From Candidatus Rokuibacteriota bacterium (GTDB lineage Bacteria > Methylomirabilota > Methylomirabilia > Rokubacteriales > JACPHL01): DNA of 33,153 bases. Below, in pieces: positions 1-33,153 of this stretch; positions within the stretch are counted from its first letter, which is position 1; every line of letters begins with the position of its first letter. The stretch is from positions 1 through 33,153 of the forward strand of contig JACPHL010000115.1 of the NCBI GenBank assembly GCA_016188625.1, written 5' to 3'. The position numbers and the translations under genes are program-made. The notes under the pieces are model-generated. The model was not told the origin of the DNA, ran no database searches, and saw only the letters and a program-made list of their open reading frames with translations.

Positions 1-101
1 CACCAACGGGTGGCGCGCGGGGCCGACAGGACGGCGTGCATCGCGTCCACGTCCTCGGCGCGGGCGGTGCGCAGCTTGAGACGGGGCGTGAGGATCTCCA
101 T
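1..101 (-). CDS. GNAT-family N-acetyltransferase, N-terminal fragment running off the left edge
   Basis: The reverse complement of 1-101 reads ATG(101-99) MEILTPRLKLRTARAEDVDAMHAVLSAPRATRW, with GGAG 7 nt upstream. The RLxLRxxxxxD N-terminus resembles RimJ/RimL-type GNATs. It is not in the ORF track because it is truncated by the window edge. Confidence 0.4.
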   Translation of the reverse strand, partial: MEILTPRLKLRTARAEDVDAMHAVLSAPRATRW

Positions 102-1317
102 CGCCCGTCTCCGCGAGGACCTGGAGACCCTGGCCCGGATCGGCCGCTCTCCCTCCGGGGGGATCAGCCGGCCGGCCTGGAGCCCGGCCCACGAGGAGGC
201 CCGCGCCTGGCTCCTGGGGCGCCTCCGCGACGCCGGGCTGGAGGTCTCGGTGGACGCCGCCGGGAACATCGTCGGCCGGCTGGGGGACGGCGGCCCCGCG
301 GTCATGACCGGCTCCCACATCGATACCGTCCCGGACGGCGGCCCCTTCGACGGGGCGCTTGGGGTGCTGGCGGCCCTGGAGTGCCTCCGGACGATCCGGG
401 AGGCCGGGGTCCGGCCTCCCCGGCCGCTCGAGGTCGCGGCCTTCACCGACGAGGAGGGGCGCTACCACGGTTTCTTCGGCTCGCGGGCGATGACCGGCCA
501 GCTCGACCCGGCCCTGATCCCGCGCCTCGCCGACCCGACGGGAGACCGGCTCGAGGCGGCGATGACCCGGGCCGGCTTCGATCCCTCGAAGGCCGCCGGC
601 GCGGCGCGCGACCCTCGCGGGATCGCGGCCTACGTCGAGCTCCACATCGAGCAGGGGCCGTGGCTCGAGGCCGAGGGGATCCCCATCGGGGTCGTCGAGG
701 CGGTGGTGGGGATCCGCCGGCTGCGCCTGACCTTCGTGGGCTCCCCCGATCACGCCGGGACCACGCCCATGGACCGCCGCCGGGACAGCTTCTTCACCGC
801 CGCCGAGTACGCGGTGAAGACCCGCGATCTCGTCGTCAAGCGCGGCAGCGGGCGGAGCGTGACCACCATCGGCGTGGTGGAGGTCAGGCCCGGGGTCCCC
901 AACATCGTCCCCGCCCGGACCGCGCTGCTGCAGGAGTTCCGCGACGCCGACCCCACCGTGGTGGATCGCCTGGCGCGCGAGACGGTGGCCCTGGCCCGGC
1001 GGGTGGCCCGGCGCCGCGGGCTCGAGGTCGCCATCGAGGAGCTGTTCCGCGCCGAGCCGGTCCGCCTCTCCCCGCGCATCCAGGCCGCGGTGGAGGCCGC
1101 GGCGGCTGAGCTGGGGCTTCCGACCAAGCGCATGCCCTCGGGCGCGGGGCACGACGCCCAGATCCTGGCCACCGTCACCGAGGCCGGGATGCTCTTCATC
1201 CCCAGCCAGGGCGGCCGGAGCCACCGGCCCGACGAGTGGAGCGACTGGGGCGCCATCGAGCAGGGCGCCAACGTCCTCCTCCACACCCTGCTCCGCCTCG
1301 CCGGGGAGGGGCGGTGA
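88..1317 (+). CDS. Peptidase M20 family amidohydrolase (allantoate amidohydrolase / N-carbamoyl-L-amino-acid hydrolase type)
   Basis: N-terminus LETLARIGRSPSGGISRPAWS, metal-binding block GSHIDTVPDGGPFDGALGV, and C-terminal MPSGAGHDAQ. The track ORF starts at 10, but that extension is the mirror frame of the divergent GNAT gene. GTG 88 is the first plausible start, and the start remains uncertain. Confidence 0.8.
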   Translation: MRISIARLREDLETLARIGRSPSGGISRPAWSPAHEEARAWLLGRLRDAGLEVSVDAAGNIVGRLGDGGPAVMTGSHIDTVPDGGPFDGALGVLAALECLRTIREAGVRPPRPLEVAAFTDEEGRYHGFFGSRAMTGQLDPALIPRLADPTGDRLEAAMTRAGFDPSKAAGAARDPRGIAAYVELHIEQGPWLEAEGIPIGVVEAVVGIRRLRLTFVGSPDHAGTTPMDRRRDSFFTAAEYAVKTRDLVVKRGSGRSVTTIGVVEVRPGVPNIVPARTALLQEFRDADPTVVDRLARETVALARRVARRRGLEVAIEELFRAEPVRLSPRIQAAVEAAAAELGLPTKRMPSGAGHDAQILATVTEAGMLFIPSQGGRSHRPDEWSDWGAIEQGANVLLHTLLRLAGEGR

Positions 1318-1400
1318 GCCGGAAATCCTTCTCCGGGCCTCGGGGGTTACGATATAGTCGTATCGCCGTCAAGGGGACAGATGGGTTCGAGGTGTAAGGC

Positions 1401-2711
1401 ATGAACATCTGCGTGGTGGGAGCCGGCTACGTCGGGCTCGTGACCGGGGCCGTCTTCGCGGACCTCGGCAACGACGTGATCTGCGTGGACAACGACGCCG
1501 CGAAGGTGGAGGCGCTGAAGCGGGGGGTCGTCCCGATCTACGAGCCGGGCCTCCAGGAGATGGTGGATCGCAACGCCGCCGACGGCCGGTTGGCCTTCGC
1601 CACCGACCTGGAGGAGGCGGTCCGGCGGTCGGAGATCGTCTTCATCGCCGTCAGCACCCCGGCCAAGTCCAACGGCGAGAGCGACCTCTCGGCGGTGGAG
1701 GAGGTGGCCCGGGGGATCGCCCGGGTCCTGGACCGCTACAAGGTCATCGTCAACAAGTCCACCGTCCCGGTCGGGACGGGGGATCTGGTCCGGCGGATCG
1801 TCGAGGCCCATCGCGCCCGGCCGGTGGAGTTCGACGTCGTCGCCAACCCCGAGTTCCTGCGCGAGGGCTCCGCCATCGAGGACACCCTCCGGCCGGACCG
1901 GATCGTCATCGGCGCCCCCAGCCAGTCGGTCGCCATGCTGCTCCTGGAGCTGTACGCCCCCCTCGGGCGCCCCATGATCATCACCGACGTCCAGTCGGCG
2001 GAGATGATCAAGTACGCCTCCAACGCCTTCCTGGCCACGAAGATCTCCTTCATCAACGCCATCGCCGACCTGTGCGAGCTGGCCTCCGCGGACGTGGGCC
2101 AGGTGGTGAAGGGGATGGGGCTCGACCCGCGGATCGGCCCGGCCTTCCTCCAGGCCGGGCTCGGCTACGGCGGCTCCTGCTTCCCCAAGGACACCGACAG
2201 CCTCATCCAGACCGCGGCCCAGCTGGGGTACGACTTCCGGCTCCTCCGGGCCGTGGCCGAGATCAACCGGGAGCGGACCGTCCGCTTCGTGGAGCTGATC
2301 GAGAAGGTGCTCTCGCCCCTCCCGGATCGGGTCATCGCGGTCCTCGGCCTGGCCTTCAAGCCCAACACCGACGACATGCGCGAGGCCCGCTCCATCGAGG
2401 TCGTCCGGCTCCTCCTGGAGCGCGGCGCCAGGATCCAGGCCTACGACCCGGTGGCCATGGCCAACGCCCAGCGGATCCTGCCGCCCGAGGTCCGCTACTG
2501 CCCGTCCTCCTACGAGGCCGCGGAAGGGGCCGACGCCCTGGCGGTGGTCACCGAGTGGAACGCGTTCAAGCTCCTGAACCTCGAGCGGATCCGCCGGGCG
2601 ATGCGCCGCCCCCTGGTCTTCGACGGCCGGAACCTCTACGAGCCGGAGCGGATGCGCCGGCTGGGGTTCGAGTACTATTCCATCGGCCGCAGGCCCGTTT
2701 CCCCGTCCTAG
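1401..2711 (+). CDS. ugd: UDP-glucose 6-dehydrogenase
   Basis: 436 aa. Rossmann N-terminus MNICVVGAGYVGLVTGAVFADLGNDV, catalytic GGSCFPKD motif, and UDP-glucose/GDP-mannose dehydrogenase architecture. Confidence 0.93.
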   Translation: MNICVVGAGYVGLVTGAVFADLGNDVICVDNDAAKVEALKRGVVPIYEPGLQEMVDRNAADGRLAFATDLEEAVRRSEIVFIAVSTPAKSNGESDLSAVEEVARGIARVLDRYKVIVNKSTVPVGTGDLVRRIVEAHRARPVEFDVVANPEFLREGSAIEDTLRPDRIVIGAPSQSVAMLLLELYAPLGRPMIITDVQSAEMIKYASNAFLATKISFINAIADLCELASADVGQVVKGMGLDPRIGPAFLQAGLGYGGSCFPKDTDSLIQTAAQLGYDFRLLRAVAEINRERTVRFVELIEKVLSPLPDRVIAVLGLAFKPNTDDMREARSIEVVRLLLERGARIQAYDPVAMANAQRILPPEVRYCPSSYEAAEGADALAVVTEWNAFKLLNLERIRRAMRRPLVFDGRNLYEPERMRRLGFEYYSIGRRPVSPS

Positions 2712-2793
2712 CACACGATCGCTCAGGTCCTGTGTTTCAGAACGAGGTACGGATAGAATTCGGCAACGCGAGGCCAAAGCGGTCCAGCCGGGT

Positions 2794-2887
2794 CTTGGGG
2801 GGAGGCAGGCCCCGAAGCCGGTCGCCGAAGGGCGACCGGACGGCTTCGCCGGGGGCCGTCGGAAGGGGGGCGGAGCCCCCCTCCGAG
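2794..2887 (+). repeat. Structured intergenic repeat, copy 1 (shared head and tail, short central hairpin)
   Basis: The head CTTGGGGGGAGGCAGGCCCCGAAGCC and tail GGCTTCGCC..GGGCCGTCGGAAGGGGGGCGGAGCCCCCCTCCGAG are shared with copies at 9243 and 16654. The central hairpin is GTCGCC-GAAG-GGCGAC. The copy ends 7 nt before the uxs start. Confidence 0.8.
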
Positions 2888-2894
2888 ATGTAGC

Positions 2895-3827
2895 GTGATG
2901 CGCGGCCTGGTCACGGGCGGGGCCGGCTTCATCGGTTCCCACCTCTCGGAGTTCCTCCTGGCCCGGGGGTGCGAGGTCGTCTGCCTCGACAACCTCCTGA
3001 CCGGGGCGATCGAGAACATCGACCCCCTCCGCTCCGAGCGCTTCACCTTCATCAAGCTCGACGTCACCACCTACATCTCCGTGGCGGGCCCCCTGGACTA
3101 CGTCCTCCACTTCGCGAGCCCGGCGAGCCCGGTGGACTACCTCGATCTCCCCATCCAGACCCTCAAGGTCGGGGCCCTGGGGACCCACAAGGCCCTGGGG
3201 CTCGCCAAGGAGAAGGGGGCGCGCTTCCTGCTGGCCTCGACCTCGGAGGTCTACGGGGACCCGCTGGTCCACCCCCAGCGCGAGGAGTACTGGGGGAACG
3301 TCAACCCGGTGGGCCCCCGCGGGGTCTACGACGAGGCCAAGCGCTTCGCCGAGGCCCTGACCATGGCCTACCACCGCGCCCACGGCCTGGACACCCGCAT
3401 CGTCCGCATCTTCAACAGCTTCGCCCCCCGGATGCGGATGCACGACGGCCGGGCCATCCCGACCTTCATCACCCAGGCCCTCCAGGGCCGGCCCCTCACC
3501 GTCAACGGCGACGGCACCCAGACCCGCTCGCTCATGTACATCCCAGACCTCATCGAGGGGATCTGCCGGCTGATGCAGGCCCCCGTCCACGACCCGGTCA
3601 ACCTCGGCAACCCGCAGGAGATGACCATCCTCGACCTGGCCAAGGCGATCCTCCGGCTCACCGGGAGCGCGAGCCCGATCGTCTTCCGGCCCGCGGGCGC
3701 CGACGACCCCAAGGTGCGGCAGCCCGACATCGGCCGGGCGCGCCAGCTCCTGGGCTGGGAGCCGCAGGTGGAGGTGGAGGAAGGGCTCCGGCGGACGATC
3801 GAGTGGTTCCGGGGGAGGCTCGGGTGA
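2895..3827 (+). CDS. uxs: UDP-glucuronate decarboxylase (UDP-xylose synthase), extended SDR
   Basis: 310 aa. [11 protein letters not shown] Rossmann motif, YDEAKR (YxxxK), and a [23 protein letters not shown] block typical of UXS. GTG 2895 and ATG 2898 are alternative starts. Confidence 0.88.
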
Positions 3828-4753
3828 GGCTCCTGGTCACGGGCGGGGCCGGCTTCATCGGTTCCCACCTCGTGGACCGCCTCGTGGCGGGGGGGCACGA
3901 GGTGGCGGTCGTGGACAACCTCGACACCGGCCGCGCCGAGCGCGTCCGGCCGCCGGCGCGCCTCCACCGGGTGGACCTCCGGAGCCCCCGGCTCGCCGAG
4001 GTGCTGGCGGCCGAGCGGCCGGAGGTGGTCTTCCATCAGGCGGCCCAGACCCAGCTCCGCCGCTCGGTGGACGACCCCGTCTTCGACGCCGGGGTCAACG
4101 TCGTGGGGAGCCTGAACCTCCTGGAGGCCTGCCGGCGGGTCGGCGTCCGGCGGGTCATCTTCGCCTCCTCCGGGGGCGCCATCTACGGGGACACCGAGGC
4201 CCTCCCCACCCCTGAGGACCACCTGCCCCGGCCGGCCTCGCCCTACGGCGTCGCCAAGCTGGCCGTGGAGCACTACCTGGCCTGCTGGCAGGGCCTCTAC
4301 GGGATCGGGATCGTGAGCCTCCGCTACGCCAACGTCTACGGCCCCCGGCAGGACCCGTTCGGGGAGGCGGGCGTGGTGGCGATCTTCGCCCACCGGATGC
4401 TCCGGGGCGAGCCGCCCCTGATCAACGGCGACGGCGAGCAGACGCGGGACTACGTCTACGTGGACGACGTGGTGGAGGCGAACCTCCGGGTCCTGGAGCA
4501 CCCCGAGGTGTCTGGCCCCCTCAACATCGGGACGGGCCTCGAGACCTCGGTGAACGCCCTCTTCCACCGGCTCCGCGAGCTGACCGCGGCCGCGGTCCCG
4601 GAGCGGCACGGCCCCCCCAAGGCGGGCGAGCAGCGGCGGAGCGGGCTCGACGTCTCGCTGGCCAAGCGGCTGCTCGGCTGGACGCCCCGGGTGGGCCTGG
4701 CCGAGGGGCTCGCCCGCACCGTGGAGCACTTCAGGAGGGAGCGCGATGCTTGA
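3824..4753 (+). CDS. NAD-dependent epimerase/dehydratase (UDP-glucose 4-epimerase-like)
   Basis: GTG 3824 overlaps the uxs stop (GTGA). [15 protein letters not shown] Rossmann motif and [13 protein letters not shown] (YxxxK). The N-terminal 285 aa of track ORF 2969..4753 are off-frame Pro/Arg-rich readthrough. Confidence 0.85.
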
Positions 4754-4922
4754 CGAGGAGCTGAAGGCGATCCTGGCCTGTCCGGCGTGCAAGGGCGACC
4801 TCCGCTTCGAGGAGACCCGGATCATCTGCCCGGCCTGCCGGAAGGCCTACCCCATCCGCGACGGGATCCCGGTGATGCTCATCAGCGAAGCCGAGGAGTG
4901 GACCCCGCCCCCCGGCTCATGA
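4746..4922 (+). CDS. Trm112/YcaR (UPF0434) family zinc-ribbon mini-protein
   Basis: 58 aa and absent from the ORF track: [58 protein letters not shown]. It has two CPxC knuckles plus the IPVML motif. Its ATG overlaps the upstream stop, and its stop overlaps the next ATG (ATGA). Confidence 0.75.
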
Positions 4923-5998
4923 AGGGGCTCCAGGCGGTCATCCTGGCAGGCGGGTTCGGGACCCGCCTGCGCCCGCTCACCCTTCACCGCCCCAAGCCCG
5001 TGGTTCCGCTCCTCAACCACCCCTTCCTCCACTACCAGCTCGCCCTCCTGGCCGCCCACGAGGTCCGGGACGTCATCCTCTCCGTCTCCCACCTCCCGGA
5101 GACGATCCGGGCGGTGATGGGCGACGGCTCCGCGCTGGGGGTCCGGCTCCGCTACGCGGTCGAGGACGAGCCGCTCGGGACCGCCGGGGGGGTCCGGAAC
5201 GCCGCCGACCTGGTCGAGGGGCGGGTGGTGGTCCTGAACGGCGACGTCCTCACCGACCTCGACCTCTCCCGGATGCTCGCCGCCCACGAGGCGCGGCGGG
5301 CCCGGGCGACGATCTACCTGACCCCCGTCGAGAACCCCACCGCCTACGGCCTGGTCGAGCTGGACCCGGAGGGGCGGGTGCGGCGGTTCCTGGAGAAGCC
5401 GGGGTGGGACGAGGTGACCGCCAACACCGTCAACGCCGGGGTCTACATCCTGGAGCGGGAGCTCCTGGAGCTGGTCCCCAAGGGGCGGCCCTACTCGATG
5501 GAGCGCGAGTTCTTCCCCGACCTCCTCGCGCGGGGCGTCCCCTTCTTCGGCCACGTCGATCCGGCGTACTGGCTCGACATCGGGACCACCGAGAAGTACC
5601 TCCAGGCCCACCGCGACCTCCTGGAGGGACGCCTCCGCTCCCCCCTCCGCCCCCGCGGCCGGGCGCTCGGGGAGGGGTGGGTCGAGCCGGGGACCTCCAT
5701 CGCCGAGAGCGCCCGGCTCGTCGGGCCGGTCGTGCTGGGGGCGGGCTGCCGGGTCGAGGCCGAGGCCCGCGTGGGCCCCGCGGTCGTCCTGGGCGCCGGG
5801 TGCGTCGTCGGGGCGGGCGCGCACCTCGAGGGGGCGGTTCTCTGGGAGTCGGTGAGCGTGGGGGCGGGCGCGCGCCTCAGCGGATGCCTCGTCGCGCGGG
5901 ACTGCCGGATCGGCGCCCACGCGCGCCTGACCCCCGGCGTGGTCCTGGGGGAGGGCTCGGTCGTCACCGAGCACTCCCGGGTCGCGCCCGGCCCATGA
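4919..5998 (+). CDS. NDP-sugar pyrophosphorylase (mannose-1-phosphate guanylyltransferase-like) with C-terminal hexapeptide-repeat domain
   Basis: ATG 4919 gives [21 protein letters not shown] (nucleotidyltransferase signature), followed by a left-handed beta-helix-like repeat tail. The track start at 4787 is an upstream extension. Confidence 0.85.
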
Positions 5999-7419
5999 CC
6001 CTTCGCTTCGGGACCGACGGGTGGCGGGAGGTGATCGCCGAGGAGTTCACCCTGGCCAACGTGGCGGTGGTGGCCCAGGCGATCGCCGACGCCCTCCCCG
6101 GCGGCGCCCGGCCGGTGGTGGTCGGCTACGACACCCGCTTCGCCTCCCGGACGGCCGCGGAGCTGGCGGCCGAGGTGCTGGCGGCCAACGGCTTCGAGGT
6201 CCTCCTCGGGAGCGGCCCGGTCCCCACCCCGGCCGTCTCCTTCGCCGTCCGGGCCCACGGGGCGGTCGCCGGGGTGGTGGTCACGGCGAGCCACAACCCC
6301 TACTGGTTCAACGGGCTCAAGCTCAAGGCCGACTTCGGGGGCTCGGCCCCGCCCGAGCTGACGGCGAGGGTCGAGGCGGCGCTGGGGCGGACGCCGCCCC
6401 GGCGGCTCGGAGCGGCCAAGGCCGCGGCCCGCATCACGACGGTGGACCTCCTCCCCGCCTATCTCGAGGGCGTGGGGCGCCTCGTCGTCCGCGAGCCCCG
6501 CCCCGTCCGGCCGCTCACGGTGATCGCCGATCCCCTCTACGGGGCCGTGGACGGCCTGCTGGCGCGCCTGCTGCCGCCGGCCTGGGGGAGCGTCCGGGTG
6601 ATCCACGACCGGGCCGACCCCCTCTTCGGGGGCCTCCACCCCGAGCCGATCCCGCCGCACCTCGACCCCCTCGCGGCCGAGGTGCGCCGCGCCTCGGCCG
6701 ACCTCGGGCTGGCCACCGACTGCGACGGCGACCGGCTGGGCGTGATCGGGCCCGACGGGAGCTACGTCTCACCCCACCAGGTCCTGGCCCTCCTGCTCCT
6801 GCACCTCCACCGCCACCGGGGCTGGCGGGGGGAGGTGGTCAAGGGGTTCGCCGTCGGGGTCCAGACCGATCGGCTCTGCGAGCGTCTCGGCCTCGTCCTC
6901 CACGTGACCCCGATCGGGTTCAAGCACATCGCCCCCCTGATGCTCAGTCGTGATATCCTGATCGGTGGAGAGGAATCCGGCGGCGTCGGGTTCAAGGGGC
7001 ACCTCCCCGAGCGCGACGGTCTCCTCACGGCCCTCTTCCTCCTCGAGTGCCTGGTCATGGAGGGGAAGGGGCTCCCGGAGCTCGTCGCCGCCATGGAGGC
7101 CGAGGCCGGGCCCGCCGTCTACCAGCGCCGGGACTACCATCTCCCTCCCGAGGTCGGGCGGCGGCTCCTGGCGCGGCTGGACCAGGCCCCGCCGGCGCGG
7201 CTCGGGGGGGAGCGGGTCGTCCGGCGGGAGGATCTGGACGGCCGGAAGCTCTGGCTCGCCGACGGGGCGTGGGTCCTGATCCGGCCCTCGGGGACCGAGC
7301 CGGTCCTCAGGGTCTACATCGAGGCCCCCGAGGCGGGGGAGGTGGAGGCGCTCCACGCGGCCGCCGCCGACCTCGTCCGGTCGCTCGCGGGGGAGCGTGA
7401 GGGTCCGGCCTCGCTGTGA
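5995..7419 (+). CDS. Phosphomannomutase/phosphoglucomutase
   Basis: ATG 5995 has an ATGA overlap with the upstream stop. [11 protein letters not shown] phosphoserine loop, TDCDGDR metal loop and GGEESGG sugar loop. Confidence 0.88.
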
Positions 7420-7421
7420 CC

Positions 7422-9212
7422 ATGAGCCTTGAACTGATCCGAACCTTCTCCATCATCGCCCACATCGACCACGGCAAATCGACCCTGGCCGATCGCCTGC
7501 TCGGGCTCTGCGGGGCCCTGGACCCGCGGAAGGCCGTGGACCAGGTCCTCGACTCCATGGACCTCGAGCGGGAGCGGGGGATCACCATCAAGGCCCACAC
7601 CGTCCGCCTCCTCTACCGGGCCCGCGACGGACGGGAGTACACCCTCAACCTCATCGACACCCCGGGCCACGTGGACTTCTCCTACGAGGTCTCCCGGAGC
7701 CTGGCGGCGTGCGAGGGGGCGATCCTGGTGGTGGACGCCGCGCAGGGGGTCGAGGCCCAAACCCTGGCCAACTACCACCTGGCCCTCGAGGCGGGCCTCG
7801 CCATCATCCCGGTCATCAACAAGATCGACCTCCCCCAGGCGGACGTGGAGGGGACGCGGGAGCAGCTCGCCGATATCCTCGGCCTCGACCCGGAGGAGGC
7901 GCTCCTCATCAGCGCCAAGGAGGGGACCGGGGTCCCCGAGGTCCTGGAGGCGATCGTCCGGCGGATCCCGCCGCCGCCCGGCGCCCCCCGGGGCCCCCTC
8001 AAGGCGCTGGTCTTCGACTCCTTCTACGACCCCTACCAGGGGGTCGTGGTCTACGTCCGCCTCCTGAACGGCCGGGTCCACCCCGGGATGAAGGTCCTCC
8101 TGATGTCCACGGCCAAGGTGTACGAGGTCCAGCAGGTGGGCGTCTTCACCCCGGCGCTCCGCCCGGTGGAGGAGCTGGCGGCCGGCCAGGTCGGCTACCT
8201 CACGGCGGGGATCAAGCGCGTGGCCGACTCCAAGGTCGGCGAGACCATCACCGACGCCCTCGTCCCCACGGCCGAGCCCTTCCCCGGCTACCGGGAGGCC
8301 AAGCCGATGGTCTTCTCCGGGCTCTACCCGGTGGAGGACACGGCCTACGGCGCCCTCCGGGACGCCCTGGAGAAGCTGCGCCTGAACGACTCGGCCTTCA
8401 CCTTCGAGCCCGAGAGCTCCAACGCCCTGGGCTTCGGCTTCCGCTGCGGGTTCCTGGGGATGCTCCACATGGAGATCATCCAGGAGCGCCTGGAGCGGGA
8501 GTTCGGCCTGACCCTGATCGCCACCGCCCCCAGCGTCCGCTACCGGGTGGTGGGCGCCGGGGGGGAGACCGTGGAGATCGACAACCCCTCGAAGCTCCCG
8601 CCCCCGGACAAGGTCGAGGTCATCGAGGAGCCCTACGTCCGCGGGGTCGTCTTCGTCCCCGTGGAGTTCATGGGGGCGGTCTACCGGCTGGCCCAGGAGA
8701 AGCGCGGCGAGCACCGCTCGGCGGACCACCTCGGCAAGCGGGTCCACCTCACCTTCGACTTCCCCCTGGCCGAGATCCTCGTGGACTTCTACGACCGGCT
8801 GAAGTCCCTCTCGCGGGGCTACGCCTCCTTCGACTACGACCTCCTGGAGTTCCGGCCCTCCCAGCTGGTCCGGCTCGACATCCTCCTCAACGGGGAGCCG
8901 GTGGACGCCCTCTCCCTGATCGTCCACCGCGACAAGGCCTACGAGCGGGGGAAGACCCTGGCGGAGCGGCTCAAGGGGGTGATCCCCCGCCAGCTCTTCG
9001 AGGTGGTCATCCAGGCGGCCATCGGGAGCCGGGTGATCGCCCGGGAGACCGTCCGGCCGCTCCGGAAGAACGTCACCGCCAAGTGCTACGGCGGCGACAT
9101 CACGCGGAAGCGCAAGCTCCTGGAGAAGCAGCGGGAGGGGAAGAAGCGGCTCAAGCAGCTGGGGCGCGTGGAGATCCCCCAGGAGGCCTTCCTCTCGGTC
9201 CTCAAGCCCTGA
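7422..9212 (+). CDS. lepA: Elongation factor 4
   Basis: [30 protein letters not shown] and NKID GTPase motifs, plus the conserved LepA C-terminal domain ([17 protein letters not shown]). Confidence 0.96.
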
Positions 9213-9242
9213 GGCCTAGCTATGTGTTCGAGTAAAGTATCC

Positions 9243-9346
9243 GGGGGGAGGCAGGCCCCGAAGCCTTTCGCCAGCGGCGAAGCCGGCCTGGCGAAAGGTG
9301 GGCTTCGCCCAGGGCCGTCGGAAGGGGGGCAGAGCCCCCCTCCGAG
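9243..9346 (+). repeat. Structured intergenic repeat, copy 2 (long form)
   Basis: Near-identical to copy 3 over about 100 nt. Central hairpin TTTCGCCAG...CTGGCGAAA and 3' hairpin GGAAGGGGGG-CAGAG-CCCCCCTCC. It ends 6 nt before the lepB ATG. Confidence 0.85.
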
Positions 9347-9352
9347 TTAGAT

Positions 9353-10015
9353 ATGGATCCCGAGGTCAAGCCCGACCCTAAACCGGACGCCGACCCGGAC
9401 GCGACGCCCGCGCCCCGGGCCGCGGTGCGGCGGAAGTCCGTCCTCCGCGAGTACCTGGAGGCGATCCTCATCGCCGTCCTCCTGGCCCTCCTCATCCGCA
9501 CCTTCGTCGTCCAGGCCTTCAAGATCCCCTCCGGCTCCATGATCCCGAGCCTCCAGGTGGGGGACCACATCCTGGTCAACAAGTTCATCTACCGCTTCCG
9601 GGACCCCGGGCGCGGGGACGTCATCGTCTTCAAGTACCCGGTGGACGAATCCCGCGATTTCATCAAGCGGGTGATCGCGGTGGGTGGGGAGGACCTCTAC
9701 ATCAAAGGGCAGGAGGTCTACATCAACTGCCAGCCCCCCGAGACCGGCTGCCGCCCGCTGGAGGAGCCCTGGGCCTACTACGACGAGCGGCCGGTGGCCT
9801 CGGAGACCTTCGGCCCGGTCCACGTCCCCCCCGATGCCTACTTCGTCATGGGGGACAACCGGAACAACAGCCAGGACAGCCGCTTCTGGGGGTTCGTCCG
9901 GCGCGAGAAGGTGAAGGGGAAGGCCTTCATCATCTACTGGTCGTGGGATGGGGAGACGGGCAGTCCGCTCTGGGAGAAGGTCCGGTGGTCGCGGCTGGGG
10001 CGGCTGATCCCCTGA
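9353..10015 (+). CDS. lepB: Signal peptidase I
   Basis: SGSMIPSLQVGD (Ser nucleophile box), KRVIAVGGE (Lys box) and GDNRNNSQDSRFWG. Confidence 0.93.
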   Translation: MDPEVKPDPKPDADPDATPAPRAAVRRKSVLREYLEAILIAVLLALLIRTFVVQAFKIPSGSMIPSLQVGDHILVNKFIYRFRDPGRGDVIVFKYPVDESRDFIKRVIAVGGEDLYIKGQEVYINCQPPETGCRPLEEPWAYYDERPVASETFGPVHVPPDAYFVMGDNRNNSQDSRFWGFVRREKVKGKAFIIYWSWDGETGSPLWEKVRWSRLGRLIP

Positions 10016-11196
10016 GCGGGGCGGCGGGGCCGCTCGCCGCGGCGACCCGGGAGGGGCCGGCCGGGACCCCCGGGATCTACCTCCACTGCCTCTTCTGTCT
10101 CCGGCGCTGCCCGTACTGCGACTTCAACGTCGCCCTCTACCGCGAGGACCGGATCGCCCCCTTCCTCGACGCGCTCCACCGCGAGCTCGCCCTCTACGGC
10201 CGGGAGGCCTGGGCGTCCCGGACGGCGGTGGAGAGCCTCTTCTTCGGCGGCGGGACCCCGTCGCTCCTCGAGCCTGCCGCGATCGGGGGCCTGATCGAGG
10301 CCGTGGCGCGGACCTTCCCGGTCCAGCCCGGCGCCGAGATCACCCTGGAGGCGAACCCCGAGCGGCTCACCCGCGAGCGGCTCCTGGGCTACCGGGCCGC
10401 AGGCGTCACGCGCCTCTCCCTCGGCGTCCAGGCCCTGGACGACCGGGTCCTCGCCCGGCTGGGGCGCGGGCACACGGCCGAGGAGGCCCGCCGGGCCTTC
10501 GGGGCGGCGCGGGCAGCCGGCTTCGCCGCGGTGAGCGTGGACCTCCTCTACGCCTGCCCGGGCCAGGATCTCGCCGGATGGGGCCGGGGCCTCGCGGAGG
10601 TGGTCGGCTGGGGCCCGGAGCACCTGTCGTGCTACGCCCTGACCCTCGAGCCGGGGACCGCCTTCGCCCGGCGCCCCCTCCAGGACCTGCCCGACGAGGA
10701 GACCCAGCTCGCCCAGTACCGGGCCATGGTGGAGGGGCTCGGGGCGGCCGGCTACGAGCAGTACGAGATCTCCAACTTCGCCCGGCCCGGCCACCGCTCG
10801 GTCCACAACCAGCGCTACTGGCGCGGGGAGGAGTACCTGGGCCTGGGGCCGGGCGCCCATTCCTTCCTCGGGGCCGTCCGCTTCGCCAACCTCCGCTCCC
10901 AGCTCCGCTACCGCGCCCGGCTCGACGCCGGCCTCCTGCCCATCGAGTCGTGGGAGCGCCTGAGCCCGGCCCAGCGCCTCGGCGAGCGGATCGTCTTCGG
11001 GCTCCGGCTCGCCGAGGGGATCCCCCGGACGTGGCTCGCCGAGGGCTTCGCCGCCGCGCCCGCGACCCTCGAGCGGCTCCTCGCCCGCTACGGCGAGGCC
11101 GGCCTCCTCCTGGCCGAGGGGGAGCGGGTCCGCCTGACCGAGGCCGGGCGCCTCCTCGCCGACGCCATCGGCGCGGATCTCCTCCCCGCGGCTTGA
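9985..11196 (+). CDS. hemW: Radical SAM heme chaperone HemW (HemN-like)
   Basis: CLRRCPYCDF (CxxxCxxC) cluster motif with HemN/HemW-like architecture. Start is uncertain: GTG 9985 or ATG 9943, both overlapping the lepB 3' end. Confidence 0.82.
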   Translation: MVAAGAADPLSGAAGPLAAATREGPAGTPGIYLHCLFCLRRCPYCDFNVALYREDRIAPFLDALHRELALYGREAWASRTAVESLFFGGGTPSLLEPAAIGGLIEAVARTFPVQPGAEITLEANPERLTRERLLGYRAAGVTRLSLGVQALDDRVLARLGRGHTAEEARRAFGAARAAGFAAVSVDLLYACPGQDLAGWGRGLAEVVGWGPEHLSCYALTLEPGTAFARRPLQDLPDEETQLAQYRAMVEGLGAAGYEQYEISNFARPGHRSVHNQRYWRGEEYLGLGPGAHSFLGAVRFANLRSQLRYRARLDAGLLPIESWERLSPAQRLGERIVFGLRLAEGIPRTWLAEGFAAAPATLERLLARYGEAGLLLAEGERVRLTEAGRLLADAIGADLLPAA

Positions 11197-11222
11197 CAAG
11201 CCCGCTCGGGGGTTGTTACTTT
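11193..11222 (+). promoter_or_regulatory. Putative sigma70-type promoter of the hrcA operon
   Basis: TTGACA at 11193-11198 overlaps the hemW stop. After a 17-18 nt spacer comes a weak -10 (TTACTT/TACTTT), immediately upstream of CIRCE. Confidence 0.45.
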
Positions 11223-11227
11223 CTCCA

Positions 11228-11254
11228 TGAGCACTTCCCGTGGTGGAGTGCGAA
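11228..11254 (+). promoter_or_regulatory. CIRCE operator (HrcA binding site)
   Basis: TGAGCACTT-N9-GAGTGCGAA matches the consensus TTAGCACTC-N9-GAGTGCTAA at 15 of 18 positions with exact 9-nt spacing. It lies 17 nt upstream of the hrcA start. Confidence 0.78.
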
Positions 11255-11270
11255 CGGGGGAGGGATCGGC

Positions 11271-12317
11271 GTGGTCGAAGCCGAGCTGGGCGAGCGCAGC
11301 CGACAGGTCCTCGAGGCCGTCATCGTGGACTACACCCTGACGGCCGAGCCGGTGGGGTCCCGGGCGGTCTCCCGGAAGTACCACCCTGACCTCTCGCCGG
11401 CGACCATCCGGAACGCCATGGCCGACCTCGAGGAGCTGGGGTATCTCAGCCAGCCCCATCCCTCGGCCGGCCGGGTCCCGACCGACAAGGCCTACCGCTT
11501 CTACGTGGACCGCATGAAGGCCCAGCCCCTGAGCCGCACCGAAGCGACCCGTCTGAACCGGCAGGTGGGCGGGGCCCGGAGCGAGCTGGACGAGCTGATG
11601 GAGCACGCCTCGCTCCAGCTCTCCTCCCTCTCCCGCTACACCGGGGTCGTCCTCGCCCCGCCCCTCAGCCACACGCGCCTGGAGCGGGTGGACCTGCTCC
11701 CGGTGGGGGGGGAGCGGGCCCTGGCGGTCGTCGTGACCGAGACGGGGTGGGTCACCAGCCGGACCATCACCCTCGGCGAGCCGCTCCGGCAGCTCGAGCT
11801 CCGGGAGATCGCCCGGCTGATCACCGAGGGGTTCGGCGGGCTGACCTTCCAGGAGATCCAGGGGCGCCTGGACGACCCGGGGCCGCCCCCCGAGGAGCGG
11901 CTCGGGCGCCTGGCCCTGACCCTGGCCGAGAAGGTCTTCGCGCTCCTCCGCGACCGGAACCTCTACATCGGGGGCGCCATCAACATCCTCGATCAGCCAG
12001 AGTTCGCCGACCTCGACACCATGCGGATGCTCCTCAAGGCCTTCGAGGAGAAGCGCCGGCTCATCGAGCTGTTCTCCTCCCGCGCCGAGGCCGAGGGGGT
12101 CCGGGTCGTCATCGGGTCCGAGAACCCCTACGAGGAGATGCACGAGACGAGCGTCGTGACCGCCGTGTACAAGTACGGGAACCACATCCTCGGGAGCCTG
12201 GGGGTGGTGGGCCCGAGGCGGATGCGGTACGCGAAGGTCGTGGCCCTGGTGGACTACACCGCGAAGCTGGTCAGCCGCCGTCTCGACCGCCTCGCCAGGG
12301 CCGAGCCCTCCGCCTGA
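11271..12317 (+). CDS. hrcA: Heat-inducible transcription repressor HrcA
   Basis: GTG 11271 follows a GGGGGAGGGA ribosome-binding site. RSRQVLEAVIVDYTLTAEPVGSRAVSRKY...SPATIRNAMADLEELGYLSQPHPSAGRVPTDKAYRFYVD is a canonical HrcA N-terminus. The track start at 10578 is an off-target extension. Confidence 0.93.
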   Translation: MVEAELGERSRQVLEAVIVDYTLTAEPVGSRAVSRKYHPDLSPATIRNAMADLEELGYLSQPHPSAGRVPTDKAYRFYVDRMKAQPLSRTEATRLNRQVGGARSELDELMEHASLQLSSLSRYTGVVLAPPLSHTRLERVDLLPVGGERALAVVVTETGWVTSRTITLGEPLRQLELREIARLITEGFGGLTFQEIQGRLDDPGPPPEERLGRLALTLAEKVFALLRDRNLYIGGAINILDQPEFADLDTMRMLLKAFEEKRRLIELFSSRAEAEGVRVVIGSENPYEEMHETSVVTAVYKYGNHILGSLGVVGPRRMRYAKVVALVDYTAKLVSRRLDRLARAEPSA

Positions 12318-12319
12318 TC

Positions 12320-12919
12320 ATGTCCGACGAGTCCCTCGAGGGGCGTCCCTCGGAGGAGGGCGCCTCGCCGGAGCCGCCTGTCCCCTCCCCGGAGGCGCCC
12401 GCGGAGGCGGATGCGCGGGAGCGGCTCCAGGCGGCCCTCGAGGCCAAGGGCCGGGAGGCCGCCGAGCACTACGACCGCTACCTCCGGGCCCTGGCGGACT
12501 TCGAGAACTACAGGCGCCGGGTCCAGCGGGAGCGGGAGGAGTGGACCCGGCTGGCCCAGGAGCGGCTCCTCCGCGATCTCCTCCCCGTCCTCGACAACTT
12601 CGACCGGGCCCTCCAGGTCGATCCGGATCCGGGGCAGCTCCAGGGGTTCGTGGCGGGGATCGAGCTGATCCGCCGCGAGCTCCTCAAGGTCCTGGAGCGG
12701 ATCGGCGTGATCCCCTTCAGCCCCGTGGGCGAGCCCTTCGACCCCCAGCGCCACGAGGCCGTGATGCGGGTGGAGACCACGGAGGTCCCGAGCCAGACGG
12801 TGGTGGAGGAGATCGAGCGGGGGTACCTGCTGGGCGACCGGGTCCTGCGGCCGGCCCGGGTCAAGGTCGCGGTGCATCCCGAGGAGAGCGCCTCGGGCCC
12901 GGGCGGCCCCGGGCCCTAG
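12320..12919 (+). CDS. grpE: Nucleotide exchange factor GrpE
   Basis: ATG 12320. LRALADFENYRRRVQRE signature and the C-terminal beta-domain block EAVMRVE...GYLLGDRVLRPARV. Confidence 0.93.
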   Translation: MSDESLEGRPSEEGASPEPPVPSPEAPAEADARERLQAALEAKGREAAEHYDRYLRALADFENYRRRVQREREEWTRLAQERLLRDLLPVLDNFDRALQVDPDPGQLQGFVAGIELIRRELLKVLERIGVIPFSPVGEPFDPQRHEAVMRVETTEVPSQTVVEEIERGYLLGDRVLRPARVKVAVHPEESASGPGGPGP

Positions 12920-12922
12920 ACC

Positions 12923-14020
12923 ATGGCCGCCCCCCGCGACTACTACGAGATCCTGGGCGTCCCGCGCACCGCCGACGAGACGGCGCTCAAGAAGGCCTAC
13001 CGGCAGCTCGCCCTGAAGTACCACCCCGACCGGAACCCGGGGGACCGGCAGGCCGAGGAGCGCTTCAAGGAGGTCAGCGAGGCCTACGCCGTCCTCTCGG
13101 ACCCGGAGAAGCGCGCCCAGTACGACCGGTTCGGCCGGGTCGATCTCCCCCCGGGGGTGGACTTCGGCTTTCCCGGCTTCGGCGACCTCTTCGAGGACCT
13201 CTTCGAGGGCTTCCTCGGCGGCCCCCGCGATCGCCGGCCCCGGCCGCGGCGCGGCGCGGACCTCCGCTACGACCTGGAGATCTCCCTCGAGGAGGCGGCC
13301 GAGGGGTTGGAGACCCGGATCCAGATCCCCCGCGCCGAGCCCTGCGGGCGGTGCCGGGGATCGGGGCTCGAGCCGGGGACGCGGAAGGTCACCTGCGCCA
13401 CGTGCGCCGGGCGCGGCCAGATCCGCTACACCCAGGGGTTCCTCACCGTCGCCCGGACCTGCCCCCACTGCGGCGGCGAGGGCGAGCTGAACCGGAGCCC
13501 GTGCCCCGACTGTCGGGGCGAGGGGCGGGTCGGCCGGGAGCACCTGCTCCGGGTCAAGATCCCGGCGGGGATCGAGGACGGCTCCCAGCTTCGCCTCGCG
13601 GGCGAGGGGGAAGCCGGCGCGCGCGGCGGGCCGCCGGGGGATCTCTACGTCGTCGTCCACCTCCGGGAGCACCCCCTCTTCGCCCGGCGCGGCGCCGACC
13701 TCCTCTGCGACCTCCCCGCCACCTTCCCCCAGGCCGCCCTGGGGGCCGAGGTCGAGGTCCCCCTCCTCCGGGGCACGGCCACCCTCCCGATCCCCCCCGG
13801 GACCCAGAACGGCGAGATCCTGCGCCTGCGGGGGAAGGGGATGCCCCACCTGCGCGGGCGGGGGCGGGGCGACGCCTGCTTCCGGGTCCTGGTCGAGGTC
13901 CCCACCGAGCTCACCCCCCGCCAGCGCGAGCTCCTCGAGGAGTTCGAGCGGGCGGGCCAGGAGGGCGGCTCCATGGTCGCCCGCTTCCGCGAGCAGTGGA
14001 AGAAGCTCCTAGGCGGATGA
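12923..14020 (+). CDS. dnaJ: Molecular chaperone DnaJ
   Basis: J-domain DYYEILGV...YHPDRNPGD, a G/F region, and four CxxCxGxG zinc-finger repeats ([32 protein letters not shown]). Confidence 0.96.
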
Positions 14021-14114
14021 GCCACCCGCCTCTTCCTGTCGCCCCCCGCCCGCGGCCCCGGGCGGTGGGGGGGGTTGGGGGAGGAGCGACGCCGCTCCCC
14101 CCCAAGGTGGACTA

Positions 14115-14999
14115 GTGAGCGCGCCGACGTTCTGGGCGCTCCGCGTGAGCCTCGCGCCCGGGACCGTCGAGGGCGTGACCAACTTCCTCTGGGAGGCCGG
14201 GGCGAGCGGGGTCATCGAGGAGGCCCCGGGCCCGCTGGCCACGCTGGAGGCCCACTTCCCCCCGGGGACCGATCCCGCCCTGACCGAGACCCGGCTGCTC
14301 GCCTATCTCGACGCCCTCCGGGCCCTGGGGCTCCCCGTGGGGCCGGGCGCCGTCCATGCCCGGCTCGTCCCCGACGAGGCGTGGGCCGAGGCGTGGCGGG
14401 CCCACTTCGTCCCCCGCCGGGTGGGGGAGCGACTCTGGGTCTGCCCGCCTTGGGACCGCCCGCCCGCCGGCCCCGGGGAGGTCGTGGTCGAGATCGACCC
14501 CGGCCGGGCCTTCGGGACCGGCGCCCACGCCACGACCCTCGGGTGCCTCGAGCTCGCCGCCTCGCTCCTCGCCACCACCGCCGGCCCGGCGGTCCTCGAC
14601 GTCGGCACCGGGAGCGGGATCCTCGCCGTCGCCTGCGCCAAGCTCGGCGCGGCCTCCGTGCTGGCGATCGACCTGGATCCCGACGCCGTGCGCGCGGCCG
14701 AGGCCAACGCCCTCCGGAACGGCGTGGCCCGCCAGGTGACGGTCGCCCTCGCCACGCCGGAGGAGCTGGACGGGGTGCGGGTCCCGCTCATCCTGGCCAA
14801 CCTCCTGGCCCCCGCCATCGAGCGGCTGGCCCCCCAGTTCGCCCGTCTCGCCGGGCGCCCGGGCTGGCTCATCGCCGGGGGGGTGTTGACCACGGAGGTG
14901 GGCCCGGTCGAGACCGCCCTGGGGCGCGTCGGCTTTCGCCCCTGCCGGCGGCTCGACCGGGAGGGGTGGGCGACCCTGCTCCTCGCGCGGGACGGGTAG
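14115..14999 (+). CDS. prmA: Ribosomal protein L11 methyltransferase
   Basis: IDPGRAFGTGAHATT and the SAM motif VLDVGTGSGILAVACAKLGA. Length and the synteny after dnaJ both fit PrmA. Confidence 0.9.
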   Translation: MSAPTFWALRVSLAPGTVEGVTNFLWEAGASGVIEEAPGPLATLEAHFPPGTDPALTETRLLAYLDALRALGLPVGPGAVHARLVPDEAWAEAWRAHFVPRRVGERLWVCPPWDRPPAGPGEVVVEIDPGRAFGTGAHATTLGCLELAASLLATTAGPAVLDVGTGSGILAVACAKLGAASVLAIDLDPDAVRAAEANALRNGVARQVTVALATPEELDGVRVPLILANLLAPAIERLAPQFARLAGRPGWLIAGGVLTTEVGPVETALGRVGFRPCRRLDREGWATLLLARDG

Positions 15000-15151
15000 G
15001 GGCCGTGGCCCAGGCGGATCCGGGGAGCGCCGGCTTCGAGTACTTCGAGGTCACGGCGGACGTCCCTCCGAGGGATCTAGGGGCCGTGGCCCAGGCGGAT
15101 CCGGGGAGCGTCGGCTTCGAGTACTTCGAGGTCACGGCGGACGTCGGGATC
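14997..15151 (+). repeat. Tandem duplication (81-bp period) spanning the prmA stop and archease start
   Basis: 14997-15064 and 15078-15145 are a 68-nt direct repeat with one mismatch (GCC vs GTC). The first copy carries an extra 7 nt (CCTCCGA, 15065-15071) before the shared GGGATC. Confidence 0.88.
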
Positions 15152-15523
15152 CGCGCCTGGGGGCCGGACGCCCGCGCCGCCTTCTGCCAGTGCGCCCTCG
15201 GGGTCTTCAACCTCATGGTGAGCCTGCCGGAGGTCGAGGCGCGCGAGGCCCGCGAGGTGCGGGCGAGCGGCGAGGGGTACGAGCCGCTCCTGGTGAACTG
15301 GATCAACGAGCTGCTCTACCTCCACGACACCGAGGGGTTCCTCGCGCGTCGCGTCGAGATCCCGGCCTTCGACGCCTCCGGGCTCCGCTCGCTCCTCCAC
15401 GGCGAGCCGCTGGATCCAGCCCGCCATCACCCGGGTCTCCAGGTCAAGGCGGCCACCTTTCACCAGTTGGCCGTGACCGAGGAGGCCGGGCGGTTCGTGG
15501 TCCGCCTCATCGTGGATGTCTGA
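15086..15523 (+). CDS. Archease
   Basis: VAQADPGSVGFEYFEVTADVGIRAWG matches the archease N-terminal signature (FEY.EHTAD.G), 145 aa. An alternative in-frame start at GTG 15005 in the first repeat copy would add 27 aa containing a second FEYFEVTADV. Confidence 0.8.
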   Translation: MAQADPGSVGFEYFEVTADVGIRAWGPDARAAFCQCALGVFNLMVSLPEVEAREAREVRASGEGYEPLLVNWINELLYLHDTEGFLARRVEIPAFDASGLRSLLHGEPLDPARHHPGLQVKAATFHQLAVTEEAGRFVVRLIVDV

Positions 15524-15537
15524 TGTTTCCGATCAGT

Positions 15538-15569
15538 AGCGGCGGGCACAATTTACCGTTGCTTTTTTG
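15538..15569 (+). terminator. Rho-independent terminator after archease
   Basis: AGCGGCGG / CCGTTGCT form an 8-bp stem (two G-U pairs) with a 10-nt loop, followed by a T6 run. Confidence 0.6.
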
Positions 15570-15667
15570 AAACATTCCCACAGTTCTCCGGTCCTCTTAC
15601 GGGCGCTATAAGCCAAAAGAGACCATAAAATCGAATAGTTGACAAACTGGCGCCAGGCCGGGGCTTC

Positions 15668-15683
15668 TGGCATCCGGCTTGCT
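15668..15683 (+). promoter_or_regulatory. Putative sigma54 (-24/-12) promoter upstream of lpxC
   Basis: TGGCATccggcTTGCT matches the consensus TGGCAC-N5-TTGCW with exact GG-N10-GC spacing. It lies 50 nt upstream of the lpxC ATG within an unusually AT-rich intergenic island. Confidence 0.5.
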
Positions 15684-15732
15684 TGTCTCTGCGCTTGGTT
15701 TTCTCTGAGTTCCTTCGGCTGGCCGGGAGGCT

Positions 15733-16647
15733 ATGGAGCTTCAATCGACGATTCGCAAGCAGGTCGGGTGCCAGGGGATCGGCCTTCACACCGGTGAGCC
15801 GGTCCACCTGACCCTTCAGCCGGCCCCGCCCGACAGCGGCGTCCTCTTCCGCCTCCTCCCCCCCGGGGTGGACATCCTGGTGGGCCCTGATGCGCTTCTG
15901 AACGGCCATTACGCCACGACCCTGGGGTGGGACGGGGTCCAGGTCCAGACCGTCGAGCACCTCCTGGCCGCGGTCGCGGCGCTCGGCATCGACAACCTGC
16001 GCGTGGAGGTCGAAGGGGTCGAGCTCCCGGCGATGGACGGGAGCGCCAAGCCGTACGTGGACCTCCTCTACGCGGCGGGGCGGGAGGGGCAGGCCGCTCC
16101 CCGCCGTCCCCTCTACGTGAAGGAGGAGATCCGCGTCGGGGACGACGCGCGCTGGATCCAGATCTCGCCGGCCACCGAGACCCGGATCAGCTACACCCTG
16201 GACCTGGACCACCCCGTGGTGGGGGTCCAGATCGCTTCGTTCGCCCCCACCGAGCGGGTCTTCGTGGAGGAGCTGGCCTCCGCCCGGACGTACGGGTTCC
16301 TCAAGGACGTCGAGCTGCTCCGCCAGCAGGGGCTGGCCCGGGGCGGGTCGCTGGAGAACGCCGTGGTGGTCGGCCAGGAGCGGGTCCTGAACGGCTCGCT
16401 CCGCTTCCGCGACGAGTTCGTCCGCCACAAGATCCTCGACGTGGTCGGGGACCTGGCCCTCCTGGGGCGGCCGGTGGTCGGGCATGTGGTGGCGCGCAAC
16501 GCCGGCCACGCCCTGAACCACCAGCTGGTCCGTGAGGTCCACCGGCGGGCCGCGGGGTGGGAGCGTGGCGTGGTCGCCGCCCTCCACCACCCGGTCGGCC
16601 GCTCCGAGGGCGAGCCGAGACTCCACCCCGGCCTGGCCGCCGTCTAG
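15733..16647 (+). CDS. lpxC: UDP-3-O-acyl-N-acetylglucosamine deacetylase
   Basis: GGGAGG ribosome-binding site. TIRKQVGCQGIGLHTGEPV, the HKILDVVGDLALLG motif and ARNAGHALNHQL are typical LpxC features. Confidence 0.94.
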   Translation: MELQSTIRKQVGCQGIGLHTGEPVHLTLQPAPPDSGVLFRLLPPGVDILVGPDALLNGHYATTLGWDGVQVQTVEHLLAAVAALGIDNLRVEVEGVELPAMDGSAKPYVDLLYAAGREGQAAPRRPLYVKEEIRVGDDARWIQISPATETRISYTLDLDHPVVGVQIASFAPTERVFVEELASARTYGFLKDVELLRQQGLARGGSLENAVVVGQERVLNGSLRFRDEFVRHKILDVVGDLALLGRPVVGHVVARNAGHALNHQLVREVHRRAAGWERGVVAALHHPVGRSEGEPRLHPGLAAV

Positions 16648-16653
16648 CCGCCT

Positions 16654-16759
16654 CTTGGGGGAGGCAGGCCCCGAAGCCTTTCGCCAGCGGCGAAGCCGGA
16701 CTGGCGAAAGGTGGGCTTCGCCCAGGGCCGTCGGAAGGGGGGCGGAGCCCCCCTCCGAG
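16654..16759 (+). repeat. Structured intergenic repeat, copy 3 (long form)
   Basis: Starts 7 nt after the lpxC stop and is near-identical to copy 2. Differences are one G fewer in the head, GGCCTGG vs GGACTGG, and loop CGGAG vs CAGAG. Confidence 0.85.
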
Positions 16760-16772
16760 TTTCTCTTTCTCC

Positions 16773-16802
16773 TTCCTTCCCTTTCGTCGCCGGCGCTATA
16801 AT
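16773..16802 (+). promoter_or_regulatory. Possible promoter with perfect -10 TATAAT close to the DUF4390 start
   Basis: TATAAT at 16797-16802 lies 9 nt before ATG 16812. The -35 is weak (TTCCTT). It is preceded by a 26-nt all-pyrimidine tract (16760-16785). Confidence 0.35.
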
Positions 16803-16811
16803 GATTGATCC

Positions 16812-17405
16812 ATGTGTCGGCGCCGGTCGGACGCGTCCCTCTGGGTCGCCCTGGTTCTCGGGGTCCTGCTCCTCCTCGCCCCGGTGGGCGAGGCCGCGGA
16901 CCTCAAGATCTCGAACCTCGTGGTGACCAACTCGGACAAGAGCCTGATGGTCCAGGCCGTCCTCCTCGGCGCCCTCCCCGAGGGCCTGGTGGAGGGGCTC
17001 GAGACGGGGATCCCGGCGGTGGTCCGCTTCCAGGTGGAGCTCTGGCAGTACAACACCTTCTGGGTGGACCGACGGATCGCGGCCAAGGTCGTCGAGCGGC
17101 AGGTGCACTACGACATCCTCACCAAGGAGTACCGGGTGACGGCAGTGCAGGGGGAGAGCCGGGAGCCGTACGTGACGCGCGACCTCTGGGAGGCCAAGCG
17201 GGTGATCTCGGAGCTCCGGGCCCTGCACCTGGCCCCCATCGACCTCCTCAAGCTCGAGAACCTCTACTACGTCCGGCTCCGGGCCGAGATCCGACCGGCG
17301 ACCCCCGAGCCGTCCCTCACCAAGCTTCTCCCCCCCTTCCTCTCCTCGGGGGTGGAGACGTCCTGGGAGAAGTCCCCCCTCCTGACCATGAGCCGGCAGC
17401 GCTGA
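16812..17405 (+). CDS. Secreted DUF4390-like protein (NtrY-associated)
   Basis: 197 aa with a signal peptide ([22 protein letters not shown]). Its position directly upstream of an NtrY-type kinase matches the DUF4390 context as I recall it. The family assignment rests on memory, not a search. Confidence 0.6.
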
Positions 17406-17421
17406 GCGGGAGGGCCGCGGG

Positions 17422-19647
17422 ATGGCGATGACCCCGGAGGAGCGCGAGAAGCGGTGGCGGAACCTGGTCCTCATCAGCGTGGGCCTCTTCCTCCTGGTGG
17501 CCATGACCGCCATCGAGGTGGGGATCAAGGGGCCCAAGCTCCCCATCGCCTCCAACGTCGTCGTCATCGCCCTGTTCAACCTGAACCTCATCGTCTTCCT
17601 CCTGCTCCTCGTCCTCCTCTTCCGCAACCTGGTCAAGCTCTCCTTCGAGCGCCGCCACAAGATCCTGGGCTTCAAGTTCAAGACCAAGCTGGTGGTGGCC
17701 TTCCTCAGCCTGGCCCTGATCCCCTCCCTCCTCATCTTCCTGGTCGCCTCGAACCTCATCAACACCTCCATCGAGGGGTGGTTCAAGCTCCAGGTGGAGC
17801 GACCCCTGGACGAGTCCATGATGGTGGCCCAGGCCTTCTACGAGCGGATGCAGGACTCGGCCCTCCGCCACGGCCAGCACATCGCGCGGGGCATCATGCG
17901 CGACCGCCTCCTGGAGGAGGAGCGGCGCGAGGCCCTCATCGACTTCCTGATGGACCAGCAGGAGCAGTACGGCCTGGCCGGGATCTCGGTCTTCACCGCG
18001 GGCGGCGACGAGCTGGTCCACGTCAAGGACCCCGTCCTCTCGCCCGCCATCGCCACGGAGGCGGTGAACACCGAGCAGGTCCGGATGGGCCTGGGGGGGC
18101 GGGAGCTGACCACTCGGAAGGAGATCGCCAACGGCGACCTGATCCAGGGGATGGTCCCCATCCTGGTCTCCTTCACGGATCGGCGGGTGACGGGGGTGGT
18201 GGTCGTTTCCCACCACGTCACCGAGCGGCTCGAGGCGCGGGTCCGCGGGATCTCCACCGCCTTCCAGGAGTACAAGCAGCTCAAGCTCCTGAAGCAGCCC
18301 ATCAAGGGGATCTACATCCTCCTCTTCCTCCTGATGACCCTGATCATCGTCTTCTCGGTCACATGGTTCGGCCTGTACCTGGCCAAGGGGATCACGGTCC
18401 CCATCCAGCTCCTGGCCGAGGGGACCCGCGAGGTGGCGGCGGGGAACCTCGACTACCGCGTCCAGGTCCGCGCCGACGACGAGGTGGGAATCCTGGTGGA
18501 CTCCTTCAACAAGATGACCGGGGACCTGGCCTCCTCCAAGACCAAGCTGGAGGCGGCCTACCTCGACCTCCAGGGCAAGGCGGGCGAGCTGGAGGCGCGC
18601 CGCCGCTACACCGAGACCGTGCTGGAGGCGGTGGCCACCGGGGTTGTCTCCCTCGACGCCGAGGGGCGCCTGACCACCCTGAACCGCGCCGCCGCGCGCA
18701 TGCTCGGGCTCGCCCCCTCGCTGGCCGTGGGCCGCCCCTGGGGCCAGGCCTTCGCGGCGCCCGAGTACGAGGACCTCCGGGCCCTCATCCAGCGGATGGA
18801 CCGCCTCCGCGACGGGAGCCTCGAGCGCGAGCTCCAGCTCCCCCGGGACGGCTCGCGCCTCACCCTGCTCGCGAGCCTCACCCCCCTCCCGGGGCCCGAG
18901 GGGGAGTACCTCGGCATGGTCCTGGTCTTCGACGACCTCACCGAGCTCTTCCAGGCCCAGCGCCTGGCCGCCTGGCGGGAGGTGGCCCAGCGGATCGCCC
19001 ACGAGATCAAGAACCCCCTCACCCCGATCCAGCTCTCGGTCCAGCGCCTCCGGCGCCGGCTGACGGGCCGGGTGCCCGAGGAGGAGGCCCTCCTCGAGGA
19101 GTGCACGGGGACCATCGTGGGGGAGGTGGAGGGGCTCCGGCGGCTCGTGGAGGAGTTCTCCCGCTTCGCCCGGATGCCGAGCCCGGACCCGCGGCCGACC
19201 GATCTCGCGCGGCTCGTGGACGGGGTGGTCGCCCTCTACGCCGAGACCCACCCGGGGGTCGCCCTCCGGACCGCCTTCGCCCCCGACCTCCCGCCGGCCG
19301 AGGTGGACGGCGACCAGCTGAAGCGCGCCCTCCTGAACCTCCTCGACAACGCCGTGGAGGCGGGGGCCGCCGAGGTGGAGCTCAAGACGGTGTGGCGGCC
19401 TGGCGAGCCGCGGGTCCGGGTGGAGGTCGCCGACGACGGATCGGGGATCCCGCCCGAGGCGCGCGAGAAGCTCTTCCACCCCTACTTCTCGACCAAGGCC
19501 GCGGGGATGGGCCTCGGCCTCCCCATCGTGCACCAGATCGTCACCGACCACGGCGGCCAGATCTGGGCCGAGGAGAACCGGCCGCGGGGGAGCCGGTTCG
19601 TCCTGGAGCTGCCGCTGTCCCGGGAGCGGGTCGAGGAGACCGCGTGA
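17422..19647 (+). CDS. ntrY: NtrY-type sensor histidine kinase (TM-HAMP-PAS-HisKA-HATPase)
   Basis: N-terminal transmembrane helices, HAMP (AAGNLDYRVQVRADDEVGILVDSFNKMTGDL), PAS, H-box AHEIKNPLTPI, N box LLDNAVEA, and G boxes DDGSGIP / GMGLGLPIVHQIV. Confidence 0.88.
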   Translation: MAMTPEEREKRWRNLVLISVGLFLLVAMTAIEVGIKGPKLPIASNVVVIALFNLNLIVFLLLLVLLFRNLVKLSFERRHKILGFKFKTKLVVAFLSLALIPSLLIFLVASNLINTSIEGWFKLQVERPLDESMMVAQAFYERMQDSALRHGQHIARGIMRDRLLEEERREALIDFLMDQQEQYGLAGISVFTAGGDELVHVKDPVLSPAIATEAVNTEQVRMGLGGRELTTRKEIANGDLIQGMVPILVSFTDRRVTGVVVVSHHVTERLEARVRGISTAFQEYKQLKLLKQPIKGIYILLFLLMTLIIVFSVTWFGLYLAKGITVPIQLLAEGTREVAAGNLDYRVQVRADDEVGILVDSFNKMTGDLASSKTKLEAAYLDLQGKAGELEARRRYTETVLEAVATGVVSLDAEGRLTTLNRAAARMLGLAPSLAVGRPWGQAFAAPEYEDLRALIQRMDRLRDGSLERELQLPRDGSRLTLLASLTPLPGPEGEYLGMVLVFDDLTELFQAQRLAAWREVAQRIAHEIKNPLTPIQLSVQRLRRRLTGRVPEEEALLEECTGTIVGEVEGLRRLVEEFSRFARMPSPDPRPTDLARLVDGVVALYAETHPGVALRTAFAPDLPPAEVDGDQLKRALLNLLDNAVEAGAAEVELKTVWRPGEPRVRVEVADDGSGIPPEAREKLFHPYFSTKAAGMGLGLPIVHQIVTDHGGQIWAEENRPRGSRFVLELPLSRERVEETA

Positions 19648-19657
19648 GGGGGAGGCG

Positions 19658-21043
<1,386 letters not shown>

Positions 21044-21081
21044 GGCGCCTCCCCGCCCGGCGAGGCGCCGCGAGATCGGGC

Positions 21082-21109
21082 TTGACAAATCGCCGGGCGC
21101 GGGTATGTT
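21082..21109 (+). promoter_or_regulatory. Putative sigma70-type promoter of the pyr operon
   Basis: TTGACA (21082-21087), a 16-nt spacer, then TATGTT (21104-21109). Confidence 0.55.
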
Positions 21110-21118
21110 TGTGTTGAT

Positions 21119-21786
<668 letters not shown>

Positions 21787-21814
21787 GTCGCGGGGCAGGG
21801 TAAGGAGGCGCGCC

Positions 21815-22753
21815 ATGGGGCTCAGGGGGAAGGACCTCATCGAGGTGCGGGGCCTCGAGCCGGCCGAGATCGAGCTGATCCTGGACACGGCCGAGTCGAT
21901 GAAGGAGATCGCCTCGCGGGCGATCAAGAAGGTCCCGACCCTCCGCGGCAAGACCGTGGTCAACCTGTTCCTCGAGCCCTCCACCCGCACCCGGACCTCC
22001 TTCGAGATCGCCGGGAAGTGGCTCTCGGCCGACGTCGTCAACGTCTCCGGCTCGGCCTCCAGCGTGGTCAAGGGCGAGACCCTCATGGACACCGCCAAGA
22101 ACCTCGAGGCGATGAGCCCGGACTGCGTGGTGATCCGCCACGCCATGGCCGGGGCCCCGCACATGCTCGCCCGCGCCCTCCGCGCCGCCATCATCAACGC
22201 CGGGGACGGGGCCCACGAGCACCCGACCCAGGCCCTCCTGGACCTCCTCACCATCCGGGAGAAGAAGGGGCACCTGGACGGGCTCAAGGCCGCCATCGTG
22301 GGGGACATCGCCCACAGCCGGGTGGCCCGCTCCAACATCTACGGGATGCGGAAGATGGGGATGACGGTGACCGTGGCCGGGCCGCCGACCCTGATCCCGC
22401 CGGGGGTGGAGGAGCTGGGGGTGAAGGTGGCCCACCGCCTCGAGGAGGCGATCCGTGACGTGGACGTCGTCATGATGCTCCGCCTCCAGCAGGAGCGGAT
22501 GCAGGCGGCCCTGATCCCCTCCCTCCGCGAGTACGCCCGGCTCTGGGGGCTGACCCTGGACAGGCTGGCCGCGGCGCGGGAGGACGTCCTCATCATGCAC
22601 CCGGGGCCGGTGAACCGGGGGGTCGAGCTGGCCCCGGAGGTGGCCGACAGCCGCTACTCGGTCATCCTGGACCAGGTGGCCAACGGCGTCGCGGTCCGGA
22701 TGGCGCTCCTCTACCTCCTCATCGGCGGCAAGCCCGCCGAGGCCGGCGCGTGA
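21815..22753 (+). CDS. pyrB: Aspartate carbamoyltransferase catalytic subunit
   Basis: STRTRTSFE, the HPTQ block ([10 protein letters not shown]) and HPGP (MHPGPVNRG). Confidence 0.96.
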
Positions 22754-22763
22754 GGGGCGGGCC

Positions 22764-24065
22764 GTGGACCTGATCATCAAGGGCGGGCGGGTGGTCGATC
22801 CGGCCAACGGCCTGGACGGGGTCGCCGACGTCCTGATCCTGGACGGCCGGATCGCCCGGGTGGAACGGGGGCTCGAACCCCCCGAGGGGACCCCGGCCGT
22901 CGAGGCTGCCGGGAAGGTCGTCGCCCCCGGGTTCATCGACCTGCACGTCCACCTCCGCGAGCCCGGCGAGGAGTACAAGGAGACCGTGGCCACCGGCACC
23001 CGCGCCGCGGCCGCCGGCGGGTTCACCGCGGTCGTCGCCATGGCCAACACCCTCCCCGTGAACGACACCCGCGCCGTCACCGACTACATCCTGGCCCAGG
23101 CCCGGGCCGACGGGGTCGTCCGCGTCTACCCCGTCGGCGCGGTCTCCAAGGGGCTCCGGGGGGAGGAGCTCGCCGAGCTCGGGGAGCTGGCCGAGGCCGG
23201 GTGCGTCGCCTACTCCGACGACGGCCAGCCGGTCATGGACTCGGCCCTCCTCCGCCGGGCCCTCGAGTACGCCCAGGCCTTCGCCAAGCCGATCATCTCC
23301 CACGCCGAGGACGCCCACCTCGCGGCCGACGGGGTCATGCACGAGGGGTTCGTCTCCACCGACCTCGGCCTCAGGGGGATCCCGGCCGCGGCCGAGGAGG
23401 TCATGGTCGCCCGCGACATCGCCCTGGCGGAGCTGACCGGAACCCCGATCCACATCGCCCACGTCTCCACCGCCGGGGCCGTCCGGCTGATCCGGGACGC
23501 CAAGGGCCGCGGGGTCCCGGTGACCGCCGAGGTCACCCCGCACCACCTCCTCCTCACCGACGAGGCGGTCCGCGGCTTCGACCCCAACACCAAGATGAAG
23601 CCGCCCCTGCGGGGGAAGCGCGACGTCGAGGCGTTGCGCGAGGCCCTGGCCGACGGGACCCTGGACGCCATCGCCACCGACCACGCCCCCCACGCCCTGG
23701 CCGACAAGGAGGTGGAGTACGACCTGGCCGCCTTCGGGATCGTCGGCCTCGAGACGGCCGTCCCCCTCGGCCTCACCCACCTGGTCCGGGAGGGGGTCCT
23801 GGACCTCCCGGCCTTCATCGCCCGGCTCACCGTGGGGCCGGCGCGGATCCTGGACCTGCCGCTCGGGACCCTGAGCCCCGGCGCGCCCGGGGACGTCACC
23901 GTCCTGGACCTCGACCGGGAGCTGGTCATCGACCCCTCCCGCTTCTACTCCAGGAGCCGGAACACCCCCTTCGGGGGGTGGCGCTGCGTCGGGGCGCCCT
24001 GGATGACGATCGTCGGGGGACGGGTCGTGATGTGGGAGCGCGTGATCAAGGGGGGGACGAGGTGA
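22764..24065 (+). CDS. pyrC: Dihydroorotase
   Basis: [10 protein letters not shown] metal-binding motif, IATDHAPH, and amidohydrolase-fold length of 433 aa. Confidence 0.94.
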
Positions 24066-25186
24066 GGGCGCTCCTGGCCCTGGCGGACGGGCGGCTCTTC
24101 GAGGGGGAGGCCTTCGGGGCCCCCGGCGAGACGGCGGGGGAGGTCGTCTTCAACACCGCCATGACCGGCTACCAGGAGATCCTGACCGACCCCTCCTACA
24201 GGGGGCAGCTCGTGGTTATGACCTCCCCCCACATCGGGAACACCGGGGTCAACCCCGAGGACGTGGAGTCCCATCGCCCCTGGGTGGAGGGGTTCATCGT
24301 GCGGGAGGCCTGCCCGGCCCCCTCGAGCTGGCGGGCGACGGCGAGCCTGGAGACCTATCTCCGGGAGCACGGGATCGTGGGGATCGAGGGGATCGACACC
24401 CGCGCCCTGACCCGCCACCTCCGCGACCAAGGGGCGCAGCAGGCGGTCCTCTCCACCGTGGACCTCGACCCCGAGAGCCTCCGGGCCAAGGCCCGGGCCC
24501 TCCCCAGCCTGGTCGGGCAGGACCTGGTGAAGGAGGTGACCTGCCAGGCCGCCTACGCCTGGAGGGAGGCGATCTGGGAGCTGGGCAGGGGATACCTCGC
24601 CCCGCCGGCCGCCCGGCACCGGGTGGTCGCGTACGACTGCGGGATCAAGCGGAACATCCTCCGCCAGCTCGCCGCCGTCGGGTGCGAGGTCACCGTGGTC
24701 CCCGCCTTCACCCCCGCCGCCGAGGTCCTGGCCCTCGCGCCCGACGGCGTCCTCCTCAGCAACGGCCCCGGGGACCCCGAGGCGGTCGGCTACCTCATCG
24801 AGGCGGTCCGCCAGCTCCTCGGGCGGCTCCCCATCTTCGGGATCTGCCTCGGCCACCAGATCCTGGGGCTCGCCTTCGGGGGGCGGACCTACAAGCTCCC
24901 GTTCGGTCACCACGGGGCGAACCACCCGGTCCGGGACCTGGCCACGGGACGGGTGGAGATCACCACCCAGAACCACGGCTTCGCGGTGGAGTCGGACTCG
25001 CTCGAGCGGCTGGGCCTCGATCTGACCCACGTCAACCTCAACGACGGGACCTGTGAGGGGATGCGCCACCGGGAGCTGCCGGTCTTCTCGGTCCAGTACC
25101 ACCCCGAGGCCTCCCCCGGCCCGCACGACTCGCACTATCTCTTCCCGCGGTTCGTCCAGCTCATGGACGCCGCGAAAGGCAGGTGA
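24062..25186 (+). CDS. carA: Carbamoyl-phosphate synthase small (glutaminase) subunit
   Basis: GTG 24062 has a GTGA overlap with the pyrC stop. [19 protein letters not shown], catalytic GICLGHQ, and [19 protein letters not shown]. Confidence 0.96.
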
Positions 25187-25190
25187 GCCG

Positions 25191-25460
25191 ATGCCCCGTT
25201 ACTTCATCTCGTACCGGAAGACCGAGGGGCTCGGGCAGAAGCCCGAGTGGGGGAGCTTCACCACCGAGTCGGACCTGGCCCTGGAGGCCCACGCCATCCG
25301 CGAGCGGGTGGAGCGGCGCCTCCAGGTCCTGGGCGAGCAGCTCGTCGGGGGCGGCGAGGTCTTCTGGCTCGGCCAGGGCCCGCTCGACGAGTTCTTCGTC
25401 CGGCGGGAGGAGGCCTCCCCGGAGGTCACCGTCGTCTACGGCCTCATCCAGGAGCGCTGA
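25191..25460 (+). CDS. Hypothetical 89-aa protein between carA and carB
   Basis: ATG 25191 lies 4 nt after the carA stop. Very high third-position GC (host-like) supports coding. I recognise no motif in it. Confidence 0.55.
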   Translation: MPRYFISYRKTEGLGQKPEWGSFTTESDLALEAHAIRERVERRLQVLGEQLVGGGEVFWLGQGPLDEFFVRREEASPEVTVVYGLIQER

Positions 25461-25469
25461 CGGCGTCCC

Positions 25470-25586
25470 ATGCCTAAGCGCACGGACTTACGCAAGATCC
25501 TCATCATCGGCTCAGGGCCCATTGTGATCGGGCAGGCGTGCGAGTTCGACTACTCGGGGACCCGGGCGTACACGGCCGGCAAATGA
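25470..25586 (+). pseudogene. carB 5' fragment (38 codons: 31 identical residues, 5 diverged codons, then unrelated GK and a stop)
   Basis: [31 protein letters not shown] is identical in protein to the carB N-terminus at 26155, then reads RAYTAGK*. Its TGA overlaps the ATG of the next ORF (ATGA). Confidence 0.85.
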
Positions 25587-25903
25587 CCCTGGAACAGCAG
25601 ATCGAGTGCATCGTCAGGCAGATCGTTGAGGGGTACCGACCTCTGAAGGTTATCCTCTTCGGCTCGCACGCCTACGGCGAACCCACAGAGGACAGCGACC
25701 TTGATCTTTTGATCGTGAAGGAGACGTCCGAGCGGTTCATCGACCGGTGGGTTGCGGTCCAGGAGTTGATCGCGGATCCCGAACGGCGGATCCCCGTGGA
25801 GTCGATCGTGGTGACTCCTGGCGAGCTGCAGCGGCATCTGACCCGCGGGGATCAGTTTTTCCAGGAGATCGTCGCCCGCGGGAAGCTCCTCTATGCCGCG
25901 TGA
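25583..25903 (+). CDS. Minimal nucleotidyltransferase (MNT / antitoxin-type NTase domain protein)
   Basis: 106 aa. [21 protein letters not shown] matches the GSxxxG...DxD polymerase-beta-like NTase signature. Size and C-terminal helices fit MNT proteins of HEPN/MNT modules. Confidence 0.8.
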
Positions 25904-25943
25904 GGAATCCCGCTATCCCGGGGATTGGCTGAGGAGGAGGTGA
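25893..25943 (+). pseudogene. Possible vestige of a HEPN partner gene (16 codons)
   Basis: ATG 25893 overlaps the NTase stop, as in MNT-HEPN pairs. [16 protein letters not shown] resembles the WL..AE.DL N-terminal helix of HEPN-domain partners and then stops. Confidence 0.25.
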
Positions 25944-25950
25944 TCACCTC

Positions 25951-26154
25951 GTGATCAGAGACGGCCACGACTTCCTGGAATGGCTCCACCGGATCAGGGA
26001 GGAGCACGCGCGCGAGCGTGAAAAGATGACGGACAAGGAGGTGATCGCGCAGATTCAAGCGGAGGCCAAGGGACTGCTGGACGAGGCAGGGTACACGCTC
26101 AAGCCCGCCCCGGATGGTCCGGGCAATCGGATCGTCAAGCGGGGGGAGGCCTGA
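25951..26154 (+). CDS. Hypothetical 67-aa protein
   Basis: GTG 25951 lies 7 nt after a perfect GGAGGTGA ribosome-binding site. MIRDGHDFLEWLHRIREEHAREREKMTDKEVIAQIQAEAKGLLDEAGYTLKP.. Its TGA directly abuts the carB GTG. Confidence 0.5.
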   Translation: MIRDGHDFLEWLHRIREEHAREREKMTDKEVIAQIQAEAKGLLDEAGYTLKPAPDGPGNRIVKRGEA

Positions 26155-29288
<3,134 letters not shown>

Positions 29289-29302
<14 letters not shown>

Positions 29303-30002
29303 GGCGCGCGACCGGCTCATCGTGGCCCTGGACGTGGATTCGCTCGCCCGGGCCGAGGAGTTGGTGACCGCCCTCGCGCCGCTGGTGACGACCTTCAAGG
29401 TGGGGGGGCCGCTCTTCACCGCGGCCGGGCCCGCGGCGGTCGAGCTGGTCCGAAAGCGCGGGGGGAAGGTCTTCCTCGACCTCAAGTACCACGACATCCC
29501 CGCCGCGGTGGCGGGCGCGGTGCGGGGGGCCGCGCGCCTCGGGGTGGCGATGCTCACCGTCCATGCCTCGGGGGGCTCGGCGATGCTCCGCGCCGCGGCG
29601 GAGGCCGCCGGCGAGAGCCGGGCCGAGGGGCGGCCGCTGGTCCTGGCCGTGACGCTCCTGACCAGCCTGGACCGGCGGGCCCTGCATCGCGAGCTCCGGA
29701 TCCCCGCCACCGAGGAGGCCCAGGTCCTCCACCTGGCCCAACTCGCGCGCGAGGCCGGCTGTGACGGGTGCGTGGCCTCTCCCCGCGAGCTCCAGCCGCT
29801 CCGTCGGCTCCTGGGCCGCGACTGGGTCGTCGTGACCCCGGGGATCCGACCGGAGGCGGTGGCCGGGGACGATCAGGCCCGCGTGGCCTCGCCCGAGGCC
29901 GCCATCGCCGCCGGGGCCGATTACCTGGTGGTTGGGCGGCCGATCACCGCGGCCCCGGACCCGGCGAAGGCCGCCGCCGGGATCCTGGAGGCGATCCGGT
30001 GA
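29289..30002 (+). CDS. pyrF: Orotidine 5'-phosphate decarboxylase
   Basis: [15 protein letters not shown] and [10 protein letters not shown] (DxKxxD) motifs, 237 aa. Confidence 0.93.
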
Positions 30003-30583
30003 GGGACGAGCGGGCGCTCCTCGAGCTCTTCGAGGGCACGGGGGCCCTCCTCCGCGGTCACTTCCGCCTCACCTCGGGGCTCCACTCCGAGGTCTACCTC
30101 CAGTGCGCCCTCGTCCTCCAGCACCCGAGCTACGCGGGGGAGCTGGGGGCCCAGCTCGCCGACGCCTTCCGGGGGGCGGGGGCGGAGGCGGTGGTCGCCC
30201 CGGCGATCGGCGGGATCCTGGTCGCCCACGAGGTGGCCCGCGCTCTCGGCGTCCGCGGCCTCTTCACCGAGCGGGAGGACGGCCGGATGCGCCTGCGCCG
30301 GGGGTTCAGCCTCCGGGGCGGCGAGCGGGTCCTGGTCGTCGAGGACGTGATCACCACGGGCGGCTCGACCCGCGAGGTGATCCGGGCCGTGGAGGAGGCG
30401 GGGGCGAAGGTCGTCGGGGTGGGGGCCCTGGTGGATCGGAGCGGGGGGAAGGCCGAGTTCTCCGTCCCACGGACGGCCCTCCTCTCCCTGGCCCTCCCCA
30501 ACTACCCGCCGGAGAGCTGCCCCCTGTGCGCGAGAGGGCTCCCCGCGGTCAAGCTGGGGAGCCGCCCGGCGACGGAGGGGTGA
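29999..30583 (+). CDS. pyrE: Orotate phosphoribosyltransferase
   Basis: GTG 29999 has a GTGA overlap with the pyrF stop. GHFRLTSGLHS and the PRPP motif VLVVEDVITTGGST. Confidence 0.93.
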   Translation: MRDERALLELFEGTGALLRGHFRLTSGLHSEVYLQCALVLQHPSYAGELGAQLADAFRGAGAEAVVAPAIGGILVAHEVARALGVRGLFTEREDGRMRLRRGFSLRGGERVLVVEDVITTGGSTREVIRAVEEAGAKVVGVGALVDRSGGKAEFSVPRTALLSLALPNYPPESCPLCARGLPAVKLGSRPATEG

Positions 30584-30587
30584 GCCG

Positions 30588-30944
30588 CTGAGCCGCGAGC
30601 AAGGGGTCAAGGCCGACGGGATCCCCTTCAACCACGCCAGCGAGCGGGAGTTCGCCGAGCTGCTCAGCTACTACGGGGTGGCCTGGCAGTACGAGCCCCA
30701 GACCTTCCCGCTGGAGTGGGACGAGGCCGGCCGGGTCACCGAGGCCTTCACTCCCGACTTCTACCTCCCCGAGGAGGACCTCTACATCGAGCTGACGACG
30801 AAGCAGCAGCGGCTCATCACCGAGAAGCACCGGAAGATCCGGAAGCTCCAGGCCCTCCACCCGGACGTCCGGATCAAGCTCCTCCGGCGCCAGGACTACC
30901 TGGCCCTGGCCCGGCGGTTCGGCTGGCGGCCCCCGGAGCCCTAG
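30588..30944 (+). CDS. Conserved hypothetical protein with a PD-(D/E)xK-nuclease-like motif; non-canonical start
   Basis: The track gives 30678..30944, but clearly protein-like sequence (GIPFNHASEREFAELLSYYG) continues upstream in frame with no ATG or GTG. CTG 30588 lies 7 nt after GGAGGGG. The PDFYLPEEDLYIELTTK block resembles D...ExK. Confidence 0.5.
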   Translation: MSREQGVKADGIPFNHASEREFAELLSYYGVAWQYEPQTFPLEWDEAGRVTEAFTPDFYLPEEDLYIELTTKQQRLITEKHRKIRKLQALHPDVRIKLLRRQDYLALARRFGWRPPEP

Positions 30945-30946
30945 GG

Positions 30947-31096
30947 GGGATTATTCGTGAACGGCTTCCCGCGAGGCGGACGGGTCCTGTCACGCCGGGC
31001 AGCCCCACTCGGCTCGCCACCCCCGCCCGGTGTTGGGGCGCCCCGCCCGGCGCGCCACCCGTCCGCCGTCCGCTGGCGGCGTTCACGAATAATCCC
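30947..31096. repeat. 150-nt long imperfect hairpin / MITE-like element with 16-bp perfect terminal inverted repeats
   Basis: GGGATTATTCGTGAAC (30947-30962) is the exact reverse complement of 31081-31096. Inner stems are GGCGGACGGGT/ACCCGTCCGCC (30975-85 / 31057-67) and CGCCGGGC/GCCCGGCG (30993-31000 / 31045-52). Confidence 0.75.
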
Positions 31097-31198
31097 GGCT
31101 GGGATTCTGGCCGGATGACACCGAGGTGGCTCCGTGCTCTTGACCCTCGGCTCGCGGATGGACTGTTCCGTTTCGAGCGCCGGCTTCGCCGGCGCAAC

Positions 31199-31241
31199 CT
31201 TGGGGGGAGGTTCGGAAGGGGGGCGTAAGCCCCCCTCCGAG
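31199..31241 (+). repeat. Structured intergenic repeat, copy 4 (short form: head plus 3' hairpin only)
   Basis: CTTGGGGGGAGG-TTCGGAAGGGGGG-CGTAAG-CCCCCCTCCGAG lacks the central hairpin and ends 7 nt before the hpt ATG. Confidence 0.65.
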
Positions 31242-31248
31242 GAGAAAG

Positions 31249-31788
31249 ATGCTGGACGACCTGGCCGAGATCCTGCTGACCCCCGAGGAGATCGCGACCG
31301 AGGTCGAGCGGCTCGCCGCCCGCCTCGTCCGGGACTACGAGGGGCAGACGCCGCTCCTGGTCGGCGTCCTCAAGGGCTCCGCCGTCTTCCTGGCCGACCT
31401 GGTCCGCGCCCTTCCCCTCCCCGTCGCCGTGGACTTCATCTCCGTGGCCGGCTACGGGGCCGAGCGCTCGACCTCGGGCGTGGTCCGGATCCGGAAGGAC
31501 CTGGACGAGAACATCGAGGGGCGGGATGTCCTCATCGTGGAGGGGATCATCGACACCGGGCTCACCCTCTCGTACCTCTTGCGGAACTTCAGGACCCGGC
31601 AGCCGCGCTCGCTCCGGGTCTGCGCCTTCCTCGACAAGCCCGCCCAGCGGATCATCGACCTCCAGGTGGACTACGTGGGGCGGCGGATTCCGGATCGCTT
31701 CGTGGTCGGCTACGGCCTCGACTACCGCGAGCGGTACCGGAACCTCCCCCTGATCGGCGTGCTGAAGGCGTCGGTCCTGGACCGCTGA
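31249..31788 (+). CDS. hpt: Hypoxanthine phosphoribosyltransferase
   Basis: LLVGVLKGSAVFLADL and the PRPP motif VLIVEGIIDTGLTLSYL, with YGLDYRERYRNLP at the C-terminus. Confidence 0.94.
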   Translation: MLDDLAEILLTPEEIATEVERLAARLVRDYEGQTPLLVGVLKGSAVFLADLVRALPLPVAVDFISVAGYGAERSTSGVVRIRKDLDENIEGRDVLIVEGIIDTGLTLSYLLRNFRTRQPRSLRVCAFLDKPAQRIIDLQVDYVGRRIPDRFVVGYGLDYRERYRNLPLIGVLKASVLDR

Positions 31789-31810
31789 GGGGACACGACG
31801 CTCAGCCGGG

Positions 31811-32890
31811 TCACCCCTCCGCCCCGTGCCGCTGCCGGGCCCTCCTGACGAAGACCATCTCCACGGCCGCCGCGTAGGGGGCGGGCGCCTTGATCGCGCG
31901 CGGGGACCAGACCCTCATCCCGTTCCAGTACGCCGCCTCGTCGATCTCGAGGCCCCAGTCGAAGATGGCCTTGTAGTAGCGGATGGCGCGGAGGACCGCG
32001 GCCCGCGGGAAGGCGTCCATGTACGGCCGGTGGAGCAGCTCGAGGATCTCCTCGTCGGAGGCCCGCCGGATCCACTGCTGGGCCCGATAGCAGGCGCTGA
32101 CGTAGCCCTGCACCGCCTCGGGCGAGCGCTCGACGGTCTCCCGGAGGGCATAGCCGACCGTGACCGGGATCGGCCCCCCGAAGACCCGCGCCCAGGCCCG
32201 CCCGTCGAGGACGTCGTAGATCGTCGCCCCGAACCCCTCGCCCTCGGCCACCCAGACCCCCTCCGGCGCCGCCATGATCGCGTCGAAGCGCCCGGCCTTG
32301 AGCCCCTCGAGCATGGCCGTCGCGTCCCCGCCGGCGACCCACTCCACCGAGGCGTTGAGGGGCCGGCCGTCGGCCCCCGCGACCCGCTCGAGGAGGTAGT
32401 GGCCGTAGACCCACGTGGGGGCGCCGATGGCCGTCACCGCGACCACCGCCCGGCACCCCACCAGCGCTTGGTCCGCCAGGCGCTCGAGGGTCCGGACCCC
32501 CTGGTCGTGGAGCGCCTTCCGGACCACGAGGTTGGCGTAGGGGCAGCGGGTGTCCGTGGCGAAGAGCATCACGGTGTCGCGGCCCGCCTCCGAGAGCTTC
32601 AGGGGGTGGATCGAGTCCCCGAGGGCGAACGTGGTCTGCCCCGCCGCCAGGGCCCGGACGACCTCGGCGCCGCTCCCGGGCACGAAGAGCCGGTCCAGCG
32701 CCACCCCTTCGTCCTCGAAGAAGCGCTGCTCCTTCGCCACCAGGTGCTGGCCGTAGACGAAGGTCGAGACGCTGTGGGCCGCGGCGATGGGCCAGCGGGC
32801 CCAGGCCGGCCCCGGGCCCCGCGCCCCCGTCAGGGCGGCCATGAGCCCTGCCGTCCGGAGGAATGCTCGCCGGGTGACTCCGTTCCCCAT
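31811..32890 (-). CDS. ABC transporter substrate-binding protein (NMT1/THI5-like, NitT/TauT family) with Tat signal
   Basis: Twin-arginine signal MGNGVTRRAFLRTAGLMAALTGA. The 359-aa periplasmic-binding-fold length and composition fit. The ligand is not inferable. Confidence 0.8.
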   Translation of the reverse strand: MGNGVTRRAFLRTAGLMAALTGARGPGPAWARWPIAAAHSVSTFVYGQHLVAKEQRFFEDEGVALDRLFVPGSGAEVVRALAAGQTTFALGDSIHPLKLSEAGRDTVMLFATDTRCPYANLVVRKALHDQGVRTLERLADQALVGCRAVVAVTAIGAPTWVYGHYLLERVAGADGRPLNASVEWVAGGDATAMLEGLKAGRFDAIMAAPEGVWVAEGEGFGATIYDVLDGRAWARVFGGPIPVTVGYALRETVERSPEAVQGYVSACYRAQQWIRRASDEEILELLHRPYMDAFPRAAVLRAIRYYKAIFDWGLEIDEAAYWNGMRVWSPRAIKAPAPYAAAVEMVFVRRARQRHGAEG

Positions 32891-32940
32891 GGTGTCTCTC
32901 GGCCCGTCGGCCCCGAGGCCCTCGGCCGAGGGCTGCGGGG

Positions 32941-32970
32941 ACTATAAACGGCCGGCGGGAATCCTGTCAA
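32941..32970 (-). promoter_or_regulatory. Putative sigma70-type promoter for the substrate-binding protein gene
   Basis: On the minus strand: TTGACA (complement of 32965-32970), an 18-nt spacer, then TATAGT (complement of 32941-32946). Confidence 0.45.
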
Positions 32971-32997
32971 CGCCGGGCGCGCCGGGGCCCCCGCGCG

Positions 32998-33026
32998 TTG
33001 ACAGCCGAGGGGAGATCGACTAGGAT
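32998..33026 (+). promoter_or_regulatory. Putative sigma70-type promoter for yicC
   Basis: TTGACA (32998-33003), a 17-nt spacer, then TAGGAT (33021-33026). Confidence 0.5.
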
Positions 33027-33060
33027 GAAGAGGGTTTTTTTGCCTCTCCCTCGAGCCAGG

Positions 33061-33153
33061 ATGCCAGCGATCGCGAGCATGACCGGGTACGGTCGGGCGG
33101 AGGTGCGGGGGGAGAGGTTGGCCGTCACCGCCGAGGCCCGCTCCCTGAACCAC
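33061..33153 (+). CDS. yicC: YicC-family stress-induced protein, N-terminal fragment running off the right edge
   Basis: MPAIASMTGYGRAEVRGERLAVTAEARSLNH matches the YicC N-terminal signature (SMTGFGRA....E.RSVNHR). Confidence 0.65.
   Translation, partial: MPAIASMTGYGRAEVRGERLAVTAEARSLNH

Follow-up and report, generated by a model that had tools for sequence, protein, structure and literature searches.

A widespread, probably mobile hairpin repeat of Rokubacteria that adjoins the starts and stops of genes

Repeat copies in the analysed window

The DNA analysed here, referred to below as the window, is a stretch of 33,153 nucleotides from Candidatus Rokuibacteriota bacterium (GCA_016188625.1, JACPHL010000115.1), which is contig C240 of a 2.6-Mb, 344-contig MAG with 71.7% GC (labelled G000). 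The window contains four repeat copies in which the 3' ends of CTCCGAG are found at 2887, 9346, 16759 and 31241, and all four lie on the + strand, as do their flanking genes. The distances from repeat end to start codon given in the initial annotation were confirmed, being 7 nt to uxs GTG 2895, 6 nt to lepB ATG 9353, 52 nt to ATG 16812 and 7 nt to hpt ATG 31249; an ATG at 2898 follows just past GTG 2895. The four copies had been treated as one repeat, which they are not, since copies 1 to 3 belong to one family (family B, ~107 nt) and the hpt copy to another (family A, ~143 nt), and the only parts common to the two families are the CTTGGGGGGAGG motif and the terminal hairpin. Copies 2 (lepB) and 3 are 98% identical.

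The lepB copy lies within the 140 nt between the lepA stop codon (TGA 9210-9212) and the lepB start (ATG 9353), where the order of elements is GGCC-TAG, the left motif ATGTGTTCGAGTAAAG, GGGGGGAGG, a long nested hairpin, GTC, the terminal hairpin, G, TTAGAT and ATG. The features of this spacer and of the other three copies are as follows:

9216..9219, + strand: CTAG, left flank of the lepB copy, 4 nt past the lepA stop; family A copies are likewise preceded by CTAG or decayed CCAG/CTGG
9222..9237, + strand: left-end motif ATGTGTTCGAGTAAAG of family B, related to family A CCGTCCGAGTAACGC
9243..9251, + strand: G-run or SD-like motif GGGGGGAGG, common to families A and B; CTTGGGGGGAGG has 115 copies with at most 1 mismatch
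9252..9316, + strand: central long hairpin of family B, CAGGCCCCGAAGCC...GGCTTCGCCCAGGGCC, enclosing an inner hairpin TTTCGCCAG...CTGGCGAAA, as given by the fold and by 98% identity to copy 3
9318..9345, + strand: terminal 12-bp hairpin module TCGGAAGGGGGGC-AGA-GCCCCCCTCCGA, common to all element families
9347..9352, + strand: AT-rich terminus or linker TTAGAT, which contains TAG 9348-9350 and adjoins lepB ATG 9353
2785..2894, + strand: copy 1, a family B variant with hairpin 2859-2886 and linker ATGTAGC, before uxs GTG 2895 / ATG 2898
16648..16759, + strand: copy 3, family B, with hairpin 16731-16758; its left end is 4 nt past the TAG stop 16645-16647, and 52 nt separate it from ATG 16812
31112..31248, + strand: copy 4, family A, left boundary approximate, with hairpin 31212-31240 (4-nt loop) and linker GAGAAAG, before hpt ATG 31249

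The whole ugd-uxs spacer (2712-2894) is probably repeat-derived. On the 3' side of copy 3, within 16760-16811, a pyrimidine tract of 26 nt is followed by TATAAT, which lies 9 nt upstream of ATG 16812. The gene starting there probably has a promoter of its own, which fits with copy 3 being the one copy far from a start. Upstream of hpt, a different hairpin element of ~150 nt with AT-rich inverted termini (GGGGGATTATTCGTGAACG / CGTTCACGAATAATCCC) occupies 30947-31110, between the TAG of the upstream gene (30942-30944) and the family A copy; two elements thus fill a junction which in a relative (G005) is an ATGA overlap of hpt with its upstream gene.

Terminal hairpin and element families

Counting with an nhmmer profile of the terminal hairpin gave ~180 good hairpin copies in the 2.6-Mb genome, or ~70 per Mb. 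The hairpin, UCGGA-A-GGGGGGC/NNN/GCCCCCC-UCCGA, has a predicted dG of -23.6 kcal/mol, and in 101 distinct variants 96.6% of cells are paired. Compensatory changes were observed in 4 of 12 pairs, with two-sided changes from C-G to U-A at the loop-closing pair and from C-G to G-C near the base, and none of 500 shuffles scored as well. Several bodies carry this same end: family A (~100 copies), with a consensus of CTAG followed by GAGCCCGTCCGAGTAACGC...CTTGGGGGGAGGTTCGGAAGGGGGGCGGAGCCCCCCTCCGAG-GCAC-CTAG, family B (~18 copies, among them window copies 1 to 3), families C and D, and bare palindromic hairpins. The end common to all of them consists of the 12-bp G6C hairpin, a G, and ~4-8 AT-rich nt often ending in (C)TAG.

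The loop with its closing pairs is mostly GC-GNA-GC, as at 9329-9335 in the window, and GCGAAGC is dominant in other Rokubacteria. The oligonucleotide d(GCGAAGC) is an unusually stable DNA mini-hairpin, and the match of the loop core to it hints that the element may pass through a single-strand DNA step, or that the hairpin may be relevant as single-stranded DNA. The Rfam scan of the window gave 0 matches at the gathering score and no literature on repeats in Rokubacteria was found. The repeat family is apparently undescribed.

Spacing and orientation relative to genes

Genes were called by a codon-usage model trained on this genome, with at least one error, at carB, where the model scored the first 2 kb poorly and wrongly chose a minus-strand ORF. 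In this genome 95 copies were placed between tandem genes, 29 between convergent and 5 between divergent genes, and only 7 inside genes, convergent regions being enriched for copies and divergent regions depleted. The initial annotation had described the repeats as always co-oriented with transcription. This holds in the window only, where nearly all genes are on the + strand; between co-directional genes of the whole genome 50 copies are sense and 45 antisense (p = 0.68), and at 113 loci in other Rokubacteria 39 are sense, 37 antisense, 23 convergent and 3 divergent. Four copies out of four in the same orientation have a P of ~0.06 under random orientation, and the co-orientation in the window is a small-sample accident.

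The spacing, on the other hand, is far from random. For copies followed by a gene on the same strand, the distance from the hairpin end to the start was at most 12 nt in 27 of 60 cases in this genome (mostly 5-11 nt) and in 24 of 42 cases in other genomes. For copies followed by a gene on the opposite strand, the stop of that gene was found 0-5 nt from CTCCGAG in 84 of 99 cases in this genome, with a mode of 4 nt, and at the same distance from the hairpin end in 56 of 64 cases in other genomes. This opposite-strand arrangement, in which a stop codon precedes the hairpin end by 0-5 nt, is the commonest context. The genome-wide compilation of repeat-end to start distances that had been proposed as a check thus gave very strong support for the spacing rule and none for the orientation rule, and the view that the placement is not what random insertion predicts was borne out, with 27 of 60 sense ends within 12 nt of a start.

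Artefacts of start calling were considered as a source of the spacing and ruled out by coding potential and by the share of ATG. The called starts behind the hairpin are ATG in 18 of 27 cases in this genome and 20 of 24 in the others, and in codons 2-21 behind the called starts GC3 is 95% and the coding log-odds 0.46, in comparison to -0.35 for the in-frame intergenic control. The starts of lepB, uxs and hpt also agree with the genes of relatives. The apparent reach of antisense copies 9-17 nt into upstream genes is probably BLAST over-extension, given the diverse sequence past CTAG.

To relate orientation to the tightness of the junction, the repeat bounds were drawn without regard to family: any stretch matched by 3 or more BLAST hits at other places in the genome was counted as repeat. 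At most 12 nt separated the repeat from the downstream start in 32 of 50 sense copies, in comparison to 6 of 45 antisense copies (Fisher p = 3.6e-7). Classified by the ends that are tight, the copies were distributed as follows:

both ends tight: sense 24, antisense 8
only stop side tight: sense 10, antisense 35
only start side tight: sense 10, antisense 0
neither end tight: sense 6, antisense 2

In 77 of 95 copies the hairpin end adjoins a gene boundary, and in 10 only the other end does so; among the one-sided cases the counts are 45 for the hairpin end and 10 for the other end (4.5 times). Where antisense copies do occur in short or tight spacers, the gene's own SD comes next. The median intergenic lengths follow the same trend, with 171 nt for sense and 261 nt for antisense copies in this genome and 138 and 201 nt in the others. 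The co-orientation claim is thus retained for tight operon junctions, where the copies are nearly all sense, and given up for the repeat as a whole. Since the total orientation is balanced despite the bias in tight junctions, selection would have acted after insertion, and we infer from these sequence counts that orientation is filtered by selection. A palindromic target by itself explains neither the 4.5-fold excess of the hairpin end at gene boundaries nor the preference of loose junctions for antisense copies (35:10).

When the proteins behind sense-tight copies were compared across genomes, only one weak pair was found among 50 proteins, so general positional conservation is unsupported; the recurrences before uxs and lepB may be hot spots.

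Insertion and probable target sites

Comparison with relatives indicated that the repeat is an insertion. Empty lepA-lepB sites, in which the stop is followed by 2-11 nt and ATG, were found in 7 relatives, and empty sites between ugd (or another upstream gene) and uxs, with a stop, 3-12 nt and ATG, in ~20 relatives. Since the lepA-lepB, ugd-uxs and X-hpt junctions measure 0-12 nt or overlap in relatives, the repeat is an insertion which now fills the whole spacer, and its absence from these junctions in most relatives shows that it is dispensable there. Inserts are also present in other genomes: G005 has an independent, related insert at lepA-lepB which ends 8 nt before ATG, and G014 and G022 have sense inserts ending 7-9 nt before the uxs ATG. 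Read from these comparisons, the 6-7 nt gap would be the remnant or replacement of a short stop-start junction.

The 8 nt past CTCCGAG are AT-rich, K-N-W-Y and then C/T-T-A-G, and 76% of copies have a TA at +1..+8 relative to the hairpin end, in comparison to 9.8% of random intergenic 8-mers. The left flank of family A is CTAG, or CCAG/CTGG where a stop codon is not needed, so that CTAG or its decayed forms are found at both ends of this family. Among 46 family A copies CTAG was present at the left end in 12, at the right end in 16 and at both in 5, counts which fit CTAG as part of the element and CTAG as a target duplication equally well. The stops that abut the hairpin are TAG in 37, TAA in 35 and TGA in 17 cases, in comparison to 28%, 10% and 62% in the genome (odds ratio 7.5, p = 4e-17). 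In this 72% GC genome only 1% of dinucleotides are TA, and 254 of the 700 CTAG sites lie at the ends of genes. The inverted termini comprise just CTAGGAGC...GCACCTAG, ~8 bp (CTAGGWGC); further inward the two ends are alike as direct repeats (TCCGAG-NNAC), not as inverted ones.

Ribosome binding, start accessibility and termination

The short spacers before uxs and lepB (ATGTAGC and TTAGAT) are free of an SD, as first annotated, and the hpt junction does form one, CCGAGGAGAAAGATG, with GGAG 4 nt before ATG, where linker and repeat end together give GAGGAG. The genome uses SDs, with a GGAGG peak at -12, and a 4-mer SD is present in -20..-4 at 49% of predicted starts in comparison to 24% for the background. 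In 17 of 21 relatives with an empty ugd-uxs junction uxs is likewise SD-free, so that the SD-less state of uxs is ancestral and not caused by the repeat, and in relatives the SD of lepB is weak and variable. The description of the repeat end as lying where the SD should be is thus weak, as uxs is without an SD in most of these relatives and only about half of the predicted genes have a 4-mer SD. The insertion also shifted the upstream stop to more than 100 nt from the start, which breaks tight termination-reinitiation coupling.

By predicted folding, the probability that the start codon is unpaired is 0.55 behind the hairpin in comparison to 0.42 for controls (p = 0.007), and the -8..-1 region is 40% AT in comparison to 26%. 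A fold that gates ribosome access to the downstream gene, as initially suggested, is not favoured, since the hairpin is self-contained and the starts are predicted to be more open than average; what survives of this idea is compatibility with initiation, for which the modelled structures argue, and not gating. As to termination, only copy 3 has the look of an intrinsic terminator, through its own T-rich flank. With this sole exception a canonical terminator was rejected, as the consensus tail is G followed by ~4 AT-rich nt without a U-tract.

Proposed explanation and alternatives

We consider it reasonably likely that positions 9243-9355 are one copy of a Rokubacteria-wide mosaic repeat, hairpin-forming, non-coding, probably mobile and non-autonomous, and similar to REP and MITE elements, which lands at TA/CTAG near stop codons and whose orientation is then filtered by selection. 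The element would insert into TA/CTAG-type sites, and in a 72% GC genome such sites would be met mainly at TAG/TAA stops and at stop-start junctions, so that targeting of these places could give the 6-7 nt spacing by itself. Selection would then keep almost only sense copies in tight operon junctions, because in the sense orientation the self-contained hairpin and the unpaired A/U-rich linker would leave the start exposed, and initiation could proceed independently of an SD or from a weak GAG(G). Antisense copies would last where the downstream gene has its own SD or a promoter at some distance, and next to a stop with free space past it the hairpin-first orientation would be favoured. Most likely the element is tolerated rather than required at these starts, and at lepB it would leave the start usable.

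It is also conceivable, and we think unlikely, that the hairpin end acts as a portable boundary module which spares the downstream cistron. The locked 12-bp helix would then lie where an SD helix otherwise forms, 7-12 nt upstream of the start, with the unpaired A/U-rich linker allowing SD-independent initiation, and on the other strand the helix would cap the mRNA after the stop. Such a module would be a structural answer to the problem which MIRUs solve with a coupled ORF.

Closer to the initial annotation is a dedicated element of intercistronic expression, co-oriented with its genes, whose hairpin has a stabilising or partly terminating effect on the upstream cistron and whose fold gates the downstream start. 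The non-random spacing of 5-11 nt to the start, the strong preference for sense in tight junctions, the recurrence of sense inserts upstream of uxs (three genera) and of lepB (two genera), and the compensatory changes that keep the hairpin are all in line with it. We regard it as distinctly unlikely, however, given that the overall orientation is random, that most copies adjoin stop codons on the other strand and that the same junctions are empty in most relatives, and given further that the start is predicted to be more open rather than occluded, that a U-tract is found at copy 3 only and that the genes behind sense-tight copies differ across genomes.

A relay similar to that of MIRUs, in which a short ORF that begins near the upstream stop runs through the sense element to a stop beside the downstream start and permits SD-free termination-reinitiation, seems improbable. 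About 15 of 22 sense-tight copies do have an open frame ending at -9..+1 nt from the start, which in 13 of the 22 begins within ~30 nt of the upstream stop and in four cases has ATGA-type overlaps at both ends. The lepB copy itself has a 42-codon ORF from ATG 9222 to TAG 9348-9350, and MIRUs have been reported at start codons with a coupled ORF (PMC12548453). Open frames are nevertheless expected in 72% GC DNA, the element lengths vary by 1-2 nt and show no 3-nt periodicity, among 18 family B copies only 5 have their left-end ATG in frame with the terminal stop, as expected by chance, and there is no overall orientation bias. A conserved through-ORF is not supported, the frames being open yet the frame not conserved.

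In phage T4 genes 38 and 25, hairpins bring a split RBS near the start. A split RBS of this kind, in which the SD-like GGGGGGAGG on the 5' side of the hairpin or hairpins would be brought by folding to ~8-13 nt from the start, has a fitting geometry in family A, where GGGGGGAGG lies ~1-4 nt before the hairpin base and the start 6-12 nt past it, and in family B the motif precedes two adjacent hairpins. It is very doubtful all the same, as families C and D and the bare hairpins are also sense-tight without the motif by the hairpin, and in the minimum-free-energy fold of the hpt copy the motif is paired in a small stem.

Candidate transposases

The least probable alternative, and one we hardly expect to hold, is that these are REP elements whose spread depends on a RAYT (Y1 HUH transposase), the arrangement known from Enterobacteria and Pseudomonas. 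In its favour, the repeats are extragenic GC-rich palindromes of high copy number, with an enrichment 3' of genes and in convergent regions. Against it, Y1_Tnp (PF01797) has no match in this MAG, and the Y1_Tnp genes which 14 of 41 genomes in the order possess are free of hairpins to a distance of 1.5 kb (12 loci). Y1_Tnp is also commonest in a genus with almost no hairpins and missing from the hairpin-rich G003 and G009, and the GTAG tetranucleotide is absent from the hairpin foot, which is CTCGGA with the nearest (C)TAG ~4 nt off and degenerate.

DDE_3 likewise had no match in this MAG. The IS91-type Y2_Tnp was found in 22 of 41 genomes of the order and in 0 of 14 control genomes, with no hairpin within 1.5 kb. 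RAYT, IS630-type DDE_3 and IS91-type Y2 were therefore rejected as partners for having no association with the hairpin, and an origin from IS200/IS605 or IS91 elements finds no support in an HUH transposase (Y1 or Y2) sharing the hairpin end. No parent IS with the same ends was seen; the absence of DDE_3 and of such an IS is weak evidence, the MAG being 84% complete.

Relation to known repeat systems

The repeat does not clearly fit the definition of any of the named families (REP, MITE or MIRU) and is best filed as a variant among small interspersed repeats of the type that these families represent. Similar to the REP/BIME elements of Enterobacteria and Pseudomonas, the repeats are short GC-rich palindromes in hundreds of copies, extragenic and forming mosaics, which occur in either orientation, are enriched 3' of genes and between convergent genes and have a hairpin near stops. 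They differ in having no RAYT association and no GTAG, in that the unit is one fixed end of bodies of 100-160 nt, and in that they adjoin starts as well as stops to the nucleotide and are spread through a whole candidate phylum.

IS630/Tc1-type elements target TA/CTAG and IS5-type elements target YTAR. With MITEs that have such targets (TA/CTAG for the IS630/Tc1 type, e.g. Correia, or YTAR for the IS5 type) the repeats share a size of ~100-160 bp, a structured and non-coding body, flanks of TA/CTAG and presence/absence polymorphism. The differences are that the inverted termini of the Rokubacteria repeats are only ~8 bp long, that their two ends differ at gene boundaries and that no matching transposase was found.

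As summarised in PMC12548453 and PMC3184786, the MIRUs of Mycobacterium (Supply et al. 1997) are small GC-rich repeats in operon junctions, located at or by start codons. By these summaries, MIRUs share with the present repeats a high-GC genome, a location in operon junctions, empty sites in relatives and an insertion which is thought to spare downstream expression, while being co-oriented with the genes and carrying an ORF that overlaps the flanking genes; the Rokubacteria repeats are random in overall orientation and keep neither a conserved through-ORF nor a conserved frame. The Neisseria REP2 and Borrelia upstream repeats, which carry a promoter, an RBS and an ATG (PMC3184786), are alike in lying directly upstream of genes and forming stem-loops, and unlike in that the Rokubacteria repeats have no evident promoter or RBS and the ATG is that of the host gene.

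Rokubacteria are uncultured, and their expression signals are known from sequence alone. A repeat that marks starts and stops to within a few bases at ~70 copies per Mb is a practical aid to start annotation, and the same repeat contributes to the fragmentation of MAGs. The filtering of orientation in tight junctions could serve as a natural experiment on how much upstream context a start needs in a lineage that is GC-rich and partly independent of the SD. Should the hairpin end indeed support initiation without an SD, it would be a compact and transferable translation signal; if not, the repeat is still an undescribed mobile element with transposition machinery yet to be found.

Distribution among Rokubacteria and further observations

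Of 41 genomes in the order, 29 contain the exact hairpin 23-mer; copy numbers per genome range from 0 to 124, this genome being the richest, and the exact hairpin was also found in more than 113 contigs of Candidatus Rokubacteria/Methylomirabilota MAGs. Many hairpin copies in G000 lie within ~50 nt of contig ends (e.g. C58:3, C281:1, C177:4, C82:37 and C153:51); the repeat family probably breaks assembly, and the copy numbers are thus lower bounds.

Two junctions of G000, at C237:~8880 and C282:~2894, are near-identical, each with a short frame through a family-A-like repeat and an ATGA overlap with both the upstream stop and the downstream start; they may represent paralogous loci, or variants from different strains that ended up in one bin. 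In G003, the region upstream of uxs (L185:1051-1500) contains a tandem array of a ~270-nt unit, which places three copies of the ugd tail ahead of uxs. Each unit is made up of a family-A-like repeat and the last ~90 nt of ugd (IYEPERM...YPG*), with GC-ATG after every repeat end, in the reading frame of the ugd tail; the tandem may be real or an assembly artefact. Finally, positions 25471-25577 of the window are a diverged copy of the 5' end of carB, 88% identical to 26156-26262 (region 25471-28250).

Follow-up and report, generated by a model that had tools for sequence, protein, structure and literature searches.

Mosaic hairpin-forming intergenic repeats, probably REP/BIME-like, in Rokubacteria

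Four structured repeats and their gene neighbourhood

The window, which is the whole 33,153-nucleotide stretch of DNA that was analysed (G+C ~72%), contains four copies of a structured repeat, all on the + strand and each between co-directional genes. Copy 1 (2794–2887) is preceded by ugd, for a UDP-glucose dehydrogenase (1401–2711), and followed by a gene for an NAD-dependent epimerase starting at 2895 or 2898. It is a long form with a type-A core in which the HP1 hairpin is absent, and it consists of a G-box (2797–2805), a three-way-junction core (2806–2858) and the HP2 hairpin (2859–2887). Copy 2 (9227–9346), also long with a type-A core, fills the gap between lepA (LepA; stop codon at 9210–9212) and lepB (signal peptidase I), whose ATG at 9353 is found 6 nt past the element. 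Here a TTCGAG remnant (9227–9232) that is missing its HP1 stem precedes the G-box (9243–9251), core (9252–9317) and HP2 (9318–9346), and an open reading frame passes through the copy from an ATG at 9222 to a TAG at 9347–9349. Copy 3 (16654–16759), of the same form, begins 6 nt past the stop codon of lpxC (LpxC; 16645–16647) and is followed by a DUF4390/NtrY gene; its G-box occupies 16657–16664 and its HP2 16731–16759. A T-rich tract (16760–16789) lies directly 3' of copy 3, and the other three window copies are without one. Copy 4 (31137–31241; covariance model score 87.7 bits) is a canonical short form between a region without a Pfam assignment and an hpt-like phosphoribosyltransferase gene with its start codon at 31249, 7 nt past the end of the element. 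It comprises an optional left module (31137–31171), TTCGAG (31172–31177), the HP1 stem-loop (31177–31195), a spacer (31196–31201), the G-box (31202–31210) and HP2 (31212–31241). The genes flanking the copies were assigned with Pfam, and in three window genes downstream of copies the Pfam match runs from the N-terminus. Exact-protein look-ups for the LepB, LepA, Ugd and epimerase of the window returned no record.

The original prediction had placed four copies at 2794–2887, 9243–9346, 16654–16759 and 31199–31241, and all four were confirmed, on the + strand. The 29-nt tail TCGGAAGGGGGGCNNAGCCCCCCTCCGAG occurs three times (2859–2887, 9318–9346 and 16731–16759), against an expectation of 0.00 from 100 dinucleotide-preserving shuffles of the window. 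Copy 4 has a 4-nt loop, is missed by the exact 29-nt tail pattern and was caught by the covariance model. A scan with such a model had been proposed as a check on the genome and related MAGs; run over the whole window with filters off, the model returned the four copies, one weak match and nothing more. The weak match (14066–14103, + strand; TGGGGGGGGTT-GGGGGAGGAGCG-ACG-CCGCTCCCCCCC; 16.8 bits, E = 0.044) lies in the gap between a gene ending at 14020 and a gene starting at 14115, and is possibly a weak relative of the family or merely a generic G-run/C-run hairpin. In correction of the original description, the G-box of copy 3 has one G fewer (GGGGGAGG) and the head of copy 2 reads CCGGGGGGAGG, not CTTGG. 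Copy 4 is short and core-less as described, but it is longer than was thought, with TTCGAG and HP1 directly upstream at 31172–31195; given this canonical left half, it is the commonest full-length short form and not a stump. All four copies fold better than their own shuffles (z = -3.4 to -4.4).

Modules, forms and conserved pairing

The tail hairpin was sought with the pattern GGAAGGGGGG-N3-7-CCCCCCTCCGA in one genome per GTDB species and was found in more than 110 loci from at least about 53 assemblies. Nearly all carrier assemblies among the matches listed are labelled Candidatus Rokubacteria, Rokuibacteriota or Methylomirabilota. A match in Pseudooceanicola was rejected as a family member, since every other module is missing there, and is taken as a chance match. 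The counts given below as those of the listed copies refer to 117 exact-tail copies in at least 110 listed stretches, and individual loci are denoted by L numbers. Searching the fetched loci with the model yielded about 20 more copies, which the exact pattern cannot detect, including copies with a compensated HP2, the HP2' subfamily, solo HP1 units and arrays. The density of copies is 4 in 33 kb in the window, and the MAG with the most matches among those listed contributes at least 8 loci; REPs typically exceed 100 copies per genome. The family was unmatched in viral contigs. A search of the whole window against Rfam 15, also proposed at the outset, gave 0 matches to described ncRNA families at the gathering threshold, and in a permissive search the best sub-threshold scores were 21–24 bits against thresholds of 70–77. 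A literature search found no paper that ties Rokubacteria or Methylomirabilota to REP, MITE or palindromic repeats, and the repeat family is apparently undescribed so far.

The family element is a mosaic of modules around the two hairpins HP1 and HP2 and is 75–120 bp in size. In the + direction, defined as HP1 to HP2, the unit reads 5' to 3' as an optional left module, TTCGAG with HP1, a spacer, the G-box, an optional core hairpin and HP2. The left module is ~35 nt long and recurs, among the matches listed, in L195, L066, L079, L030, L104 and L044. HP1 has the consensus GCGCSGGC-TTY-GCCSGCGC after a T(T/C)CGAG head, which gives an 8-bp GC stem with a 3-nt loop; in copy 4, TTCGAG is followed by GCGCCGGC-TTC-GCCGGCGC (together 31172–31195). 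The spacer between HP1 and the G-box consists of AA and then 6–12 nt rich in pyrimidines. The G-box is GGGGGGAGG and, in the short form, is separated from HP2 by 1–2 nt. HP2 (UCGGA-A-GGGGGGC / loop / GCCCCCC-UCCGA, then G) has a 12-bp stem with one bulged A, and its 3' end reads CTCCGAG. The edges are sharp: in the listed copies, information content drops to background right before TTCGAG and right after CTCCGAG. Beyond HP1, the left side of the listed loci is neither conserved nor structured, except where the optional left module or a further copy of the element is present; the left spacers there are unique and unstructured (median z ~0.1), with a lower GC of ~0.66.

Core inserts of the long forms sit between GGAGG-CAG and C-GUC-GGAAGG and are always self-closing, which keeps the G-box adjoining HP2. 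Type B, the commonest core among the matches listed, has the form CAG-GGAG-GA-(7-bp stem)-GA-CGACC-G with GA/GA flanks. In type A, the core of window copies 1–3, a three-way junction joins an outer GCCCC/GGGGC stem to a variable hairpin and to a small apex hairpin that resembles HP1. Short forms with HP1, such as copy 4, are canonical and account for 66 of the 117 listed copies; another 21 are long with HP1, and the remaining 30 are without HP1, 10 of them without the G-box too. Modules also occur recombined, as solo HP1, HP2-only copies, dimers and head-to-tail arrays (three units in L100, two in L087, and also in L039). The HP2' subfamily is a perfect palindrome, TCGGAGGGGGCC-GYCGA-GGCCCCCTCCGA, and L083 carries an HP2 variant in which the closing pair has changed from U-A to C-G with compensation.

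Covariation was computed on HP1 and the cores, as HP2 in the seed copies is fixed by the search pattern. Among the listed copies, HP1 pair 13–23 is GC in 34 and CG in 30 with zero breaks, and 99.5% of HP1 cells are paired, compared with ~51% when the partners are slid by one column. In the listed type-B long forms 98.5% of cells pair and five pairs have changed on both sides; their cores contain 12 extra pair types versus 7.6±1.1 in shuffles, and 0 of 500 shuffles reach 12. Type-A cores build a common architecture from different stem sequences, and the stem of the small apex hairpin (xGGC-TTY-GCCx) covaries across relatives. There is a strong case, by shuffle controls that leave the kinship between copies in, that the stem covariation is real, and the proposal that structure is what is kept agrees with all of these patterns. 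Counts of wobbles and mismatches (11 G·U versus 5 A·C), taken as a possible sign of selection on the RNA strand, derive partly from one lineage. The specific core pairing GAAGCC...GGCTTC that had been put forward did not survive: its 5' side varies (GATCC, GATGC, GAGCC) over an unchanged 3' side, leaving the changes uncompensated.

The G-box is an exact mirror repeat, not an inverted repeat, of nine paired purines in the 5' arm of HP2, and this relation is found in both the 6-G canonical and the 5-G HP2' subfamilies. Because it mirrors rather than inverts the purine arm, the G-box is a poor Watson-Crick rival for the C-run. The idea that the two G-runs compete for the single C-run, giving mutually exclusive folds, fails at equilibrium in the short form, where the G-box:C-run fold of copy 4 lies 9.1 kcal/mol above HP2 and is practically unpopulated in the ensemble; head-tail pairing is predicted solely in the minimum-energy fold of copy 1. 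The mirror symmetry is what a purine-motif triplex or a Shine-Dalgarno (SD) function would use, and with such an exact match to the HP2 purines the G-box could form an intramolecular triplex of this kind in single-stranded DNA.

Placement at coding boundaries and turnover between relatives

Gene calls come from a GC3-based caller of our own; it was verified on the window but misses some genes. The contexts of the listed copies were tandem sense in 31 cases, tandem antisense in 24, convergent in 16 and divergent in 2. In terms of gaps at the listed loci, 17 of 49 convergent gaps are occupied, compared with 61 of the 481 tandem gaps that served as the reference class (odds ratio 3.7, p = 2e-4), and divergent gaps are nearly devoid of the element (1 of 45). 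This combination of convergent enrichment, divergent avoidance and indifference to orientation is classic REP-like placement. Genes between paired copies are ordinary, encoding thioredoxin, a sigma-54 regulator and ABC transporter subunits.

The two ends of the element differ in their relation to coding sequence. Where a gene runs towards the HP2 end, its stop codon is 0–4 nt away in 48 of 63 listed copies; where a gene runs away from that end, its start codon, mostly ATG, follows after 1–10 nt in 27 of 43. A coding boundary is thus found within 10 nt of the HP2 end in 75 of 106 listed copies and of the HP1 end in 9 of 101 (p = 5e-21); between the HP1 end and its neighbour there is a unique, unstructured spacer with a median near 50 nt. 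Stop codons adjoining the listed copies are TAG in 26 cases, TGA in 15 and TAA in 9, and elsewhere in the same loci TGA (374) exceeds TAG (177) and TAA (63), a difference with p = 4e-5. Some loci are related, and both p-values, for boundaries and for stop codons, are therefore optimistic. The ordinary tandem gap in these genomes has a median of 6 nt, so the one-sided tightness comes partly from compactness; the asymmetry between the HP2 and HP1 ends is not explained by it. Neither a fixed motif next to the HP2 end nor a through-reading ORF as a general cause of the pattern was found among the listed copies, whose consensus after HP2 is a variable AT-rich patch with start or stop codons. Translation of an upstream ORF, or read-through from the upstream gene, was considered and rejected, as the frames ending just past the element are not upstream coding frames; they have low GC3, and the share in phase with the upstream stop, ~1/4, is that expected by chance. 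Unrelated G-run/C-run hairpins occupy the same post-stop position in orthologous gaps (L082 versus L037, and L114), so a stop-adjacent hairpin seems to be a habit of these genomes. Two non-exclusive readings of the boundary polarity are open, a polar insertion mechanism and selection for copies that supply a ribosome-binding site.

Occupancy and form vary among close relatives, down to strains that are ~99% identical. The lepA-lepB gap is 140 nt long with copy 2 in the window and is empty, at 9, 13 and 9 nt, in L087, L111 and L112; the flanks of the gap in L087 have 85–87% nucleotide identity to those in the window. Another site is filled in L025 and empty in L028, where stop and start codons overlap as TGATG. 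The SRR22387998 contigs (L197 and L195) encode LpxC and DUF4390 proteins identical to those of the window, with ~99% identity over 950 nt. There, lpxC is followed by TAA, CAGA, a minus-oriented short form with the left module, 48 nt and TTTCTCC; the counterpart in the window is lpxC, TAG, CCGCCT, the plus-oriented long copy 3 and TTTCTC. Homology between the two breaks within the stop codon (GTCTA|) and at the right end of the element (GAG|TTTCTC). Copy 4 is unchanged in four JGI contigs. L013 and L066 were considered as orthologous loci and rejected; both come from the same MAG, which makes their shared flanks paralogous, and the pair was left out of the evidence for long-term retention. No target-site duplication or fixed target motif was found at either end in the listed loci. 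Searches with phmmer for Y1/RAYT proteins, using approximate queries against six-frame ORFs of ~1 Mb of loci of at most 8 kb each, gave zero matches.

Origin and possible roles of the family

The presence of different forms in opposite orientation in ~99%-identical strains, together with empty gaps in relatives, argues for a REP/BIME-like, non-autonomous repeat that is mobile or turns over fast. The best explanation, to which we assign a probability of about 0.7, is that the copies belong to a lineage-specific family of mosaic hairpin-forming intergenic repeats in Rokubacteria (Methylomirabilota), REP/BIME-like and akin to small non-autonomous mobile elements. The REP/BIME-like reading had been offered in the original prediction and is now favoured by the intergenic location, both orientations, mosaic modules, tandem arrays, solo modules and strain turnover. 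REPs of Enterobacteria, Pseudomonas, Xanthomonas and Stenotrophomonas are associated with RAYTs and have a GT[A/G]G head (PMC2817692), and small bacterial repeats in general have been reviewed (PMC3184786, PMC2229807). Like REPs and BIMEs, the Rokubacterial elements are short GC-rich imperfect palindromes (HP1 and HP2, in 117 listed exact-tail copies and about 20 variants) with a conserved single-stranded head. They are extragenic in either orientation, favour 3' ends and intercistronic gaps, avoid divergent gaps and are joined with other motifs into mosaics and arrays; compensatory change keeps them palindromic, and strains differ rapidly. HP1 (GAGCGCGGGC-TTT-GCCCGCGC) is very similar to REPs of Pseudomonas, for instance GTGAGCGGGCTTGCCCCGCGCT. 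Unlike in REPs, HP1 is headed by T(T/C)CGAG and HP2 by TTCGGA, the two hairpins differ in sequence and always follow each other in the same direct order without inverted or alternating pairs, a purine G-box mirrors the HP2 arm, and one specific end of the element abuts gene boundaries. With the GT[A/G]G head and inverted pairing absent, and RAYT unseen in the limited search of the fetched loci, the elements make up a new family of interspersed structured intergenic repeats and are not strict REPs. Counting against a mobile repeat are the same lack of the REP head and inverted pairing, the Y1/RAYT transposase that was not seen in loci of at most 8 kb and the missing target-site duplication.

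Other small repeats offer partial parallels. The BOX element of Streptococcus pneumoniae is organized as boxA-boxB(n)-boxC and has kin among small repeats in ERIC/IRU, Correia/NEMIS, RUP and SMAG. The Rokubacterial family resembles these in its optional or variable middle modules between conserved ends and in being intergenic, co-transcribed and non-coding with stable RNA structures, but its sequences are unrelated and its host phylum is different. Clear terminal inverted repeats, joined in Correia by a TA duplication, set Correia and ERIC elements apart from the family described here. The MIRUs of Mycobacterium tuberculosis occupy short operon gaps in a high-GC genome, adjoin the flanking stop and start codons and are oriented with the operon; their short ORFs overlap the codons at which the neighbouring genes stop and start. 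The Rokubacterial element shares the short operon gaps, adjoining stop and start codons and high GC, but occurs in both orientations, and a through-reading ORF such as that of copy 2 is not general. E. coli REPs within about 15 nt of a stop codon reportedly stall terminating ribosomes (Liang, Rudd and Deutscher, 2015), and only a subset of REPs in E. coli is that near a stop. A very stable hairpin likewise lies 0–4 nt past the stop in the 48 of 63 convergent-type contexts among the listed copies; unlike in E. coli, one end of the element is as a rule this close to a stop. Integron attC sites differ in their RYYYAAC/GTTRRRY termini and promoterless cassette arrays, against TTCGAG and CTCCGAG termini and neighbours in housekeeping operons such as lepA-lepB and lpxC in the present family.

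On the REP/BIME-like reading, copies would be spread or replaced by a trans-acting enzyme that recognizes single-stranded hairpins, most plausibly of the HUH/Y1, RAYT-like kind, or alternatively through recombination between copies. As copies would be co-transcribed with their neighbours, their very stable hairpins would act on mRNA as REPs do. In one orientation, a hairpin right past the stop codon may give 3'-end protection or partial termination; in the other, the transcript would have a 5' leader hairpin with an SD-like GGAGG beside the start codon. HP2 and the G-box hardly vary across about 50 species-level MAGs, and the HP2 end abuts gene boundaries tightly; selection for a host function would account for both no less well than pure selfishness.

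A tentative possibility, compatible with a mobile repeat, is that the element is a domesticated gene-boundary module and the G-box plus HP2 act as a portable translation-initiation signal. In the sense orientation, folded HP2 would bring the GGAGG of the G-box next to the AUG, a hairpin-bridged Shine-Dalgarno arrangement of the kind reported for phage T4 genes 38 and 25; in antisense, the hairpin 0–4 nt past a stop would modulate termination or 3'-end stability. The 27 of 43 co-directional starts found 1–10 nt past the listed copies speak for it, and the adjoining genes are without a linear SD at normal spacing, with no old SD visible to the left of HP1. If HP2 is skipped, the unpaired distance from GGAGG to AUG is 4–10 nt in 20 of 25 cases (median 6). 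Of 32 copies near starts, 25 are short forms with the G-box right against HP2, versus 27 of 50 near stops (p = 0.035), and in long forms the self-closing inserts keep the two together. However, antisense and convergent copies are equally many, so that the family as a whole cannot be put down to an SD role; statistical support is weak and the copies are not independent, the terminal CCGAGG may itself be a weak linear SD, and a 1–2 nt SD-AUG spacing is also seen at ordinary window genes. More doubtful still is the picture of a polar module that seeks gene boundaries, either through hairpin-guided single-strand insertion, possibly at the TA of stop codons, or through survival only there; the TA is suggested by the one homology break seen at GTCTA| and by the excess of TAG and TAA among adjacent stops. 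Such a module would be a reversible cassette, holding an SD at the AUG by the folded hairpin in sense and adjoining the stop with a hairpin in antisense.

That the copies are ordinary terminators or intercistronic attenuator hairpins, alike through convergent or concerted evolution and not mobility, is unlikely. Enrichment past 3' ends and depletion in divergent gaps would suit terminators, HP2 of copy 3 with its T-rich run is the only + strand terminator-like match there, unrelated hairpins are found just past stops in orthologous gaps, and the window contains a canonical C-run/G-run terminator at 21190–21219. An intrinsic terminator is a GC hairpin followed by a U tract, and this tract is lacking, in either orientation, at all listed copies but copy 3; hence the copies are not canonical intrinsic terminators. 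Many copies also lie within operons right before a start codon, and terminators would not be expected to conserve the non-stem TTCGAG, G-box, bulged A and GA/GA flanks or to form a five-module mosaic. The strain-level swap to a different form in opposite orientation points instead to insertion or exchange. A classical MITE, which would derive by deletion from a DDE insertion sequence and have terminal inverted repeats as well as target-site duplications, is very unlikely. The size of 75–120 bp, the differing presence between relatives and a head (CTTGGGGGGAGG) that agrees at 9 of 12 positions with the reverse-complemented tail (CTCGGAGGGGGG) are compatible with one, but this inverted repeat between G-box and tail is imperfect, and the full-unit ends (TTCGAG... 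and ...CTCCGAG) are direct repeats. The flanks contain no duplication and are uninformative save for an AT-rich patch on one side, modules are found alone as well, and the insertion polarity among the listed copies (75/106 versus 9/101) is strongly asymmetric. Least credible is a dedicated structured ncRNA, be it a multicopy sRNA or a leader resembling a riboswitch, that acts in the + orientation only. In its favour, the four window copies all run sense to the genes around them, the covariation is strong, and the non-palindromic bulged A and the type-B GA...GA flanks hint that one strand matters. The original prediction had allowed for a small structured RNA, and this alternative is largely refuted by the orientation data: 24 antisense against 31 sense copies in tandem contexts, and 16 more in convergent gaps, among the listed copies. 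Downstream functions are mixed, with epimerase, signal peptidase, DUF4390 and hpt genes in the window and, among others, ABC transporters in the fetched loci; occupancy differs among close relatives, and Rfam families are unmatched.

What is new about the family is the strict placement of its HP2 end at gene boundaries. The family is REP-like, comes from a phylum far from Proteobacteria and combines a five-module grammar with one end placed unusually strictly at the edges of coding regions. Should hairpin-guided single-strand insertion (a mechanism) or a hairpin-bridged SD or stop-adjacent hairpin (a function) lie behind this placement, the family would be a clean natural system in which to study how selfish hairpin repeats come to be tolerated or co-opted where operon gaps have a median of ~6 nt. 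Rokubacteria are abundant in soil and groundwater and have no cultured representative, so that their genome biology is known from MAGs alone. An extremely stable repeat of 75–120 bp, probably high in copy number, would explain assembly breaks between Rokubacterial genes, and it offers a typing target and a lineage marker that flags mis-binned contigs. Contigs L111, L195 and L197 all end within a copy of the element, which indicates that the repeat fragments assemblies.

Gene starts beside copies 2 and 3

The gap between lepA and lepB is occupied by copy 2 (9227-9346) of the mosaic intergenic hairpin repeat. An ATG at position 9222 lies 9 nt past the lepA stop codon, the same spacing that separates the lepA stop from the lepB start in relatives where this gap is empty. 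The ORF opened by this ATG (9222-9349) is 42 codons long, spans all of copy 2 and terminates in a TAG located 3 nt upstream of the present lepB ATG. Copy 2 may have been inserted just inside a former lepB start, with a replacement start recruited downstream. Across all fetched Rokubacteria loci (L001-L110, from the genome scan with the HP2 pattern), gaps between co-directional genes that lack the element have a median of only ~6 nt, and GGAGG is found only 1-2 nt upstream of the start codon at several ordinary genes in the window (e.g., 15733 and 19658). Given these distances, Shine-Dalgarno spacing may be unusually short in this lineage, or the start calls may be imperfect.

The stretch separating copy 3 from the DUF4390 gene (16760-16811) contains a pyrimidine-rich tract, a TTTCTC repeat that has one copy fewer in another strain. 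A perfect TATAAT at 16797-16802 is only 9 nt upstream of the DUF4390 ATG, suggesting that the leader of this gene is very short or absent.

Assembly breaks and binning

Contig ends recurrently fall inside HP2, the right-hand hairpin of the element, in metagenome and Logan contigs (the ends of L111 and L197 and the starts of L195 and L020); the repeat is thus a frequent source of assembly breaks in the Rokubacteria lineage. Full copies were also present in five genome contigs (L024, L032, L033, L065, and L103) from bins outside Rokubacteria, namely Nitrospirae, Deferrimicrobiaceae, Acidoferrum (two), and the archaeon Nitrosotalea. Most likely, all five belong to Rokubacteria and were mis-binned; presence of the repeat could therefore be used to check bin assignments.

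Other hairpins and inverted repeats

A canonical intrinsic terminator at 21190-21219 (ACCCCCTCCC-GTCG-GGGAGGGGGT, then TTTTTT) is, like HP2, composed of a C-run and a G-run, but its arms are in the reverse order. Unrelated G-run/C-run hairpins, such as CCCCCCTCACC...CCTCTCCCCC-TGA-GGGGGAGAGG...GGTGAGGGG, directly follow the stop codon in L082 (~790-870, compared with L037) and L114 (~1400-1500); related genomes have the element at the orthologous positions.

Copy 4 is preceded by a long, near-perfect inverted repeat (30947-31096; arms GGGATTATTCGTGAACG ... CGTTCACGAATAATCCC), which itself follows a small ORF (30678-30944). No match was found in Rfam, and no clear relative among the fetched loci. 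The arms enclose ~115 nt of GC-rich sequence, with a predicted folding energy of -97.6 kcal/mol for the inverted repeat, and its interior carries a ~20-nt indel among near-identical strains.

Follow-up and report, generated by a model that had tools for sequence, protein, structure and literature searches.

A probable remnant of two adjacent toxin-antitoxin modules at an insertion hotspot in the pyr operon of a Rokubacteria genome

Introduction

Toxin-antitoxin modules are typical cargo of integron arrays and of tandem integrated elements. To our knowledge, loss of the toxin before the antitoxin is the only viable order in which an addiction module can decay. Class II HEPN/MNT modules combine a PF05168 HEPN protein with a PF01909 MNT protein (Yao et al. 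2020, PMC7641770), and the catalytic motif of MNT proteins is GSX10DXD (PMC7641770). In Class I, the partner toxin belongs to PF01934 (DUF86) or PF08780 and carries an RX4HXY motif; the adenylylation mechanism has been demonstrated for this class only (DUF86 HepT, RX4HXY) (PMC7641770). Orphan antitoxins and degenerate chromosomal toxin-antitoxin loci are among the subjects surveyed in PMC7192599 and PMC7354431.

Here, we analyzed a 33,153-nt stretch of DNA from a Candidatus Rokuibacteriota bacterium (contig JACPHL010000115.1, assembly GCA_016188625.1), called the window below. Positions 25470-26154, just upstream of carB, are probably (at a probability of about 0.65) the disarmed relic of two adjacent toxin-antitoxin modules, in a hotspot of the pyr operon. 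In the literature searched, neither this hotspot nor any toxin-antitoxin module of Rokubacteria was described. Related loci are designated by L numbers.

Results

The features of the locus are the following:

21082..21109, + strand: promoter-like site TTGACA-16-TATGTT (sequence scan)
21119..21221, + strand: PyrR-binding attenuator-like leader, upstream of pyrR-pyrB-pyrC-carA (RF00515 match)
25191..25460, + strand: p89, a conserved 89-aa ORF after carA, left edge of the insertion hotspot (genome survey)
25470..25586, + strand: carB', left copy of the carB 5' end, a 38-codon ORF (repeat alignment, Pfam)
25583..25903, + strand: MNT, an intact gene for an MNT-type minimal nucleotidyltransferase, now apparently partnerless (Pfam, motif, homologues)
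25893..25943, + strand: HEPN', the first 13 codons of a HEPN toxin gene, then three foreign codons and a stop (alignment to L119 and L039)
25929..25937, no strand: apparent deletion junction, from HEPN (..GATTGGCTSAGG) to the PIN 3' end (..CCGGAGGAGGTG..) (three-way alignment and blastn breakpoints)
25933..25954, + strand: last seven codons (..EEVITS) and stop of the deleted PIN/VapC-like gene (identical to L039 2345-2366)
25951..26154, + strand: p67, conserved small partner of a PIN/VapC-like protein, a presumed antitoxin, now orphan (homologues, synteny)
26155..29302, + strand: carB, the full gene 3' of the insert, whose first 107 nt are the right repeat copy (sequence, alignment)

The 106-aa product of the first cassette gene had been predicted to be an MNT-type nucleotidyltransferase, and the profile search agreed: it matches both Polbeta (PF18765, 35.9 bits, cutoff 26.9) and NTP_transf_2 (PF01909, 35.8 bits, cutoff 21), and it carries the GSX10DXD motif exactly (G27-S28-X10-D39-L-D41). 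Among solved structures, the nearest is 1WOT, annotated as a 'putative minimal nucleotidyltransferase' (E=8e-4). We collected 318 homologues, with identities of 60-92% among the best 120 of the 318. The NCBIfam MntA_antitoxin equivalog model scored 29.9 bits, below its cutoff of 60, PADLOC gave candidate-system (PDC) matches only, and none of the viral contigs searched held a relative of the protein. The dN/dS ratio between the window and L119 (0.155) falls inside the family range of 0.05-0.2 and gave no clear signal of relaxed selection on the orphan gene. Two residues are the sole hints of relaxed constraint on MNT: position 85 is H in the window and R in 111/111 homologues (R85H), and position 9 is a C that occurs in no homologue (R9C).

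The original prediction had also proposed that a 16-codon ORF behind MNT is the start of a HEPN gene. Indeed, its first 13 residues agree at 12 positions with the complete 129-aa HEPN protein of L119, the closest relative (PF05168, E=1e-22), and these 13 codons also match the HEPN gene of L039. HEPN' overlaps the MNT stop by 11 nt, as do the intact HEPN genes of relatives, and adjacent MNT and PF05168 HEPN genes occupy the same locus in L005, L119-L122 and L039. Judged from these alignments, the likeness is one of homology and not of chance. The partner has been lost, as predicted, but the term 'decapitated' does not fit, as the gene is truncated with its head kept and its body gone. Since the ORF appears to be a real HEPN remnant, the reading of MNT as an orphan antitoxin-type gene is supported. 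The proposed HEPN/MNT origin is thereby retained, but not the assignment to type VII, because the partner in relatives is a Class II PF05168 protein and not a DUF86 HepT. A PDB sequence search with the L119 HEPN returned nothing significant.

Two related loci bracket the breakpoint. L119 has the order carA-p89-carB'(38 aa)-MNT-HEPN(129 aa)-carB, and the window is collinear with it over 25100-25935 (95.5% identity over 836 nt), collinearity stopping at 25935. L039, a metagenome contig, carries the undeleted array carB'-MNT-HEPN-carB''-PIN-p67-carB; from 25933 to 26276 the window is 97.4% identical to L039 2345-2688, which covers the PIN end, p67 and carB. The window thus equals the L039 array minus about 0.96 kb (L039 1382-2344), and the HEPN and PIN sides of the junction share 3-5 nt of microhomology (AGG/GAGG). 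According to the alignments, one deletion would have taken HEPN, the middle carB'' copy and PIN together; codon 13 of HEPN is now fused to the final seven codons of PIN, so that a single event would have removed both toxins. For the same reason, the 'perfect' ribosome-binding site noted upstream of p67 is what remains of the PIN gene 3' end: positions 25933-25954 double as the p67 Shine-Dalgarno sequence (GGAGGAGG, 25933-25940), and the PIN TGA overlaps the p67 GTG. The searches turned up the HEPN'-p67 junction on no other contig, and the deletion is known from one assembly.

The predicted 67-aa ORF, its ribosome-binding site and its stop directly adjoining the carB GTG at 26155 were all found as described, the carB Shine-Dalgarno (GGGGGGAGG, 26141-26149) lying inside the p67 3' end. 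The refuting possibility that p67 is simply the C-terminus of an unrelated gene did not hold, as it is an independent conserved gene in relatives. In all Rokubacteria loci that carry it (L008-L015, L028, L039), p67 lies directly downstream of a gene for a 156-158-aa PIN/VapC-like protein. The PIN-p67 unit stands in either order relative to MNT-HEPN, and p67 also occurs without MNT. In the distant loci L125, L127, L129 and L130, p67-like ORFs with an IHxIRE..E.K motif again follow PIN. Adjacency and overlap are conserved across lineages, which points to a two-gene module. These data indicate that p67 belongs to a second module, PIN-p67, and not to MNT, a point that is new here; by the same synteny, the complex between the nucleotidyltransferase and p67 that had been suggested is unlikely. 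An antitoxin role of p67 can be inferred from the conserved adjacency only.

For p67, only 16 relatives were found at E<=1e-3 among 1.84 billion representatives. It matched no Pfam, NCBIfam or PADLOC family and no described antitoxin family, and its AF2 model (two helices and a hairpin, pLDDT 73) matched no PDB fold with E<1. PIN itself has 3724 homologues, many with PF01850 and some named VapC family toxin by NCBI, and the Rokubacteria members score 18-19 bits with the Pfam PIN model, below the cutoff of 23.6. PDB sequence searches with PIN profiles gave nothing significant, and the fold assignment came from AF2 and Foldseek: the model (pLDDT 90.8) has VapC toxins as its top matches (E=5e-5, probability 1.0, TM 0.6-0.7). 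Among the acidic active-site residues, E51, D101 and D114 never vary, and position 9 holds either D or E. The modeled fold and these residues identify the deleted gene as PIN/VapC-like. PADLOC gave nothing meaningful for PIN, HEPN or p67.

The cassette is preceded by carB'. Its start lies in the native p89-carB context, and about 108 nt of carB sequence precede GGCAAATGA in it; the fragment matches CPSase_L_D1 (E=2.4e-11). It forms a 107-nt direct repeat with the true carB start (26156-26262; 88% identity), and over codons 2-31 all 10 of the 10 differences between the copies are synonymous. It is also a mosaic: nt 1-32 correspond to the left copy of L119 and nt 33-93 to the right copies of L119 and L039. 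The carB'-MNT junction, at which the MNT ATG overlaps the carB' TGA as ATGA, just as predicted, is the same in L119-L122 and L039. A phage or attP origin of the carB repeat found no support, as no viral contig had the conserved carB core.

A p89 gene follows carA in 23 Rokubacteria/Methylomirabilota species genomes; the protein has no match in Pfam, NCBIfam or PADLOC. The p89-carB site is empty in 15 of the 23 and filled in 7, and in the remaining one the contig ends before carB. The inserts comprise HicA/HicB, a weak PBECR2-like gene with DUF2283, an orphan DUF2283 gene, EamA and PIN-p67. The p89-carB junction is an insertion hotspot in Rokubacteria, and toxin-antitoxin genes are part of its cargo. 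The locus is repeat-rich and structurally polymorphic, and many of the related contigs are interrupted at this point. Beyond the hotspot, the window, L119 and L014 are almost the same in sequence; in the 3' two-thirds of carB, L014 and the window are about 99% identical. In L014, a deletion at a TAC microhomology has removed HEPN together with the 3' end of MNT and the 5' end of carB''; it affects the same array and is independent of that in the window. Related genomes also have a second MNT-HEPN locus, guaA-MNT-HEPN-dnaE, whose MNT is about 78-84% identical; in L007 and L028 it occurs within the same assembly as the carB hotspot.

The genes upstream of the hotspot were assigned to the pyr operon by Pfam. 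At gathering thresholds, Rfam gave no match in the whole window; with relaxed thresholds, a PyrR site (RF00515) emerged over the full model at 49 bits (E=1e-5), below the gathering score of 54. The leader contains a terminator hairpin (21190-21213) followed by a T-run. From 21213 to 30500, no promoter-like or terminator-like site was found on the + strand, in keeping with the prediction that the cassette has neither. Gene junctions are tight or overlapping all the way to carB: p89 is followed after 9 nt by carB', then come the ATGA overlap with MNT, the 11-nt overlap with HEPN', 7 nt to p67, and the TGA-GTG contact of p67 with carB. The predicted expression from the pyr transcript, with translational coupling, is plausible, as the upstream promoter-like site, the sub-threshold PyrR match and the tight junctions fit it. 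The codon choice of the cassette is less GC-biased than that of its flanks, as had been noted: GC3 is 0.81-0.85 in carB', MNT and p67 vs 0.94-0.99 in the flanking pyr genes, and by this measure the cassette is foreign in composition relative to the host genes.

Discussion

We propose that the ancestral array was organized as in L039, with a Class II HEPN/MNT pair, antitoxin first, as the first module, and a second in which the small partner p67 came after a VapC-like PIN toxin. As the former would be antitoxin first and the latter toxin first, the two toxin genes would have stood side by side at the centre of the array. A microhomology-mediated deletion of ~0.96 kb, between codon 13 of HEPN and the final seven codons of PIN, would have spared both antitoxin-type genes, MNT and p67. 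Neither would retain its cognate toxin, and both may still be made from the PyrR-attenuated pyr transcript, translation passing along the short or overlapping junctions from p89 to carB. We take the region to be a recent remnant, probably neutral, and not an addiction or defence module still at work; the most that MNT and p67 might do is counteract paralogous toxins encoded elsewhere in the genome.

An alternative with the same structural history is that MNT and p67 are under selection as stand-alone antitoxins with an anti-addiction or cross-neutralising function, MNT inactivating paralogous HEPN proteins (from guaA-MNT-HEPN-dnaE or from incoming mobile elements) and p67 related PIN toxins. 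Neither ORF is shortened, both keep their motifs and ribosome-binding sites, the dN/dS of MNT shows no sign of decay, and a second MNT-HEPN locus with a similar MNT does exist in related genomes. The lone DUF2283 gene kept by L017 at the same hotspot indicates that toxin loss with antitoxin retention recurs, and orphan antitoxins are already documented (PMC7192599, PMC7354431). However, p67 shows 0 differences from L039 in 198 nt, so that the deletion looks very recent, and intact ORFs therefore say little about selection. R85H strikes a residue that is otherwise invariant, and a paralogous toxin in this genome is not demonstrable from 33 kb. We consider this alternative unlikely, albeit deserving of serious attention.

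It is improbable, in our judgment, that the HEPN'-p67 junction is an amplification chimera or an assembly error and that the real genome carries an intact array of the L119 or L039 type. The junction is on one contig only, at a locus where related contigs often break, and the same contig has a 59-nt deletion at a second microhomology, with a frameshift near 28153, in the essential carB, which is intact there in the near-identical L014; this carB deletion could reflect a defective variant or amplification chimeras. Against an artefact, the overlap of 3-5 nt between the junction sides is far shorter than any assembler k-mer, and the junction must therefore exist on sequenced molecules. The product is also tidy, with reading frames, Shine-Dalgarno sequence and p67-carB junction all kept, and the independent microhomology deletion in L014 indicates that such events do occur at this locus.

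Co-option of MNT, with or without p67, into pyrimidine metabolism or regulation, for example as a nucleotidyltransferase acting on a pyr-pathway component or as a new MNT-p67 pair, is already disfavoured and hardly credible: the MNT-HEPN modules of this lineage do lie inside nucleotide-biosynthesis operons (carA-carB and guaA-dnaE) and the genes appear translationally chained into the operon, but unrelated toxin-antitoxin modules and a transporter occupy the same hotspot, so that location reflects the insertion site and not function, 15 of 23 species have no insert, and MNT adjoins p67 only in the deletion allele, p67 following PIN and HEPN following MNT elsewhere.

Within the favored reading of a disarmed two-module relic, the carB 5' copies flanking the cassettes are most simply explained by acquisition through one-ended homologous recombination on the conserved carB 5' end. 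More tentatively, and with considerable doubt, the carB' fragments might be, rather than incidental scars, portable homology arms that travel with the cassettes and let them enter and leave genomes by RecA-type recombination, without a dedicated recombinase. Entry would occur by one-ended recombination or by Campbell-type integration of a circle, and exit by recombination between the direct repeats. If true, this would give recombinase-free cassette arrays at the starts of carB and dnaE, wired into operon translation, and would account for the repeats flanking MNT-HEPN in the unrelated lineages L041, L053, L065, L073, L095, L098 and L105.

The decay of toxin-antitoxin genes seen here is ordinary in kind; the insertion hotspot is unusual. 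The locus provides an unusually complete picture of the death of chromosomal toxin-antitoxin modules, in which one can recover the intact progenitor array (L039), a single-module form (L119) and two complementary alleles with deletions (that of the window and that of L014), and it suggests that two modules can lose their toxins and keep their antitoxins in a single step. A partner role can be proposed, from gene order, for the previously unannotated p67 family, which accompanies a VapC-like PIN subfamily of wide occurrence. In Rokubacteria, the junction of p89 with carB is a hotspot for the insertion of toxin-antitoxin genes within an operon that is essential and apparently under attenuator control, and it raises the larger question whether copied 5' ends of essential genes act as homology anchors by which cassettes pass from one genome to another.

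Among described systems, the first module is closest to Class II HEPN/MNT: the window MNT shares its GSX10DXD motif and, at about 100 aa, its usual length, and in relatives it lies upstream of a 129-aa PF05168 HEPN gene with an 11-nt overlap. In contrast to a Class II module, the window has only 13 HEPN codons and no pair, and is therefore a module remnant. It differs from type VII HepT/MntA (Class I) in that the PF05168 partner of relatives lacks RX4HXY (L119: ..ALRRIHDLQVL..) and in its MntA equivalog score (29.9 bits vs a cutoff of 60).

The second module resembles type II VapBC in that the deleted PIN protein has a predicted fold closest to VapC, conserved acidic residues and a tight pairing with a small partner. 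Unlike VapBC, PIN-p67 has the reversed order, toxin first; p67 matches no known antitoxin family or fold in Pfam, NCBIfam, PADLOC or PDB; the PIN domain of Rokubacteria is under the Pfam gathering threshold; and the window retains only p67 and the last seven PIN codons.

In integron arrays and tandemly accreted elements, as at this hotspot, cassettes are stacked at one site with direct repeats between them. Here, however, the repeats are 5' coding fragments of the target gene (carB; dnaE in L041), with variable break points at ~nt 76-137, and neither an integrase, in the locus or related loci, nor an attC-like element was seen. As in known orphan antitoxins, the toxin is gone and the antitoxin is kept. 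The window differs from these in that two modules of unrelated kinds would have been disarmed together by a single deletion, their toxin genes having been neighbours, and in that the progenitor array is identifiable, as is a complementary deletion allele.

Genomic setting of the cassette

The nearest relatives of the window (72% G+C) are Rokubacteria/Methylomirabilota metagenome genomes. Its pyr operon spans genes at 21.1–30.6 kb and opens with a promoter-like site, next to which lies a leader that matches the Rfam PyrR family (RF00515) over its full length, with a score of 49 bits that is below the gathering score of 54 (E=1e-5). The leader is followed by a PRTase-domain gene (presumed pyrR), pyrB, pyrC, carA, p89, the cassette region, carB, pyrF, and a last PRTase-domain gene (presumed pyrE). 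Apart from the sites of the pyr leader, no promoter-like or terminator-like sites were detected when the + strand was scanned to 30500.

Features of the pyr leader and cassette region
21082–21109, + strand: promoter-like site at the start of the pyr operon
21190–21213, + strand: terminator hairpin ending the PyrR-like leader
25191–25460, + strand: p89, conserved 89-aa ORF
25470–25586, + strand: carB', 38-codon carB fragment
25583–25903, + strand: MNT, 106-aa ORF, Pfam Polbeta/NTP_transf_2
25893–25943, + strand: HEPN', 16-codon ORF overlapping the MNT stop by 11 nt
25929–25937: deletion junction, from a three-way alignment
25951–26154, + strand: p67, 67-aa ORF with a GGAGGAGG box upstream, ending immediately before the carB GTG

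The full-length carB gene carries a frameshift near 28153 (within 28100–28200), where 59 nt are missing; these are present in 7/7 relatives compared, including the near-identical locus L014, and are flanked by two GGACCGC copies. CarB residues 1–666 and 688–1066 consequently lie in different frames, so that the variant is defective or else the gap is an artefact.

Other repeats occur in the window. One of them, intergenic and GC-rich, is about 105 nt long and present in three copies (9244–9348, 16657–16761, and 2779–2887; 98% and 79% identity). It contains palindromes nested within each other, and one change looks compensatory (TTTCGCC..GGCGAAAGG to GGTCGCC..GGCGACCGG). It had no match in Rfam and may represent an element of the REP/MITE or terminator type. 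There are also a tandem 68-nt repeat (14997–15064 and 15078–15145, 98.5% identity) and a 99-nt repeat whose copies lie about 0.9 kb apart (2906–3004 and 3832–3930, 80% identity).

An MNT gene and the head of its HEPN partner

The sequence statements of the original prediction were all correct on re-check. The 106-aa ORF, which it took for a minimal nucleotidyltransferase (MNT), exceeded the thresholds of two Pfam models, Polbeta and NTP_transf_2, and carries an exact GSX10DXD, demonstrated as the catalytic motif of MntA (PMC7641770); it fell below the cutoff of the NCBIfam MntA model. A search for homologues gave 318 matches in Rokubacteria, NC10, and Tectomicrobia, with 60–92% identity among the best 120 of the 318. 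The MNT ATG overlaps the TGA of carB', as predicted, and carB' is a 107-nt direct repeat of the true carB start (88% identical). The less GC-biased codon choice noted for the cassette was borne out by GC3 values of 0.81–0.85 for carB', MNT, and p67 vs 0.94–0.99 for host genes.

The 16-codon ORF had been read as the start of a HEPN toxin gene. At the same chromosomal site, the related locus L005 reads pyrR-pyrB-pyrC-carA-p89-MNT-HEPN(129 aa)-carB-pyrF, and the closest relative, L119, reads carA-p89-carB'(38 aa)-MNT-HEPN(129 aa)-carB, its HEPN belonging to PF05168 (E=1e-22). Since positions 25100–25935 of the window are collinear with L119 (95.5% identity) and the first 13 residues of HEPN' align with the start of the L119 HEPN, this reading held: HEPN' is a real remnant, with the head of the toxin gene kept and the body lost.

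p67 follows a VapC-like PIN gene

No family was found for p67 in Pfam, NCBIfam, or PADLOC. It is nevertheless a conserved family, located directly 3' of a 156–158-aa ORF (PIN) in every related locus, usually with a 4-nt overlap.

Gene arrangements with PIN and p67 in related loci
L008, L009, L011, L012, L013: p89-PIN-p67-MNT-HEPN-carB
L010: p89-PIN-p67-MNT-HEPN-carB, PIN gene disrupted
L014: PIN-p67-carB
L015: p89-EamA-PIN-p67-carB
L028: EamA'-PIN-p67

The 156–158-aa protein belongs to a family of >3700 proteins, many with PF01850 (PIN) and some named 'VapC family toxin' at NCBI, in which the acidic active-site residues are invariant. Its AF2 model (pLDDT 90.8) had VapC toxins as top structural matches (probability 1.0, TM 0.6–0.7). 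Downstream of four distant PIN homologues (L125, L127, L129, and L130) lies a small ORF with the IHxIRE..E.K motif of p67. The motif and the constant adjacency make p67 the conserved downstream partner of the VapC-like PIN protein, and p67 would be its putative antitoxin. The predicted p67 structure (two helices and a hairpin, pLDDT 73) had no match in the PDB. In L125 (1501–2146, Schekmanbacteria), the PIN and p67-like pair sits between hemA and hemC, in another essential biosynthetic operon.

One deletion removed both toxin genes

A full array was recovered in locus L039: carB'(917–1024)-MNT-HEPN(129 aa)-carB''(about 41 codons)-PIN-p67-carB. The window shares its carB'-MNT junction, GCCGGYAAATGACCC, and from 25933 on is 97.4% identical to L039 2345–2688, p67 showing no difference (0/198 nt). 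At the junction, HEPN ..GATTGGCTSAGG is joined to the PIN 3' end ..CCGGAGGAGGTGATCACCTCGTGA with a microhomology of 3–5 nt, and about 0.96 kb is missing, namely the remaining HEPN, carB'', and almost the whole PIN gene. The box ahead of p67, described earlier as a perfect ribosome-binding site, thus derives from the last PIN codons (..EEVITS*). The opposite orders of the two modules had brought the toxin genes side by side, so that one deletion could take out both of them and spare both antitoxin-type genes. The window locus lacks both toxin genes and retains MNT and p67 intact. In L014, an array of this type has suffered another deletion: MNT breaks off at codon 28 and runs into carB'' through a TAC microhomology, with loss of the MNT 3' end and HEPN.

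Mosaic alleles at an insertion hotspot

Between pyrC and the carB' start, identity to L119 is about 99.5% (no synonymous differences in p89); the window then diverges from it, with a dS of 0.30 in MNT. Compared with L014, the first 600 nt of carB are 14% divergent and the other 2 kb almost the same. These switches in identity show that the locus is a mosaic, assembled patchwise through homologous recombination. Close relatives differ in structure at this site, with several alleles present side by side; L119 and L014 come from one and the same sample. The two carB 5' copies of the window differ by 10 synonymous and 0 non-synonymous changes, and carB' combines stretches of left-type and right-type alleles, a pattern that points to conversion from functional carB alleles and not to neutral drift.

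p89, for which no family assignment was obtained, lies directly 3' of carA in 23 Rokubacteria/Methylomirabilota species genomes, with carB as its usual, abutting right neighbour. It abuts carB in 15 of these genomes, inserts are present in 7 (HicB-like/HicA; weak PBECR2-like plus DUF2283; lone DUF2283; EamA; PIN-p67), and one contig ends before carB. In each cassette the last stop codon lies 0–5 nt away from the start codon of a carB copy. carB' breaks off at variable points (roughly nt 76–137), and all carB 5' copies have a 44-nt identical core in common. No integrase was present, and no viral contig matched the carB core or MNT. Acquisition would have occurred by one-ended homologous recombination anchored in the highly conserved carB 5' end. 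That these are recombinase-free cassettes carrying a copy of the target's 5' end as homology anchor is a tentative proposal.

Taken as a group, L017, L019, L020, L025, L030, L034, and L123 carry varied cargo at this site. DUF2283 occurs both beside a weak PBECR2-like nuclease and alone, in the latter case as another apparent orphan; HicB-like/HicA and an EamA transporter are also present; and a PLD-family nuclease, with a 204-aa ORF, lies upstream of MNT-HEPN. In L008 (4936–5098) and L015 (2374–2565), the last cassette is followed by a carB copy that is truncated at about nt 76–95 and continues into common unknown sequence (TCGACCACTCCGGGCCRGATAA...GGGGGAGGAGGCGGGGTG). Because the contigs end soon after, more cassettes likely lie beyond, the assemblies breaking at these repeats. 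L039 has low-GC DNA (1–916) in place of carA-p89 upstream of its decayed left carB'; its 90-aa and 196-aa ORFs resemble ORFs beside the PLD nuclease in L123, which suggests a further inserted block, possibly defence-related.

A paralogous MNT-HEPN pair lies between guaA and dnaE in L001–L004, L007, L040, L041, and L044, the HEPN stop overlapping the dnaE start. L041 follows the carB-type pattern, guaA-MNT-HEPN-dnaE'(84 codons)-Band_7-dnaE, in which the dnaE' fragment (a 168-nt repeat, 90% identical) has been inserted ahead of dnaE together with a Band_7/SPFH gene. Direct repeats of 40–170 nt surround MNT(-HEPN) modules in unrelated metagenome loci (L065 2123–3714, L095 172–1479, L053, L073, L098, and L105). 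In L065 the repeated stretch corresponds to the 5' end of the gene that follows, a second HEPN; in L095 it corresponds to the 3' end of an oppositely oriented HicB-like gene.

Present role of the orphan genes

Expression of MNT and p67 would come from the pyr transcript, by way of successive gene junctions that are short or overlapping, and the carB Shine-Dalgarno GGGGGGAGG (26141–26149) lies inside p67. With their cognate toxins gone, the two genes cannot serve as a module for addiction or abortive infection. We favour a recent neutral relic (probability about 0.65), given the identity of the p67 segment to that of L039 and the R85H change in MNT, at a position occupied by R in 111/111 homologues. 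Its main rival, that both genes are retained as cross-neutralising orphan antitoxins, is appreciably less probable; it is favoured by the second MNT-HEPN locus at guaA-dnaE in related genomes and by the MNT dN/dS, which gave no sign of decay. An artefactual HEPN'-p67 junction is improbable, as the 3–5-nt overlap is beyond what k-mer assembly can produce. Very improbable indeed, and contradicted by synteny, is that the genes were co-opted into pyrimidine metabolism or that MNT and p67 form a new pair.

There is ample literature on orphan antitoxins and on the decay of chromosomal toxin-antitoxin loci, and the MNT/HEPN and PIN families are already known. Less ordinary are the double disarming by one deletion, with progenitor array and complementary allele both recovered; the cassette array bounded by essential-gene 5' fragments inside an attenuator-controlled operon; and the uncharacterised p67 family, paired in reversed gene order with a VapC-like subfamily that is widespread. 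In contrast to Class I HepT/MntA, for which adenylylation was demonstrated, the window-type pair with a PF05168 HEPN represents Class II of PMC7641770.
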